DNA from: an uncultured Alphaproteobacteria bacterium
GTDB taxonomy: Bacteria > Pseudomonadota > Alphaproteobacteria > Rhizobiales > Xanthobacteraceae
Direction: 5' to 3'
Assembly (NCBI GenBank): GCA_963710045.1
Contig: CAVPZO010000038.1
Coordinates: 4,792-68,791, forward strand
DNA length: 64,000 nucleotides
The notes beneath the pieces were generated by a model. The model had not been told where the DNA came from. It did not search any database and saw nothing but the letters and a program-made list of their open reading frames with translations. Of the stretch, positions 1 to 64,000 are shown in pieces. The stretch's first letter is position 1. Every line of letters starts with the position of its first letter. The position numbers and the translations under genes were made by a program.

Positions 1-1400
<1,400 letters not shown>

Positions 1401-1852
1401 GCCGCTCGCGCTCCCTATGACTTTGGTCCCCTCAGCATTCCCGCCAACAGGCTGACAATGCTGCACGATCCGCACCCTGACAACGGCCTTGAGATGAACT
1501 TTGCGAGCACCCGGGCCGGATCGTTAGAACGCGTCGAAATCCAGCCTCTCAAACCATAATTCGCAGCCTCTCGCAATGCAGTAGTAGGGCTTGGAGCGAT
1601 GCATTCACCGCTCACCTCCCAGCATCGCATTTTCCCGAGGAATCGGGCGAAACGCCCATATTTGCAGCGGGACAGCGCTTGACAGCCGGATTGTCCGATG
1701 TAGGCACAGAGAGGTCGCTCTACAGCAACCTGATTCGCGTGAGCGGCCCGTTCCGGCGCCTGGATTGCTTGAATACCGCCTTCAAGGCGCCGTCATTGCC
1801 GATCAGTCCAATGTTTCAACCAGTTTGCCAGAACCTTGAGGGATCGACCCGG

Positions 1853-2374
1853 ATGGGGTTTTCGAGACAGCAGACAAAATTCCAGATCGCGGCCGGCGCC
1901 CTTGCCGCCGCGCTGTTTTTCGGCCTCACCGCCACAGCCGGCGCCCAGGGCGCAGTCCGCTCGGTGCATGGCGACTGGCAAATCCGCTGCGACACCCCGC
2001 CGGGCGCGCAGGGCGAGCAATGCGCCCTGATCCAGAGCGTGGTGGCGGAAGACCGCTCCAACGCCGGCCTCACCGTGATCGTGCTGAAAACCGCCGATCA
2101 AAAAAGCAAGCTGATGCGGGTGGTGGCGCCCTTGGGCGTGCTGCTGCCGTCCGGGCTTGGCCTGAAACTCGACAATGTCGACGTCGGCCGCGCCGGCTTT
2201 GTCCGTTGCCTGCCCAACGGCTGCGTTGCCGAAGTCGTGATGGACGACAAGCTGCTCGGGCAATTGCGGACGGCGAAGACGGCGACGTTTATTATTTTCG
2301 AGACGCCGGAAGAGGGGATCGGGTTTCCGCTCAGCCTGAACGGGATCGGCGAGGGGTATGATAAGTTGCCGTGA
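1853..2374 (+). CDS. invasion-associated locus B (IalB) family protein
   Basis: Signal peptide, HGDWQIRC, PLGVLLPSGL, RCLPNGC motifs. Confidence 0.88.
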   Translation: MGFSRQQTKFQIAAGALAAALFFGLTATAGAQGAVRSVHGDWQIRCDTPPGAQGEQCALIQSVVAEDRSNAGLTVIVLKTADQKSKLMRVVAPLGVLLPSGLGLKLDNVDVGRAGFVRCLPNGCVAEVVMDDKLLGQLRTAKTATFIIFETPEEGIGFPLSLNGIGEGYDKLP

Positions 2375-2379
2375 GGGGG

Positions 2380-4941
2380 CTACGTCGTGTCTTGATCGCC
2401 GATCCGGTATCTTTCTCTTAAAGCTGCAGCTTCTTCAATGCGACCAAGCGAGTTTAGAAGGGTGGCATTCGCGTAAGCGGAGGCTTGCGTTGAACGGTGC
2501 GTGGAACCAAGTACTTTCTCACGAATCGTGAGAGCGCGCTCGTAGAGTAGCTGTGCCTCAGTAAGTTTGCCCTGAACGGCAACGAGTTCTGCGAGATTGC
2601 TAATATCTGTCGCTGTCTCCGGATGTTCTGGCCCAAGCGCCTTCTCATCAATCGCCAACGCACGTTCGAATAAGCGCCTCGCTTCGTCCAAATTATTTTG
2701 CATTTGCAAAACGATAGCAAGGTTATTTAGGCTGGTCGCTGTATAGGGATGGTGAGGACCAAGTACTTGCTCGCAAATTTTTAGCGCTCGTTCAGAAAAC
2801 TGCCGGGCCCCCTCAAGGTCGCCAAGGATTCGCAATAGGCCGCCCAGATTGTTAAAGCCCATTGCTACATCAATGTCGTCGGGGCCCAACACTTTCTCAT
2901 TGATCGCTAACGCACGCTCGAATAACGACCGAGCGCCCTGATAGTCGCCCGATTCATAAAGCAACGCCGCAAGGTTGTTCAGGGCTGTTGCCGTGTGGGT
3001 GCTTTCCGGACCGAGCACCTTTTCGTTAATAGCCAACGCACGCTCGAACAATGTCCGTGCACCCTCAAGATCGCCCTGCGCCTGCAATACGGCACCGAGA
3101 TTGTTGAGGCTTCTTGCCGTACCGGGATGATCTGGGCCAAGTGTCTTCTCGCGGATCGCTAATGCGCGTTCAAGTAGCGGTTGCGCCACGGCGTAAGCGG
3201 CAAGAGGTCCTTGTCTATATGCAGCAAGCCGGTTAAGCAGAACACTCTGTACTGTGTCCGCGCCCTCAGGTAGCGGCACATCGTTGGCGACGAGTGCGAC
3301 CGCTAGCGCATCCAGACGACGCGCTTGTGGCCAAGTTTTAGGATCGTTAAATACGCCTCCTGGATAGACAGCGACCATAACCTCCACGAGTTTCCGACGT
3401 TCCGCTTCTAACTCCTCCTCCGTGCGCCGCGCGGCTGCAACTTGACGAACTAAGCGATGCAAGCGGATGCAATCTGTTGTAATCGACGGATCTCGCTCAT
3501 CCGCAATAGACTCACGGTCGATGAGCGCGAAGGCACGAAGTACCGCGACCGCCTCGTCGAGGCCGTCGCCCGCGAGCGAGGATGCTAAAGGCTCCCCAAA
3601 ATGCTCCCGGGCTTCAGAGAACAGGAATAGCGGAATCGGCTCCGGTGCGAGTAACGCAGCATAAACAATCAGCTGTTCGACGGCAGGATGGAGTTTCGCT
3701 GCCTCGTCAATCGCGAGCGAAAAAGTCTTAGCAACAGTCATGTGATCGTAGTAGTCGGCAGGGGCATCCCTTCCCGTATCAAGCAAGCTCACAGGCATAG
3801 CGCCAAAGCGCGTCAAATAATCGGCCAAAGAAATGCCGAGGCGCTCACAATAAGCAGCCGCCTGCTCATGCGCTAGCGGTAGACCGCCAAGCGCTTCTGA
3901 TAGTGCTAGGGCCGCATCACGTTCCGTGCTCCGTCCGGACCGCGCGATCAGGTAGTCCGCGCCAATTTCATTCGGCCAAATCCTGATCTCAAGAGGTACA
4001 GCGATTTCGCGCCAGTTCGGTGAGTTTGACGTGACGATCACTCGCGCCGCACCGCTTCGCGGCAAATACCTTCTAAGCTCATCAACGCTAATAGCGTTAT
4101 CATAAATGAGAAGAATTCCCTCTCCGTCGTAACGCAACTGCTCCAAAACCGCAGCGACGGCAAATTCTTCTTTTTCGTCCGCTGCTACCCATTGAAGGCG
4201 AACACCGAGGCCGACCAAATCAGCACGCATCGTGGCTTCGGTCTCCGCTTTAATCCACCATGTTGCGCGATAGTCACCGAGTTGTCGCTCTGCATAGGCA
4301 GCCGCAAGTGTAGTCTTCCCCACACCACGTAAGCCATGCAACGCGACGGCCGCGACATGCTCCTGGTCGCTTTTCAACGCTCTATCAATAGCGGCAAGAT
4401 GATGATCGCGACCAAGAAAGTAACGCGGCACGCTAATTGGGACATTGGACAAACCCTGTGTGTTTCCAGGAAAATCCAATCGCGTGGCTAGTGTATCTGC
4501 AATCGGCGCAGAAGATCCTGGAAAAGACGGGCGTCGCGGTGGTTTTCCCGTGGGTCCTACAAAAGCTGTGAGCCGGGCTTCCGCATCCTTTTCAGAAATT
4601 CCAAATATTTCGCATCGTTTAAATTGAGCGAGAAGGGTCGGGGCTTCGACCGCTTCAACAAAGACCGGCCGTATGGAATCAACTCTAGCTTTTGTCTCGT
4701 GCCGGATAGCCGATTTTACTTCAATCGAAGAGGACGGACTTGCCAGGTAATTTTTGCTAACCACCACAAGTACTAAGTCTGCAGTACTCAGATGCTCTTC
4801 TGCCCAAGCCGAAATATTCGTGCCTTGCTCGACCTCCCAGTCAGCGATGTGCGGCACATGACCGAGATGCGTCAATTTTTCGCCAATCCAAGACGCCCAC
4901 TCTCGATCAGCTTTTGCGTATGAAACGAAAATATCAGCCAT
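2380..4941 (-). CDS. TIR - NB-ARC/STAND NTPase - TPR protein (NLR-like)
   Basis: DIFVSY TIR start; Walker A GLRGVGKT; Walker B LLIYDNA; about 6-7 42-aa TPRs (ALAIxEKxLGPxHPxTAxSLNNL); visibly lower GC than flanks. Confidence 0.92.
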   Translation of the reverse strand: MADIFVSYAKADREWASWIGEKLTHLGHVPHIADWEVEQGTNISAWAEEHLSTADLVLVVVSKNYLASPSSSIEVKSAIRHETKARVDSIRPVFVEAVEAPTLLAQFKRCEIFGISEKDAEARLTAFVGPTGKPPRRPSFPGSSAPIADTLATRLDFPGNTQGLSNVPISVPRYFLGRDHHLAAIDRALKSDQEHVAAVALHGLRGVGKTTLAAAYAERQLGDYRATWWIKAETEATMRADLVGLGVRLQWVAADEKEEFAVAAVLEQLRYDGEGILLIYDNAISVDELRRYLPRSGAARVIVTSNSPNWREIAVPLEIRIWPNEIGADYLIARSGRSTERDAALALSEALGGLPLAHEQAAAYCERLGISLADYLTRFGAMPVSLLDTGRDAPADYYDHMTVAKTFSLAIDEAAKLHPAVEQLIVYAALLAPEPIPLFLFSEAREHFGEPLASSLAGDGLDEAVAVLRAFALIDRESIADERDPSITTDCIRLHRLVRQVAAARRTEEELEAERRKLVEVMVAVYPGGVFNDPKTWPQARRLDALAVALVANDVPLPEGADTVQSVLLNRLAAYRQGPLAAYAVAQPLLERALAIREKTLGPDHPGTARSLNNLGAVLQAQGDLEGARTLFERALAINEKVLGPESTHTATALNNLAALLYESGDYQGARSLFERALAINEKVLGPDDIDVAMGFNNLGGLLRILGDLEGARQFSERALKICEQVLGPHHPYTATSLNNLAIVLQMQNNLDEARRLFERALAIDEKALGPEHPETATDISNLAELVAVQGKLTEAQLLYERALTIREKVLGSTHRSTQASAYANATLLNSLGRIEEAAALRERYRIGDQDTT

Positions 4942-4975
4942 TCGTACTCTCTGTGTTTGATCTGTCGAGATATCG

Positions 4976-5447
4976 CTAGCTACTCACGGGTGGCGGAACT
5001 TGTTTTGGGCTAGGCGGCCCCCCTGGAAAGGGCTGTCTCTGATCGGGCTTTTTTGCCGGGGTCAGAAAGTCTTTGAGGCGTAACCGGGCCTCTTCTGCGG
5101 AAACATCGTACAGATCACAGCGCTTAATGGTCGCGAATAAGGTAGGAACGTCACAAGCTTCGATAAATACCGGCAAAGCAAAATTTGGCCTATCTGTTAC
5201 AGCGGCCCATTGAGCGGCGCGACGTTCCCATTCCGAATAAGGCTTGGTCTGATATATCTTGCTGATCACGCACAAAATATGGTCGGCTTCTTGATGCCGG
5301 CTTTCCATCCAGGCCATAATATCGCCGCCGCCCGACACTTCCCAGTCATGGAGATGTGGGGTGTGACCGAGTATCTTCTAGTGCGAAGCCAATCCAGAAC
5401 GCCCAGTCGCGATCGCTCGACGTATAACTGACAAAAATATCCGCCAC
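4976..5447 (-). pseudogene. stand-alone TIR domain gene with +1 frameshift near 5375
   Basis: GTG 5447 VADIFVSYTSSDRDWAFWIG..., continuing in another frame as LGHTPHLHDWEVSGGGDIMAWME...KRCDLY; paralogous to the TIR of 2380-4941. Confidence 0.8.
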
Positions 5448-5568
5448 GCCTGCCCTCGATGCGGGCGAATCGGGTCTGTTCTGCTCCCGCAACCCCGCCC
5501 CCGAAAGACTATCTTGATCCCATCGCTGCACGCAACGAAATAGGCCCGTTAACGTCTCCGCCCGACTC

Positions 5569-6065
5569 CTAAAACACCACCGCCATACAGACCACATTCT
5601 CATACACGCCATCGACCAAAACCGCGTCGCGCTGCACGCCCTCGATCGCAAAACCTTCTTTCCTGTAAAGCTCGATCGCGCCGCTGTTGTGCTCCCGCAC
5701 CGTCAACTCGACCCGGTGCAGCCCAAAGGCGCGCGCCGCTGCGAGCGCCCTTTTGGTCAACTTCGTGCCGATCCCATGGCCGCGGAATTGCGGCAACAGC
5801 CCACTCCGAACACCCCGCGATGGGCCTGGGTCGGCCTGCTCATCAGCGTCACATCGCACCAGCCGACGACCTCGCCATCGGGCGAGACCGCGACGAACTG
5901 GGGATGGCCGCGCCTGATATTGTCGAGCACGAACGCCCGCGTCGCCTCGAGCGGCGGGGCTTCCAGGAACGCCAGATATCGCCGCTCCCGCGCCACGATA
6001 TCGAGGGCGCGATGAAAGCCGTCGATATGGCCCTCGGCTATCGGGACAATTTCGACCGCGTTCAT
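5569..6065 (-). CDS. GNAT acetyltransferase, frameshifted near 5800
   Basis: N-half MNAVEIVPI...HRGVFGV and C-half LLPQFRGHGIG...HRVELTVREHNSGAIELY join if one G is restored in a G run. Confidence 0.85.
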
Positions 6066-6151
6066 GTTCCGGCCATGAGGCCAATTCCGCCCCTCGCGGA
6101 ATGGCCGGGAAACAACTATCTTGGATTCGACCCTCCGACAACGGAATGCCC

Positions 6152-7577
6152 ATGACCAGCCTCGCCACCTCCTCCCTGCTCGACCGCGCCAATCTCGACC
6201 GCGATGCCGTCCGCCACGAAGTCGCCCGCGGCCTTGCCGGTGCCGACGACGGCGAGCTATTTCTCGAATACGCCCAGACCGAAGCGCTGATGTTCGACAA
6301 TGGCCGCCTGAAGCAGGCGACCTACGACACCAGCCAGGGGTTCGGCCTCCGCGCGGTGAAGGACGACGCGGTCGGCTATGCGCATTCGTCCGACGTGTCG
6401 CTGCCGGCGCTGATCCGCGCCGCGGATGCGGTCGCGGCGGTGCGCGGCGGCTACAGCGGCAGTTTTGCGGCGGCGCCCGCGCATACCAATGTGCGGCTCT
6501 ATGGCGACGACAATCCGCTCGACGCGCCGGGCTTCGAAGCCAAGGTAAAACTGCTGGCCGAAATCGACGCCTATGTCCGCGACAAGGATCCGCGGGTGCG
6601 CCAGGTGTCGGTCAGCGTCGCCGCGACCTGGCAAATGGTGGAAATCCTGCGCCCCGATGGCGAGAGCTATCGCGACATCCGCCCGCTGGTGCGCCTCAAC
6701 GTCTCGGTCGTGGCCGGACAGGGCGACCGCCAGGAGAGCGGCAGCAAGGGCTATGGCGGCCGCGAACCCTATGCGCGCTTCATCGAGACAAAAGCGTGGC
6801 GCGAGGCCGCCGACGGCGCGATTCGCGAAGCCATGGTCAACCTCGAATTCGGTGCCGGCGCCCGCCGGCGAGATGGATGTGGTGCTCGGTCCCGGCTGGC
6901 CCGGCGTGATGCTGCATGAAGCGGTCGGGCATGGGCTGGAAGGCGATTTCAACCGCAAGCAGACCTCGGCTTTCGCTGGATTAATGGGCCAGCAGGTCGC
7001 TGCAAGAGGCGTCACCGTGGTCGATGACGGCACCATTGCCTCGCGGCGCGGCTCGCTGTCGATCGACGACGAGGGCACGCCGACCAACCGCACCGTGCTG
7101 ATCGAGGACGGCGTCCTGGTCGGCTACATGCAGGACCGCCAGAACGCCCGGCTGATGAACATGAAGCCGACCGGCAACGGCCGCCGCCAGAGCCACGCCC
7201 ATGTGCCGATGCCGCGCATGACCAACACCTACATGCTCGCCGGCCAACGCGATCCGGCGGAAATCCTCGCCTCGGTGAAGAACGGAATTTACGCGGCCAA
7301 TTTCGGCGGCGGCCAGGTCGACATCACCTCGGGCAAATACGTGTTCCAGTGCACCGAGGCCTACAAGATCGAAAACGGCAGGATCGGCGCGCCGCTGAAG
7401 GGCGCGATGCTGATCGGCAACGGCCCGACCGATCTGCATCGCATCACCATGATCGGCAACGATCTGGCGCTGGATTCCGGCATCGGCACCTGCGGCAAGA
7501 ACGGCCAGGGCGTGCCGGTCGGCGTCGGCCAGCCGACGCTGCGGATGGAGCGGATCACGGTGGGAGGCACGGGATGA
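6152..7577 (+). CDS. tldD: metalloprotease TldD, frameshifted near 6848
   Basis: [11 protein letters not shown] motif and [19 protein letters not shown]-terminus; an extra T in GAATTCG splits the ORF. Confidence 0.92.
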
Positions 7578-8344
7578 GCGCGAAGACGGCACCGCAAGAA
7601 TTGACGGCGCGAGGCTGGCGCGGCCAACTGGCCCAGGTCGCGGCGATCGTGGCAATCGTTTTTCTCGGCAAGGCCGCGGTGGCCGAGCCGTTCTATGTGC
7701 CGTCGCCTTCGATGGAGCCGACACTGTTGATCGGCGACGCCATGCTGGCCTCGAAATATCCTTACGGTTACGGCGCGGCGTCGCTGCCGATCCACATCGC
7801 CTTTCCCGAGACCGGACGGCTGTTCGGCGCAATGCCGAAGCGCGGCGATGTCGTGGTGTTCCGCTGGCCCGGCGACCGATCTCGAGCCTGGGTGAAGCGC
7901 GTCGTCGGGTTGCCCGGCGACCGCATCCAGATGCGGCAGGGCCAACTCTTCATCAATGGCGACCCCGTTGCGCTGAAGCCCGACGGCATCGGCAACGTCG
8001 AGAACGACGATGGCGGCACCGAACCGGCGCGGCGCTATATCGAAACGCTGCCCGGCGGCGTTTCGCATACCATTTTCAAAACGGCCGACAATGGCCGGCT
8101 CGACAATACGCCCGAGGTGACGGTGCCGAAGGACCGGCTGTTCGTGATGGGCGACAACCGCGACAACTCCGCCGACAGCCGCGTCCCCGTGCGTGAAGGC
8201 GGCGTCGGGCTGCTGCCGACGGACAATCTGGTCGGACGCGTCGATGCGATCGTCGGATCGTGGGATTTCGCCACCAAGAGCCAGCCGGTGTGGACCTGGC
8301 TGTCGGGCTTCCGCGTCGCGCGGTTCTTCACCAGCGTGCACTAG
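7574..8344 (+). CDS. lepB: signal peptidase I
   Basis: PSPSMEPTL (Ser), [10 protein letters not shown] (Lys), [11 protein letters not shown]; ATGA overlap with tldD stop. Confidence 0.93.
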
Positions 8345-8353
8345 CGCAGCGTC

Positions 8354-8695
8354 GTGACCTTCGACGATGTCCGACATATCGTGCTCGCCTGGCCAGAGGC
8401 TACGGAGGGCACATCATACGGCACCCCCGCACTCAAGGTGCGCAAGAAGCTGCTGGCGCGGCTAAAAGAAGACGGCGACAGCCTGGTGGTGCCTGGTGTG
8501 CCGCAAGACGAGCGCGACATGCTGGTCGAGCGCGCACCGCAGGTGTTCTATTTCACCGATCATTATCGCGATTATCCGATGGTGCTGGTCCGCCTGTCGA
8601 AGGCGAAACGCACAGATGTCGAGCCACTGCTGCGGCGGCACTGGCGGACGCTGGCGTCGAAAGGCGCGATCAAGGCATTCGACGGCCGCCAATAA
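8354..8695 (+). CDS. MmcQ/YjbR family protein
   Basis: SYGTPALKVRKK, HYRDYPMVLVRL motifs. Confidence 0.8.
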   Translation: MTFDDVRHIVLAWPEATEGTSYGTPALKVRKKLLARLKEDGDSLVVPGVPQDERDMLVERAPQVFYFTDHYRDYPMVLVRLSKAKRTDVEPLLRRHWRTLASKGAIKAFDGRQ

Positions 8696-8746
8696 TGAGC
8701 CAGGCGGACTTTGCGACGCGCCAAGAATCTGATCGATTTCCGATTC

Positions 8747-9319
8747 ATGAACACGAGCGACCTTCTCGCCGCGGCACTGCGCAATCCGGTCAATGAAGCC
8801 ATCGTCGGCGAGTTATTCCGGCTGGCGTTGCCGGACGCGTGGATCGTTTCCGGATGCCTGGTGCAAACCGTATGGAATGTGCTGACCGCGCGCCCGGTCG
8901 GTTACGGCATCGACGACTACGACATTTTCTATTTCGATCCCGATACATCGTGGCAGGCCGAGGACGCTGTGATCGGCAAGTTGCAGGATAGCCTTGCAGC
9001 GCACGGGGTGAAAATCGAGGCGCGGAACCAGGCGCGCGTCCATCTCTGGTATCCGCAGAAGCACGGACTGCCCTACCCGGCGCTGCAATCATCGCCGCAA
9101 GGCATCGACCGCTTCCTGACCAAAAACACCCGCATTGGAATTCACCGCACCCTGGGCGGCTACGACGTCTATGCGCCGAATGGCTTTGACGATGTCGTCC
9201 GCATGATCGTCCGGCCGAATCCCGGACCGAATTTTTCCGCAGAAAGTTACGATGCGAAGGCGACGCGATGGAAAAAGTTGTGGCCGGAAATCACGTTGTT
9301 GCCTGCCGATGCGCTCTGA
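8747..9319 (+). CDS. nucleotidyltransferase family protein (DUF925-like)
   Basis: SGCLVQTVWN, DYDIFYFD, NQARVHLW motifs. Confidence 0.82.
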   Translation: MNTSDLLAAALRNPVNEAIVGELFRLALPDAWIVSGCLVQTVWNVLTARPVGYGIDDYDIFYFDPDTSWQAEDAVIGKLQDSLAAHGVKIEARNQARVHLWYPQKHGLPYPALQSSPQGIDRFLTKNTRIGIHRTLGGYDVYAPNGFDDVVRMIVRPNPGPNFSAESYDAKATRWKKLWPEITLLPADAL

Positions 9320-9330
9320 TCGCGCAGCGT

Positions 9331-9429
9331 CGTAGGGCGGGTTAGCGCCGAAGGCGCGTAACCCACCGGCTGAGTTTTCCGCGAATCCGGACGGTGGGTT
9401 ACGGCGCTGCGCGCCTAACCCACCCTACG
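9331..9429. repeat. GTAG-type REP doublet (inverted pair)
   Basis: CGTAGGGCGGGTTAG...CTAACCCACCCTACG; related copy at 16009-16097. Confidence 0.85.
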
Positions 9430-9437
9430 GCTCAGCC

Positions 9438-9992
9438 CTACCGCACCACGCCCGAAATAAACCCCGGCTTGCGCCGCGGCGGCTTGATGTCCTTTTTCAG
9501 ATAGCAGTGCGCGTCGCGACCGACATAGCCGGGCCTTGCATAGGTCCAGGCGCGGCATTTGTTGTCGGCGGTGCACGCCGCCTTGCAGGCGTCCTCGCCC
9601 TCGCTGCCTTGCAGATCGAAATTGCGGTAGTCGCCGCCGAACCGGTCGATCGACGATTCGACCTGACCTGTGCGCTGCTCGACCACGCCCGCGCCGCGCA
9701 CGCCGGAGACGCAGCAATTGTTCTGGGTGCGCGCCGGCACATTGTTCTTGAGCCAGCACACCGCACCTCCGGCGGCATCGGTGGGATAATTGAAGCTCCA
9801 GGCGCGGCAGCGCCGGTCGCGCTCACAGGTGAGCGCGCAATCCACCGGATCGCCGGAGGGAACCGGCGCGCTGGTGTAGTCGCTGCCGGGCCGGTCAAAA
9901 TTGGCCTGCGCCTGCGCGGGTCGCGTGGCTGTGACGTTCGCGCCAACAAGGAGCGTCAGCAAACACGCCTTGAGCAGGCGGGCTCTCCACAT
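9438..9992 (-). CDS. secreted protein with two PAN/Apple domains
   Basis: Signal peptide; two repeats DRxGxDY...C...C...CRAW...CxLK. Confidence 0.85.
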   Translation of the reverse strand: MWRARLLKACLLTLLVGANVTATRPAQAQANFDRPGSDYTSAPVPSGDPVDCALTCERDRRCRAWSFNYPTDAAGGAVCWLKNNVPARTQNNCCVSGVRGAGVVEQRTGQVESSIDRFGGDYRNFDLQGSEGEDACKAACTADNKCRAWTYARPGYVGRDAHCYLKKDIKPPRRKPGFISGVVR

Positions 9993-10086
9993 ACGTAGTT
10001 GCTTCCGATCAGGATGTGGTTGTTACGAACCGCCATTTGACGGCCGGGTTTCTGTACGTCAGATGAACGGCATCCAACGCGCTGAT

Positions 10087-11457
10087 CTAGAAGGCATATT
10101 CCTGATACGCCGGGTCCACCGAGCGCTGCCAGGGGCCGTGGAATTTTTCCAGCATCTCCTCGGCCGGAGTGCGTCCGGCATCGAGGATCCGGTCCAGCGG
10201 ATCGAGATGCCGCGACTCGTCGCGGCCGAGATGATCGACATGGCCGCGCCGGCGCAGGCCCGCATGCGCCAGTATCAGACACTCCCTGGCGATCTCGAAC
10301 AGATAGCGGTCCCGGATCCGGGCCTTGAAGCCGAGTCGCGGCACGTCGTCGCGCAGCGCCTGCCGCTGCTGCGCGGTCCATGTGCGAACGATATCCCACG
10401 CCGCGTTGAGGCTGGTGTCGTCGTACAGCAGCCCGACCCAGAACGCCGGCAGCGCCGGCAGCCGCCCCCACGGCACGCCATCGGCACCGCGCATTTCCAG
10501 ATAACGCTTCAGCCGCACCTCGGGGAAAATCGTCGACAGATGATTGGCCCAGTCCGACAGCGTCGGCCGCTGGCCCGGCAACACATTGTTCCTGCCCTCG
10601 AAGAAGGCGCGGAACGAGGAACCGGCGACGTCGATATACTCATCGCCGCGCTTGACGAAATACATCGGCACATCCAGCGCGTAATCGACCCAGCGTTCGA
10701 ATCCCATGCCGTCCTCGAACGCCCACGGGATCATGCCCGAGCGCGCATTGTCGGTGTCGCGCCATATCTCCGAGCGGAACGACAGGAAGCCGTTTGGCTT
10801 GCCCTCGGTGAACGGCGAATTGGCGAACAGCGCGGTCGCCACCGGCTGCAGCGCCACCGACACCCGCAGCTTCTTGACCATGTCGGCTTCGGAGGAGAAG
10901 TCGAGGTTGGTCTGCACCGTGCAGGTCCGGTACATCATGTCGAGGCCGTATTCGCCGACCTTCGGCATGTAGTTGGTCATGATCTTGTAGCGGCCCTTCG
11001 GCATCACCGGCATCTGTTCGCGCGACCATGACGGCGTCATGCCGAGCCCGAGGAATCCGATACCGAGCGGAGTAGCGATCTCGCGCACTTGGGCCAGATG
11101 CGCCATCAGCTCGGACTGGGTCTGATGCACGGTTTCCACCGGCGCGCCCGACAGTTCAAACTGCCCGCCGGGCTCCAGCGAGATCGCGCCGCCGCCGGTC
11201 ACGTCGTACAGCCCGATGATGTTGCCGCGCTCCATGATCGGTTCCCAGCCGAGCAACAGCTTCATGCCTTCCAGCAGCGCGCCGATGCCGCGCACGCCTT
11301 CATACGGAACGGGGTTGTAACCCTGAAGCGTGAACGGAGTTTTTTCATGCTCGGTGCCGATGCGGAATTCGGACACCGGCTTCACGCCCGCTTCCAGCCA
11401 CGCCACAAGCTCGTCGCGCGATTGCAGCGGCGTCATATCGATCTGGTCACGCGCCAT
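10087..11457 (-). CDS. gshA: glutamate-cysteine ligase
   Basis: IGTEHEK, LEPGGQFELSGAP, FPEVRLKRYLEMRGAD. Confidence 0.96.
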   Translation of the reverse strand: MARDQIDMTPLQSRDELVAWLEAGVKPVSEFRIGTEHEKTPFTLQGYNPVPYEGVRGIGALLEGMKLLLGWEPIMERGNIIGLYDVTGGGAISLEPGGQFELSGAPVETVHQTQSELMAHLAQVREIATPLGIGFLGLGMTPSWSREQMPVMPKGRYKIMTNYMPKVGEYGLDMMYRTCTVQTNLDFSSEADMVKKLRVSVALQPVATALFANSPFTEGKPNGFLSFRSEIWRDTDNARSGMIPWAFEDGMGFERWVDYALDVPMYFVKRGDEYIDVAGSSFRAFFEGRNNVLPGQRPTLSDWANHLSTIFPEVRLKRYLEMRGADGVPWGRLPALPAFWVGLLYDDTSLNAAWDIVRTWTAQQRQALRDDVPRLGFKARIRDRYLFEIARECLILAHAGLRRRGHVDHLGRDESRHLDPLDRILDAGRTPAEEMLEKFHGPWQRSVDPAYQEYAF

Positions 11458-11553
11458 ACTAATTCCGGATGTGGGGCGTTTCGACCGAACGCGCGCGGTG
11501 TGGGGGATGACTGCAGACCGATCGATCCGCGGACACTGGAGGTGAGAGTAATA

Positions 11554-12042
11554 TCATCGCGCGGGCGCGGCGTCTCTGGCGGCCAGCGCCGGCGCCTCAT
11601 CGCAAGAACAGCCGAGGCGATCGAGCAGGCCGCAGAGTTTTGCCGCGTCCAGGTCGGACAGTTTCGAGCCGACGTGCTTTTCGATCGCGGCCGAATACGC
11701 GCTCCACATCTTCTTCTGCAGTTCGCGCCCGGTTTCGGTGATTTCCACGAACTGGCCGCGCTTGTCGATCTTGCATTCGCGGCGCGCCGCCAGCCCCTCG
11801 TCCACCAGCCGGTCGATCAGCCGCGAGGTCGAATATTGCGGGATCAGCATCTGCCTTTCCAGCTCCACCGGGCGCATTTCCCCGGACGGCGCGCGCGATA
11901 ATTCGAGCAGCGCGTCATACCAGGCGAGCGGCGGGAAGCCGGCCTTCTTCAGCTCCTGCTCGACGGCATCGAGCACCCGGCTCTGCACCCGCATCAGGCG
12001 GATCCAGGCTGCGGTTGCCTCGGTCGATGGTTTGCGTTTCAT
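11554..12042 (-). CDS. MarR family transcriptional regulator
   Basis: SRLIDRL...DKRGQFVEITETG winged helix; divergent from gst; start uncertain. Confidence 0.88.
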   Translation of the reverse strand: MKRKPSTEATAAWIRLMRVQSRVLDAVEQELKKAGFPPLAWYDALLELSRAPSGEMRPVELERQMLIPQYSTSRLIDRLVDEGLAARRECKIDKRGQFVEITETGRELQKKMWSAYSAAIEKHVGSKLSDLDAAKLCGLLDRLGCSCDEAPALAARDAAPAR

Positions 12043-12081
12043 GGCTTCGTCCATATCTGACGGATCAGTGTACCGCACTAA

Positions 12082-12126
12082 ATGCAGCTGCATCAATCTT
12101 GACTATTTCATGCAGATGCATTTAAT
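12082..12126 (+). promoter_or_regulatory. gst promoter with two palindromic operators
   Basis: ATGCAGCTGCAT (12082-12093) and ATGCAGATGCAT (12110-12121) flanking TTGACT, followed by TTTAAT. Confidence 0.6.
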
Positions 12127-12169
12127 CACCCGTCTGCCATAACCAATAATCAAAAGGGAAGGAAATCCG

Positions 12170-12784
12170 ATGAAATTGTATTATTCGCCCGGCGCCTGTT
12201 CGCTGTCGCCCCACATCGCGCTGCACGAAGCCGGGCTTGCCCATGAACTGGTGCGGGTCGACCTCAAGGCCAAGAAGACCGAAAAGGGCGACGACTTCAC
12301 CAAGATCAATCCGAAAGGCCAGGTGCCGGTACTTCAGCTCGACAGCGGCGAGCTGGTCACCGAGGGCCCGGTGATCGTACAGATGATCGCCGACAAGGCC
12401 GCGGGAAAAAACCTCGCGCCGGCCAACGGCACCGCGGAACGCTACAAACTGCAGGAATGGCTGAACTTCATCACCACCGAACTGCACAAGAATTTCAGCC
12501 CGTTGTTCCAGCCGGTGATCCCGGACGACGTAAAGAACTTCTTCCGCGACCGTATCAAGGGCAAGTTCAAATACGCCGATTCCCAGCTTGCTCAGGACTA
12601 CCTGATGGGCAAGCAGTTCACCGTCGCCGACGGCTATCTGTTCGTGATGCTGAAATGGGCCGAGCGCACCGGCATGGACCTGTCGGAATTCAAGAACCTG
12701 ACGGCGTTCAAGGACCGCGTCGCGGCGCGTCCCAACGTGCAGGCGGCGCTGGCCATGGAAGCGCAGGCCCAGAAGGCGGCGTAA
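12170..12784 (+). CDS. gstA: glutathione S-transferase (beta class)
   Basis: MKLYYSPGACSL, INPKGQVP, TELHK. Confidence 0.93.
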   Translation: MKLYYSPGACSLSPHIALHEAGLAHELVRVDLKAKKTEKGDDFTKINPKGQVPVLQLDSGELVTEGPVIVQMIADKAAGKNLAPANGTAERYKLQEWLNFITTELHKNFSPLFQPVIPDDVKNFFRDRIKGKFKYADSQLAQDYLMGKQFTVADGYLFVMLKWAERTGMDLSEFKNLTAFKDRVAARPNVQAALAMEAQAQKAA

Positions 12785-12805
12785 GCGATCGTGGATAACA
12801 ACACG

Positions 12806-12837
12806 AAGGGCCGGATCGACGATCCGGCCTTTTTTTG
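12806..12837 (+). terminator. intrinsic terminator
   Basis: GGCCGGATC-GAC-GATCCGGCC followed by a T run. Confidence 0.85.
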
Positions 12838-12954
12838 CTGGCGCGTCCCGTCACAGACCGCGAACAAATTCCATTCCGGCAACCTGATGTTGCATAACCG
12901 CACAGACCTCTGCATTCTCTCGTCTGTTCATCGCAAACGGCGAAAGGAACGACG

Positions 12955-13599
12955 ATGCCCGATTTGATTGGAATGGATTGCGCAAAGGACTACTCGAATT
13001 TTGCCGCCGCCATCAAACAGGCCGGCGTCAGTTTTGTCGGCCGCTACTATCGCTGGCCGGCGTCACGCTACGCGCCGCTGACCTACCGGGAAGCCGCCGC
13101 GCTGAGCGATGCCGGACTGTTCGTGGTTGCGCTGTGGGAATGGATATCGAATGAAATCTCGAATTTTTCCTATCATGACGGTTTTGCCCAGGGCAGCAGC
13201 GCGTACAGGCAAGCGATGACCACCCATCAGCCCGCCGGCACGCCGATCTACTTTACCGCCGACAATGACTTCGATCCGAACCAGATCGCCGGTCCCATCA
13301 ATGATTACTTTCAAGGCGTGGCCGATTCATTCCGGGCGATGGGACGCGGGCAAAGCGCCTATTCGGTTGGCGTGTATGGCTCCGGCCTCACCTGCAGCTG
13401 GCTGCTCAATCACAACATGGTCGAACGTTGCTGGTTGTCAGGCTCTCGCGGCTGGTCCGGCTATGAAAGATTCAATGACTGGGACATCCGCCAGGCATTC
13501 GACGATCTGAACATTCCTGGCCTCGCTCCGGGAGCCGAAGGCGACTACGATTCGGACGTCGGGAAATCCAGCTATGGCGGTTTTCAGGTTCTGACGTAG
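12955..13599 (+). CDS. DUF1906 / Rv2525c-like glycoside hydrolase domain protein
   Basis: FVGRYY, GTPIYFTAD, VGVYGSG motifs. Confidence 0.75.
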   Translation: MPDLIGMDCAKDYSNFAAAIKQAGVSFVGRYYRWPASRYAPLTYREAAALSDAGLFVVALWEWISNEISNFSYHDGFAQGSSAYRQAMTTHQPAGTPIYFTADNDFDPNQIAGPINDYFQGVADSFRAMGRGQSAYSVGVYGSGLTCSWLLNHNMVERCWLSGSRGWSGYERFNDWDIRQAFDDLNIPGLAPGAEGDYDSDVGKSSYGGFQVLT

Positions 13600-13634
13600 C
13601 GCATGTTCCGGCATTGCCGTACACACGCGCTTTC

Positions 13635-13750
13635 CGTCATTGCGAGCCAACGGGTCGCGAGAATGCGCGCCCGATGACAGGCTCCGCGAAGCAATCCAGC
13701 GTTCCGCGAGAGGACTGGTTTGCTTTGTCGCTTCGCTCCTCGCAATGACG
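13635..13750. repeat. CGTCATTGCGAG-type palindromic intergenic repeat
   Basis: CGTCATTGCGAG...GAAGCAATCCAG...CTCGCAATGACG; copies at 26682 and 42837. Confidence 0.85.
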
Positions 13751-13755
13751 AGTTG

Positions 13756-15969
13756 TTACGCCGCCGCCTTCTTCGGCGGGAAGCGGCCGTAGAAGGTCTC
13801 GCCCTTGGCGGCCATCTCTTCCAGCAGTTTTGGAGGCGTGAAGCGCGAGCCGTATCTCGCTTCCAGCTTATGGCACAATTCGACGAACTTCTTCGTCCCC
13901 ATGAAATCGATATAACTCAGCGTGCCGCCGGTGAACGGCGCAAAGCCGAAGCCGAGGATGGAGCCGACATCGGCCTCGCGCGGATCGGTGATGACGTGAT
14001 CCTCCACGGTGCGCGCGGCCTCCACCGCCTGCACCACCAGAAAACGCTGCTTCATCTCCTCGATATCCAGCGTATCGGGATCGAGATGTTTCGATTGCAG
14101 GCCGCTCAGTTCAGACCACAGGCTCTTCTGGCCCTTGCCCTTTTCTGGGTAATCGTAAAACCCCTTGCCGTTCTTGCGGCCGAAGCGGCCCTGTTTCTCG
14201 ACCATCTCGACCAGCAATTTCTTCTGGGACTGGTCGATGGCGTTGGCGCCGAGATCGGCCTCGGTCGCCTTCATGATCTTGAGCACCAGATCGAGCGCCA
14301 CCTCGTCGGACAGCGACAGCGGCCCGACCGGCATGCCCGCCATCTTCGCGGTGTTCTCGATCATCGCCGGCGGCACGCCTTCCATCAGCATTTCCAGGCC
14401 TTCGGCGGTAAAACGCAGCACGCAGCGGTTGGCGAAGAAGCCGCGCGAGTCATTCACCACGATCGGCGTCTTGCTGATCTGCCGCACGTAGTCCAGCGCG
14501 GTGGCGAGCGCGACGTCGCCGGTGTTCTTGCCGACGATGATCTCCACCAGCATCATCTTCTCGACCGGCGAGAAGAAATGAATGCCGATGAACTTGCTCT
14601 GGTCCTTGAATTCCTCCGCCAGCGAGTTGATCGGCAGCGTCGAGGTGTTGGAGGCGAAGATCGCGTCCGGCTTCAGCAGCGGCTGCGCCTTGGCGTAGGT
14701 TTCGGCCTTTACCTTGCGGTCCTCGAACACCGCTTCGATGACGAGGTCGCAATCCTTCAGCACGTCATAATCGGCGGTGGCGCTGATGCGCGACAGGATC
14801 GCGTCGCGGTCGGTCTCCTTGGCGCGGCCCTTCTTGATCAGATCGTCGATCACCGATTTGGCGTGGCCCCTGCCCTTGTCGGCACTCTCCTGGTCGCGGT
14901 CGATCAGCACCACGTCGATGCCCGCGCGCGCCGAGACATAACCGACGCTGGCGCCCATGAAGCCGGCGCCGATGATGGCGAGTTTTTTGACCTTGGTAGG
15001 CGGCACATTCGGCGGCCGGCGCGCACCCTTGTTCAACTCCTGCATCGACAGGAACAGGCTGCGGATCATCGCGGCCGCTTCCTTGGTCTGCAGGATATGG
15101 GCGAAGTAACGCGACTCCACGCGCAACGCCGCGTCCATCGGCAATTGCAGGCCTTCATATGCGCACTGCATGATCGCGCGCGCCGCGGGATAGTTGTCGT
15201 AGGTTTCGCGGCGATAGATCGCATTCCCGGCCGGGAATATCATCATGCCGTTCTTGGAAAAGACCGGACCGCCCGGCAGCTTGAAACCCTTCTCGTCCCA
15301 CGGCGCCACCGCCTTGCCGCCGGCCTTGATCCAGTCTTTCGCGGTCTTGATCAGGTCATCCGCAGGCACCACTGAGCCCACGATATTCTGTGCCTTGGCC
15401 TTGGTCAGGTTGATCTGGTCGCCCTTCAGCAGCATTTGCATGGCGTCCTGCGGCTGCAGCATGCGCGGCAGCCGTTGCGTGCCGCCGCCACCGGGGAAAA
15501 GACCGACCTTGATTTCCGGCAGGCCGAGCCGCGTCCTGGGATTGTCGGACGCGACGCGATGGTGACACGCCAGCGTCAACTCGAACGCGCCGCCGAGTGC
15601 GAGGCCGTTGATGGCGGCGACCCACGGCTTGCCCGACGTCTCGATCTTGCGCAGCGTCAGCGACAGCTTGCGGCTTTCATTGAACAGCATCTGTTGGGCG
15701 CCTTCCTTGCCCTTCGATTTCAGCGCTTCGGCAAATGTCTTGTTCATGCCTTCCAGCATCGACAGATCGGCGCCCGCGGAGAAAGCGTCCTTGCCGGAGG
15801 TGATGACCACGCCCTTGACCGCGGCGTCCGCCGTGGTCTGGTCGACGATGGCGCCGAGTTCCTCGATAGTCTGGGTATCCAGCACGTTCATCGAACGGCC
15901 AGGGATGTCCCACGTCACCAGCGCGATGCCGTCGGCGTCGGTCTCAAGCTTGAAATTCTTGAAGGTCAT
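13756..15969 (-). CDS. enoyl-CoA hydratase / 3-hydroxyacyl-CoA dehydrogenase multifunctional enzyme (FadB/FadJ-type)
   Basis: LGGAFEL, GLPEIKVGL, GAGFMG, ASNTST, IHFFSPV. Confidence 0.95.
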   Translation of the reverse strand: MTFKNFKLETDADGIALVTWDIPGRSMNVLDTQTIEELGAIVDQTTADAAVKGVVITSGKDAFSAGADLSMLEGMNKTFAEALKSKGKEGAQQMLFNESRKLSLTLRKIETSGKPWVAAINGLALGGAFELTLACHHRVASDNPRTRLGLPEIKVGLFPGGGGTQRLPRMLQPQDAMQMLLKGDQINLTKAKAQNIVGSVVPADDLIKTAKDWIKAGGKAVAPWDEKGFKLPGGPVFSKNGMMIFPAGNAIYRRETYDNYPAARAIMQCAYEGLQLPMDAALRVESRYFAHILQTKEAAAMIRSLFLSMQELNKGARRPPNVPPTKVKKLAIIGAGFMGASVGYVSARAGIDVVLIDRDQESADKGRGHAKSVIDDLIKKGRAKETDRDAILSRISATADYDVLKDCDLVIEAVFEDRKVKAETYAKAQPLLKPDAIFASNTSTLPINSLAEEFKDQSKFIGIHFFSPVEKMMLVEIIVGKNTGDVALATALDYVRQISKTPIVVNDSRGFFANRCVLRFTAEGLEMLMEGVPPAMIENTAKMAGMPVGPLSLSDEVALDLVLKIMKATEADLGANAIDQSQKKLLVEMVEKQGRFGRKNGKGFYDYPEKGKGQKSLWSELSGLQSKHLDPDTLDIEEMKQRFLVVQAVEAARTVEDHVITDPREADVGSILGFGFAPFTGGTLSYIDFMGTKKFVELCHKLEARYGSRFTPPKLLEEMAAKGETFYGRFPPKKAAA

Positions 15970-16008
15970 GTGTCGCTCCCAATTCGAAAGGTGCCGCTGA
16001 TCGCTTTT

Positions 16009-16097
16009 CGTAGGGTGGGCAAAGGCGCTCTTGCGCCGTGCCCACCATTTCGTTCGTGCGTGTTGTGGTGGGCACGCTTCGCTTTGCCCACCCTACG
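16009..16097. repeat. GTAG-type REP doublet
   Basis: CGTAGGGTGGGCAAAG...CTTTGCCCACCCTACG. Confidence 0.85.
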
Positions 16098-16098
16098 A

Positions 16099-17307
16099 TT
16101 AAACCCGCTCGATGATCGTCGCGGTGCCCATGCCGCCGCCGATGCACAATGTCACCAGCGCGGTCGATTTGTCAGTGCGCTCGAGCTCGTCGAGCACGGT
16201 GCCCAAAATCATCGCACCCGTAGCGCCGAGCGGATGTCCGAGCGCAATGGCGCCGCCATTGACGTTGATCTTGGCATTGTCGATGTCGAAGGCCTGGATA
16301 TAACGCAGCACCACCGAGGCGAAGGCTTCGTTGAGTTCGAACAGGTCGATATCCGACAGCTTCATGCCGGAACGCTCCAGCACTTTCTTCGTCACATCCA
16401 CCGGACCGGTCAGCATCATCGCCGGTTCCGAGCCGATATTGGCGAAGGCGCGGATCTTCGCGCGCGGCTTCAGCCCTGCTTTGACGCCGGCCTCCTTGTT
16501 GCCGAGCAGCACGGCGCCGGCGCCGTCGACGATGCCCGACGAATTGCCGGCATGGTGCACGTAGTTGACGCGCTCGATTTCCGGATGCGACTGGATCGCC
16601 ACCGCCTCGAAGCCGGCCATCTGGCCCATCACCGTGAAGGACGGCTGCAACGCCGCCAGCGACTGCATCGTCGTGGTCGGACGCATGTGCTCGTCCTTGG
16701 CGAGAATGGTGAGGCCGTTGATGTCCTTCACCGGCACCACCGAATTCTTGAAGCGGCCCTCGTCCCATGCCTTGCCGGCGCGCTGCTGGCTCTGCACCGC
16801 ATAGGCGTCGACATCGTCGCGCGAAAACCCGTATTTGGTCGCGATCAGATCGGCCGAGACGCCCTGCGGCATGAAATAGGCGGGTACCGCGATCGACGGA
16901 TCCATCGGCCACGCGCCGCCGGAAGCGCCGATGCCGACGCGGCTCATGGATTCGGCGCCGCCGCCGATGGTCATGGCATGCTGGCCCGACATGATCTGCG
17001 CCGCGGCGAAGTTCACCGCATCGAGGCCGGACGCGCAAAAACGGTTGATCTGGATGCCCGGCACGTCGTTGCCATAGCCCGCGCTCAGCGCCGCCATCCG
17101 CGCGATATCGCCGCCGGCTTCGCCGACCGGATCGACCACGCCCAGCACCACGTCGTCGATGCTGCCCGGCTGGATATTGTTGCGCTCTTTCAGGGCTTTC
17201 AGCGGCGCCGTCGCCAGCGCCAGCGCGGTCACCTCGTGCAGCGCGCCGTCGGCCTTGCCTTTTCCGCGCGGGGTGCGGACATGGTCGTAGATGAATGCCT
17301 CAGGCAT
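16099..17307 (-). CDS. acetyl-CoA C-acyltransferase (thiolase)
   Basis: [27 protein letters not shown]. Confidence 0.96.
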
Positions 17308-17394
17308 GACGCCCTCCTTGATATGATCATCGTAATATATAGGACGATCCCGGTGATATCGAAAGCCGAATTGCAGGCGTGGCGGATTTTTCGA

Positions 17395-19185
17395 TCAGAA
17401 CGCTTCCGCCGGCAATTCCATGGTGGTGTCGCTTCCGCTCTGGATGCGGGCGAGATGCGCCGAGGTTTCCGGCAGCATCCGCTCCATGAAGAAACGGCCG
17501 GTGACGAGCTTGGAGGTCAGATAGGGTGCCGTATCGCCGCCGGCAATCTTGTCTAAAGCTACTTTCGCCATCCGCGCCCACATGTAGCCGAACGTGACCA
17601 GCCCGAACAGCTGCATGTAATCGGTCGCACCCGCGCCGGCATTGTCCGGCTTGGCAAGCGCATTCTGCATCAGCCACATGGTGGCTTGCTGCAGGTGGCC
17701 GAGCGCGGCGCTGAGCGGCGCAAGATAAGGTTTCATCGCCTCGTCGGCGGCGTGATCTTTGGCGAACGCGGCGACCTCGGCGAAAAACGCCATCGCCGCG
17801 CGGCCGCCGTTGCGGGGCAGTTTGCGACCGACCAGATCGAGCGCCTGAATACCGTTGGCGCCTTCATAGATCATGGCGATGCGTGCATCGCGCACGAACT
17901 GCTCCATGCCCCATTCGGCGATGTAGCCGTGGCCGCCGAACATCTGCTGCGCCAGCACCGCGTTGGAGAACCCGACATCGGTGAGCACGCCTTTCAGGAC
18001 CGGCGTCATCAGCCCCATGTGATCGTCGGCCTCCTGACGATCCCTGGCGTTGTCTGAGCGATGCGCGACGTCGCTCTTCAGCGCGGTCCACACCACCATC
18101 GCGCGCGCCGCCTCGTTGAAAGCGCGGATGGTGAGCAGCGTGCGGCGCACGTCCGGATGCACGATGATGGGATCGGCCGGCTTGTCCGGCGCCTTCGGCC
18201 CGGACAGCGAGCGGCCCTGCAAGCGATCCTTGGCGTAGGCGGCCGCGTTCTGATAGGCGACCTCCGATTGCGCCAGCCCCTGCACTGCAACGCCAAGCCG
18301 GGCCTCGTTCATCATCACGAACATGCCTTGCATGCCCTTGTTCTCTTCGCCGATCAGCCAGCCGGTGGCGCTATCGTAATTCATCACGCAGGTCGAATTG
18401 CCGTGGATGCCCATCTTGTGTTCGATCGAGCCGCAGGTGACGCCGTTTGTCGCGCCGAGCGAGCCGTCGGCATTGACCAGCACCTTGGGCACCACGAACA
18501 GCGACACGCCCTTGATGCCGGCGGGAGCGCCCTCGATCCGGGCCAGCACCAGATGGATGATGTTCTCGGCGAGATCGTGCTCGCCGGCGGAGATGAAAAT
18601 CTTGGTGCCTGATATCTTGTAGCTGCCGTCGGCTTGCTTGACGGCCTTGGTACGCAGCAGCCCGAGATCGGTGCCGCATTGCGGTTCGGTGAGGTTCATG
18701 GTGCCGGTCCATTGTCCCGCCACCATCTTCGGCACGAACATCGTCTTCTGTTCGGGCTTGCCGTGCACCATCAGCGCCGCCGTCGCGCCCATGGTGAGGC
18801 CGCCATACATCGAAAACGCCATATTGGCCGAGCATTGGAATTCGGCGACGGTCTGCGACAGCGTCACCGGCAGGCCCTGCCCGCCATATTCCGCCGGCGC
18901 CGACAAGCCGAGCCAGCCGCCCTCGGCCACCTGCTTGAAGGCTTCCTTGAAGCCTTTGGGGGTGGTGACCCGGCCGTCGTCGTGGCGGGTGCAGCCTTCG
19001 AGATCGCCGATGCGATTGAGCGGCTGCAGCACCTCCTCGCTGAGCTTGGCGGCTTCCGCCAAAATCGCCTCCCGCACGTCGGCGGAGGCGTCGCTAAAGC
19101 CTGGAAGATTATTATACCTGTCGATCTGAAACACGTCGTTGAGCAGGAAACTGACATCTTCCAGGGGCGCTTTGTAACTCGGCAT
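17395..19185 (-). CDS. acyl-CoA dehydrogenase (long, C-terminal domain type)
   Basis: MNLTEPQCGTD, GTKIFIS, EHKMGIHG, IYEGANGIQALDL. Confidence 0.95.
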   Translation of the reverse strand: MPSYKAPLEDVSFLLNDVFQIDRYNNLPGFSDASADVREAILAEAAKLSEEVLQPLNRIGDLEGCTRHDDGRVTTPKGFKEAFKQVAEGGWLGLSAPAEYGGQGLPVTLSQTVAEFQCSANMAFSMYGGLTMGATAALMVHGKPEQKTMFVPKMVAGQWTGTMNLTEPQCGTDLGLLRTKAVKQADGSYKISGTKIFISAGEHDLAENIIHLVLARIEGAPAGIKGVSLFVVPKVLVNADGSLGATNGVTCGSIEHKMGIHGNSTCVMNYDSATGWLIGEENKGMQGMFVMMNEARLGVAVQGLAQSEVAYQNAAAYAKDRLQGRSLSGPKAPDKPADPIIVHPDVRRTLLTIRAFNEAARAMVVWTALKSDVAHRSDNARDRQEADDHMGLMTPVLKGVLTDVGFSNAVLAQQMFGGHGYIAEWGMEQFVRDARIAMIYEGANGIQALDLVGRKLPRNGGRAAMAFFAEVAAFAKDHAADEAMKPYLAPLSAALGHLQQATMWLMQNALAKPDNAGAGATDYMQLFGLVTFGYMWARMAKVALDKIAGGDTAPYLTSKLVTGRFFMERMLPETSAHLARIQSGSDTTMELPAEAF

Positions 19186-19402
19186 GGCTTCCTCTCCAGA
19201 GGGGGCTTGGGGCCGCCCCCTTTAAGCAAATTTTTGCAGCGCAGCAATCGGTCTGTTCCAAGCCAGACCTTAAACGGAACCCGGGATCGAAGGGGAGCCT
19301 AAGGGGCCAATGCGACAACATGCGCGCCGTGCCGCCGCGCAGCGCGCACCTCCGGTTGAATTTGCCTTGGGAACCAGTTTTTAGGCGCCTCCGCCCCACT
19401 CC

Positions 19403-19418
19403 TTAACCCGTTGTTTAC
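19403..19418 (+). promoter_or_regulatory. putative CtrA box upstream of podJ
   Basis: TTAA-cccgttg-TTTAC, one mismatch to TTAA-N7-TTAAC. Confidence 0.5.
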
Positions 19419-19543
19419 CGTAACACGAAAAAGTCGATCTCAGAGGCAGACGACCTGCGCTGAATTCGATTGTCTCTTCAATGGGACGCGCGGGGAGGCT
19501 GTCGGCGCCGGGGGATGCGCCAGAGTCGGAACCGGACGAGAGC

Positions 19544-22500
19544 ATGAATTCGCGCGTATCGTGGAGTGCAGAGGGCATCGATCCATCCGTCCGCGAGCGG
19601 GCCGAAGCCGCCGCGCGCCGCGCCGGCATGTCGCTCAATGACTGGCTCAATTCCACCATCGGCGTTTCCGCCGCGCCGGAGTTTCGTATCGCCCACGACC
19701 AGCCCCCCGCGCCGCTTCCGGGCCAGGACGCCAAAGATGTGGCGGACATTCATCAGCGGCTCGACTCCATCACCCGCCAGATCGAGCAGATTTCGCACCC
19801 AACACCCCGCAACGATTCGCCGCGCAACGAACCCGGCGTCGCCAAGCAATTGAACGACGCGATTTCGCGGCTTGACGCGCGGCTGTCGCAGATTTCCAAT
19901 CCTGCCCCGGTCAAGCAGGCGCAACGTCAGGACACCCAGCGCCAGGCCGAAGCGGTCGAGCGCGCCGCAGCGCAGGTTTACCGTCCGTCGCCGCCGCTCA
20001 ACCCCGGCACGCTGGACTTCGCGATTGCAGAAATCACTGCGCGCCAGAGCGAACTTGACAATTCCTCACCCCGGCCGATGCCGGCGCGCAGCGCGCCGCC
20101 GATCGCGCCGGCGATGACGCCGCCGGCGCCGTCCGGTCCGGATTTCTCCGGGCTCGAAAAGCATCTGCTCAAGATCACCAGCCAGATCGAAGCGTTGCAG
20201 CGTCCCGACAATATCGAGCAGTCGATCGCCGCGTTCCGCAGCGAGTTGAACGAAATCCGCCACGCCATCACCGAGGCGATGCCGCGCCGCGCGATCGAAT
20301 CGATCGAGAATGAAATCCGCTCGCTGTCACGGCGCATCGACGATTCCAGGCAGAGTGGAATCGATGACCTGGTTTTGGCCAACATCGAACGCGCGCTGAA
20401 CGAGATTCGCGAAGCGCTGCGCTCGATGACACCAGCCGAACAACTCGCCGGTTACGACGACGCGATCCGCAATCTCAGCGCCAAGCTCGATTTGATCGTG
20501 CGCAGCGGCGACGATCCCGGAACCATTCGCCAGCTCGAGGACGCCATCGCGGCGCTTCGGTCCATCGTCTCCAACGTCGCATCCACCGACGCGCTGACGC
20601 GGCTCAGCGAAGACGTCCACACGCTTTCGTCCAAGGTCGATCAGTTCGCCCGCGCCGAAGGCCACGGCGATTCGTTCGCAATCCTCGAACAGCGCATCGC
20701 GGCGCTGACATCCTCGCTGGAAAGCCGCGAACGGCCCGCGGTCAGCGACAATTCGGAACATATCGAAGGCGCCTTGCGGGCGCTGATGGACCGCCTCGAC
20801 CATCTACAGGTCGGCAATGACAGCGCCTCCGCATTCGCGCATCTCGAACAGCGCGTGTCGTATCTGCTCGAACGCCTCGAATTGTCCTCGGATCACCGTT
20901 CCGTCAACCTCGGGCGCGTCGAAGAGGGCCTGCAGGATGTGCTGCGCCATCTCGAAACCCAGCATGCCCACATTGCCGCGCTCGCCGACAACGGCAGAAG
21001 CACCGCCGCGCCGCCCGCCATGCAGATGGACAGCGGCCTGGTCGATCTGATCAAGCGCGAATTGTCCGACATGCAATTCCGCCAGACCGAAACCGGGCGT
21101 CAGACGCAGGACGCGCTCGAAGTCGTTCACAACACGCTCGGCCACGTGGTCGACCGCCTCGCCATGATCGAAGGCGATCTGCGCTCGGTTCGCTCCTCCC
21201 CGGTTCCCCCGCCGGCGCCGGTGCCCGCAGCCCAACCCATCCCGGCGCCCCGGGCGGCAATGCCGCAGCAACCCGCCTCACCGCCGCCGCGGCCGGAATT
21301 GCCGAATCCCGTTGCCGCACAGGCACATTTCGAGACCGCCCCGCGGGAATTCCACGCCGCCGAGGCCCCGGCCGCGCCGGCTCCGGCCATGGTGACGCCA
21401 AGGGCGATCAGCGAAATCCTCGAACCGCAGGCAGCACCCCTTGCCCGCGCCGCGATCGAACCGGATCTGCCGCCGGATCATCCGCTGGAGCCGGGAACGC
21501 GGCCGCTCGGCCGCGCGGCTTCGCCTTCGGAGCGTATCGCCGCTTCGGAAAACGCCATCAGCGAGATTTCGCCGGGCAGCCGCGAGCAGGCCAGCACGTC
21601 CAGCTTTATCGCCGCCGCCCGCCGCGCCGCGCAGGCCGCTGCCGCCCAGCCCTCCAAGGACAACAAGACCAAGCGCGCCGCACCGCTCAAGGATCCCACA
21701 GGCGTCGCGGCCAAGGGATCGTCGACCATCACCTCCAAGATCCGCTCGCTGCTGGTCGGAGCCAGCGTGGTCGTGATCGTACTCGGCACCTTCAAGATGG
21801 CGATGACGCTGCTCGACAGCGGCGCTCCGCCGTCGATGCCGGAGTCCGATATCTCCAGCGAGCCGCCGCCCGCGGCGTTGCCGCCTGCCGAAAGCGCCAG
21901 GCCGGCGATGCCCGCGCCGGCCATGCCTTCGATGACGTCGCCTACTCCGATCGGCCGGCAGTCGCTCAATGCGCCCGCGCCGAGCACTGTTGCCCCGTTC
22001 GATGCTTCGGCATCGGTCGCGATTCCTGCCGATGCCGCTCCTGCGGCTGCGGCCGACATTACCGGCACGATCCCGCACGTCAGCGCCGCGGTATCGACGC
22101 CGCCGGCCAATCGCAAACTCACGCTTATCCAGATTCCGCCGACGGAAAAACTGCCGGAAGGAATCGGCGGACCGGTGCTGCGCACGGCGGCGCTGAAGGG
22201 CGATCCCTCCGCGGCTTACGAAATCGGCGTCCGCTACGCCGAAGGCAAAGGCGTGCCTGCGAGTTACGACGACGCCGCAAAATGGTACGACCGCGCGGCG
22301 CAGGCAGGCCTGGTGCCGGCAATCTTCCGGCTCGGGACCCTTTATGAAAAGGGTCTCAGCGTGAAGAAGGATATCGACATCGCGCGCCGCTATTACCTGC
22401 AGGCGGCCGAGCGCGGTAACGCCAAGGCGATGCACAATCTCGCCGTGCTCGACGCCGATGGCGGCGGCAAGGGCGCCAACTACAAGAGCGCGTCGCAATG

Positions 22501-22864
22501 GTTCCGCAAGGCGGCCGACCGCGGCGTCGCCGACAGCCAGTTCAATCTCGGCATTCTCTATGCGCGCGGCATCGGCGTCGAACAGAACCTCGCCGAATCC
22601 TTCAAATGGTTCAGCCTCGCCGCCGCCCAGGGCGACGCCGATTCGGTGCGCAAACGCGATGACATCGCAAAAAGGCTCGACGCCCAGTCGCTGGCAGCAG
22701 CGAAACTGGCGATCCAGACCTTCACCCCCGAAGGCCAGCCCGACGATGCGGTCAATGTGGCGAGCCCTGCCGGCGGCTGGGACGTAGCACCCACGCAGGC
22801 CAGCTCGGCAAAGCCCGCACCGGCCGCGGCAAAGCCGGCTTTGACCAAGCGCGCCGCCCGTTAA
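19544..22864 (+). CDS. podJ: polar localization factor PodJ-like protein
   Basis: WSAEGID...AARRAGMSLNDWLN N-terminus, coiled coils, SFIAAARRAAQAA, TM segment, Sel1 repeats. Confidence 0.85.
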   Translation: MNSRVSWSAEGIDPSVRERAEAAARRAGMSLNDWLNSTIGVSAAPEFRIAHDQPPAPLPGQDAKDVADIHQRLDSITRQIEQISHPTPRNDSPRNEPGVAKQLNDAISRLDARLSQISNPAPVKQAQRQDTQRQAEAVERAAAQVYRPSPPLNPGTLDFAIAEITARQSELDNSSPRPMPARSAPPIAPAMTPPAPSGPDFSGLEKHLLKITSQIEALQRPDNIEQSIAAFRSELNEIRHAITEAMPRRAIESIENEIRSLSRRIDDSRQSGIDDLVLANIERALNEIREALRSMTPAEQLAGYDDAIRNLSAKLDLIVRSGDDPGTIRQLEDAIAALRSIVSNVASTDALTRLSEDVHTLSSKVDQFARAEGHGDSFAILEQRIAALTSSLESRERPAVSDNSEHIEGALRALMDRLDHLQVGNDSASAFAHLEQRVSYLLERLELSSDHRSVNLGRVEEGLQDVLRHLETQHAHIAALADNGRSTAAPPAMQMDSGLVDLIKRELSDMQFRQTETGRQTQDALEVVHNTLGHVVDRLAMIEGDLRSVRSSPVPPPAPVPAAQPIPAPRAAMPQQPASPPPRPELPNPVAAQAHFETAPREFHAAEAPAAPAPAMVTPRAISEILEPQAAPLARAAIEPDLPPDHPLEPGTRPLGRAASPSERIAASENAISEISPGSREQASTSSFIAAARRAAQAAAAQPSKDNKTKRAAPLKDPTGVAAKGSSTITSKIRSLLVGASVVVIVLGTFKMAMTLLDSGAPPSMPESDISSEPPPAALPPAESARPAMPAPAMPSMTSPTPIGRQSLNAPAPSTVAPFDASASVAIPADAAPAAAADITGTIPHVSAAVSTPPANRKLTLIQIPPTEKLPEGIGGPVLRTAALKGDPSAAYEIGVRYAEGKGVPASYDDAAKWYDRAAQAGLVPAIFRLGTLYEKGLSVKKDIDIARRYYLQAAERGNAKAMHNLAVLDADGGGKGANYKSASQWFRKAADRGVADSQFNLGILYARGIGVEQNLAESFKWFSLAAAQGDADSVRKRDDIAKRLDAQSLAAAKLAIQTFTPEGQPDDAVNVASPAGGWDVAPTQASSAKPAPAAAKPALTKRAAR

Positions 22865-23059
22865 TCTGAATTATTCACCACTGCCGGAATTACGCGACAG
22901 GCCGCGGCAAAAAACCCGGCATCGGCGGATTCTTTAATCCCTCAGGCCGGCGATTTCGGTTATGCAGAGACGCGGCAAATGATCCGCGCCGCTATAGAAG
23001 AAATCATGCCGTGAGCGGTTTCGGCCAGCTTCAGGGCTAAAAATCCGAAGCGAACGCGC

Positions 23060-23986
23060 GTGCAACTCTACCTTCCGATCGCCGACATTCCGGTCAATGT
23101 GTTCCTCATCCTGGCGATGGGCGCTGCGGTCGGATTCGTGTCAGGGATGTTCGGGATCGGCGGCGGATTCCTGATGACGCCGCTGTTGATCTTTGTCGGC
23201 ATCGCGCCTGCGGTCGCGGTCGCCTCGGTCGCGAGCCATATCGCGGCCTCGTCGTTTTCCGGCGCGCTGTCCTATTGGCGCAAACGCGCCATCGATCCGG
23301 CATTGGCGGTGGTGCTGCTGAGCGGCGGCATTATCGGCACCGCGCTTGGGGTGTGGATGTTCACCGTGCTGCGCGGGCTTGGCCAGCTCGACCTCATGAT
23401 CGCGCTGTCTTACGTCGTGCTGCTCTCGACCGTCGGCGGGCTGATGTTCTGGGAGGGTTTTCGCGCGATCCTGCGCGTGCGGCGCGGCGTGGTGGTGCCG
23501 TTGCGGCGCTCCGGCAGCCATGGCTGGATCCACGGATTGCCGCTGAAGATGCGCTTCAAGCGCTCCAAAATCTATCTGTCGGTGATCCCGATCGTCGTGG
23601 TCGGCCTGGTGATCGGCTTCATCGGCGCGGTGATGGGCATCGGCGGCGGTTTCATCCTGATCCCGATCATGATCTATCTGCTGCGGGTGCCGACCTCCAC
23701 CGTGATCGGCACTTCCATGGTGCTGACGCTGGTCACCATGGTGATCGCCACCATGCTGCACGCCGTCACCAACCATCTGGTCGACGCCGTGCTGGCGCTG
23801 ATCCTGATGGTCGGCGGCGTCACCGGGGCGCAGTTCGGCGCGCGCGCGGGGCAGAAGATTCGCGGCGAGCATCTGCGGCTGCTGCTCGGGCTGTTGATTC
23901 TCGCGGTCGGGATTCGTTTTGCGATCGAACTGGTGATCCAGCCCGCCGATCTGTTCACCATCCGGGAAACCGGAGGCGCCGGATGA
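23060..23986 (+). CDS. TauE/SafE sulfite exporter family protein
   Basis: Two GIGGGF repeats, multiple TM segments. Confidence 0.9.
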   Translation: MQLYLPIADIPVNVFLILAMGAAVGFVSGMFGIGGGFLMTPLLIFVGIAPAVAVASVASHIAASSFSGALSYWRKRAIDPALAVVLLSGGIIGTALGVWMFTVLRGLGQLDLMIALSYVVLLSTVGGLMFWEGFRAILRVRRGVVVPLRRSGSHGWIHGLPLKMRFKRSKIYLSVIPIVVVGLVIGFIGAVMGIGGGFILIPIMIYLLRVPTSTVIGTSMVLTLVTMVIATMLHAVTNHLVDAVLALILMVGGVTGAQFGARAGQKIRGEHLRLLLGLLILAVGIRFAIELVIQPADLFTIRETGGAG

Positions 23987-24774
23987 TTTTGCGCGCGCGC
24001 ATCCTGGCGGTTGGCTTTGCGCTCGCGCTGGGCGCGGCTTTCGCCGTTGGCGATGCCCAAGCCGAGCGGCTGATCGTCTCGGTGTCGAACCACCGCGTCA
24101 CCGTGACGCCGAATTATGCCGGCGAGGAACTGGTGCTGTTCGGCTCGGTCGAGAAGGACGACAAGACACCGGCCAACCGCAACAACTACGATCTGGTCGT
24201 TACCGTCAGCGGGCCGCGCGCCGACATGGTGACTCGCCGCAAGGAACGCCGATTCGGCATCTGGGTGAACAACGACTACCGGCAGTTTCTCAAGGTGCCG
24301 ACCTATCTCGCGATTTTTTCCAACCGGACGTTCGACGCCATCGCCCCGCCGGAAGTGCAGCGCCGCCAGCAGCTCGGCCTCAACAACGTGCTGCTGACCC
24401 AGCGCGTCGGTCCTGATTACGCCGATGTGGTTCCGGATGATGCGTTCCGCAGCGCGTTCGTGCGGCTGCGCTCCCAGCACGGCCTCTATCGCGAAGAAAC
24501 CTCCGCGGTGACTTTTTTGACGCCGACGCTGTTTCGCACCGGGATCCCGCTTCCGGGCGAAGTGCCGATCGGGACCTACGATGTCGACATCAAGCTGTTT
24601 GCCGACGGCGCGCTGGTGACGCGGACCGACACCGCGTTCGAAATCGTCAAGGTCGGCTTCGAGCAGTTCGTCGCCACCGCCGCGCGTCAGAACGGTTTTA
24701 CCTACGGGCTGGTGACGGCGTTCATGGCGCTGATGACGGGCTGGATGGCGTCGATCGTGTTCCGGAAGGATTAG
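23983..24774 (+). CDS. TIGR02186 family membrane protein
   Basis: ELVLFG, RRKERRFGIWVN, VKVGFEQ; ATGA-coupled to the TauE gene. Confidence 0.85.
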   Translation: MILRARILAVGFALALGAAFAVGDAQAERLIVSVSNHRVTVTPNYAGEELVLFGSVEKDDKTPANRNNYDLVVTVSGPRADMVTRRKERRFGIWVNNDYRQFLKVPTYLAIFSNRTFDAIAPPEVQRRQQLGLNNVLLTQRVGPDYADVVPDDAFRSAFVRLRSQHGLYREETSAVTFLTPTLFRTGIPLPGEVPIGTYDVDIKLFADGALVTRTDTAFEIVKVGFEQFVATAARQNGFTYGLVTAFMALMTGWMASIVFRKD

Positions 24775-25712
24775 GCTTTCAGCGCCGCCACCGAGGCGGG
24801 GACCGCCTTGGCCGGCCGCGTTACCAGGTAAATGCCGAACGCGACCGGAACGATCCCCGCGAGGTCACCGAATGCGACGTGCTCGCCGAGCACCATCCAG
24901 GCGAACAGCATGCCGAGCGGCGGCATCAGGAAATGATAGGCGCTCGCCGCCGTCGCCCCGCACACCTTCAACAGATGAAACCAAAGCACATAAGCGAGGA
25001 TAGAACCGCCGAGCACGAGAAATGCGAACGCAGCCAGCAGCCGCGCGCTAGGCACGATGTGGCTGACATCAGACAGCGTGAATGCGAACGGCATCAGCAC
25101 CAGACCGCCCGACAGGTTCTGGATGCCGTTGCCGAGCCACAGGCTGCCTTTCGGCGCGAGCAGCTTGAACAGGATGGTGCCGGCAACGATCGACGCCAGC
25201 GATGCCAGCGTGAAGGCGACGCCGTGCAGACTGTCAGCGCCGGTCGAAATGCGGTGCCAGACGATGAAGGTCACGCCGGCGACGCCGAGCAGCAGCCCCG
25301 CGACTTTGCGCGAGGTCAGCGGCTCGTGGAGAAACAGCGCGGCAAGTACGGCGGTGAAGACCGGATTGGCGCTGACGATCAACCCGCCGATGCCGGCGGA
25401 GACGGTCTGCAGGCCGGTATAGCCGAGCCCGAGATAGAGCGCGTTGTTGGCGATGCCGAGAATGGCGAACACCGCGACATCGCGCCAGGACAGCGACCAT
25501 GCATCGCCGCGCAGCGCGGAAACGCCGAGGATCAGAGTGCCCGCCAATAAAAACCGCGCGGTCAGCAGGATCAGCGGCGGACAATCGGTGACGCCGATCT
25601 TGCCGGCCACGAAGGCGAAGCTCCACAGCACACAGAAAATCCCGATGTAAATCGGCAGCCGATTGAAGGCGAAGGTGGCGCGGGGGACCGCAATGGAGGG
25701 CGCGAAAGACAT
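24771..25712 (-). CDS. DMT/EamA transporter
   Basis: About 10 TM segments, EamA repeats. Confidence 0.9.
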   Translation of the reverse strand: MSFAPSIAVPRATFAFNRLPIYIGIFCVLWSFAFVAGKIGVTDCPPLILLTARFLLAGTLILGVSALRGDAWSLSWRDVAVFAILGIANNALYLGLGYTGLQTVSAGIGGLIVSANPVFTAVLAALFLHEPLTSRKVAGLLLGVAGVTFIVWHRISTGADSLHGVAFTLASLASIVAGTILFKLLAPKGSLWLGNGIQNLSGGLVLMPFAFTLSDVSHIVPSARLLAAFAFLVLGGSILAYVLWFHLLKVCGATAASAYHFLMPPLGMLFAWMVLGEHVAFGDLAGIVPVAFGIYLVTRPAKAVPASVAALKA

Positions 25713-25815
25713 AGGAATTCTCCTTTGCCCCCTTATGTACGCCCACGCCTTGCTATTTGGAAATTAAATGATACAATCATTGTCAGTTGAAAAACAAATG
25801 ACAGAGGGATGAGCC

Positions 25816-26679
25816 ATGCTCGATCTCGACCTGCTGCGCAGCTTCGTCTCGGTCGTCGATTCCGGCGGTTTTACCCGCGCCGGCGAGCGCGTTCACCGCA
25901 CCCAGTCGACCGTCAGCCAGCAGATCAAGCGGCTGGAGGACGATCTGGGCCAGCCGCTGCTGAACCGCACCGGCAAGGACGTGACCCCGACGGAGGCCGG
26001 CGAGCGGCTGCTGTCCTACGCGCGGCGGCTGTTGTCGCTGGCGGAAGAAGCCCGCGACGTGCTGGCGCGGCCGAGCGACGAAGGCGCGGTGCGGCTTGGG
26101 ATTCCCGAGGACTTTGCCGCCTATCGCCTGACCGAACTGCTGGCGAGTTTTTCCCGCGCGCGCCCTGGCCTGCGGCTCGACGTGCGTGCCGACCAGAGCA
26201 TCTATCTGCGCCGCGATCTGGAGCGTGGCGAACTCGACCTGGCGCTGCTCAAGCGCAACGCCGGTGAGAAAGGCGGCATCGCGGTGTGGCCGGAGCGCGT
26301 GCATTGGGTGACCAGCAAGGCCCATCCCGTAGATCCCGCGAGCCGGTCCGTCCCGTTGATCGGCTTTCCCACCGGCTGCCTGTACCGGGCCCGCGCCATC
26401 CACGCCATCGAAAGCGCCGGACGCGCCTGGCACATGGCCTATACCAGTTCAAGCCTCGCCGGCATCCAGGCCGCGGTCGCCGCGGGACTGGGCTTGAGCA
26501 TCCTGTCGGAGATCGCGATCCAGGCGGATCACCGCGTGCTGACGGCAAAGGATGGTTTTGCGCCGATCGACAAAACCGAAGTCGCGCTGGTCGCGTCGCC
26601 CGACGCCAGCCCGGCAACGCTGCGGCTGGCGGATCGTCTCGCCGAGTTCTGCAACAACGTGCAGGCGAAAGCAGCGTAG
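25816..26679 (+). CDS. LysR family regulator
   Basis: FTRAGERVHRTQSTVSQQIKRLE HTH; divergent from the DMT gene. Confidence 0.95.
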   Translation: MLDLDLLRSFVSVVDSGGFTRAGERVHRTQSTVSQQIKRLEDDLGQPLLNRTGKDVTPTEAGERLLSYARRLLSLAEEARDVLARPSDEGAVRLGIPEDFAAYRLTELLASFSRARPGLRLDVRADQSIYLRRDLERGELDLALLKRNAGEKGGIAVWPERVHWVTSKAHPVDPASRSVPLIGFPTGCLYRARAIHAIESAGRAWHMAYTSSSLAGIQAAVAAGLGLSILSEIAIQADHRVLTAKDGFAPIDKTEVALVASPDASPATLRLADRLAEFCNNVQAKAA

Positions 26680-26681
26680 TA

Positions 26682-26764
26682 CCGTCATTGCGAGGAGCGA
26701 AGCGACGAAGCAATCCAGTCTGAGCCCGGGTTTCTGGATTGCTTCGCTTCGCTCGCAATGACGG
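26682..26764. repeat. CGTCATTGCGAG-type palindromic repeat
   Basis: CCGTCATTGCGAG...CTCGCAATGACGG between convergent genes. Confidence 0.85.
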
Positions 26765-26766
26765 AA

Positions 26767-27480
26767 TCAGTAGCAACGCGACGCCGAGATCGCGTGCATC
26801 CGGTTATCGCCGAGCACATGCGCCATGAAGCCCGGCGTCTGGAATATCTTTTTGAACGCCGCGTCGCGGATGCTCAGGCCCCCGGTATAGGCGCCGAATG
26901 CCGGCATCACCGCGCGCATCCCGTCACTGGCAAAACATCGCCGCTCCACCGTGCGTCCGCGCGTGGTGACGCGCGCCTTCGGATGCAGATGTCCGGCGAT
27001 TTCACCTGCCGCGCCGGTCGGTTCATGGCGAAACACAATTCCACCGACTGCAACTTCGCTCGCGACGACGCCGCCGATGTCGCGCGGCAGCGCCGGATCA
27101 TGATTGCCCGCGATCCAGATCCAGTCCCGCCGCGCCTGCAATGCGGCGACGGCTTCGCGGTCCGCAGCTGACAACCGTTCATGCGCCTTGCGGTCGTGAA
27201 AACTGTCGCCGAGCGCGATCACGGTGCGCGGATCGTGCCGCGCAATCACCGCGCTGAGGCGCGAAAGCGTCGCCACGGTGTCGTAGGGCGGCAGCAGCAC
27301 GCCGCGCGCGGCGAAACTCGATCCCTTCTCCAGATGCAGGTCGGAGACGACCAGCAGGCGTTCCGCTTCCCAGAAAAACGCGCCCGACAAATCGGCGACC
27401 AGGGTCACGCCAGCGATGGTGACGGAAGCAATGCGCACGGCAGGTTCGTTGTTTTCCGGTGATTGCGCGCGTGCCGTCAC
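26767..27480 (-). CDS. pdeM: ligase-associated DNA damage response metallophosphoesterase/endonuclease
   Basis: SDLHLEKG, LGDSFHD, GNHD, GHLHP, PAFGAYTGG. Confidence 0.9.
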   Translation of the reverse strand: MTARAQSPENNEPAVRIASVTIAGVTLVADLSGAFFWEAERLLVVSDLHLEKGSSFAARGVLLPPYDTVATLSRLSAVIARHDPRTVIALGDSFHDRKAHERLSAADREAVAALQARRDWIWIAGNHDPALPRDIGGVVASEVAVGGIVFRHEPTGAAGEIAGHLHPKARVTTRGRTVERRCFASDGMRAVMPAFGAYTGGLSIRDAAFKKIFQTPGFMAHVLGDNRMHAISASRCY

Positions 27481-27483
27481 GTT

Positions 27484-30045
27484 CTATCCCATCGCCTCTT
27501 TGACAAGGTCGTCCGCGGCTTCCGCCAGCAACTCGTCCGATGCTTCGCCATAAACCTGTTCGCGGCCGATTTCCAGCATCACCGGCACCGCGAGCGGCGA
27601 AACCCGATCGAGTTCCTTGTGGACGATCCGTCCCTTGATTCGCGCCAGCATATCACTGAGGCGGCGGATATCGAGCAGCCCGGTGGCGGCGTCGGCGCGC
27701 GCGGCGCGCAACAGCACGTGGTCGGGCTGATGCTTGCGCAGCACGTCGTAGATCAGGTCGGTCGAGAACAGCACCTGCCGCCTAGTTTTTTCCTCGCCGG
27801 TGAATCGCCGCGCGATCAGGCCGGAAATCACCGCACAAGTGCGAAAAGTGCGCTTCATCAGCGCGGATTCGGCGAGCCACGCCTCGAGATCGTCGCCAAG
27901 CATGTCCGGATCGAACAGCGTGTTGAGGTCCAGCTTGCCCTGCCGGATCATGAACGACAGGTCGCCGAGCGACCACACCGCAAGCGCATATTCGTTGGCG
28001 ACGAAACCGAGCGGCCGGGCGCGGCCGCGCTCCATCCGCCGTGTCAGCAGCATGCCCAGCGTCTGGTGCGCGAGCCGGCCCTCGAACGGATAGCACACCA
28101 AGTAATGCTTGTTGGCGCGCGGAAAGGTTTCCACCACCAGCTCGCGCACGCCGGGCACGCGCGAAAAATCGGCCTGCAGCGACAGCCAGTCGCGTACCTG
28201 GTCCGGCAGGCCGTTCCACGCCCGCTTGTCGGCGAGCAGTTTTCGGACGCGCTCGGCGAGATAGGTGGAGAGCGGAAACTTGCCCCCGTTGTAGGACGGC
28301 ACCTTGGCGTCGGCGTCGTTGGCGCGGGAGACGTAGACCTGGTCTTCCATCAGGGATTCGTAGCGCACCACCTCGCCGCCGAACACAAACGTGTCGCCGA
28401 TCACCAGTCCCTCGATGAAGGCTTCCTCGATCTCGCCGAGCATGCGGCCGCCGCGCCCGAGCGCGCCGGTCGATCCCGAACCACCGCCGCGCGAGCGCAC
28501 CAGCCGCACCTTCAGCATGGTGTCCTCGACGATGGTGCCGACGTTAAGCCGATAACTTTGCCGCACGCGCGGATTGGTGACGCGCCAGTGGCCGCTGTTG
28601 TCCTGCTTGATACGCGCGAAACGCTCATAGGTTTTCAGCGCATAGCCGCCGGTGGCGACGAAATCGACCACGTCGTCGAAATCGGTCCGGGTCAGTCCGG
28701 AATAGGGCGCGGCGGTCAGCACTTCCTCATAAAGTTGGTCGGCGAGAAACGGCTCGCCGCAGGCGCAGCCGAGCACATGCTGCGCCAGCACATCGAGCGC
28801 GCCGGTTCGCAGCGGCGGCGTGTCCTGGGCGTTCTCCGCCACCGCGTCGATGGCGACCCGGCATTCCAGCACCTCAAACCGGTTGGCCGGCACCAGCACC
28901 GCGCGCGAGGCTTCGTCGATGCGGTGGTTGGCGCGGCCGATTCTTTGCATCAGTCGCGATGCGCCCTTCGGCGCGCCGATGTTGATTACCAGGTCGACGT
29001 CGCCCCAATCGACCCCGAGATCCAGCGACGAGGTGCAGACCACGCCGCGCAATCGGCCCGCAGCCATCGCGTCCTCGACCTTGCGGCGTTGGGCGACGTC
29101 GAGCGAGCCGTGATGCAGCGCGATTGCAAGGCCGTCGTCATTCATGCGCCAGAGATCCTGGAACAGCATCTCGGCCTGGCTGCGGGTGTTGACGAATACC
29201 AGCGTGGTCTTGTTGGCCTTGATCAGGTCGTAGATTTCATCGAGCGCATGGCGCGCGGTGTGGCCCGCCCATGGCAGCCGCTCGCGCGTGTCGAGCATCT
29301 CGACAATCGGCGGCGCCGCACCGCCTGCGACGACGATATCGGCGGCTTCGCTTGTGCCGTCGCGTTGCGGCACCAGGAACCGCGCCAGCGATTCCGGCTC
29401 CGCCACCGTGGCCGACAGGCCGATGGAGCGCAGCTGCGGCGCCAGCCGCCACAGCCGCGCCAGCCCAAGCGACAGCAGATCGCCGCGTTTCGAGGTCACC
29501 AAGGCGTGCAGTTCGTCGAGCACGATCCGCTTCAGCGACGAGAACAGAAACGGCGCGTCGTCGGACGACAGCAACAGCGCCAACTGTTCGGGCGTGGTGA
29601 GCAGGATGTCCGGCGGATAGCGCCGCTGCCGTTGCCGCCGCGACACCGGGGTGTCGCCGGTGCGGGTCTCGATCTTGATCGGCAGCGCCATCTCGGCGAC
29701 CGGCGTTTCCAGATTGCGCGCGATATCGACCGCCAGCGCCTTCAGCGGCGAAATGTAGAGCGTGTGCAGGCCGCGGCTGCGCAACACGCCGCGTCCGGTG
29801 GAGACGAGCTTCTTTTCGCCCCTCTCAAGGGGGAACGGAGAAGAAAGCTCCACCAGCGTCGGCAGAAATCCGGCCAGCGTCTTGCCGGCGCCAGTGGGGG
29901 CGATCAGCAGCGCCGAGCGGTTGTCGCGGGCCTTCGTCAGCAGCGCCAGTTGATGCTCGCGCGGCGACCAGCCGCGGCCTGCGAACCAGCGCAGGAAGGC
30001 TTCTGGCAGCAGTTGAGGTTGGGAATCGCGATCCGGAACCAGCAC
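27484..30045 (-). CDS. ligase-associated DEXH-box (Lhr-like) helicase
   Basis: APTGAGKT, DELH, SAT, HHGSL, QRIGRANH; start approximate. Confidence 0.93.
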   Translation of the reverse strand: MLVPDRDSQPQLLPEAFLRWFAGRGWSPREHQLALLTKARDNRSALLIAPTGAGKTLAGFLPTLVELSSPFPLERGEKKLVSTGRGVLRSRGLHTLYISPLKALAVDIARNLETPVAEMALPIKIETRTGDTPVSRRQRQRRYPPDILLTTPEQLALLLSSDDAPFLFSSLKRIVLDELHALVTSKRGDLLSLGLARLWRLAPQLRSIGLSATVAEPESLARFLVPQRDGTSEAADIVVAGGAAPPIVEMLDTRERLPWAGHTARHALDEIYDLIKANKTTLVFVNTRSQAEMLFQDLWRMNDDGLAIALHHGSLDVAQRRKVEDAMAAGRLRGVVCTSSLDLGVDWGDVDLVINIGAPKGASRLMQRIGRANHRIDEASRAVLVPANRFEVLECRVAIDAVAENAQDTPPLRTGALDVLAQHVLGCACGEPFLADQLYEEVLTAAPYSGLTRTDFDDVVDFVATGGYALKTYERFARIKQDNSGHWRVTNPRVRQSYRLNVGTIVEDTMLKVRLVRSRGGGSGSTGALGRGGRMLGEIEEAFIEGLVIGDTFVFGGEVVRYESLMEDQVYVSRANDADAKVPSYNGGKFPLSTYLAERVRKLLADKRAWNGLPDQVRDWLSLQADFSRVPGVRELVVETFPRANKHYLVCYPFEGRLAHQTLGMLLTRRMERGRARPLGFVANEYALAVWSLGDLSFMIRQGKLDLNTLFDPDMLGDDLEAWLAESALMKRTFRTCAVISGLIARRFTGEEKTRRQVLFSTDLIYDVLRKHQPDHVLLRAARADAATGLLDIRRLSDMLARIKGRIVHKELDRVSPLAVPVMLEIGREQVYGEASDELLAEAADDLVKEAMG

Positions 30046-30249
30046 GCCTGAGACGTAAGCCTTCCGTTGAGCCCGGTCGAGGTCGATTGCGCAACGATCC
30101 GGAGCGCCGGGATACCGCCAAAGCCGCCATTTCATGCAGTTTTATGGCATGCCGCGTATCATTCCCAGTCAGTGTGACTGCCCCGCCACAGACAGACTCC
30201 AGCCGTGCGGATACACTCCAGGTTCAATTTTGGAACTTTGGGGACGATT

Positions 30250-31707
30250 ATGAAAAAGATTCTGGCCGGAGCAGCAGCACTCCTCGGAACCGCAGTCAGC
30301 GCCCAGGCGGCGGACATGGCAGTCAAGGCGCCTTACCTCAAAGCCCCGGTCGCCATGGTCTACGACTGGACCGGATTCTACATCGGCGTGAACGCCGGCG
30401 TCGGCATCGGCCGGGATTATACCCGCCTCGCCATCCCCGCCGGCCTGTCGTTCGAAGCAACCTACCTCAATCCGCAGGGCGCCCTCGGTGGCGGCCAGGT
30501 CGGCTACAATTATCAGGTTCAGAACTCCTGGTTCGGCGCGCTGGTGTTTGGTGTCGAAGCCGATATCCAGGGCACCGGCATGCGCGACAGTGTCAACTGC
30601 CTGATTGGCTGTCTGGTCGGGCAGAACAACAATTTCAACCAGAAGCTTGACTGGTTCGGTACGGTCCGCGGCCGCGTCGGTATCGCAACCGGCCCGGTGC
30701 TGAGCTACGTCACCGGCGGCTGGGCCTATGGCAGCGTCAAGACCACGCTGACCGAAACCGTGGGGACGACGGGGACATTCACATCGAACCAGAATCGCGG
30801 TGGCTGGGTTTTAGGTTCCGGCCTCGAGGCTTCGCTGGGCGGCAACTGGACCGGCAAGATCGAATATCTCTGGATCAATCTGGGCGACCGCCTCGATCAG
30901 TTCGCGCTGAACGGCTTCGCCCAGGCGATGAGCACCGATATTCGTGAGCAGGTCTTCCGGGTCGGCCTGAACTATCGCATCGGCGGCAGCGGCGCTGCCT
31001 ACGTTCCGCCGCCGCCCTCGAACTGGGCCGGCTTCTACCTCGGCGGCAACTTCGGCGGCGGCATCGGACGCGATCGCACCGCGTTCACGTTCACCGCGGT
31101 GGGCACCTCGACCGAACTGTTCAACCTGAGCCCCGACGGCTTCGTTGGCGGCGCCCAGGCTGGTTACAACTGGCAGGCCGGGAACTGGGTGTTCGGTCTG
31201 GAAGCCGATATCCAGGCCTCGAGCCAGCGTGACAACCGGGCCTGCGTGCAGACCTGCAATCCGCTGGTCGCGCCGATCATCTTCGCCGCTTACGATGCGA
31301 CCCTGCCCTGGTTCGGCACGGCGCGCGGCCGGGTTGGCTATTCGGTCGGATCGACAATGTTCTACGCCACCGGCGGTTATGCCTATGGCAGCGTGAAGAC
31401 CAAGATTGCCGCGGCGTTCCTCGGCGCGCCGGTCAACGTGGAAATCTCCAACACCAGAAGCGGCTGGACTGTCGGCGGCGGCATCGAAACCCCGTTCACC
31501 TTCCTGGTCGGCGTGCTGGGCAACAACTGGACCTCGAAGACCGAGTATCTCTATGTCGATCTCGGCACATCGACGGGAGCCTTCCCGGTTGGGACCGTCA
31601 TCGGCGGCCCCGCGGTCACGGCCATCAACAGCACCCAGGTGCACGAGCATATCTTCCGCACCGGCCTGAACTATCACTTCAACTCCCCGGTGGTCGCGAA
31701 ATACTGA
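30250..31707 (+). CDS. outer membrane protein with two tandem Omp25/RopB-like beta-barrels
   Basis: Signal peptide; WxGFYxG...GxNY unit occurs twice; ends VVAKY. Confidence 0.88.
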   Translation: MKKILAGAAALLGTAVSAQAADMAVKAPYLKAPVAMVYDWTGFYIGVNAGVGIGRDYTRLAIPAGLSFEATYLNPQGALGGGQVGYNYQVQNSWFGALVFGVEADIQGTGMRDSVNCLIGCLVGQNNNFNQKLDWFGTVRGRVGIATGPVLSYVTGGWAYGSVKTTLTETVGTTGTFTSNQNRGGWVLGSGLEASLGGNWTGKIEYLWINLGDRLDQFALNGFAQAMSTDIREQVFRVGLNYRIGGSGAAYVPPPPSNWAGFYLGGNFGGGIGRDRTAFTFTAVGTSTELFNLSPDGFVGGAQAGYNWQAGNWVFGLEADIQASSQRDNRACVQTCNPLVAPIIFAAYDATLPWFGTARGRVGYSVGSTMFYATGGYAYGSVKTKIAAAFLGAPVNVEISNTRSGWTVGGGIETPFTFLVGVLGNNWTSKTEYLYVDLGTSTGAFPVGTVIGGPAVTAINSTQVHEHIFRTGLNYHFNSPVVAKY

Positions 31708-31730
31708 TCGCGGCGACAAAAGCAGACAGC

Positions 31731-31759
31731 AAAACCCCGGCCTCGCGGCCGGGGTTTTT
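31731..31759. terminator. bidirectional intrinsic terminator
   Basis: AAAACCCCGGCC-TCGC-GGCCGGGGTTTTT. Confidence 0.88.
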
Positions 31760-31779
31760 GTTTGCGCGATTGCGATCGT

Positions 31780-32706
31780 TCAAGCCTTCGTCGCGACCGC
31801 CACCAGGCCGGGCACCGGCGCATTGTCCTCGTTGCGCGCCGACAAATCATCGAGCCGCGACAGCGTCAGGCCGGCAACCGCAATCGCATTGCGCACATAG
31901 GCGGCGCCATGGGCGTAGCGCAAGCCCTCGCCGAGAATGACGCCTTCGCCGCCGTGGGTTTCTACCGTGAACGCCAGCAACCCGCCGGGCACCAGCACAC
32001 GCGCGGCTTCGCGCAACAGCGGCGCGAGATCGGACAGATAGACCATCGCGTCGGCGGCGAGGATCAGATCGGCGCTGGCGTCGGTTTTGCCGCCCAGCCC
32101 CTGCACCATCTCCTTAACCTCCAGCTCGGCATAAAGCCCGGTGGCGCGCGACCGCTCGATCATGCGCGGCGACAGGTCGATCCCGGCGAACGCATCCACC
32201 TCCTTGGCGAACGCGCGCGCCGCCAGCCCGGTGCCGCAGCCAAGATCGATGGCGCGCTTGAAGAAGGCCGGCTTGCGGATGGCGGCGCGCGCCGCGAGCA
32301 CGGCCTTGAACAACAGCGCCGGCCCGCGGTAGCCGAGATCGTCGACCAGCGCCCCCTCGAATTTCGGCGCGTATTGGTCGAACAGGGAACGCACATAGGC
32401 GGGCGGCATGTCCGCCAGCTTCTCGGCGCCGAGCAGCATCAGCCGCAGGCTCGCGCCGTGCCGATCGTCGGGATCGGCCGCCTGCGCCTTGCGAAAGGCT
32501 GCGATCGCTTCGTCGCATTCGCCGAGCTGCTCGCGAATGTCTCCCAGCGTGAACCACGCCGAGGCAAAGCCGGGCGCGAGGTCGGTGGCCTGCAGCAGCA
32601 GATCGGCAGCGGCCACGAGATCGCCCTTCAACTGCAGATCGCGCGCGAAATCGAAGCGCCGGTCGGCCACAAGATCGCCGGAAGACATGAACAGGCGGAC
32701 GGGCAT
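31780..32706 (-). CDS. TPR-containing class I SAM methyltransferase
   Basis: N-terminal TPR, LFDQYA, DLGCGTG. Confidence 0.88.
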   Translation of the reverse strand: MPVRLFMSSGDLVADRRFDFARDLQLKGDLVAAADLLLQATDLAPGFASAWFTLGDIREQLGECDEAIAAFRKAQAADPDDRHGASLRLMLLGAEKLADMPPAYVRSLFDQYAPKFEGALVDDLGYRGPALLFKAVLAARAAIRKPAFFKRAIDLGCGTGLAARAFAKEVDAFAGIDLSPRMIERSRATGLYAELEVKEMVQGLGGKTDASADLILAADAMVYLSDLAPLLREAARVLVPGGLLAFTVETHGGEGVILGEGLRYAHGAAYVRNAIAVAGLTLSRLDDLSARNEDNAPVPGLVAVATKA

Positions 32707-32763
32707 TATTGGAACCGGAACGGCGAGACTCGAATGGACCCCGAGCCGGACTATATAGACGAG

Positions 32764-33804
32764 ATGCGTCCGCAAGACATCCTGATGCCCGTAGCCGCCG
32801 GCCTGTGCTGCAAGCCCGGCGGCTTTCATATCGATCCGGTGCGGCCGGTCGAGCGCGCCGTGATCACCCATGGCCATTCCGATCACGCCCGCCCCGGCCA
32901 TGGCGCGGTGCTGGCCACGCAAGAGACGCTCGACATGATGCGGCTGCGCTATGGCGACAATTTTGCGCGCAGCACACAGGCCATTCGCTACGGCGAGGAG
33001 ATTCGTCTCGGCGATGTCAAAATCAAGTTCCATCCCGCCGGCCATGTGCTCGGCTCGGCGCAGGTCGCGGTGTCTTGCAAGGACACCTGCATCGTCGCCT
33101 CCGGCGACTACAAGGACGCGCCCGATCCGACCTGCACGGCGTTCGAGGTGGTGCCGTGCGACGTCTTCATCACCGAAGCCACGTTTGGGCTGCCGGTGTT
33201 CCGGCATGGCGACGCGGCGCTTGAGGTCAAAAAACTGCTGGCGTCGGTGGCGCTGTTTCCGGAGCGCGCGCATCTGGTCGGCGCCTATTCGCTCGGCAAG
33301 GCGCAGCGCGTGATCGCGCTGATCCGCGAGGCCGGCTACGACGCGCCGATCTATCTGCACGGCGCGATGGAGAAGATCACGCGCTACTACCAGAGCCGCG
33401 GCGTGCCGCTCGGCGATCTCCGCCTGGTCAAGGGCATGAAGAAGGCCGATCTCGCCGGCACCATCACGCTGGCGCCGCCGTCGGCGACCTCCGACATCTG
33501 GACCCGGCGCTTTCCCGATCCGGTGACGGCGTTCGCGTCGGGCTGGATGCGGGTGCGCGCCCGCGCCCGGCAGCGCGGCGTCGAATTGCCGCTGGTGATT
33601 TCGGATCACGCCGATTGGGACGGCCTGACCGCGACCATCGACGCCACCGGCGCCGGCGAAATCTGGGTCACCCATGGCCAGGAAGACGCGCTGGTGCACT
33701 GGTGCACGGCGAAGGGACTGGTCGCGCGGCCGCTCGATCTGGTGGGGTACGGCGATGAGGACGAGAACGAGACTTTGCCGGCAGACCAAGGCACTGAGGC
33801 ATGA
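32764..33804 (+). CDS. ligase-associated DNA damage response exonuclease (MBL/beta-CASP)
   Basis: THGHSDH, AGHVLGS, YSLGKAQR, SDHADW. Confidence 0.92.
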   Translation: MRPQDILMPVAAGLCCKPGGFHIDPVRPVERAVITHGHSDHARPGHGAVLATQETLDMMRLRYGDNFARSTQAIRYGEEIRLGDVKIKFHPAGHVLGSAQVAVSCKDTCIVASGDYKDAPDPTCTAFEVVPCDVFITEATFGLPVFRHGDAALEVKKLLASVALFPERAHLVGAYSLGKAQRVIALIREAGYDAPIYLHGAMEKITRYYQSRGVPLGDLRLVKGMKKADLAGTITLAPPSATSDIWTRRFPDPVTAFASGWMRVRARARQRGVELPLVISDHADWDGLTATIDATGAGEIWVTHGQEDALVHWCTAKGLVARPLDLVGYGDEDENETLPADQGTEA

Positions 33805-35474
33805 ACCGCTTCGCCGAACTGCTCGATCGCCTCGCCTATGAGCCCGGCCGCAACAACAAGCTGCGGCTGATCACCGGTTATTTTCGCGAGGTTGACGATC
33901 CCGATCGCGGCTACGCGCTGGCGGCGCTGACCGGAGCGTTGTCGTTCAAGCACGCCAAGGCGGGCCTGATCCGCGACCTGATCGCCGCGCGTACCGATCC
34001 GGTGCTGTTCGCGCTGTCGTATGATTATGTCGGCGACCTGTCGGAGACGGTGGCGCTGATGTGGCCGAAGGCCTCCGCGCAGCGCCACAACAATCCGCCT
34101 CCGCCCACCCTCACCGAAGTCGTCGCCACGCTAAGGACCCTCGGCAAAACCGAACTGCCGGCGCAGCTGACGCGCTGGCTCGACGAACTGGATGAAACCG
34201 GCCGCTGGGCGTTGTTAAAACTCGTCACCGGCGCGATGCGGATCGGCGTCTCCGCGCGGCTTGCCAAGACCGCTGCGGCCGCGCTCGGCGGCAAGGACGC
34301 CCACGATGTCGAGTTGATGTGGCCGGGTCTCGCGCCGCCCTATCTCGATCTGTTCGCCTGGCTGGAAGGCCGCGCCGACAAGCCGGTCAATCTCGACCCC
34401 GCGCCGTTCCGGCCGGTGATGCTGGCGCACGCCATCGAGAACGCCGATTTCGCCAATCTCGATGCCGGCGATTTCATCGCCGAATGGAAATGGGACGGCA
34501 TCCGGGTGCAGGCGGTGAGCGGCCGTGACGAACATGACAACATTGTCGTACGGCTCTATTCGCGCACCGGCGAGGACATCACCAAAAGCTTTCCGGACCT
34601 GTTGCCGTCGCTGCACCTCCCCGGCGCCATCGACGGCGAATTGCTGGTGTTGCGCAAGGGCCGCGTGCAGACCTTCAACGTTCTTCAACAGCGCCTGAAC
34701 CGCAAGGTCGTGTCGCCGAAGCTGATGAAGGATTTTCCGATCCATCTGCGCGCCTACGACTTGCTCGGTGACGGAGACAATGACCTTCGCGAGCTGCCCT
34801 TTGCCGAGCGCCGCGCAAAGCTCGAAGCTTTCGTCGCAAAGCTCGACGATTCCCGCGTCGATCTCTCACCACAAGTTCCGTTCGATAGCTGGGACGCACT
34901 GACGGCAGCTCGCGCCGATCCCGCCAGTGCCGGCGCGGGCGAGGATGCCGAGGCGGTCGAGGGCGTGATGTTGAAGCGCCGCGATGCGCCGTATCTGCCG
35001 GGCCGCCCGAAAGGCCAGTGGTGGAAATGGAAGCGCCCCCCACACATCATCGATGCCGTGCTGATGTATGCGCAGCGCGGCCACGGCAAGCGCTCGTCGT
35101 ATTATTCCGACTACACATTTGGGGTCTGGACCAAAGGTGATGGCGGCGAGCAACTGGTGCCAGTCGGCAAGGCCTATTTCGGCTTCACCGACGAAGAACT
35201 GCTGCAGATCGACCGCTTCGTCCGCCGCAACACTACGGAAAAATTCGGCCCCGTGCGCCACGTCGTGCACGAGCCGGATCAGGGGCTGGTGCTGGAAGTG
35301 GCGTTCGAGGGCCTGCAGCGCTCGCCGCGGCACAAATCCGGCGTCGCCATGCGCTTTCCGCGCATCAACCGGCTGCGCTGGGACAAGCCGCCGCGCGAGG
35401 CCGACCGGCTGGAAACGCTGGAGCGGATGCTCAAATCCGACGCCGTAGTCCAGGCGGCGGCCAGCGGCCATTGA
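33801..35474 (+). CDS. ATP-dependent DNA ligase (damage-response type)
   Basis: EWKWDGIR, EGVMLK, WWKWK, MRFPRI. Confidence 0.95.
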   Translation: MNRFAELLDRLAYEPGRNNKLRLITGYFREVDDPDRGYALAALTGALSFKHAKAGLIRDLIAARTDPVLFALSYDYVGDLSETVALMWPKASAQRHNNPPPPTLTEVVATLRTLGKTELPAQLTRWLDELDETGRWALLKLVTGAMRIGVSARLAKTAAAALGGKDAHDVELMWPGLAPPYLDLFAWLEGRADKPVNLDPAPFRPVMLAHAIENADFANLDAGDFIAEWKWDGIRVQAVSGRDEHDNIVVRLYSRTGEDITKSFPDLLPSLHLPGAIDGELLVLRKGRVQTFNVLQQRLNRKVVSPKLMKDFPIHLRAYDLLGDGDNDLRELPFAERRAKLEAFVAKLDDSRVDLSPQVPFDSWDALTAARADPASAGAGEDAEAVEGVMLKRRDAPYLPGRPKGQWWKWKRPPHIIDAVLMYAQRGHGKRSSYYSDYTFGVWTKGDGGEQLVPVGKAYFGFTDEELLQIDRFVRRNTTEKFGPVRHVVHEPDQGLVLEVAFEGLQRSPRHKSGVAMRFPRINRLRWDKPPREADRLETLERMLKSDAVVQAAASGH

Positions 35475-35542
35475 CGCCGCTCGGCCGGTTCCCCATTTGC
35501 ACTGGATATCATGCGGGCAAATCCGCACGGGGAGACTGTTCG

Positions 35543-35845
35543 ATGCCTGACGACACCAGGGAATTGCCGGCGGCCCATGACAACCTGTCGCGATTTCTCG
35601 GCGGCTCGCCGCTTGCGGTGGCATTTCGCCTGATCCTGCTGTCGATCCTGGTCGGTGTCGTGCTCGCCGCGATCGGACTCGATCCCTGGAATATCGTCGG
35701 CAGCATCCGCCGGCTGTTCAACTGGATCTATGATCTGGGCTTCGATGCCATCAGCGGGCTTTGGCGGTACTTCCTGCTCGGCGCCGTGATCGTGATTCCG
35801 ATCTGGCTGATCTCGCGAATGTTCGGCGCGCCGCGCGGACGATAG
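35543..35845 (+). CDS. small membrane protein (DUF6460-like)
   Basis: RFLGGSP...YFLLGAVIVIPIWL. Confidence 0.75.
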   Translation: MPDDTRELPAAHDNLSRFLGGSPLAVAFRLILLSILVGVVLAAIGLDPWNIVGSIRRLFNWIYDLGFDAISGLWRYFLLGAVIVIPIWLISRMFGAPRGR

Positions 35846-35865
35846 ACCGCACGCAGGCGGATTCA

Positions 35866-37185
35866 TTGTCTTACCTTTCCAGGGTTACGTCAGCGCAGGT
35901 GTTCGCCATCGCGGGACCTGCGATGGTTGCCAACCTGACCACGCCGCTGCTTGGCATTGTCGCGACGATTGCGATCGGACGGCTTGGCGATGCCACGCTG
36001 CTCGGCGGCGTGGCGATGGCGTCGGTGATCTTCGACTGCCTGTTCTGGCTGTTCGCGTTCCTGCGCATGAGTACGGTCGCCTTCACAGCGCAGGCCCTCG
36101 GCGCCGGTGAAGGCCAAGAATTGCGCGCGCTGCTGGTGCGCGGCTTCGTTGTTGCCGGACTGATCGGCGCAGGCCTGATTGTGCTGCAGATACCGTTGGC
36201 CGCCGGCCTGTTCGGCGCGATGGGCGGCAGCGAAGGCGTCACGCGTGCCGCGAAAACCTATTTCGCAATCCGGATCTGGTCCGCGCCGCTGGTGCTGGCC
36301 AATTATGTCGTGCTCGGCTGGCTGATCGGGCAGGCCCGCGCCGCACTGGCGCTCAGCGTGCAGATCGCGATCAACCTCATCAACATGGCGGCGACGGTCT
36401 TGCTGGTGCTGGTCCTCGATGCCGGGATCGCAGGTGCAGCGATAGCTGCGATCATCGCCGAAGCGGTTGGACTCGTGGTGGGCGCCTTGATCGCGCGGCA
36501 TATCGCAGGCGGGCTTGCGGTTCCGCGCGCGGCCCTGCTCGATAGCGCCAAGCTAATGCACATGATGTTGGTCAACCGCGACATCATGATCCGCACCGCG
36601 TCGTTGATCGCGGTATGGCTGTTCTTCACAGCCCAAGGCGCGCGCGCCGGCGACGTGACGCTTGCCGCCAACGCGGTGCTGAACAATTTTCTGCTGATCA
36701 GCGCTTTCTTTCTCGACGGCCTTGCCAACGCCGCCGAACAGCTTTGTGGCCGTGCTTACGGCGCGCGCGACCGCATCTCCTTTTCCAGCGCAACGCGGCT
36801 GGTCATCCTGTGGGGATTCGCCTTTGCGCTCGCGGTGACTGCCGTCTTCGCGCTGTTCGGTCCCGTACTGATCGATGTCATGACCGCAAGCGCGGACGTT
36901 CGTTATAGCGCACGCGATTATTTGTGGCTGGTCGTGCTAGCCCCGGTGCTCGGCGTCTTTCCGTTCGCCTACGACGGCATTTTCATCGGCGCGACCTGGG
37001 CGCGCGACATGCGCAATCTGATGATGCTGTCGCTGATTATCTTCGTCGCTGCGTGGCTGGCGCTGCGGTCGTTCGGTAACACCGGGCTGTGGGGAGCGTT
37101 GCTGGTTCACTACGTCGCGCGCGGCGGACTGCAGGCGCTGCGTTATCCGGCGCTGTTGAAGGCGTCGTTCGCCGCGAAAAACTAG
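35866..37185 (+). CDS. MATE family transporter (DinF-like)
   Basis: FLRMST, NRDIMIRT, FLDGLA; TTG start approximate. Confidence 0.9.
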   Translation: MSYLSRVTSAQVFAIAGPAMVANLTTPLLGIVATIAIGRLGDATLLGGVAMASVIFDCLFWLFAFLRMSTVAFTAQALGAGEGQELRALLVRGFVVAGLIGAGLIVLQIPLAAGLFGAMGGSEGVTRAAKTYFAIRIWSAPLVLANYVVLGWLIGQARAALALSVQIAINLINMAATVLLVLVLDAGIAGAAIAAIIAEAVGLVVGALIARHIAGGLAVPRAALLDSAKLMHMMLVNRDIMIRTASLIAVWLFFTAQGARAGDVTLAANAVLNNFLLISAFFLDGLANAAEQLCGRAYGARDRISFSSATRLVILWGFAFALAVTAVFALFGPVLIDVMTASADVRYSARDYLWLVVLAPVLGVFPFAYDGIFIGATWARDMRNLMMLSLIIFVAAWLALRSFGNTGLWGALLVHYVARGGLQALRYPALLKASFAAKN

Positions 37186-38276
37186 ACCGGCCAGTCCTCG
37201 GCGGTGATGTTGGCTGCGTCGGCGCCGACGATCTCGGCCAGTGAATCGCGCCCGGTTCGCAGCAGCGTGGATGCGAGATCGCGCTTGATGCCGTCGACCA
37301 GGCCGAGGCCCTTGTAGATCAGCGACGAATAAAGCTGTATCAGGCTTGCGCCGGCGCGGATTTTCGTCAGCGCAGCGCCCCCGCTGTCGATGCCGCCGAC
37401 GCCGACAAGCGGAAACGCGCCCTCGGCGCGCACATAGGTTTCGGCCACCATTCGCGTCGACAATCGAAACAGCGGCCGGCCGGACAGGCCGCCCTGCTCC
37501 CTGGCGCGGTTCTGTTCGCGCAAGGTGGAGGACCGCGCGATCGTGGTGTTGCCGACGATCATGCCGTCGACCCGGCGCGAGCGCGCGATGTGGACGACGT
37601 CGTCGAGTTCGTTCAGCGTCAGGTCGGGCGCGATCTTGAGCAGCACCGGCGAATCGCCGGCGTTCTGGCGCACCCGCTCCCGCGCGTCGATCACCTTTGC
37701 CAGGAGATCGTCGAGCGCCGCCGCCTGCTGCAAATTGCGCAGGCCCGGGGTGTTCGGCGACGACACGTTGACGGTGAAATAGCTCGCCACCGGCGCGAAG
37801 GTCTCGATCAGCGTGACATAGTCGGCGACGCGATCGGAAGAGTCCTTGTTGGCGCCGACGTTGACACCGACGATGCCGCTCAAATGCGCGCGATTGGCCA
37901 GCCGCCGCAACACGACGTCGCCGCCGTCATTATTGAAGCCCATGCGGTTGACCACGGCCTCGTCGCGCTCCAGGCGGAACAATCGCGGGCGCGGATTGCC
38001 GCCTTGCGGCTTCGGCGTCACCGACCCGATCTCGACAAAGCCGAAACCCAGCCGCAGCAGCGCATCCGGCGCTTCGGCGCTTTTGTCGAAGCCGGCGGCC
38101 AATCCGACCGGATTGGGAAAATTCAGGCCGAAGGCGCGCACCGCAAGCTTGGGATCCTCCGGCCGCGGCCGGATTGGCGGCAGCAGCCGCAACCCCTGGA
38201 TCGCCAGGCGGTGCGCGTCTTCGGGATCGAACCAGCGCAGCAGCGGCAGCGAGAAGGCATCGAAGGCGCGGATCAC
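37182..38276 (-). CDS. pyrD: quinone-dependent dihydroorotate dehydrogenase
   Basis: GLAAGFDK, NVSSPNTPGLR, KIAPDL, GGLSG. Confidence 0.97.
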   Translation of the reverse strand: MIRAFDAFSLPLLRWFDPEDAHRLAIQGLRLLPPIRPRPEDPKLAVRAFGLNFPNPVGLAAGFDKSAEAPDALLRLGFGFVEIGSVTPKPQGGNPRPRLFRLERDEAVVNRMGFNNDGGDVVLRRLANRAHLSGIVGVNVGANKDSSDRVADYVTLIETFAPVASYFTVNVSSPNTPGLRNLQQAAALDDLLAKVIDARERVRQNAGDSPVLLKIAPDLTLNELDDVVHIARSRRVDGMIVGNTTIARSSTLREQNRAREQGGLSGRPLFRLSTRMVAETYVRAEGAFPLVGVGGIDSGGAALTKIRAGASLIQLYSSLIYKGLGLVDGIKRDLASTLLRTGRDSLAEIVGADAANITAEDWPV

Positions 38277-38611
38277 GGTTTCAGCTCCGGAATGTCGTGC
38301 CCCCCGTCGGAGCGCGCGCGCAGGTCGAGCACGGCGGTAACCGCGCCGAGATCGAGTTCGCCATAGAGATGCGGAAACAGCTCGTCGTTGCGCGACGGCT
38401 CCCAGCGCAGCGAATCGCCCAGCGCATCGGCATCCACCGCGATCAGAAACAGCCCGGTCTGGCCGGAAAAGTGCTTCCTCGCCGTCTCCGCCACCTGCGG
38501 ACCGGCCGAAAAATGGATGAATCCATCGCGCAGATCGTCGGCGCTGCCGCGGAATGTGCCGCGCCGCTCGGCCTCGCGCCAGGCCGAGGCGGGACAGATC
38601 TTATAAATCAT
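38273..38611 (-). CDS. DUF952 family protein
   Basis: IYKI, DGFIHFS, FPHLYG; overlaps the pyrD start. Confidence 0.9.
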   Translation of the reverse strand: MIYKICPASAWREAERRGTFRGSADDLRDGFIHFSAGPQVAETARKHFSGQTGLFLIAVDADALGDSLRWEPSRNDELFPHLYGELDLGAVTAVLDLRARSDGGHDIPELKP

Positions 38612-38793
38612 GCGCAGCGGTCCGGATTCCTGCTTGTTATTGAGTCTTTTGGGATTTACCGGCATTTCCGGGGTCCGCCCGACCGTATCGGCGGGGTCGC
38701 CGCACTTCAAGAGCAGCATTTATGCACAGGGTGGATTGCGGAACCCGGCCAATTGCGGCAATAATTCCTAAGCTTCGACAAAGGTTGATTCCC

Positions 38794-39441
38794 ATGGCCA
38801 AACAAAAATCTGAAATGCTGACCCACGACCAGATCTGGGGCGCGCTGGATCGCCTCGCCGAGCGCTCCGGACTGTCAGCCTCGGGCCTCGCCAAGAGTGC
38901 CGGCCTGGATCCGACAACCTTCAACAAATCCAAGCGCATTACCGTCGACGGCCGCCCCCGATGGCCGTCTACCGAGTCGGTCGCCAAGGCGCTCAAGGCG
39001 ACCAATGTCCCCATCGACACCTTCGTGCAACTGATCGAGGACACCCCGCGCATTGTGCAATCGGTGCCGCTGCTCGGCTTCGCGCAAGCAGGCTCCGGCG
39101 GCTATTTCACCGACGGCGGCTTTCCCGCCGGCAAGGGCTGGGATGAAGTCGGGCTGCCCTCGGTCAATGACGAGCACGCCTATGCGCTGAAAATTTCCGG
39201 CGATTCGATGAAGCCCGCCTATCGCGACGGTGACGTCATCGTGGTGTCGCCGGGCTCGCAGATCCACCGCGGCGACCGCGTGGTGGTGAAAACCAGGGAC
39301 GGCGAGGTGATGGTGAAGGAACTGAAGCGCCGCACCGCCAAGACGCTGGAACTGCAATCGCTCAATCCGAACCACGTCGACCGCACGCTGGCGGCGGCCG
39401 ACGTGGACTGGATCGCGCGGATCGTGTGGGCGAGCCAGTAG
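38794..39441 (+). CDS. HTH / S24 peptidase domain regulator
   Basis: GLDPTTFNKSKR, GDSMKP, VKEL. Confidence 0.9.
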   Translation: MAKQKSEMLTHDQIWGALDRLAERSGLSASGLAKSAGLDPTTFNKSKRITVDGRPRWPSTESVAKALKATNVPIDTFVQLIEDTPRIVQSVPLLGFAQAGSGGYFTDGGFPAGKGWDEVGLPSVNDEHAYALKISGDSMKPAYRDGDVIVVSPGSQIHRGDRVVVKTRDGEVMVKELKRRTAKTLELQSLNPNHVDRTLAAADVDWIARIVWASQ

Positions 39442-39466
39442 TACTGTCGTCCCCGCGAAGGCGGTC

Positions 39467-39638
39467 CGTGCCCCGGACGCAGCGCAACGCCATAAGCGCG
39501 TTTACGCGCGTCTTCGACGCGCTATGGCCCTTGCGAAGCGGTGCGCTGCAGGGCCGGGGCCCAGCTTTTTTCAACTGCAACCCGGGTCCCGGTTCTGCGA
39601 AGCGGCATGAAGAATGCCGCATCGCGCCCGGGGACACG
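39467..39638. repeat. CGTGCCCCGGACGC-type structured intergenic repeat, copy 1
   Basis: Ends CGTGCCCCGG / CCGGGGACACG; direct copy at 40051-40202. Confidence 0.8.
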
Positions 39639-39649
39639 TGATTGCATTC

Positions 39650-40030
39650 CTCATTCGAATTTCAAACAGCCAAGCTTCTACCTTCTCGCGGCGCAATGCG
39701 TCCGAGGTTTGCCAATCCCTCGCGAACCGCGCGAGGGGATGGAGCGGCGGGAGGCGCCAGGGTGCAGTGACGTAGCACCCCTTGAGGCGGGATTAACGTA
39801 CCCACCTCGCGCGGCAAGGCGACCGCGCGCGCCCAGTGACGTAGGGCGCGGCGCCTCCCGGCGCTCCACCTTGGCCACCAGCCTATCGGCCGGTCCGGGG
39901 CGCCCCGGTCCGGCCAGCTCTCGCTCCATCCGCTGAAGGATCGCTTCTAGAAAGCGACCCCTCATCGGACAGGACACGAGCAGGATAATGGAGGTTTGGG
40001 GGACGGGGATAAGGAATGCGAAAAATTTTT
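39650..40030. other. highly structured non-coding element (MITE-like repeat or ncRNA)
   Basis: Nested hairpins, long-range stem 39741-39758 / 39850-39867, no credible ORF. Confidence 0.55.
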
Positions 40031-40050
40031 TCCGCCAGCAATTACAATTA

Positions 40051-40202
40051 CGTGCCCCGGACGCAGCGCAGCGTGGAGCACTTGCGGAACGGTGCGCTGC
40101 AGAGCCGGGGTCCCGGTTACTTGCAATCGGAAGAAACCGGGGTCCCGGTTCTGCGAAGCAGCGCTTCGCGAGGGCTACGCGCTGCATCGCGCCCGGGACA
40201 CG
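40051..40202. repeat. CGTGCCCCGGACGC-type structured intergenic repeat, copy 2
   Basis: Shares GGTGCGCTGCAG, GGGTCCCGGTTCTGCGAAGC and GCATCGCGCCCGGG with copy 1. Confidence 0.8.
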
Positions 40203-40209
40203 CGATGTT

Positions 40210-40992
40210 CTACGAAGCGTAGTCGGGCTCCTGGCGGTCGAGCATGCGCTTTAGCGCATCGAAGTGCCGCTGCGCCGGCGTTGGACCCTGGTACAGGTCA
40301 GTCCCGCCGATATCGCGCTTGGTCTTCTCGACCACCGCGTCAGGAAGCTGCTTCAGCGGCTGCCCCGTCCACATCGCGTAAATCTGAACCTGTGCCGCGC
40401 GCTCGATGTAATACAGCCGGTCATAGGCGTCGGCGACGGTCTCGCCGACCGTGCTGATGCCGTGATTGGCCATGAACAACACCGTCTTGTCGCCGATGAC
40501 GCTTGCGAGGCGGGCGCCTTCAGCCGGATCGAGCGCAGGGCCGGTATATTCGTCATCATACGCGATCTCGCCGGACATCCCGACCTCGGTCTGGCCGATC
40601 TCCTTGATGCGCGGATCTTCGAGACGTGTCAGTGCGCTGGCATACGGCATGTGGGTGTGAAACACCGCCTTGGCTTGCGACAGCGCCTTGTGGATCGGCG
40701 CGTGGATGCAGAAGCAGGAGCGTTCCACCTCGCCTTCGCCGCGCTTGACCTTGCCGTCGTCGATGCCGACCTCCATGAAGCAGGAGGCCGTGACCTCGGA
40801 CCAATGCATTCCGAACGGGATCTGGTAGTAGCGGTCGCTTGAGCCCGGCACCACGTAAGTCAGGTGATTGAAGATGCCCTCGCTAAAACCCTGATTGAAG
40901 GCCAGCCGGTGCGCCGCCGCGAGATCGACCCGCGCCTGCCATTCCTCGGCGCTGTAATTCTCAAGCGTCTTCGGCGAAACCCTGAACTGCAT
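40210..40992 (-). CDS. class II aldolase/adducin family protein
   Basis: EGIFNH, IHAPIH, HTHMPY, NHG. Confidence 0.92.
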   Translation of the reverse strand: MQFRVSPKTLENYSAEEWQARVDLAAAHRLAFNQGFSEGIFNHLTYVVPGSSDRYYQIPFGMHWSEVTASCFMEVGIDDGKVKRGEGEVERSCFCIHAPIHKALSQAKAVFHTHMPYASALTRLEDPRIKEIGQTEVGMSGEIAYDDEYTGPALDPAEGARLASVIGDKTVLFMANHGISTVGETVADAYDRLYYIERAAQVQIYAMWTGQPLKQLPDAVVEKTKRDIGGTDLYQGPTPAQRHFDALKRMLDRQEPDYAS

Positions 40993-41149
40993 GGCCTTCT
41001 CCCAATGTTGCCTGCCCCTCGACGGAGGCTTCAAATCGTTGTTACGGCCGCTATTGTAGCGCAATTTGCAACGATGTTGGCTGAAAATGCAGCGGGCCTG
41101 CTATCTCCGTTTGCGGCTTGCCGTCGCAGCGCATGGCTCCCACCCGTGA

Positions 41150-42790
41150 CTAAATGGACCTTGCCAGCGCGCCATCGATCATCGCCACCGCATTAGGCAA
41201 ACCGTAGACCGCGACGAACGAGCCGAAGCGCGGGCCTTTTTCCTGGCCGAGCAGCACCTGGTAGAGCATGTTGAACCAGTCGAGCGAGACGCCCGGCCGG
41301 CCGTCCTTGCCCTTCTTCACCGCATCCAGGAACGGCTCGCGGCGGCCGATCTCGTAGACCACGTTCTGGATCTCCTCGGCGGACGAGCCCGCCGGCAGCT
41401 GCGACAGCGCGTCGCGCAAATCCTGCAGTGCCACGCGTTCAGGTTCCTTCGGCTCGCGGAATTTTTTGGTCGGCGCCACGAAGTCGCGATAATAATTGAT
41501 GGCATAGCCGACCATCGCGTCGAGCTTCGGATGGGTTTTGGGCGTGACGCCCGGACGATAGCGCCCGATGAACCCCCATAGCGTTGCGGCGTTCTCGGCG
41601 TTCGATGACGACACCAGCGTCAGCAGCAGCTGGAACGTGACCGGAATGTCGGCCTTCGGCGGATGGCCCGCGTGAATATGCCAGACCGGATTGGCGAGTT
41701 GTTGCTTCGCGTCCTGCCGCGGAAAGCCGTCGAGGAATTGCTGGTAGTCGTCGACATTGCGCGGGATGACGTCGAAGTGCAGCCGCTTCGCCGCCTTCGG
41801 CTCGCGATACATGAACAGCGACAGCGATTCCGGCGACGCATAGCGCAGCCACTCGTCGATGGTGAGGCCATTGCCCTTCGACTTGGAAATCTTCTGGCCC
41901 TGCTCGTCGAGGAACAGTTCGTAATTGAAGCCTTCCGGCGGCGTACCGCCAAGCGCGCGCGTAATCTGACCGGACAGCTTCACCGAATCGATCAGGTCCT
42001 TGCCGGCCATCTCGTAGTCGACGCCCAGCGCGACCCAGCGCATCGCCCAATCCGGTTTCCACTGCAGCTTGCAATGCCCGCCGGTGACGGGAAGCGTAAC
42101 GCGCTCCCTGGTTTCCGGATCGTCGTAGGAGATCGTGCCGGCCTTTGTGTCGTGCTCCAGAATCGGCACATACAGCACCACGCCGGTGCGCGGGCAGATC
42201 GGCAAGAACGGTGAATAGGTGGATGCGCGTTCCTCGCGCAGGCTGGGCAGCATGACGGCCATCACCTGTTCAATGCGCTCCAGCACCAGCAGCAGGGTCG
42301 CGTCGAACTTCCCCGAGGTGTAGTAGTCCGTCGAGCTTGCAAACTCGTAGTCGAATCCGAACGTATCGAGAAACGCACGCAGCCGCGCGTTATTATGGGC
42401 GCCGAAGCTCGGATGGGTGCCGAAAGGATCCGGCACCCGCGTCAGCGGCTTGCCGAGGTGGTGCTCCAGCATCTCCTTGTTCGGCACGTTGTCCGGCACC
42501 TTGCGCAACCCGTCCATGTCGTCGGAGAACGCAATCAGCCTGGTCTTGATCCTGTCCTCGGTGAGCACGCGAAACGCGTGGCGCACCATGGTGGTGCGCG
42601 CGACCTCACCGAAGGTGCCGATATGCGGCAATCCCGACGGTCCATAGCCGGTCTCGAACAGCACCTCGTCCTTCGGCTGTTTCTTCAGGCGCGCGACGAT
42701 CGCCTTGGCCTGCTCGAACGGCCAGGCATTGGATTGTTCGGCGAGCGCGCGCAGGTCGCTCGGGTTGGCGGTGAGTTCAGTCATGGACAT
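41150..42790 (-). CDS. lysS: lysine-tRNA ligase (class I)
   Basis: [22 protein letters not shown]. Confidence 0.96.
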
Positions 42791-42836
42791 TCAGAGCTGG
42801 TTTCCTTGGAGCAAGTCACTGGGCTTCGTAACATAG

Positions 42837-42920
42837 CCGTCATTGCGAGCGAAGCGAAGCAATCCAGGGGCCACAACGCAAGACTGGATTGCTTCGTCGC
42901 TTCGCTCCTCGCAATGACGG
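42837..42920. repeat. CGTCATTGCGAG-type palindromic repeat
   Basis: CCGTCATTGCGAG...CTCGCAATGACGG. Confidence 0.85.
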
Positions 42921-42930
42921 GGCGTGACAT

Positions 42931-43824
42931 TCAGAACGGGCTGACGGAAAAATAACGCAGCCACAGATCGGTGTAGCGGCCCTTTTCCCAAAGCCGGAAC
43001 AGCGCCCAGTTCAGCGACTGCCGCAACAGGTCGTTGCCTTTGCGCACCGCAATTCCAATTCCCTCGCCGAAATACCGGCTTTCGACGAACGGCCCGCCGC
43101 TGAAGGCGCAGCACTCGGCCGAATCGGTGCCGTTGATCCAGAACGCCAGCGAGATGGCGTCGCCGAAAATGAAATCGACCTCGCCGCGCCGCAGCGCCTG
43201 GCGCAGCGCGTCGTCGTTCGGGTAGGAGTGCAGTTCGGCATCGGTGAACAGCGCCTTGAGATAGGCCTCATGCGAGGAGCCGGCGATCGCGCCGACTTTC
43301 TTGCCCTCGAGATATTCGGGGCGCACTTCCGGCATCACCGCGTCGCGCCGCGACACGAACCGCGCCGGCGCCCGGTAATACGGGTCCGTGAAATCGACGC
43401 GCTTGCGCAGTTCCGGCGTCACCGCCAGCGAGGCGATGATGGCGTCGCCGCGGTTAGAGGAAATCGCGTCGAGCAGCGTCTCGAAGCGGCGCATCTGGAC
43501 CGTGCAGGTGACCTTGATCTCTTCGCAGACGAGGCGCGCCAGATCGACATTGAAGCCGGCGGGATTGCCGTCAGGACCGGTGAAGTTGAACGGCGGGTAA
43601 TCGGTTTCGGTCAAGAACCGGATCACGGTGAGGCGCGACAGATCCGGCCGGTCAGGTCGCCGCCGCGGATCCCAGAATCCGGGCACCGCCTGGGGTGCGG
43701 CTTCCGATGCAGCTTTGGGCGCGCTCTGGGCGCGCGCGTCTCCATCTATCGCTACCACCGCCAGCAATGTAGCCGCAATGGTTACGCGTAAAAAGTGTAA
43801 TATTTTCAGATTGTTAACTGCCAC
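42931..43824 (-). CDS. amino-acid ABC transporter substrate-binding protein (family 3)
   Basis: DYPPFNF, GFNVDLA, VDFTDPYY. Confidence 0.9.
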   Translation of the reverse strand: MAVNNLKILHFLRVTIAATLLAVVAIDGDARAQSAPKAASEAAPQAVPGFWDPRRRPDRPDLSRLTVIRFLTETDYPPFNFTGPDGNPAGFNVDLARLVCEEIKVTCTVQMRRFETLLDAISSNRGDAIIASLAVTPELRKRVDFTDPYYRAPARFVSRRDAVMPEVRPEYLEGKKVGAIAGSSHEAYLKALFTDAELHSYPNDDALRQALRRGEVDFIFGDAISLAFWINGTDSAECCAFSGGPFVESRYFGEGIGIAVRKGNDLLRQSLNWALFRLWEKGRYTDLWLRYFSVSPF

Positions 43825-43924
43825 TTTGTGTGATGTGCTCGTTCGCCGGGCGCCCGGAATGGAGGGTCTTATAGACCATCCGGCGGGAGAGGCGAGTGTC
43901 GTTTGCGTTAAGTGAGGACGTCAC

Positions 43925-45294
43925 ATGGCCTTGGGGGACCAGGTCCGGAATGGCGAGACGAACCCCGCCTGGCCGCGGCGGGACGCAGCACATTTCGCGT
44001 GGCGTGACAGGCCTGCATTCCTGCGCGGAAGCTTTGGCCCGCCAAGATCCAGCAATGACAATCAGCGCTATGTCCTCGATGAAGGTCCGGCCGATGAGCT
44101 GGATTGCCTGCGACGCGTGCTGGCGCCGGAGTTGCTCCGGGCCGCCGAAGCGCGCGCCCGGGAACTGGGCATCGGCGCCGACCGGGTGCTGATCCTTTGG
44201 GGCGTGATCGACGAAGAGGCCTATCTGCAGCGGCTTGCGTTTCACACCGGCATCGCCACCGAAGATTTCTCGGAAATCGGCCACGGCGATTCTTTGCTGC
44301 GCGACCGCGAAATCCTCCAGGCCGCGGAGCTCTGCCTGATCCGGCTTTGGCGGAACGGCCGCTTGATCTGGACACTCGCGCCGAGGCACCTTGCGGCACG
44401 CACGCTGTGCAGGCTTGTCGCAAGATATCCCGACCTGACCGAGTGGCTCCGGCTCGCAACATCCTCGCGTCTCCACCAGTTCCTGCTGCATCAGACGGAC
44501 GACGTGCTCGGCCGAGCCGCCGCGAGTGGTCTGCGCCGGCGCTTTCCGCGGATGTCGGCCGCGCCTGCCGCCGTCAAGGGACCGCGATGGCGCAGGCATC
44601 TGCAACGCTTCAAGGGACCGTTCGTCATCGCGGCGCTGATGCTGCTGCCGCCGATCATTGCCCTGGACGCATGGAGCGTCGTGCTGGCGCTATGGTTCCT
44701 GGCGTTTATCGGCCTGCGTCTTGTCGGGAGTTTCGTGCCGCGACAGCCGCAGAAGAAAATGCGGCGCCTGCCGGACCATCAATTGCCGGTATACACCGTC
44801 ATCGCGGCACTTTACCGCGAGGCGAAATCGGTCGCGTCCTTGATGCAGGCGATCGACGAACTCGACTACCCGCGCGAAAAACTCCAGGTCATCCTGGCCC
44901 TCGAGCCCAACGATCTCGCAACCCGCGCCGCCATCGCGCGGCTTGGTCCGATGCCACATGTGCAGGTCCTGATCGCACCCGCCACCGGCCCCACGACCAA
45001 GCCGAAAGCGCTGAACTGCGCGCTTCCTTTCGCGCGAGGCAGTTTTGTCGCGGTGTTCGACGCCGAAGATCGCCCCGATCCCGGCCAGCTTCGCGCCGCG
45101 CTCGATGCCTTTCGCAGCAACGGTGTCGACGTCGCCTGCGCGCAGGCCAGCCTCTGTATCGACAACAACGGCAACGACAGCTGGCTGTCGCGGACGTTCG
45201 CCGCCGAATACGCCGGACAGTTCGATGTGTTTCTCCCGGGCCTCGCGGCGATGCGGATGCCGCTGCCGCTGGGCGGGTCGTCGAATCATTTCCG
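43925..45294 (+). pseudogene. GT2 glycosyltransferase, N-terminal part (interrupted by IS)
   Basis: ALYREA, LDYP, TKPKALN, FDAED, LGGSSNHFR; reading frame continues at 50246. Confidence 0.92.
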
Positions 45295-45420
45295 CGGCAT
45301 TAGGTAGCAAACTCACCAAGCGGCTTTTGCCGCCCGAGCATAGCTATCTGAGCCGAGAAAGGTTCGGAAAACGATGTTTTGCAGGCTCGCACCCCGGTTG
45401 CGGGGTGTTAGGATTGCGGC

Positions 45421-46431
45421 ATGCATTGGCTACGGCACCACTGGATCGCCCTGCTTGGCGCGATCCCGCTCATCCCCCCAACGCTCAAGTGGCTCGGTTG
45501 GCTTGTCAGCCGGGGCGGTGACGTGGATTTTGTCATCTCGCGCACCAACGACCCCGCTTGGGTGGGCACGATGATCGGCTGGATCATTAACCCGCCCGGA
45601 TGGGCGATACTGCCCCTGATCGCCGGAGGCCTTTTTCTAATCTGGTTGCATGTGCGCCGGCGGTCGGACGCGCCGGTCAAGGACCAAATAACAACACCAC
45701 AAAAAACAGACCCCCATTATGATACAAGGCCTGAAAAGGCCACGCCTAGCGGGGGGCAATTGGTAGAACTAGGGCAAAACATTATTATAGCGACGGTCGT
45801 AGTGGCCTGTATCGGGCTGGTCTTTGGGCTTTTCTTAATTCTCCTAGGAGACAGGCAAAACGCCAAACGGGCAGCCGCCCTAGCGCCTGCGAAATCCGAG
45901 GTCGCGCAATCCACATCGCCAGCCGTCAAGCCGCCAGACCCAATTATCGTTCCGGCTACGCCCCCGTCTCCAACCCCAACCCCAGCCCCGCCAGCCAGAG
46001 AATTTGTTCAGGAGAACATCACTCCTGAATATTTGGTTGGCCTGTATGATGGCGGCCATACATCGTTAGGAGCAAATCTGCGCGCATCGGTGTTTATTGG
46101 CAAATGGCTGCAGGTAACTGGGCCATTGGGGAATATTGTTGGAGGGGATCGTTCCTTCGACGGCAGCAGACTCCCTGCGGTTGGATCAATTACATCCACA
46201 AACGGGACATACTTTCATTTGGTCTTCAGGGGGGAATGGATCGAGCGTGCCGCTATGGTTCCAAAAAATGAAACGGTAACTGTGCGCGGCAAAATCCAGG
46301 ACATCGCCCGCGCTCTGATAACCTTGGATGATGTTGAGTTGATCGAACCTAGGAACGAAGGTCCAGCTCGTTCACCGCGAGCGCGTCGAGGCACCGCAGA
46401 AAGAAAGCGGCGGAAACCCGGCCCCGGCTGA
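45421..46431 (+). CDS. passenger: membrane protein with Pro-rich linker and C-terminal OB-fold-like domain
   Basis: Three hydrophobic segments; FIGKWLQVTGPL...VTVRGKI pattern. Confidence 0.65.
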   Translation: MHWLRHHWIALLGAIPLIPPTLKWLGWLVSRGGDVDFVISRTNDPAWVGTMIGWIINPPGWAILPLIAGGLFLIWLHVRRRSDAPVKDQITTPQKTDPHYDTRPEKATPSGGQLVELGQNIIIATVVVACIGLVFGLFLILLGDRQNAKRAAALAPAKSEVAQSTSPAVKPPDPIIVPATPPSPTPTPAPPAREFVQENITPEYLVGLYDGGHTSLGANLRASVFIGKWLQVTGPLGNIVGGDRSFDGSRLPAVGSITSTNGTYFHLVFRGEWIERAAMVPKNETVTVRGKIQDIARALITLDDVELIEPRNEGPARSPRARRGTAERKRRKPGPG

Positions 46432-46669
46432 TCTTGGGGAAGCCCGCGAATCAGCCCTTGTTTTGGCCTACATGTGGTAGAAATTAGCGATGTCTTCACA
46501 CTATATGTTGACAATTTGATTCTGACTTCAATGGGTTAGCCTTGGGTCCATTTGGCAGTTGCGTAATATTGTTACGCTTGTTACCCCTCTCGGGCGGTAC
46601 TGGGAGGACGATGGCAGCGCGAGCGGCGCGGTCTGAAATCGTCGCAAAAACCGATTTTGGGAGATATTT

Positions 46670-46858
46670 ATGGCGATAGATGAACCTGTGGCGGGATCGT
46701 CAGCACCTGTTGTTATCGGCGCGACCCTGTTCCGCGGCATTGTCGCGGTTCAACCGCAGGATTCCTTCCAGCCAAATGATCTTCCGAAAATTGACGAGGC
46801 GCTGCACTCACCCGAAGTGATTGCCTCGCTTCAGCAGCGCGCCCTCAAATTAGATTAG
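46670..46858 (+). CDS. passenger: small hypothetical protein (62 aa)
   Basis: GGAG RBS upstream of ATG; precedes the 197-aa ORF. Confidence 0.55.
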   Translation: MAIDEPVAGSSAPVVIGATLFRGIVAVQPQDSFQPNDLPKIDEALHSPEVIASLQQRALKLD

Positions 46859-46898
46859 CTTTATTACGGCTTCAAATTGCGTTAGTGAGCGGTCCATC

Positions 46899-47492
46899 AT
46901 GACTGCGCAGCAATACCATTGTGAGCAAAAGGCGCTGTTCAGCAATCTTGCTGATCGGCAATGGTTTCACGACTTTGTCGATTATCAATATAAACGGGTC
47001 GTGTTCAATATGGAGCCCGTCACTCCTGTCCTTTCCGAATATTGGATTTATCAAGCTCACTATCGGTGGGCAAAGGACATGGAGCATTCATCCAAGAAGG
47101 AGTACGACGGAAGGCCGCTAGATCACTTCAAGCGGGCCGGCTTTCTTTGCTACTGGCTTCGTCGCTGTCCGCCGATGGCAGAGCTAATGTCAAATCCCGA
47201 CTTGACGTTTGCTCAGATTAAATTTCGCGATCCCAATAAAATCTTGACCCAGTACGGCAATGTTTTTGCTGCGTTTGATATTGGTCTTCGGATTTGCAGA
47301 TATTGGGAGTTTGCCCGTACAGACATCAATTACGATTCCGAAACACGTCAACGGATTTTGAAGTTTTCGATACCGCAAAGATCAGAATTCATTGAGGACA
47401 TTTGTTACACCTTGGCTGAGAAGAATATCTCTCCGCACTCACTTCATATGCTTTATAAGTCACTCTTTCTTGCCCTTAGGCCCCAAGAGTAG
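46899..47492 (+). CDS. passenger: hypothetical protein (197 aa), AT-rich
   Basis: Long ORF in low-GC DNA; no family recognised with confidence. Confidence 0.75.
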   Translation: MTAQQYHCEQKALFSNLADRQWFHDFVDYQYKRVVFNMEPVTPVLSEYWIYQAHYRWAKDMEHSSKKEYDGRPLDHFKRAGFLCYWLRRCPPMAELMSNPDLTFAQIKFRDPNKILTQYGNVFAAFDIGLRICRYWEFARTDINYDSETRQRILKFSIPQRSEFIEDICYTLAEKNISPHSLHMLYKSLFLALRPQE

Positions 47493-47506
47493 GGACCTTG
47501 AGCAAG

Positions 47507-47965
47507 CTAACGGGCCAGCGCGCGCAGCGTCCACATCAAATTGCCCTTAGTGTCCACAGACGACCGCACGTCGCCAGCCTGTTTCAAAATGCGAAGCGCT
47601 TTGGAGGCGCGCCGCGTTACATCGGTAATCAGCTTTCGATCACGCGCATCCTTGCCTTCCAAGGCGACGATTGCCTGCGCTATTTCCCGGCTTCCCATCG
47701 GCCCTGTAGCGCCGCGTAGTTCGTCTAAAATGGATCTGGTTAGCTCGCCCTTGCCGAACACTACGTTGTGCTTTTGCCGTGGCATTTCCTTATCCAGATC
47801 GCCGGTATAGCCGAGCGTACTCAGAACGCGATCCAGCGCCCCTATGTCGTTCCTGATTTCAGCGGTGCGGTCACGCAATCGCGCGGCTTCATTGAACAGG
47901 TCTGATCGCTTCGCAAGCAAGCCGGTAATCGTATGCTCGTAAGTTTCGGTTCGTGCCGGTTTCAT
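47507..47965 (-). CDS. passenger: coiled-coil + winged-helix-like protein coupled to the transposase
   Basis: ATGA overlap with the transposase stop; N-terminal heptads; GELTRSILDELR...SREIAQAI. Confidence 0.75.
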   Translation of the reverse strand: MKPARTETYEHTITGLLAKRSDLFNEAARLRDRTAEIRNDIGALDRVLSTLGYTGDLDKEMPRQKHNVVFGKGELTRSILDELRGATGPMGSREIAQAIVALEGKDARDRKLITDVTRRASKALRILKQAGDVRSSVDTKGNLMWTLRALAR

Positions 47966-48921
47966 TTCGCCGCCCTCTGCCAGTAGCCGCACCAAACTTT
48001 GGAAACGGGATGATTGAGGCTCGCATCGGCGGCCATCAAATATTGTTCGCCGTTGCTGATACGGCGGTTGTTCTCGCGCCACGCCATTTCGCTCGCATAG
48101 GCTGAGAGGTACGGGCCGGCGACGTGATGGTGAATGCCGATCTCAGCACGGCGAAGGCGCGAGAAAAACGACTCCGCCATGTTGGTGCAGGCTTCGCCAT
48201 CCGAATAGCTCTGGCTGTGATTGATGCGCTTCGTCAGGAAGCGCGCATGTAGCGCGTCCCAATGCACGGCTTCGTCAGCGTAAACAGTGCTGCCGGGCGC
48301 AACGGTGCGGGCAATCGTCAGGACCGATGCACCTTCCGACGAGAACACGAAAGGCAGCGTCCGCCCCTTGCGCTCGCGCATGACGACAACCACGCGGCGC
48401 TTGCCGGTCTGGTTCTCTGCGAAGCGACGGTCCACGCGATTGACCTTGTGATTTGCGGGTCGCACGTGGCCGCCGAAATAGGCGCCATCAACTTCGACTT
48501 CGCCCGATACGGTCGCGCCGTTTGCTTCCGACGCCAGCGCTTCGCGGATTTTGTGAGCCATCACAAACGCGGTTTTGTATTGGCAATCCAGGTCACGGCT
48601 AAGCTGTAGGGCGCTATGCCCCTTCGCGCCGTTCACGAAAATCGCAATGGCAAGCAGGTAGTCGCGGATTGAAAGCTTGCGGCTGGCGAAAATCGTCCCG
48701 CTGGTCACGCTGAATTGGTGATCGCAACCCTTGCACTTGAACAACTTGCGGGTCGTGTAGGCGTAGGCACCTAAGCAGCCGCAGCGCGGGCAAACCGGGT
48801 CGCCGTTAGTGGCGGACCACCGGACCAGCTTGAACGCCTGATAGGCTTCCTCGTCGGACAAACGGGCGACCTTCGCTAAACTTAGCGACCTCGCCTTTGC
48901 CGATAGTAGGAAGTGCTGCAA
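47962..48921 (-). CDS. IS1595 family transposase (Zn ribbon + ISXO2-like DDE)
   Basis: CPRC...CKGC, TSGTIF, VEVDGAYFGG, VYADE, TNMAESFFSRLRR; TTG start behind GGAGA. Confidence 0.95.
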   Translation of the reverse strand: MQHFLLSAKARSLSLAKVARLSDEEAYQAFKLVRWSATNGDPVCPRCGCLGAYAYTTRKLFKCKGCDHQFSVTSGTIFASRKLSIRDYLLAIAIFVNGAKGHSALQLSRDLDCQYKTAFVMAHKIREALASEANGATVSGEVEVDGAYFGGHVRPANHKVNRVDRRFAENQTGKRRVVVVMRERKGRTLPFVFSSEGASVLTIARTVAPGSTVYADEAVHWDALHARFLTKRINHSQSYSDGEACTNMAESFFSRLRRAEIGIHHHVAGPYLSAYASEMAWRENNRRISNGEQYLMAADASLNHPVSKVWCGYWQRAAK

Positions 48922-49000
48922 CGCTATCTCCGGGCCAACGATTTCCGTTGACCTCATTGATAAGCGTTGAAAGTAATGGCGTCAACTTAAATCGTTTACC

Positions 49001-49029
49001 TTGACGAAAATTGTTTACGTCGCTAGTTT
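49001..49029 (+). promoter_or_regulatory. sigma70-type promoter of the XRE gene (predicted leaderless transcript)
   Basis: TTGACG-N17-TAGTTT, then 6 nt to the ATG. Confidence 0.6.
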
Positions 49030-49035
49030 GCTGCG

Positions 49036-49257
49036 ATGACCCCAGAACAGTGTCGAGCCGCGAGAGCATGGCTAGATTGGCCTCAAGACGCGCTTGCAAA
49101 AAGCGCGAACGTGGGCGTTTCGACGGTTCGGGACTTTGAGGCAGGACGCCGTGAGCCGACGCGGAACAATCTAACGGCAATGCAAGCTGCACTGGAAAAA
49201 GGTGGCGTTTCATTCGTTGATGACGGGAAAGCGCGCGGGATTTCGGCCCCGTGCTAG
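49036..49257 (+). CDS. XRE family HTH regulator
   Basis: MTPEQCRAARAWLDWPQDALA...TVRDFEAG. Confidence 0.92.
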   Translation: MTPEQCRAARAWLDWPQDALAKSANVGVSTVRDFEAGRREPTRNNLTAMQAALEKGGVSFVDDGKARGISAPC

Positions 49258-49285
49258 ACGTGAATCGGTGATCCTGATATAAAGT

Positions 49286-49527
49286 TGCGGTGGACCGGTT
49301 GGGGATCGGACCCAAGCGTCGCGGGTGGAAATCCAGCTAGCGGCACCAAGCCCCGGCCCGTTCCGCAGAAGCTACCAGCCACGCTCGCAACGCGACTGAT
49401 AGCCTCTCGGTATTCGACAGCTTCATGTTGTCATGTACCACCAACCTTTCGACCCGCCTTCAACGGGTGCCATACTTAGGCGTTAGAGTTCGGACTACCG
49501 GGGCCTTGCGGCCCCGGATTTCGTTTT
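49286..49527 (+). ncRNA. candidate structured ncRNA in the transposon
   Basis: TAGACG-N17-TATAAA promoter, several stems, and an intrinsic terminator; no credible long ORF. Confidence 0.5.
49498..49527 (+). terminator. intrinsic terminator
   Basis: CCGGGGCC-TTGC-GGCCCCGG-ATTTCGTTTT. Confidence 0.75.
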
Positions 49528-49532
49528 CGTGA

Positions 49533-50090
49533 TTAGGCGTACTTGCTCAGCTTCGTTGAACTGAGGGTTTTTGCGGATTCAGTTTCGGCTTGCGTTGCAG
49601 GGGTTTCTTGGTCCTCTTGCGCAGCTTCACCGGACTTCGGTTTTTTCAAATCAGGATACCAGCTAGTCAGGCCGTAACTGTTGTTCGGCAAGCGGTGGAA
49701 GAATGCCGTGCGTTTTCGCAGCAGCGCGCGCATCCCGATCATTGCCGTGGTTGCGTCTTTGGCCTCGAACTTGAAACCGCCCGAAGTGATGGCATCGTAG
49801 ATTTCGCGCGGCGTCGCTGGCCCCAGGTTTTGGAGCTTCCGCATTTCGAGATATTCGCGGACGGCCGTTTGAAGCTTTTTGCCGTAGAACGTGTCCGGCT
49901 TGATCTGGGTTATGGTGTGGGAACCAGCGCCCGACCTCGTGCTGTCGCCACCACCGCCGCCAAATGGCGGGCGAGGTCCAAGCCCATCTTCCTTCCGTAG
50001 GTCATTAATGACCTCGATTAATCCGTTCGCCTTGCGTTCCAATTCGCCCAAGCGCACCTCAAGGGCATCAATCGCAATTTGGTTTCCCAT
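49533..50090 (-). CDS. passenger: coiled-coil + winged-helix (HARE-HTH-like) protein
   Basis: GGAGG RBS, ATG 50090; AVREYLEM...PATPREIYDAI...FHRLPNNSYGLTSW. Confidence 0.75.
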   Translation of the reverse strand: MGNQIAIDALEVRLGELERKANGLIEVINDLRKEDGLGPRPPFGGGGGDSTRSGAGSHTITQIKPDTFYGKKLQTAVREYLEMRKLQNLGPATPREIYDAITSGGFKFEAKDATTAMIGMRALLRKRTAFFHRLPNNSYGLTSWYPDLKKPKSGEAAQEDQETPATQAETESAKTLSSTKLSKYA

Positions 50091-50245
50091 GGTCGCCTCC
50101 GCGCGCAATAGTGCGCGGGAATCATCTAGCAAATCAAAGCCCCGGCCACAAGGGAAATTTGGGACATTCTGGGACAATTGTGGAAAAACGAGTCAAATGG
50201 ACCAGTTTGGCCTAGGTGAGTTTGCTACCTAATGCCGCATTTCCG

Positions 50246-50927
50246 TACCGCGGTGCTGCGCGAGGTCGGCGGCTGGGACGCCTGGAATGTGACCGAGGAC
50301 GCCGACCTCGGCTTTCGCCTCGCGCGCTTTGGATATCGATCTGTCACCTTCGATTCGACCACCAGCGAGGAAGCGCCGATCCGCTTCAAGCCATGGCTGC
50401 GTCAGCGTTCGCGCTGGATGAAAGGCTGGATGCAGACCTGGGGCGTGCACATGCGCGAGCCCCGGCGGCTGTGGCGGCAAGCCGGTCCACGCGGATTCCT
50501 GACGCTCAATATCATTGTCGGCGGCAACGTGCTGACCGCGCTCGCGTACCCGATTCTTGTGATCGAACTCGCGGCGTATCTCCTGACCAACATCACCGGC
50601 AGTACGTCAGGCTTGTTCTTCACGGGTTCGCTGGCGCCATTGCACATCGCGACCATCACAACCGGCTTTGCGTCGACCGTCCTGATCGGCCTGATGGGGC
50701 TTGCACGTCGCGGCAGGCTTCGCAGCGGCTGGGTTCTGGCGCTGACGCCGTTCTATTGGGCCGGCCTGTCGATCGCCGCATGGCGCGCGCTTTGGCAGCT
50801 TTGGGTCGATCCCTATCGTTGGGAGAAGACCGAGCATGGCCTTACCCAAAGCCGGCAATCAACTGAAATGCCGCGCTCGCGGGCAACCGCGCATCCGATG
50901 AGGCGGCAGCGCGGATTTCAGAGATAG
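50246..50927 (+). pseudogene. GT2 glycosyltransferase, C-terminal part
   Basis: GGWDAWNVTEDADLG, QRSRWMKG, WEKTEHG. Confidence 0.92.
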
Positions 50928-51511
50928 CGCTTGAGATCTTTCGCCGCTTCCGCCGGCGTCCGCTTCAGATTGAACGGCGCCACGAATTTTCCGTCGCGGT
51001 CCATCAGATAGATCAGCGCGGTATGATCCATGGTGTAATCGCCGTCCTTGAGCGGGACCTTTTTGGCATAGACCCGGAAGCCGGAAATCACTTTCGCCAC
51101 CGCATCCTTGTCGCCGGTCAGGCCCTTCAGGTGCGGATCGAAGCTCGACAGATAGTCCTTCATCGCAGCACTGGTGTCGCGCTCCGGGTCGACCGAAATG
51201 AACCAGGCGTTGACGCGGCCGGCATCCCCGCCCATCGCGCGCAGCAGTTCGGAGATTTCGAACAGCGAGGTCGGGCACACATCCGGGCAATGCGTGAAGC
51301 CGAAGAAAATCAGCGTCGGTTTTCCCTGCAGATTTTTCTCAGTGACGGCCTGTCCGGCCTGGTCGGTCAGCTGAAACGGCCCGCCGATCGCCGCCGGCGC
51401 CGTCACCCCGCGCAAGCCGCCAAGCATCCACAGCACGACCACCAGCCCGATCACCAGGCTGGAGGCGAATGCTGCGACAATGATCAGCGGCCGGGTGGTC
51501 CGATCCATCAT
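50918..51511 (-). CDS. SCO family copper chaperone
   Basis: FGFTHCPDVCP, VDPERD, YTMDH. Confidence 0.95.
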   Translation of the reverse strand: MMDRTTRPLIIVAAFASSLVIGLVVVLWMLGGLRGVTAPAAIGGPFQLTDQAGQAVTEKNLQGKPTLIFFGFTHCPDVCPTSLFEISELLRAMGGDAGRVNAWFISVDPERDTSAAMKDYLSSFDPHLKGLTGDKDAVAKVISGFRVYAKKVPLKDGDYTMDHTALIYLMDRDGKFVAPFNLKRTPAEAAKDLKRYL

Positions 51512-51530
51512 AAAATTCCTTTGGATCAGA

Positions 51531-51734
51531 TCAGAAGCAGGCGGCGATGCCCGATGTGATCATCTCGAAGAAGACGGCGGTGCCGTAGTGGACCCACAAC
51601 ACCGCGGCGCCGATCAACAGGGCCGCGACAAGGACGGCGCTGCCAACGATGATTCCGAACGCCACGCCGCCCATCGGACGGGGCGCCGGCACCGCGCTTT
51701 CCTGAATGGACCCTTGGTGCGCCGTGTTCAGCAT
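51531..51734 (-). CDS. small membrane protein
   Basis: One TM segment; LWVHYGTAVFFEMI; start approximate. Confidence 0.65.
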   Translation of the reverse strand: MLNTAHQGSIQESAVPAPRPMGGVAFGIIVGSAVLVAALLIGAAVLWVHYGTAVFFEMITSGIAACF

Positions 51735-51818
51735 CACTCCCAGATAGGGCCAGCCGGGCCGCCCGGCAAGCGCTGCCGGCGCGGCAGCGATCACGTCATG
51801 CTGAGGGATAGCGCGATC

Positions 51819-52277
51819 TCAGCGCGGGATCGAAGCCTGGGCGTCCATGTAGCAGGGCTTGTACATGCCCATCAGCTGGCGTCCGCGCAGGAAAATCATG
51901 CGCTGGGTCAGCCCGCCGCGCTTCGCGATCCAGCGCCGGATTTCCGACGGATACATGGAATACAGCATCTGGGTGGCTTCCGGATTGGTCACCGCGCGGC
52001 CATTGGCGCCGAAATCCCAGGCGGCGTGAAAGCCGAGATTGGCGTGGGAGGTCACGCAAATCCTGTCGTGGGGAACCGCGCCGAGAACGATGGTACAGGC
52101 CGAGGCGCAGAGGCCGTCGATGATCACCGTTTCGCCGGAGCTGCGCAGGCCCTGATACTTGTCGACATAGGTCCCGATCCGGCCGCCGCGGTCGTCGGCG
52201 ATCCGAACCACCGCATGACTTGCCCCGACGCCCGCGACCAGCAAGACCGCCGCGAGCAACCCCGTAACGAATTTCAT
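51819..52277 (-). CDS. secreted hypothetical protein (ClpP/crotonase-like motif)
   Basis: Signal peptide; DRGG, IDGLCASACT, LGFHAA. Confidence 0.75.
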   Translation of the reverse strand: MKFVTGLLAAVLLVAGVGASHAVVRIADDRGGRIGTYVDKYQGLRSSGETVIIDGLCASACTIVLGAVPHDRICVTSHANLGFHAAWDFGANGRAVTNPEATQMLYSMYPSEIRRWIAKRGGLTQRMIFLRGRQLMGMYKPCYMDAQASIPR

Positions 52278-52566
52278 GACCAGCCCCAGTCCAAAACCTG
52301 TCGAACCCGAATCTGACTGTCTTGAGTGATGCAAGACTGCGCCAGCGTGTTGCGGGACCGGCGTTTTGTCCAGACGGCCGGGGCGGTTCAAATCAAATTC
52401 AAATCGAGTGTTGCACGCGGGATGCACCCTCGGCTGCCGGCATCCCAAACTGGAACAATCAAGGCGTTCGGCGGCGCTGCCGCGCGCACCGTCAAGGCCG
52501 TATTTGCCGTTGACCGCGGTTAGAGCGGCAGGCTTCAATCCTTAAGGAGGCAGGGGAGACAATCCG

Positions 52567-54225
52567 ATGGCCGATGAGGCTGATGTCATTGTGGTCGGCG
52601 GCGGGCTCGCGGGCCTGGTCGCGGCGACGGAAATTGCCGACGCCGGCAGACGCGTCATCGTGGTTGAACAGGAGGGCGAGCAGAGCCTCGGCGGCCAGGC
52701 CTTCTGGTCGTTCGGCGGGTTGTTCCTGGTTGATTCGCCCGAGCAGCGCCGGCTCGGCATCAAGGACAGCTACGACCTGGCGCTGCAGGACTGGATGGGC
52801 TCGGCCGGCTTCGACCGCGACGACGATCACTGGCCGCGGCGGTGGGCCGAGGCCTATGTGGCATTTGCCGCGGGCGAAAAGCGCGGCTGGCTGCGCGCCA
52901 TGGGCCACCGCATCTTTCCGGTGGTCGGCTGGGCCGAGCGCGGCGGCTACGACGCCATGAGCCACGGCAACTCGGTGCCTCGGTTTCATGTCAGCTGGGG
53001 CACCGGCCCCGGCATCGTCGAGCCGTTCGAGCGGCGCGCCCGCGAGGCACAGGCCAGCGGCCTGCTCAGCTTCCGGTTTCGCCACCGGGTCGATGCGCTG
53101 ACCTCGAGCGGCGGCGCCGTCGATGGCGTCCGCGGAGCGATCCTCGAGCCGTCCAGCGTGGCGCGCGGCGAGAGCAGTTCGCGCGCGGTCAGCGGCGAGT
53201 TTGAACTGCGGGCGCAGGCGGTGATCGTCGCCTCCGGCGGGATCGGCGGCAATCACGACCTGGTCCGGCAGAACTGGCCGAAACGCCTTGGCGATGCGCC
53301 GAAGAACATGATCTCCGGCGTGCCCGCGCATGTCGACGGCCGCATGATCGGCATCACGGAGGCTGCCGGCGCGCGGCTGATCAACCGCGACCGGATGTGG
53401 CACTATGTCGAGGGCATCCGGAACTGGAATCCGATCTGGCCGATGCACGGCATCCGCATCCTGCCGGGGCCCTCGTCGATGTGGTTCGACGCCACCGGCA
53501 CGCGGCTGCCCTCGCCGCTGTTTCCCGGCTCCGACACGCTCGGCCAGCTGCAGTACATCATGGGTACCGGCTACGACTATTCATGGTTTGTGCTGACCCA
53601 AAGCATCATCAAGAAGGAGTTCGCGCTGTCGGGCTCGGAACAGAATCCCGACCTCACCAGCAAGAGCTGGCTGATGACCGCGCGCCGCGCCACCAACAAG
53701 GGCGCGCCGGCGCCGGTGGAAGCGTTCAAGAGCAAGGGCGCCGATTTCATCGTGCGCGACAACCTGGCTGACCTCGTCGCGGCCATGAATGCGCTTAGCG
53801 GCGACAATCTTTTGAAACCCGAACATCTGAAGGTCCAGATCGAGGCGCGCGACCGCGAGATCGCCAATCCTTATGTCAAGGACACCCAGGTGATGGCCAT
53901 CCACAACGCGCGCAAATATATCGGCGACCGCCTGATCCGCACCGCAAAACCGCACCGGATTCTCGATCCCGCGCACGGGCCGCTGATCGCGGTAAAACTC
54001 AACATCCTGACCCGCAAGACGCTCGGCGGATTCGAAACCGACCTGGACTCGCGGGTGTTCGGCAGCGACGGCCAGATCATGCCGGGTCTCTATGCGGTCG
54101 GCGAAGCCGCCGGCTTCGGCGGCGGCGGCATGCACGGCTATCGCTCGCTGGAGGGCACCTTCCTCGGCGGCTGCCTGTTTTCCGGGAGGAATGCGGGGCG
54201 GGCGGCGGCGAAGGCGGTGGCGTGA
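52567..54225 (+). CDS. FAD-binding dehydrogenase (FAD_binding_2 family)
   Basis: GGGLAG, WSFGG, RKTLGG, LEGTFLGGC. Confidence 0.92.
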   Translation: MADEADVIVVGGGLAGLVAATEIADAGRRVIVVEQEGEQSLGGQAFWSFGGLFLVDSPEQRRLGIKDSYDLALQDWMGSAGFDRDDDHWPRRWAEAYVAFAAGEKRGWLRAMGHRIFPVVGWAERGGYDAMSHGNSVPRFHVSWGTGPGIVEPFERRAREAQASGLLSFRFRHRVDALTSSGGAVDGVRGAILEPSSVARGESSSRAVSGEFELRAQAVIVASGGIGGNHDLVRQNWPKRLGDAPKNMISGVPAHVDGRMIGITEAAGARLINRDRMWHYVEGIRNWNPIWPMHGIRILPGPSSMWFDATGTRLPSPLFPGSDTLGQLQYIMGTGYDYSWFVLTQSIIKKEFALSGSEQNPDLTSKSWLMTARRATNKGAPAPVEAFKSKGADFIVRDNLADLVAAMNALSGDNLLKPEHLKVQIEARDREIANPYVKDTQVMAIHNARKYIGDRLIRTAKPHRILDPAHGPLIAVKLNILTRKTLGGFETDLDSRVFGSDGQIMPGLYAVGEAAGFGGGGMHGYRSLEGTFLGGCLFSGRNAGRAAAKAVA

Positions 54226-54305
54226 GGACCGGCACGCCCGGAATTGTAGTGGCGGCAGGCGCACCCGCGCGCTAAGTATCGGCGCCGCAAATTTTGGAGA
54301 GCAAA

Positions 54306-54656
54306 ATGACCATCCAGCGTTTCGAGACCGGGCCGCGCATGAGCCAGGTCGTGATCCATGGCGACACCATCTATCTCGCCGGCGTCGTGGCCAACACCGC
54401 GGCGGGCAAGAGCGTGACGGAGCAGACCAAAGACGTGCTCTCGATCATCGATAGCCATCTTGCGAAAGCAGGCAGCGACAAGTCGAAGCTGCTGTCGGCG
54501 ACGATCTATCTTCCCGACATGGGCACCTTCGCGCAGATGAACGCGGTGTGGGACAGCTGGGTTTCGCCCGGCAATACCCCGGCGCGGGCTACCGTCGAGG
54601 CCAAGCTTGCGGCGCCCCGATATGGCGTTGAGATCATGGTGACCGCGGCGCGGTAA
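54306..54656 (+). CDS. RidA/YoaB family protein
   Basis: RMSQVV, MNAVWDSW, PARATV. Confidence 0.92.
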   Translation: MTIQRFETGPRMSQVVIHGDTIYLAGVVANTAAGKSVTEQTKDVLSIIDSHLAKAGSDKSKLLSATIYLPDMGTFAQMNAVWDSWVSPGNTPARATVEAKLAAPRYGVEIMVTAAR

Positions 54657-54668
54657 CGCTGGCCCGGC

Positions 54669-54698
54669 GGGAACCTATTTGCCTGTGCCGCATCCAAC
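54669..54698 (+). promoter_or_regulatory. ECF promoter (autoregulatory)
   Basis: GGGAAC-N16-CATCCAAC; the same motif recurs at 55436. Confidence 0.75.
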
Positions 54699-54738
54699 CC
54701 ATCAGCGGCACAGTGTAATCGGACCCCGGGTGACTATC

Positions 54739-55431
54739 ATGCGGCCTGCGCAAGCCTCGCAAATTAACCCCGTCGGTATCGACGACGCCGAACTGGTCCG
54801 GCGCGCCTGCGCCCGCGACGAGGCCGCGATTCGATGCATCATGCAGGCGAACAATCGCAGGCTCTACCGGATTGCCCGCGGCATCCTGCGCAACGACGGC
54901 GAGGCCGAGGACGTGGTGCAGGAAACCTGGGTCCGCGCGTTCACCCATCTGGAGAGTTTTCGTGGCGATTCCAGCCTCGCCACCTGGCTTGCCCGCATCG
55001 CCATGAACGAGGCGTTGGGCCGCTTGCGCCGGCAGCGCCCGAGCGTCGAATTGAGCACCTTGCCGCCGGGCGCGCTGGAAGCGCAGATCATCCAGTTCCC
55101 GCTTTCGGCCGCATCCGAGGATCCGGAAAAGACCATGGCACAACGTGAAATCCAGCATGTCGTCGAACACGCCATCGACGAACTGCCCGAGGCCTTTCGC
55201 ATCGTCTTCATCACCCGCGTGATCGAGGGCATGAATGTCGAGGAAACCGCCGAACTGCTCGACCTGAAGCCGGAAACCGTGAAGACGCGGCTGCATCGTG
55301 CCCGGACCATGCTGCGGGACAATGTGGAAAAGAAAATCGGCCCGGTGGTGATGGAAGCGTTTCCGTTTGCCGGCAGGCGCTGTGAGCGCCTGACCGAGGC
55401 GGTTTTGAAAAGGCTCGGCCTGGCCGCATAA
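54739..55431 (+). CDS. ECF sigma factor with C-terminal RCE motif (ECF29-like)
   Basis: AEDVVQE, TVKTRLHRAR, FPFAGRRCERL. Confidence 0.9.
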   Translation: MRPAQASQINPVGIDDAELVRRACARDEAAIRCIMQANNRRLYRIARGILRNDGEAEDVVQETWVRAFTHLESFRGDSSLATWLARIAMNEALGRLRRQRPSVELSTLPPGALEAQIIQFPLSAASEDPEKTMAQREIQHVVEHAIDELPEAFRIVFITRVIEGMNVEETAELLDLKPETVKTRLHRARTMLRDNVEKKIGPVVMEAFPFAGRRCERLTEAVLKRLGLAA

Positions 55432-55435
55432 TTTC

Positions 55436-55465
55436 GGGAACGTTTCCGTCCGCGCTCCATCCAAC
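55436..55465 (+). promoter_or_regulatory. ECF promoter of the DUF4142-cupredoxin operon
   Basis: GGGAAC-N16-CATCCAAC. Confidence 0.75.
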
Positions 55466-55526
55466 TCCTGTGTTCAACCAATCGCGCCGGCGACTCAAAA
55501 TCCCGGCGCCACAGGAGTGTCAGACC

Positions 55527-56048
55527 ATGTTCGTTCGATTGAGCGCGGCAATCGCCGCGGTTAGCCTGTTGAGCGGGGCTGCTTTCGCGCAGGGCGCAAA
55601 ACCCACTGACCCGCAGATCGCGCATATCGCCTACACCGCCGGCGTGCTCGACATCAACGCGGCAAAGCAGGCGCAGAGCAAGGCCAGCAACAAGGAGGTC
55701 AAGGCGTTCGCCGACGACATGGTGCGCGACCACGAAGCCGTCAACAAGCAGGCGCTCGACCTGGTGAAGAAACTGAAAGTCACACCCGAAGACAACGATA
55801 CCAGCAAGACCCTGTCGAAGAACGCCGCCGACAAGCTCGCCGAACTCGGCAAGCTGAGCGGCGCGGCCTACGACAAGGCGTACGTCGCCAACGAAGTCGC
55901 CTACCACAAGGCGGTCAATGGCGCGCTGGAGACGCTGCTGATTCCATCCGCCAGCAATGCCGAACTGAAGAGCCTGCTGCAGACCGGCCTGAAGATTTTC
56001 CAGGGCCATCAGCAGCATGCCGAACACGTCGCCGCGGCGCTGAAGTAA
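55527..56048 (+). CDS. DUF4142 secreted ferritin-like protein
   Basis: Signal peptide; VKAFADDMVRDH, YDKAYV, EVAYH. Confidence 0.85.
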   Translation: MFVRLSAAIAAVSLLSGAAFAQGAKPTDPQIAHIAYTAGVLDINAAKQAQSKASNKEVKAFADDMVRDHEAVNKQALDLVKKLKVTPEDNDTSKTLSKNAADKLAELGKLSGAAYDKAYVANEVAYHKAVNGALETLLIPSASNAELKSLLQTGLKIFQGHQQHAEHVAAALK

Positions 56049-56058
56049 GGAGCATCAC

Positions 56059-56376
56059 ATGATGCTGAGATGGGTTCTCCCGATTGCTGCAGCGCTGATG
56101 TTGGGAGCGCCCGCCTCGGCGCATGCGGCGACGATTCAAATCACGATAGACAATCTGGTGATCTCGCCGGCGGAAGCCACCGCAAAAGTCGGCGACACCG
56201 TCGAGCTGATCAACAGGGATATTTTCGCCCACACCGCGACCGCGCGAAACGGCGATTTTGACGTGGCGATGCCGCCGAAGAAAACTATGACGCTGGTTTT
56301 GAAGAAGGCGGGCAAGATCGAATATTACTGCCGCTTTCATCCCAACATGAAGGCGACGCTCACCGTCGCGCCGTGA
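56059..56376 (+). CDS. cupredoxin (amicyanin/plastocyanin-like)
   Basis: AHTAT, YYCRFHPNM type-1 Cu ligands. Confidence 0.9.
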   Translation: MMLRWVLPIAAALMLGAPASAHAATIQITIDNLVISPAEATAKVGDTVELINRDIFAHTATARNGDFDVAMPPKKTMTLVLKKAGKIEYYCRFHPNMKATLTVAP

Positions 56377-56935
56377 TCCGCTGCAGCGCCATCGCCAGCC
56401 CGACCGCGACGCCGGCCTGCCAGACCGGATAGAGCACCGAGGCAAGATCGAGGTCGAGCGCATTGTCGAGCGCCAGCAGCGCGCCGGCGACGGCGCCGAT
56501 CGCCAGCATCGGCAGCCACGCAACCGGATCGCGCGGGCCGGCCGGCAGCAGGCAGATCCCGAGCGCCATCAGCGCCGAGCCGACAAGACCTCCGGCGAGG
56601 CCGGCATAGATATTCCTGAGCACCTTGGCGGCATCCCCGACCTGCCCGTCGATCCAGATCGCGGCATTCACCGCGCACACGAACGCGATCATCGTGATGA
56701 CCGCCGCGGCCACCGCCGCCCACCACGGATTGGCGCTCAACCGGCGCACCAGAACCGCAACAAGGATCGCAAACGGCAGTCCCAGCAGCGCGATCCGGAA
56801 ATCTCCGGGTGCGCCCGCGATCTTGTCGATCAGCGGCTGAAACAGCGGCGTCAGCATGCCGGTCAGCACGCCGGCGGCGGCGATCGTCCGCAGGCTGTTG
56901 CGGCTTCGGTCAGGGGAGATGATCGTGTCGGTCAA
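56360..56935 (-). CDS. hypothetical membrane protein
   Basis: About 6 TM segments, host-like codon use. Confidence 0.7.
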   Translation of the reverse strand: MTDTIISPDRSRNSLRTIAAAGVLTGMLTPLFQPLIDKIAGAPGDFRIALLGLPFAILVAVLVRRLSANPWWAAVAAAVITMIAFVCAVNAAIWIDGQVGDAAKVLRNIYAGLAGGLVGSALMALGICLLPAGPRDPVAWLPMLAIGAVAGALLALDNALDLDLASVLYPVWQAGVAVGLAMALQRITARR

Positions 56936-57233
56936 CGCCGTCCCCTTGCTTTAGAGACAATCCCGGGCGAACGGGCGGGTGGCGGAAATAGCCCGGCCAA
57001 CTCGCATCCGCACAGGACCCTACCACGTTCTGAAGCAGTTCTCCCCAACCTGCGACACGCGGCGACCGCGATCAGCGAGCTTCAAGTCTGCCAGTTCGTG
57101 AGCGGGGCACAGAGCGTTTAGCTCAACGCTTCCACGGCGCAAAAAAAGAAGCCGCCCGAGAGCGGCCTCTTTCAACTCAGCGGTGGAGCAACAGCTAGCC
57201 GCCACCGGCCAGCACGAACACGTGTTGGAGTGG

Positions 57234-57482
57234 TCAGTCGCGCTGGTGGATGATGACCTTGTCCCGCGGCTCGCGGCGCTCTTTCCGAATCACAACGGTC
57301 GAATCACGGGGCTCACGCTCCTTGATGACCGTGGTCCTGCGCTCGTAGCTCGGGCTTTGGCCAACCGTCACACCGGCGCCAACCGGGCCGACGCCAACGC
57401 CGATACGGGCTTCTTCCGCGGTCGCAACGCTCGCAGTCAGGGTAAACCCCGCCGCGGCCAAGAAAATAAGAGTGCGTTTCAT
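57234..57482 (-). CDS. small secreted hypothetical protein
   Basis: GAGG RBS, signal peptide, TxVIxxxE.R repeats; terminator-like hairpin near 57141-57171. Confidence 0.7.
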   Translation of the reverse strand: MKRTLIFLAAAGFTLTASVATAEEARIGVGVGPVGAGVTVGQSPSYERRTTVIKEREPRDSTVVIRKERREPRDKVIIHQRD

Positions 57483-57599
57483 CGTTCAGTTCCTCAGGTG
57501 CTGCCCGACGAAATAACCACGCTCCGCGGGCTCGGTTCCGGATTTTTTCCGATGGAGCCGGCGGAACAAAATGATCGCGGCAGATCGTTCAAAGTGGTC

Positions 57600-57673
57600 T
57601 GGAGCGGGCGAAGGGAATCGAACCCTCGTATGCAGCTTGGGAAGCTGCCGTTCTACCATTGAACTACGCCCGC
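57600..57673 (-). tRNA. tRNA-Gly (CCC)
   Basis: GCGGGCGTAGTTCAATGGTAGAACGGCAGCTTCCCAAGCTGCATACGAGGGTTCGATTCCCTTCGCCCGCTCCA. Confidence 0.98.
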
Positions 57674-57917
57674 GATATCGAGAAGCAAATTTCGGCAATC
57701 GACTTGGAAGGAAATTGGCAGGAAGTTCTAAATCGAGTACCGCCGCCGACAGATAGCGCAAAGAACGCCTGCAGTGAAGCGGAGAAGCCGTCCCAGATAC
57801 GCGCCGGTATCGCCAATGCCGCCACCAGGACTTACCGCGTGTGGGTTGGCAATGATGAAAGGAATTGTTGCGGATAACGGATGCTTTCCGGCCGCCGGGC
57901 GGGACCAGATGCTACCC

Positions 57918-58085
57918 CTACGGGTCCACACCGAGCGCGATTTCCTCGTCCCGGCGTTCGTCGGCCTGGGTGTCGTAATCGTCGGCCAATCGCCGCAGAC
58001 TGATTTGCAGCATCGGATCGGTGGAGTCGCGGGCGAGACGGCGGGCCTGCTCGGCCTTGTCGCGCAGATGCAACGAGGTTTCCAT
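57918..58085 (-). CDS. small helical hypothetical protein
   Basis: LRDKAEQARRLA...LRRLADDY pattern seen in small rhizobial proteins. Confidence 0.6.
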   Translation of the reverse strand: METSLHLRDKAEQARRLARDSTDPMLQISLRRLADDYDTQADERRDEEIALGVDP

Positions 58086-58454
58086 GTGCTCACACTCGCT
58101 AGGGGGGCGGGAGCACAACACTCTCAGTCACCGGCAACGGCCACGGGTCCACCCGGTGATGGCCGAACCTACACCCAAATGTCGGGTTCCCGACATTAAA
58201 TTTTCGAGGCGATGCCGCCGGCTTGGTGATGGTGGATGTCCCTGTCGATCCGGCGTGCATCGCGGCGAACGGATTGGCGAACTTCCAAAAATTTTTCTGT
58301 CGTTGAGTTTTGCCGACCCAGGCGGTTCCAAAGCTTCCGTCCGCAGCGTCACCTGCCCAAGGGCCGTCTCCCGCCCGGCCCTTAACCCAACCCGCATTTT
58401 CCAGGTGCAGCCGCTTATGACGGTGCTATGATCCGCTCCGGGGTGACGTCGCGT

Positions 58455-59033
58455 ATGTCAGGGCGTGGGTACACGGTATTCGATAGTTCGGTCGGCCGAT
58501 GCGGCATCGCATGGGGCGAACTGGGCGTGTTGGGCGTGCAATTGCCCGAGGCGCGCGAGATCGAAACCCGGCGCCGGCTGTTCCAGCTATTCCCCGACGC
58601 CCGCGAACTCCGCCCGCCTCCGGAAATCCAGAGCGCCATTGACGGTATCGCGGCGCTGCTGCGCGGCAAGGTGGCCGATCTGTCCGAGGTCCGGCTCGAT
58701 ATGACCGGCATCCCGCCGTTCAATGGCCGGGTCTACGAATTCACCCGCACCATTCCGCGCGGCGAGACCATGACCTATGGCGAGGTCGCGGCGCGCTTGA
58801 AGGCTTCCGGCGCCTTCCATTCCGTGGCGCAGGCGATTGCAAAAAATCCCTTCATGATCATCGTGCCGTGCCACCGCGTGCTCGAAGCCGGCGGCTACGC
58901 GGACAGGATTTCGGCCAATGGCGGCAGCATTTCCAAGCGCCGGCTGCTGTCGATCGAAGGCGCCGGCAGCCCCGGCAGCAGGACGCTGTTCGACGTGCTG
59001 CTTCCGGTTGCCCCGCCCCGCCCGCAGGGCTAA
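58455..59033 (+). CDS. ogt: methylated-DNA-protein-cysteine methyltransferase
   Basis: IPRGETMTYGEVA, VPCHRV. Confidence 0.92.
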   Translation: MSGRGYTVFDSSVGRCGIAWGELGVLGVQLPEAREIETRRRLFQLFPDARELRPPPEIQSAIDGIAALLRGKVADLSEVRLDMTGIPPFNGRVYEFTRTIPRGETMTYGEVAARLKASGAFHSVAQAIAKNPFMIIVPCHRVLEAGGYADRISANGGSISKRRLLSIEGAGSPGSRTLFDVLLPVAPPRPQG

Positions 59034-59042
59034 AATCGCCGC

Positions 59043-59885
59043 ATGACGGCAACCACGATCCTGCAGCGCGGCCCGATCTCCGTGTACGACTACCGCTGCA
59101 CGGCCGGGCCGGACTCAAAGCCCTTTGTCGAGCAGCACCACGGCCATTCGATCGCCTATGTTCGCAAGGGCAGTTTCGGTTGCACCAAGCGCGGACGATC
59201 GTTCGAGCTGGTGGCGGGATCGATCCTGGTCGGCCATCCCGGCGACGAATATGTCTGCACCCACGATCACCACATCTGCGGCGACGAATGCCTGTCGTTC
59301 GTCCTGAGCCCCGAACTGGTCGACAGCATCGGCGGCAACGTCGAGGCATGGCGCATCGGCTGCGCGCCGCCGTTGCCGGAATTGATGGTACTCGGCGAGT
59401 TGGCGCAGGCGGCGACCAGCGGCCGCAGCGATGTCGGGCTGGACGAAATCGGCCATGCCTTCGCCAATCGCTTTGTCGAGGTGGTTTCCGGGCGAACGCA
59501 AAAGCCGGTCCAAGCCATGCTGCGCGACCGCCGCCGCGCGGTAGAAACCGCCCTCTGGATCGATGCGCATTCGCACCGGCAGATCGAGCTCGAGGATGCC
59601 GCCGGTCAGGCCGGCCTCAGTCCGTTTCATTTCCTGCGACTGTTTTCCAGCGTGCTCGGCGTGACCCCGCACCAGTATCTGGTGCGCTCGCGGCTGCGCC
59701 ATGCGGCGCGTTTGCTGGCCGATGACGACCGCCCGGTCACCGATGTCGCCTATGATGTCGGATTCGGCGACCTCTCCAATTTCGTGCGCACCTTCCACCG
59801 CGCCGCCGGCGTCTCGCCGCTGCGGTTCCGCCAGGCCTCCCGCGGCGACCGCAAGATTCTCCAAGAACGGCTAACCGTGCACTGA
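59043..59885 (+). CDS. AraC family regulator
   Basis: [22 protein letters not shown]. Confidence 0.93.
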
Positions 59886-59933
59886 CTAGGGTGATCTCCG
59901 GATCGCGCTGTTGCGCAGATAAGGGAGATCATC

Positions 59934-60290
59934 ATGTACGACCACATCGGACTGAAAGTAAGGAATCTGGACGCCAGCGTGCGCTTCTACGAAGCCGCGC
60001 TAAAACCGCTTGGCTACGTGCTGTGTTCGCGCGACGGCAGCGGCGCGGGTTTTGGCCCCAGGGACGAGCCGGCGCTGTGGCTTTACCTCAGCAAGGACGC
60101 GGGCCCCGGCGCGCATATCGCATTCCGCGCACCGGATCACGCCGCGATCAAGCGCTTCCACGCCGAGGGCGTGAAAGCCGGCGGCCGTGACAATGGCGGC
60201 GCGGGCCCGCGCGCCGATTACAGCCCGACCTATTACGCTGCGTTCCTGATCGACCCCGACGGCAACAATGTCGAGGCGGTTTGCACCTGA
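59934..60290 (+). CDS. VOC/glyoxalase family protein
   Basis: DHIGL, HIAF, DPDGNNVEAV. Confidence 0.92.
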   Translation: MYDHIGLKVRNLDASVRFYEAALKPLGYVLCSRDGSGAGFGPRDEPALWLYLSKDAGPGAHIAFRAPDHAAIKRFHAEGVKAGGRDNGGAGPRADYSPTYYAAFLIDPDGNNVEAVCT

Positions 60291-60309
60291 CACGCGCGAC
60301 ACACGCCAC

Positions 60310-60413
60310 CGTCATTCCGGGGCGCGCCTCTTCGGCGCGAACCCGGAAATCCAGAGCAGTGCACGGTGCTGGATTCCGGGTCTGCGCCCAAGAGGGCGCA
60401 TCTCGGAATGACG
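60310..60413. repeat. CGTCATTCCGG-type palindromic repeat
   Basis: CGTCATTCCGGGGCGCG...CGGAATGACG. Confidence 0.82.
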
Positions 60414-60470
60414 TAAGCATTCACATCCTCTCAGGATGACCAATCATCTTGCTCATAGGAGAACATCACC

Positions 60471-60872
60471 ATGGCTTCCATCCACAAAGACATCTCACTC
60501 GACGCCCGCCCGGAAGACGTCTGGGCGGCGGTGCGCGATTTCGGCGCCTTGCATCAACGGCTGGTGCCAGGCTTCGTGCTCGACACCAAACTCGATGGCG
60601 ACGCGCGGATCGTGAATTTCGCCAACGGCACGGTGGCGCGTGAACTGCTGGTCGATTGTGACGATGCCCGACAACGGCTGGTCTATGCCGTGATCAGCGA
60701 GCGGGTGAAGCAGCACAGCGCGTCGGTGCAGGTGTTCGCCGACGGCGACGCGCGCAGCCGGCTGGTCTGGATCGTCGATGTGCTGCCGAACGAGATCGCG
60801 CCCTACATGGATGCGCAGATGGATCTGGGCGCAGCGGCGATGCAGAAGAATTTCCGGCGCGACGCGGCTTAG
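60471..60872 (+). CDS. SRPBCC family protein
   Basis: VWAAVRDFG, RIVNFANG. Confidence 0.88.
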   Translation: MASIHKDISLDARPEDVWAAVRDFGALHQRLVPGFVLDTKLDGDARIVNFANGTVARELLVDCDDARQRLVYAVISERVKQHSASVQVFADGDARSRLVWIVDVLPNEIAPYMDAQMDLGAAAMQKNFRRDAA

Positions 60873-60873
60873 G

Positions 60874-62319
60874 TCAAGACAGCACCGGCCTGATCTGCGG
60901 AACCGGCGCGGCTTTCGGTCCCCATCGTGTCAGCACCACGCTCAAGGCCGACAGCGTACCGAGCACCACCATCGACGCTGCCGCAAGCGTAAAGAAGTTC
61001 GCGGCGGTCGGCTCGTGCCGCAGCAGCCACCAGCCGCCGACCGCCACAAATACCAACCGCGCGGTCTGCGCCAGCACCGGACCGAAAACCTTCGCCGCTC
61101 CTTGCGAGGAAAAATACATCGAGATCGACAGCCCGATGAAGGCGTACATCGGCGCCGCGGTATGAAGATATTGCCGGCTGGCGGCGCGCACGCCGGGATC
61201 GTCGGTGAAGATATTGACCCAGATATCGGGAAAGATCGCGATCACCGTCGCGATCAGGCCGACCGACACGAATGAAACAAGACCCGCCGTCCAGGCGATC
61301 CGCCGCGCCCGCGCCACGCGGCCCGCGCCGATCGCCATGCCGACCATCGGCACCGATGCGATGCCCACCGCGAACGCGATCGACGTCAGCATGAATTCGA
61401 GCCGTGCGCCGATGCCGTAGCCGGCCAGCACCTCGGTGCCGAAGTCTGCCAGCATGCGGGTGAAGATGGTGATGGTCAGCACCGACTGCAGCGGCGAGAA
61501 GCAGGACACCGCGCCGACTTTCAGGATATCGAAGAACATGCCGCGCTGGATTCGCAGTCCCTTGATGACGAAATTGATCCGCGCGCGGCCGGACAGAATG
61601 TACCACGCCATGATCGCTCCGCTGATCGAATAGGCGATCAGCGAGCCGGCGGCGACGCCGCGCATGCCGAATTGCGGCACCGGCCCGAGCCCGAGGCCGA
61701 GCGTGCCGCCGAGAACGATCTGACAGATCGCAGAACCGAGCACCATCAGCGACGGCAGCTTCATGTTGCCGGTGCCGCGCAGGATTCCCGCCAGCGTATT
61801 CATCAGCCAGGCGATGACGACGCCGCCGAAGAATATCTGGATGTAGCCGACCGCCTGCGCGAGCACGTTGCCGCGGCCGCCGAGCAATTGCAGCAGCGCC
61901 GGTCCGAACAGCAGCATCAGCAGCGTGAACGCCAGCCCGAAGGTGATGCCGATCAGCAGCGCATGTGACGCCAGCATCGAGGCGCGTTCGACATTGCCGG
62001 CGCCGAGCGCGCGCGCGATCGCCGACGACACCCCGCCGCCCATGGCGCCGCCCGACATGGTCATGGTCAGGATCACGAACGGAAACACCAGCGCCATCGC
62101 CGCCAGCAATTCCACGCCGAGCCGGCCGATATAGGAGGTTTCCGCGATGACTACGCAGACGCCGGCGCTCAGCGCCACGACATTCGGCCACGCCAGCCGC
62201 AACAGCGTGCGCAGGATCGGACCGTCGACCAGCGAATTACGGGCCGGCGCCGTGATCGGCGGAAGCGGCTGCCTTTCCTCGTCGGCTAGCGGTATTTCGG
62301 CGACGCCGATATCGGACAT
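60874..62319 (-). CDS. MATE family efflux transporter
   Basis: LRLAWPN, LRGTGNMK, GYGIGARLE. Confidence 0.92.
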   Translation of the reverse strand: MSDIGVAEIPLADEERQPLPPITAPARNSLVDGPILRTLLRLAWPNVVALSAGVCVVIAETSYIGRLGVELLAAMALVFPFVILTMTMSGGAMGGGVSSAIARALGAGNVERASMLASHALLIGITFGLAFTLLMLLFGPALLQLLGGRGNVLAQAVGYIQIFFGGVVIAWLMNTLAGILRGTGNMKLPSLMVLGSAICQIVLGGTLGLGLGPVPQFGMRGVAAGSLIAYSISGAIMAWYILSGRARINFVIKGLRIQRGMFFDILKVGAVSCFSPLQSVLTITIFTRMLADFGTEVLAGYGIGARLEFMLTSIAFAVGIASVPMVGMAIGAGRVARARRIAWTAGLVSFVSVGLIATVIAIFPDIWVNIFTDDPGVRAASRQYLHTAAPMYAFIGLSISMYFSSQGAAKVFGPVLAQTARLVFVAVGGWWLLRHEPTAANFFTLAAASMVVLGTLSALSVVLTRWGPKAAPVPQIRPVLS

Positions 62320-62450
62320 TTCCGCTCCCTGACCTGCCGATTCTGACGCGGCGCGGCTATCTCCTAGCACCGATCAGCGGCGAAACCATGCCTTCGGGCG
62401 CATTAGGGGTCTGCGCGAATGCGGCCGCGCATTCCGGGCCGCGAAATTGG

Positions 62451-63500
62451 TCACTCGATCGACCAGACGAATGGCGGCGCGCCGGCGGCACCCGGTTTCA
62501 TGTCGACCGCGATGCCGCGACCGCAGCCGGCGGCGAGACCTTCAATCAATCCCTCCAATACCTTGGCACAGGCAGGATGATAGTCCGGCACATCGGCCAT
62601 CAGCTTCCAGGTCTGCTGAACGATCTCGTAAACGTCATGCGACTCGCCGTTTTCAGCGAGGTCGTCCTGTGCCTCGAACAGCGCGAACATCAACTCATCG
62701 AACTCCTTCGCGGTCCCCCGGCCCGTTTTGAGGCCGCGGGCGATTTCGTCGAAATACTGCATGCCGATCAGCTTGCCGGTGATGCGCAGCAGATATCCGG
62801 CGTCCTCGGGGCCGAACAGCTGCACCGCCACCGGTGCTGCGGTCCGCACATATTCCATCGCATAATTTCGATAGGCTTTTTCCAGCCGCGGTTTCGGCCA
62901 GCTCGATACCGGCAGCGCCGGGGCGTTGTTCGCATCGAACATCGGTGCTTCGAGATGGCGCGCGAACACCAGCCGCTGATCGACATCGAGCGCGTGGTCG
63001 TACTCGTAATAATAGCCTTCGAGCCCGTCCTGCCCGTCCACGCTTTGCTTGGTGCAGACAAAACCGAGTTTTGGATTGCCGAGCGACACCCCGTTGTTGG
63101 CGTGCCAGCCGCGCAGCATCGCGCGCGACACTTCGCCGGGCACGCCGCAGATTGCGGTGCCGCGCCAGATCCAGCGCGGCGGCGGATAGCGGATCCACGC
63201 CTTGCGGTCGGACTCATACATGTATTCGACCGACACGCCGCCGATCCAGTTGGACAGATAATGATACTGCGCGGCGGCGACTGCCGGCGGCAGGCCGCTG
63301 AGGCCCAGCTTTTCGAGGCCGGGCAGGAAGCGCTCCTGCTGCTGGCGGCGAAACACCCGAAAGACGAATTCGGCGGCGTCGGCCGTGCCGCGCCTTGTGA
63401 CCACGGTGAGGATCAGCCCGGTGAAATAGGCGTGGTAAAGGTCGGCGACGCTTCGCCATCGCAGCCATTTTGCTTGCTGCGCGCCTTCCTGTCCGGTCAT
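62451..63500 (-). CDS. conserved hypothetical protein
   Basis: 349-aa ORF, ATGA-coupled to the upstream oxidoreductase. Confidence 0.8.
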   Translation of the reverse strand: MTGQEGAQQAKWLRWRSVADLYHAYFTGLILTVVTRRGTADAAEFVFRVFRRQQQERFLPGLEKLGLSGLPPAVAAAQYHYLSNWIGGVSVEYMYESDRKAWIRYPPPRWIWRGTAICGVPGEVSRAMLRGWHANNGVSLGNPKLGFVCTKQSVDGQDGLEGYYYEYDHALDVDQRLVFARHLEAPMFDANNAPALPVSSWPKPRLEKAYRNYAMEYVRTAAPVAVQLFGPEDAGYLLRITGKLIGMQYFDEIARGLKTGRGTAKEFDELMFALFEAQDDLAENGESHDVYEIVQQTWKLMADVPDYHPACAKVLEGLIEGLAAGCGRGIAVDMKPGAAGAPPFVWSIE

Positions 63501-64000
63501 TTTCGCTCCCGCGCTGTTGCTGCACTGTCCGCGATGTGGCGTCCCGCGATATAGCCGAACGTCAGGGCTGGTCCCAGCGTGATGCCGGCTCCCGGGTAGT
63601 TGCCGCCCATAATGCTCGCGATGTCGTTTCCCGCGGCATAAAGACCCCGGATCGGGCTTCCGTCGGCACGCAGCACTCTTGAATAGACATCGGTCTCGAT
63701 GCCGGCGTAAGTGCCGAGATCGCCTACCACCATTTTGATCGCAAAGAACGGGCCGCGCTCGACCGGCGCGAGACAGGGATTGGGTCCGTGCAGCGCGTCG
63801 CCCTGAAAGCGATTATAGGCGCGCGATCCCTTTCCGAAAACGGGATCGCGGCCTTCGGCCGCGGTCGCGTTGAACTGCGCAACGGTGGCTTCCAAACCTT
63901 TTGCATCGATGCCTGCGCTCGCCGCGAGCTCGGCGAGCGTCCGGCCGCGCATCAAATATCCCGAGCGGACATGCCCCCCGATCGGCATCGGGAATGGCGG
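63497..64000 (-). CDS. FAD-dependent oxidoreductase (3' part; 3-ketosteroid dehydrogenase-like)
   Basis: GLYAAGND, YPGAGITLGPALTFGY. Confidence 0.9.
   Translation of the reverse strand, partial: PPFPMPIGGHVRSGYLMRGRTLAELAASAGIDAKGLEATVAQFNATAAEGRDPVFGKGSRAYNRFQGDALHGPNPCLAPVERGPFFAIKMVVGDLGTYAGIETDVYSRVLRADGSPIRGLYAAGNDIASIMGGNYPGAGITLGPALTFGYIAGRHIADSAATARERK

Follow-up and report, generated by a model that had tools for sequence, protein, structure and literature searches.

A cassette of rare-codon minigene, alanine-type tRNA mimic and predicted antisense RNA in an IS1595 element, a possible RNA-only toxin-antitoxin system

The window, i.e. the whole stretch of 64,000 nucleotides analysed from contig CAVPZO010000038.1 of an uncultured Xanthobacteraceae bacterium, harbours an IS1595 element with a compact non-coding cassette. 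On the minus strand, 3′ of a winged-helix gene, the cassette possesses a strong Shine-Dalgarno (SD) site, a minigene with two tandem rare codons, a long hairpin and a 72-nt cloverleaf, organised in this order. A promoter and a terminator on the plus strand predict an antisense RNA. The four parts of the toxin CreT are present, the CRISPR parts are absent, and the antisense unit covers the toxin-like parts; for these reasons we read the cassette as an RNA-only toxin-antitoxin system. The minigene would deplete the cell's supply of a rare tRNA, and the antisense RNA from the plus strand would keep the minigene silent. We regard this reading as plausible, if still short of probable. A toxin-antitoxin role had been among the suggestions of the initial annotation of this DNA, and was a good guess, with the difference that the plus-strand transcript it proposed best fits the role of antisense partner.

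The IS1595 element is complete (45295-50237, 4,943 bp). It is bounded by terminal inverted repeats of 23 nt without mismatches (left 45295..45317, plus strand; right 50215..50237, minus strand) and by 8-bp target-site duplications (45287..45294 and 50238..50245). The insertion splits a family-2 glycosyltransferase gene, whose halves, at 43925-45307 and 50232-50927, both match glycosyltransferase models. The transposase (47962..48957, minus strand) matches Pfam PF12762/PF12760 and, above the cut-off, NCBIfam NF033547; judging from the starts of its homologs, it probably begins at a TTG near 48923. The DDE_Tnp_IS1595 transposase, the inverted repeats and the 8-bp duplication place the element in the IS1595 family, in agreement with the transposon location given initially. 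The element also encodes an XRE-type helix-turn-helix gene (49036..49257, plus strand; Pfam HTH_3) and, according to a structure model, a 185-aa coiled-coil and winged-helix protein with a disordered tail (49533..50090, minus strand). The predicted structure of the latter resembles the N-domain of RNA polymerase delta (HARE-HTH): the top five Foldseek rows were RNA polymerase delta subunits, all weak (E 7e-3 to 6e-2), and 11% of its Atlas cluster is HARE-HTH. Searches with this protein gave no match in Pfam, NCBIfam or PADLOC, and PADLOC matched none of the six passenger proteins tested. Three further passengers, none of an assigned family, are a protein with a membrane anchor and a faint OB-fold match of the tRNA_anti-like kind (45421-46431, plus strand; E 0.066), a 197-aa protein (46899-47492, plus strand), and a second coiled-coil/helix-turn-helix-like protein (47507-47965, minus strand), which overlaps the transposase stop.

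The structured RNA of the cassette is its minus strand. The initial annotation had described a structured RNA of about 240 nt on the plus strand, where the fold is near chance (z -1.89, 10 of 200 shuffles equally good), whereas the minus strand reaches z -3.33 (1 of 200 shuffles equally good). Consensus folding of seven full-length homologs gave -83.3 kcal/mol on the minus strand against -59.1 on the plus strand, and the covariation term, covariation having been recommended as a check, was -3.4 on the minus strand against -0.4 on the plus strand. The minus-strand consensus recovered, unprompted, the cloverleaf and the 18-bp hairpin. The resemblance to a tRNA T-arm and CCA end noted earlier reflects an existing tRNA-like unit, but it had been placed on the plus strand, and the cloverleaf belongs to the minus strand (49359-49288). 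The same holds for translation signals, as the reported lack of an evident ribosome-binding site overlooked a strong SD before a 3-codon open reading frame (ORF) on the minus strand (49450-49423). Single-sequence z-scores preferred the minus strand in most of the 12 units, clearly so in the window family, with near equality in L038 and L048 and reversal in L035 and L086.

Other claims made from the sequence proved sound, among them that of a non-coding RNA. Coding on the plus strand was rejected, with the 64-aa ORF at 49285-49479 broken or shifted in 5/5 homologs. A 29-aa ORF overlapping the minigene stop was also discarded, as it needs a UGA stop present only in the window and L008. The RNA had not been recognised as a known family; Rfam returned zero matches at E<=1 over 44000-56000, and nothing over the cassette unit in the window nor in the 12 and 16 homolog loci scanned. 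A dedicated, conserved non-coding RNA unit does travel inside the transposon. Its long hairpin (49368..49406, minus strand; about 18 bp, rich in G·U pairs when read from the minus strand) lies between minigene and mimic and is conserved with compensatory changes in the consensus fold of the seven homologs. Alignments also delimit a small variable hairpin with a conserved 10-nt motif 5′ of it (49451..49479, minus strand). This motif (49470-49479) recurs in every window-type cassette, those on IS1-type elements among them, and is a possible processing or protein-binding site.

The minigene reads AUG ACA ACA UGA (Met-Thr-Thr-stop; 49423..49434, minus strand) and is preceded by an extended SD site (49438..49450, minus strand). 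The SD duplex energy is -10.7 kcal/mol in the window and -12.8 to -15 in the homologs; among host genes the 5th percentile is -11.8 and the 25th -8.9. Codon rarity was judged for every locus by the codon use of the window's host (per 1000: ACA 2.8, TTA 0.8, AGA 1.3, ATA 1.75). As far as sequence comparison goes, the conserved feature of the minigene is codon rarity and not the peptide. The encoded amino acids vary (Thr, Ile, Arg, Gln, Pro, Leu, Lys) and the codons stay rare throughout; related cassettes exchange pairs of rare codons (ACA/ATA/AGA/TTA/CAA/CCA). The minigene classes include Thr-Thr/Ile-Ile/Arg-Ile, Gln-Gln/Pro-Pro and Leu-Leu/Lys-Lys, and a further class, Met-Trp-Gln, has its rare pair at codons 6-8.

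An automatic rule, which took the strongest SD and start behind the winged-helix gene at the 22 loci found through the protein (window included), gave codons 2-3 that were both rare in 6/22 loci compared with 2.5% of 1572 host genes, and both identical and rare in 5/22 compared with 0.5%. Two further loci had Met, one rare codon and a stop, and 14 of the 22 lacked a rare-codon minigene under this rule, several of them having one with a weaker SD. Among 28 distinct minigenes, adjacent rare codons occur in 19 (composition null 7-8) and adjacent identical codons in 16 (composition null 2); these figures are indicative only, since the set was chosen by start motifs read by eye, its members are related, and the nulls overstate significance. 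A new scan of viral sequences for the Met-Trp-Gln class used the fixed SD core and codons 1-5 only, and found 91 distinct contexts, nine of them with the spacer of the cassette. TTA, AGA or ATA, the three rarest codons, stood at both codons 6 and 7 in six of these nine, against 0/75 among the other starts long enough to score; the remaining three had AGA TTA at codons 7-8 (two) or TTG ATA (one). Seven of the nine were new loci, five of which were positive. The covariance model placed a mimic upstream in four of the nine, and a long-arm tRNA was present in one. A pattern based on the SD only was rejected, as its matches were mostly chance: 4/4 viral matches were unrelated, and most of those in 45 family-level loci were inside long ORFs.

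Two variants of the start region were also observed. L027, L083 and L086 possess a small hairpin between minigene SD and start codon, forming a structured-spacer start site. In L026 the minigene slot, just 3′ of the winged-helix gene, is occupied by a 19-aa hydrophobic ORF that resembles a type I toxin, with the antisense layout unchanged.

The tRNA-like unit (49288..49359, minus strand; 72 nt, 86 bits with covariance model R1) is of the alanine type. It comprises a 7-bp acceptor, a 3-bp D arm, a bulged arm with a 7-nt loop (49332-49326) and a 5-bp T arm. G1-C72, G2-C71, G3·U70 and A73 are present in 20/20 homologs (in the window G3·U70 is 49357/49294 and A73 is 49291), the two bases after A73 are CC in 17/20, and the full CCA is encoded in 8/20. 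G3:U70 is the main identity mark for alanyl-tRNA synthetase (AlaRS; PMC7609411). In a model-fitted alignment of the 20 units 96.1% of cells are paired and 11 of 18 pairs are compensated, with slid controls at no more than 63%; a plain MAFFT alignment of 10 units gave 93.9% paired cells and changes on both sides in 9/18 pairs. No linker bases separate the arms. The third arm has a bulge and a loop that mostly keeps U33 and has C37 and a variable triplet; by general tRNA rules, these properties make normal decoding unlikely. A canonical D arm, a 5-bp anticodon stem, an NGC anticodon and a purine at position 37, as expected of tRNA-Ala, are lacking despite the complete set of alanine acceptor marks. 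ARAGORN made no call on the unit, and an acceptor-type pattern scan of 40 of the 81 host contigs had the window unit as its single match.

Several candidates and ideas concerning the mimic were rejected. Weak covariance model matches (27-37 bits) were ordinary tRNAs in 22/22 cases checked, 12 of them tRNA-Ala, and a 39.5-bit match in L049, a Ro60/RtcB locus, was part of a YrlA-like RNA and was excluded. A match between mimic loop and minigene codons fails in the window family. Masking of the SD by the mimic until RNase P cleavage was seen only in the window and L085 among 12 folded units.

Cloverleaf antisense RNAs of the C4/CI type belong to phages P1 and P4. Similar to these and to the YrlA Y RNAs (RF02553), short tRNA-shaped RNAs of mobile or repair loci that are RNase P substrates, the mimic is small, tRNA-shaped and mobile. 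Pairing between loop and target as in C4/CI was considered and discarded, as the 10-of-11 match of the window is lost in L008, L035, L038 and L039 (by eye); the Rfam C4 family gave no match over the mimic unit and, unlike YrlA, the mimic locus lacks Ro60/RtcB neighbours. With the tRNA-like domain of tmRNA (RF00023, RF04321) the mimic shares alanine acceptor marks, the T arm and the lack of a normal anticodon. However, its halves are contiguous within 72 nt, tag reading frame and pseudoknots are absent, an anticodon-like arm is kept, and neither Rfam family matched over the mimic. Likeness to allo-tRNAs, and to irregular tRNAs encoded close to toxin-antitoxin loci and transposons (PMC5389517, PMC7609411), includes the odd cloverleaf, the occurrence in mobile elements of soil bacteria and, for some allo-tRNAs, the G3:U70 mark. 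Nevertheless, allo-tRNAs show 8/4 or 9/3 branching together with a long variable arm, and the mimic is 7/5 without variable arm, has no linker before the D arm and carries C at position 37. By these membership tests, the mimic is not a tRNA-Ala, a tmRNA or an allo-tRNA.

The plus-strand unit begins with a sigma70-like promoter (49255..49283; -35 at 49255-49260, -10 at 49278-49283), which is predicted to drive the antisense RNA. Its boxes, TAGACG (49255) and TATAAA (49278) with a 17-nt spacer, had already been reported; they are present, and the signal is conserved in the homologs. The conservation of promoter and terminator suggests an RNA from 49290 to 49527 (plus strand), which would be complementary over the full extent of mimic, hairpin, minigene and SD. 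The intrinsic terminator (49498..49527, plus strand) consists of a hairpin at 49498-49517 and a U-rich tail. A U tail (at least five U in 9 nt) is found on the plus side in 11/13 homologs and on the other side in 0/13, as had been noted for the window. An automatic promoter scan made no call at 49255..49283, because the -10 box lacks the last T; -10 boxes of Alphaproteobacteria often lack it. The best antisense promoter score was at least 7 in 18 of the 22 protein-found loci, and on the other strand in 6/22; 13% of 2316 random and 30% of shuffled windows scored as high, under a scoring rule devised for this analysis and fixed after several sites had been viewed. In the window the -10 box ends 5 nt from the encoded end of the mimic, and the spacing is similar in five homologs. 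The promoter signal is also present in L020, L029 and L032, where the rare-codon minigene is absent.

As the terminator has no U tail on the minus strand, the mRNA of the winged-helix gene would read through it, and the sense RNA probably starts at the promoter of this gene. A weak promoter-like site is located at 50132; no strong promoter was found on the sense strand. Soil metatranscriptomes gave a hint of transcription of cassette relatives. In three of four runs, from different studies, contigs of relatives covered about 49305-49453, some bridging mimic and minigene, and in the fourth run they covered 49414-49520; the contigs are unstranded, and the runs were selected by means of this DNA stretch.

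BLASTn with the whole region found relatives in 0/150 related genomes, and none in plasmids or phages. Homologs were gathered through the neighbouring winged-helix protein, as the initial annotation had advised, and through the most conserved (tRNA-like) block. The protein led from 570 relatives to 22 distinct loci with DNA, window included. With two covariance models, the block was detected above 45 bits in at least 8/150 genomes of the family, 2/150 of the order and 1/150 of the class; for the genus, with a threshold of 45 bits or more, the figure was at least 2/150. Since 31 candidates were scored per genome, these counts are lower bounds. The IS1595 transposase was present in 13 of 20 aligned loci, most of which span only 1.5 kb each way. 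Duplicates were removed before counting (L017=L008, L024=L009, L028=L010, L036=L034, L146=L035, L217=L147, L236=L098, and L033/L148=L013, which is a further copy, truncated, from L011's genome).

The cassette is modular. About half of the mimic loci have no nearby minigene, and model R2 found no tRNA-like unit beside the minigene and hairpin in L009, L010, L014, L016, L018, L021, L025, L027 and L030. The order of mimic and minigene varies, with the minigene downstream of the mimic in L015, L098, L147, L212 and L261; in L147, a phage contig, one mimic is flanked by two minigenes. L038 is a deleted element of 1.4 kb, in which XRE gene and most of the transposase are gone and the whole cassette is retained. 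The winged-helix protein had been proposed as partner of the RNA, and the unit is indeed tied to such a gene; however, the gene is exchangeable, being unrelated or distant in L034, L048, L123 and L129, and no evidence of RNA binding by the protein was found.

Further elements and tRNA-like genes were observed at these loci. L038:1138-2513 and L013:1109-3130 are non-autonomous IS1595 derivatives with both ends and without transposase; in them the winged-helix gene survives, together with the whole cassette or the greater part of it. Irregular tRNA-like genes occupy the same slot in L012 (about 1810-1900, plus strand), L094:1578-1653, L198:183-279 (positions in the turned locus) and L097 (about 1490-1640); they follow winged-helix genes or precede minigenes, and some are in tandem. 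In L079 an ORF pair upstream of the mimic, in the IS1595 passenger slot, reads by eye like a HigBA-type toxin-antitoxin. L087:1501-1578 (minus strand; R2 45 bits) is a tRNA-like unit with G3·U70 directly after an AlpA-like gene, on an island bearing an integrase. P4-type satellites keep their CI RNA at such an AlpA-adjacent position.

Two IS1-type loci, L123 and L129, were located by the SD pattern alone. Their upstream cassette parts are as in the window, and their minigene contains AGC AGC, which at 15 per 1000 is not rare. Directly behind it lies a near-canonical tRNA with GCU anticodon (L123:1595-1670, plus strand; L129:1821-1897, minus strand), which lacks the long variable arm of serine tRNAs and has A20, C35 and G73, presumably arginine marks. 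The unusual C55 is common to this tRNA and the window mimic. It is a candidate missense tRNA. The AGC AGC minigene with its matching tRNA suggests that minigene and tRNA module are tied in function; it goes against the toxin-antitoxin reading and would suit a sensor, treated below.

Under the toxin-antitoxin reading, the winged-helix mRNA would run through the terminator, which is effective only for the opposite strand, and cleavage by RNase P at the mimic's 5′ end would release SD, minigene and hairpin with a protected 3′ end in the layout of CreT. The free 72-nt mimic might then be charged by AlaRS. Repeated initiation on AUG-X-X-stop would lead to peptidyl-tRNA drop-off and tie up a rare tRNA, in the window the reader of ACA. 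The antisense RNA would block the SD, and the duplex would be degraded by RNase III. Toxicity would appear once antisense synthesis ceases, upon loss of the element, phage shut-off or stress. The core toxin would be the minigene part, with the mimic as an optional module. Retention of the whole cassette in the deleted element L038 speaks for this reading, as do the conserved antisense promoter and one-way terminator; the AGC AGC minigenes, the loci lacking a rare-codon minigene, the mimics with none close by, the mixed strand preference outside the window family and the failure to find a strong sense promoter speak against it.

This layout has precedents. In CreT, toxin of the type VIII system CreTA, PMC8501985 and PMC12737573 describe a strong SD, AUG, two special codons, stop and a 3′ hairpin, with toxin and antitoxin both RNA, as proposed for the cassette. 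CreT homologs exchange AUA AUA for AGA AGA (PMC8501985), similar to the codon pairs swapped between cassettes, and toxicity needs each of SD, start, tandem codons and hairpin (PMC8501985, bioRxiv 10.64898/2026.06.02.729485). The cassette possesses the strong SD and start, two consecutive rare codons (except in L123 and L129) and the 3′ hairpin. In CreTA, a repeat-derived CreA guide and a Cas effector repress the toxin promoter; no sign of a CRISPR-derived guide was found here, with no repeated 14-mer in the IS1595 element and no Cas1 in the host genome (81% complete). The cassette also differs in the predicted control by a fully complementary cis-antisense RNA and in its carriers, which are insertion sequences and phages, and in many cases it is joined to a tRNA-like unit. 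The lambda bar minigenes, ORFs of 2-3 codons ending in rare codons, are expected to cause peptidyl-tRNA drop-off. Such drop-off is greater with shorter minigenes and drains tRNA (PMC2490762). Unlike these, the cassette is conserved and includes a hairpin, an antisense unit and a tRNA-like module of its own. As in type I toxin-antitoxin systems, a convergent antisense RNA lies over toxin SD and start, here in the form of sequence signals only; the small hydrophobic peptide of such systems is missing, with 3 codons in the window and a hydrophobic product only in L026 among 28 minigenes. Judged by these comparisons, the cassette would work like CreT and the bar minigenes, yet it is not a CreTA member.

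Other explanations place the function elsewhere. It is unlikely, but conceivable, that the minigene is a sensor or ribosome cap, whose held ribosome would protect the 5′ end of the RNA or report a shortage of the matching tRNA and so set the amount of tRNA or mimic; the odd tRNA would then be the effector, through mistranslation, as a decoy for tRNA-cutting enzymes or as a spare tRNA. The pairing of AGC AGC with a GCU-anticodon tRNA in L123 and L129 is in agreement with such a sensor. Several metatranscriptome contigs also end at 49448-49453, about 15-20 nt before the AUG, although these ends could be graph branching at the variable hairpin. The modularity of the cassette argues against it, as many loci possess minigene and hairpin without tRNA-like unit, five have the minigene downstream of the mimic, and the mimic loop is constant while the minigene alternates between ACA, ATA and AGA. 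Insulation of the transposase, with RNase P cut, stalled ribosome and convergent plus-strand transcription stopping passenger read-through, seems quite unlikely. It would suit the window, L008, L011, L035, L039, L079, L082, L083, L096 and L130, where the transposase is downstream on the cassette's strand, as it is in the IS1-type L123 and L129. Nevertheless, the transposase faces the cassette in L010, L012, L018, L019, L020, L026 and L081, none was seen within 3 kb in the phage-borne L147, and the selection of tandem rare codons would be left unexplained.

That, in line with the initial annotation, the plus-strand RNA itself is the working structured RNA, for instance as a trans-acting sRNA with an anti-SD loop or as ligand of the winged-helix protein, with the minus-strand features as by-products, is very unlikely. 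The conserved promoter and terminator do point to a real plus-strand transcript with a single-stranded part complementary to SD and AUG. However, both the covariation and the G·U pairs speak for the minus strand, the minigene is the only good target among the element's own start regions, and the complement retains start, stop and rare codons despite sequence change. Neutral debris, a decayed tRNA or tmRNA piece with chance hairpins, is scarcely credible. The small departures of the window copy, namely an extra D-loop base and an unencoded last CCA base in the mimic and one SD change in the cassette, would fit decay, but conservation contradicts it: 96% of paired cells are kept and 11/18 pairs compensated among 20 homologs, the alanine marks are invariant, and the codon pattern was confirmed at new loci.

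A search confined to the open full-text literature found no description of the cassette. In the papers located by it, natural minigene toxins of this layout are tied to CRISPR-Cas. If the toxin-antitoxin reading is true, a CRISPR-free version on IS1595, IS1-type elements and phages would widen the type VIII toxin-antitoxin systems, and would offer a possible origin for CreT and a possible job for alanine-type tRNA mimics in transposons. The whole unit is shorter than 250 nt and cheap to test, and natural controls are at hand, with different codon pairs, with or without the mimic or with it in either order, and with the matching-tRNA variant. More generally, though we consider this somewhat unlikely, insertion sequences and phages of Alphaproteobacteria may carry a modular, protein-free translation weapon, in which a tRNA-starving rare-codon minigene is joined to an exchangeable odd tRNA, either a mimic that carries alanine or a wrongly charged tRNA with an anticodon for the minigene's own codons, and one cis-antisense RNA silences both; CreT would then be a CRISPR-tamed member of a much wider class of minigene toxins acting in addiction or abortive infection.
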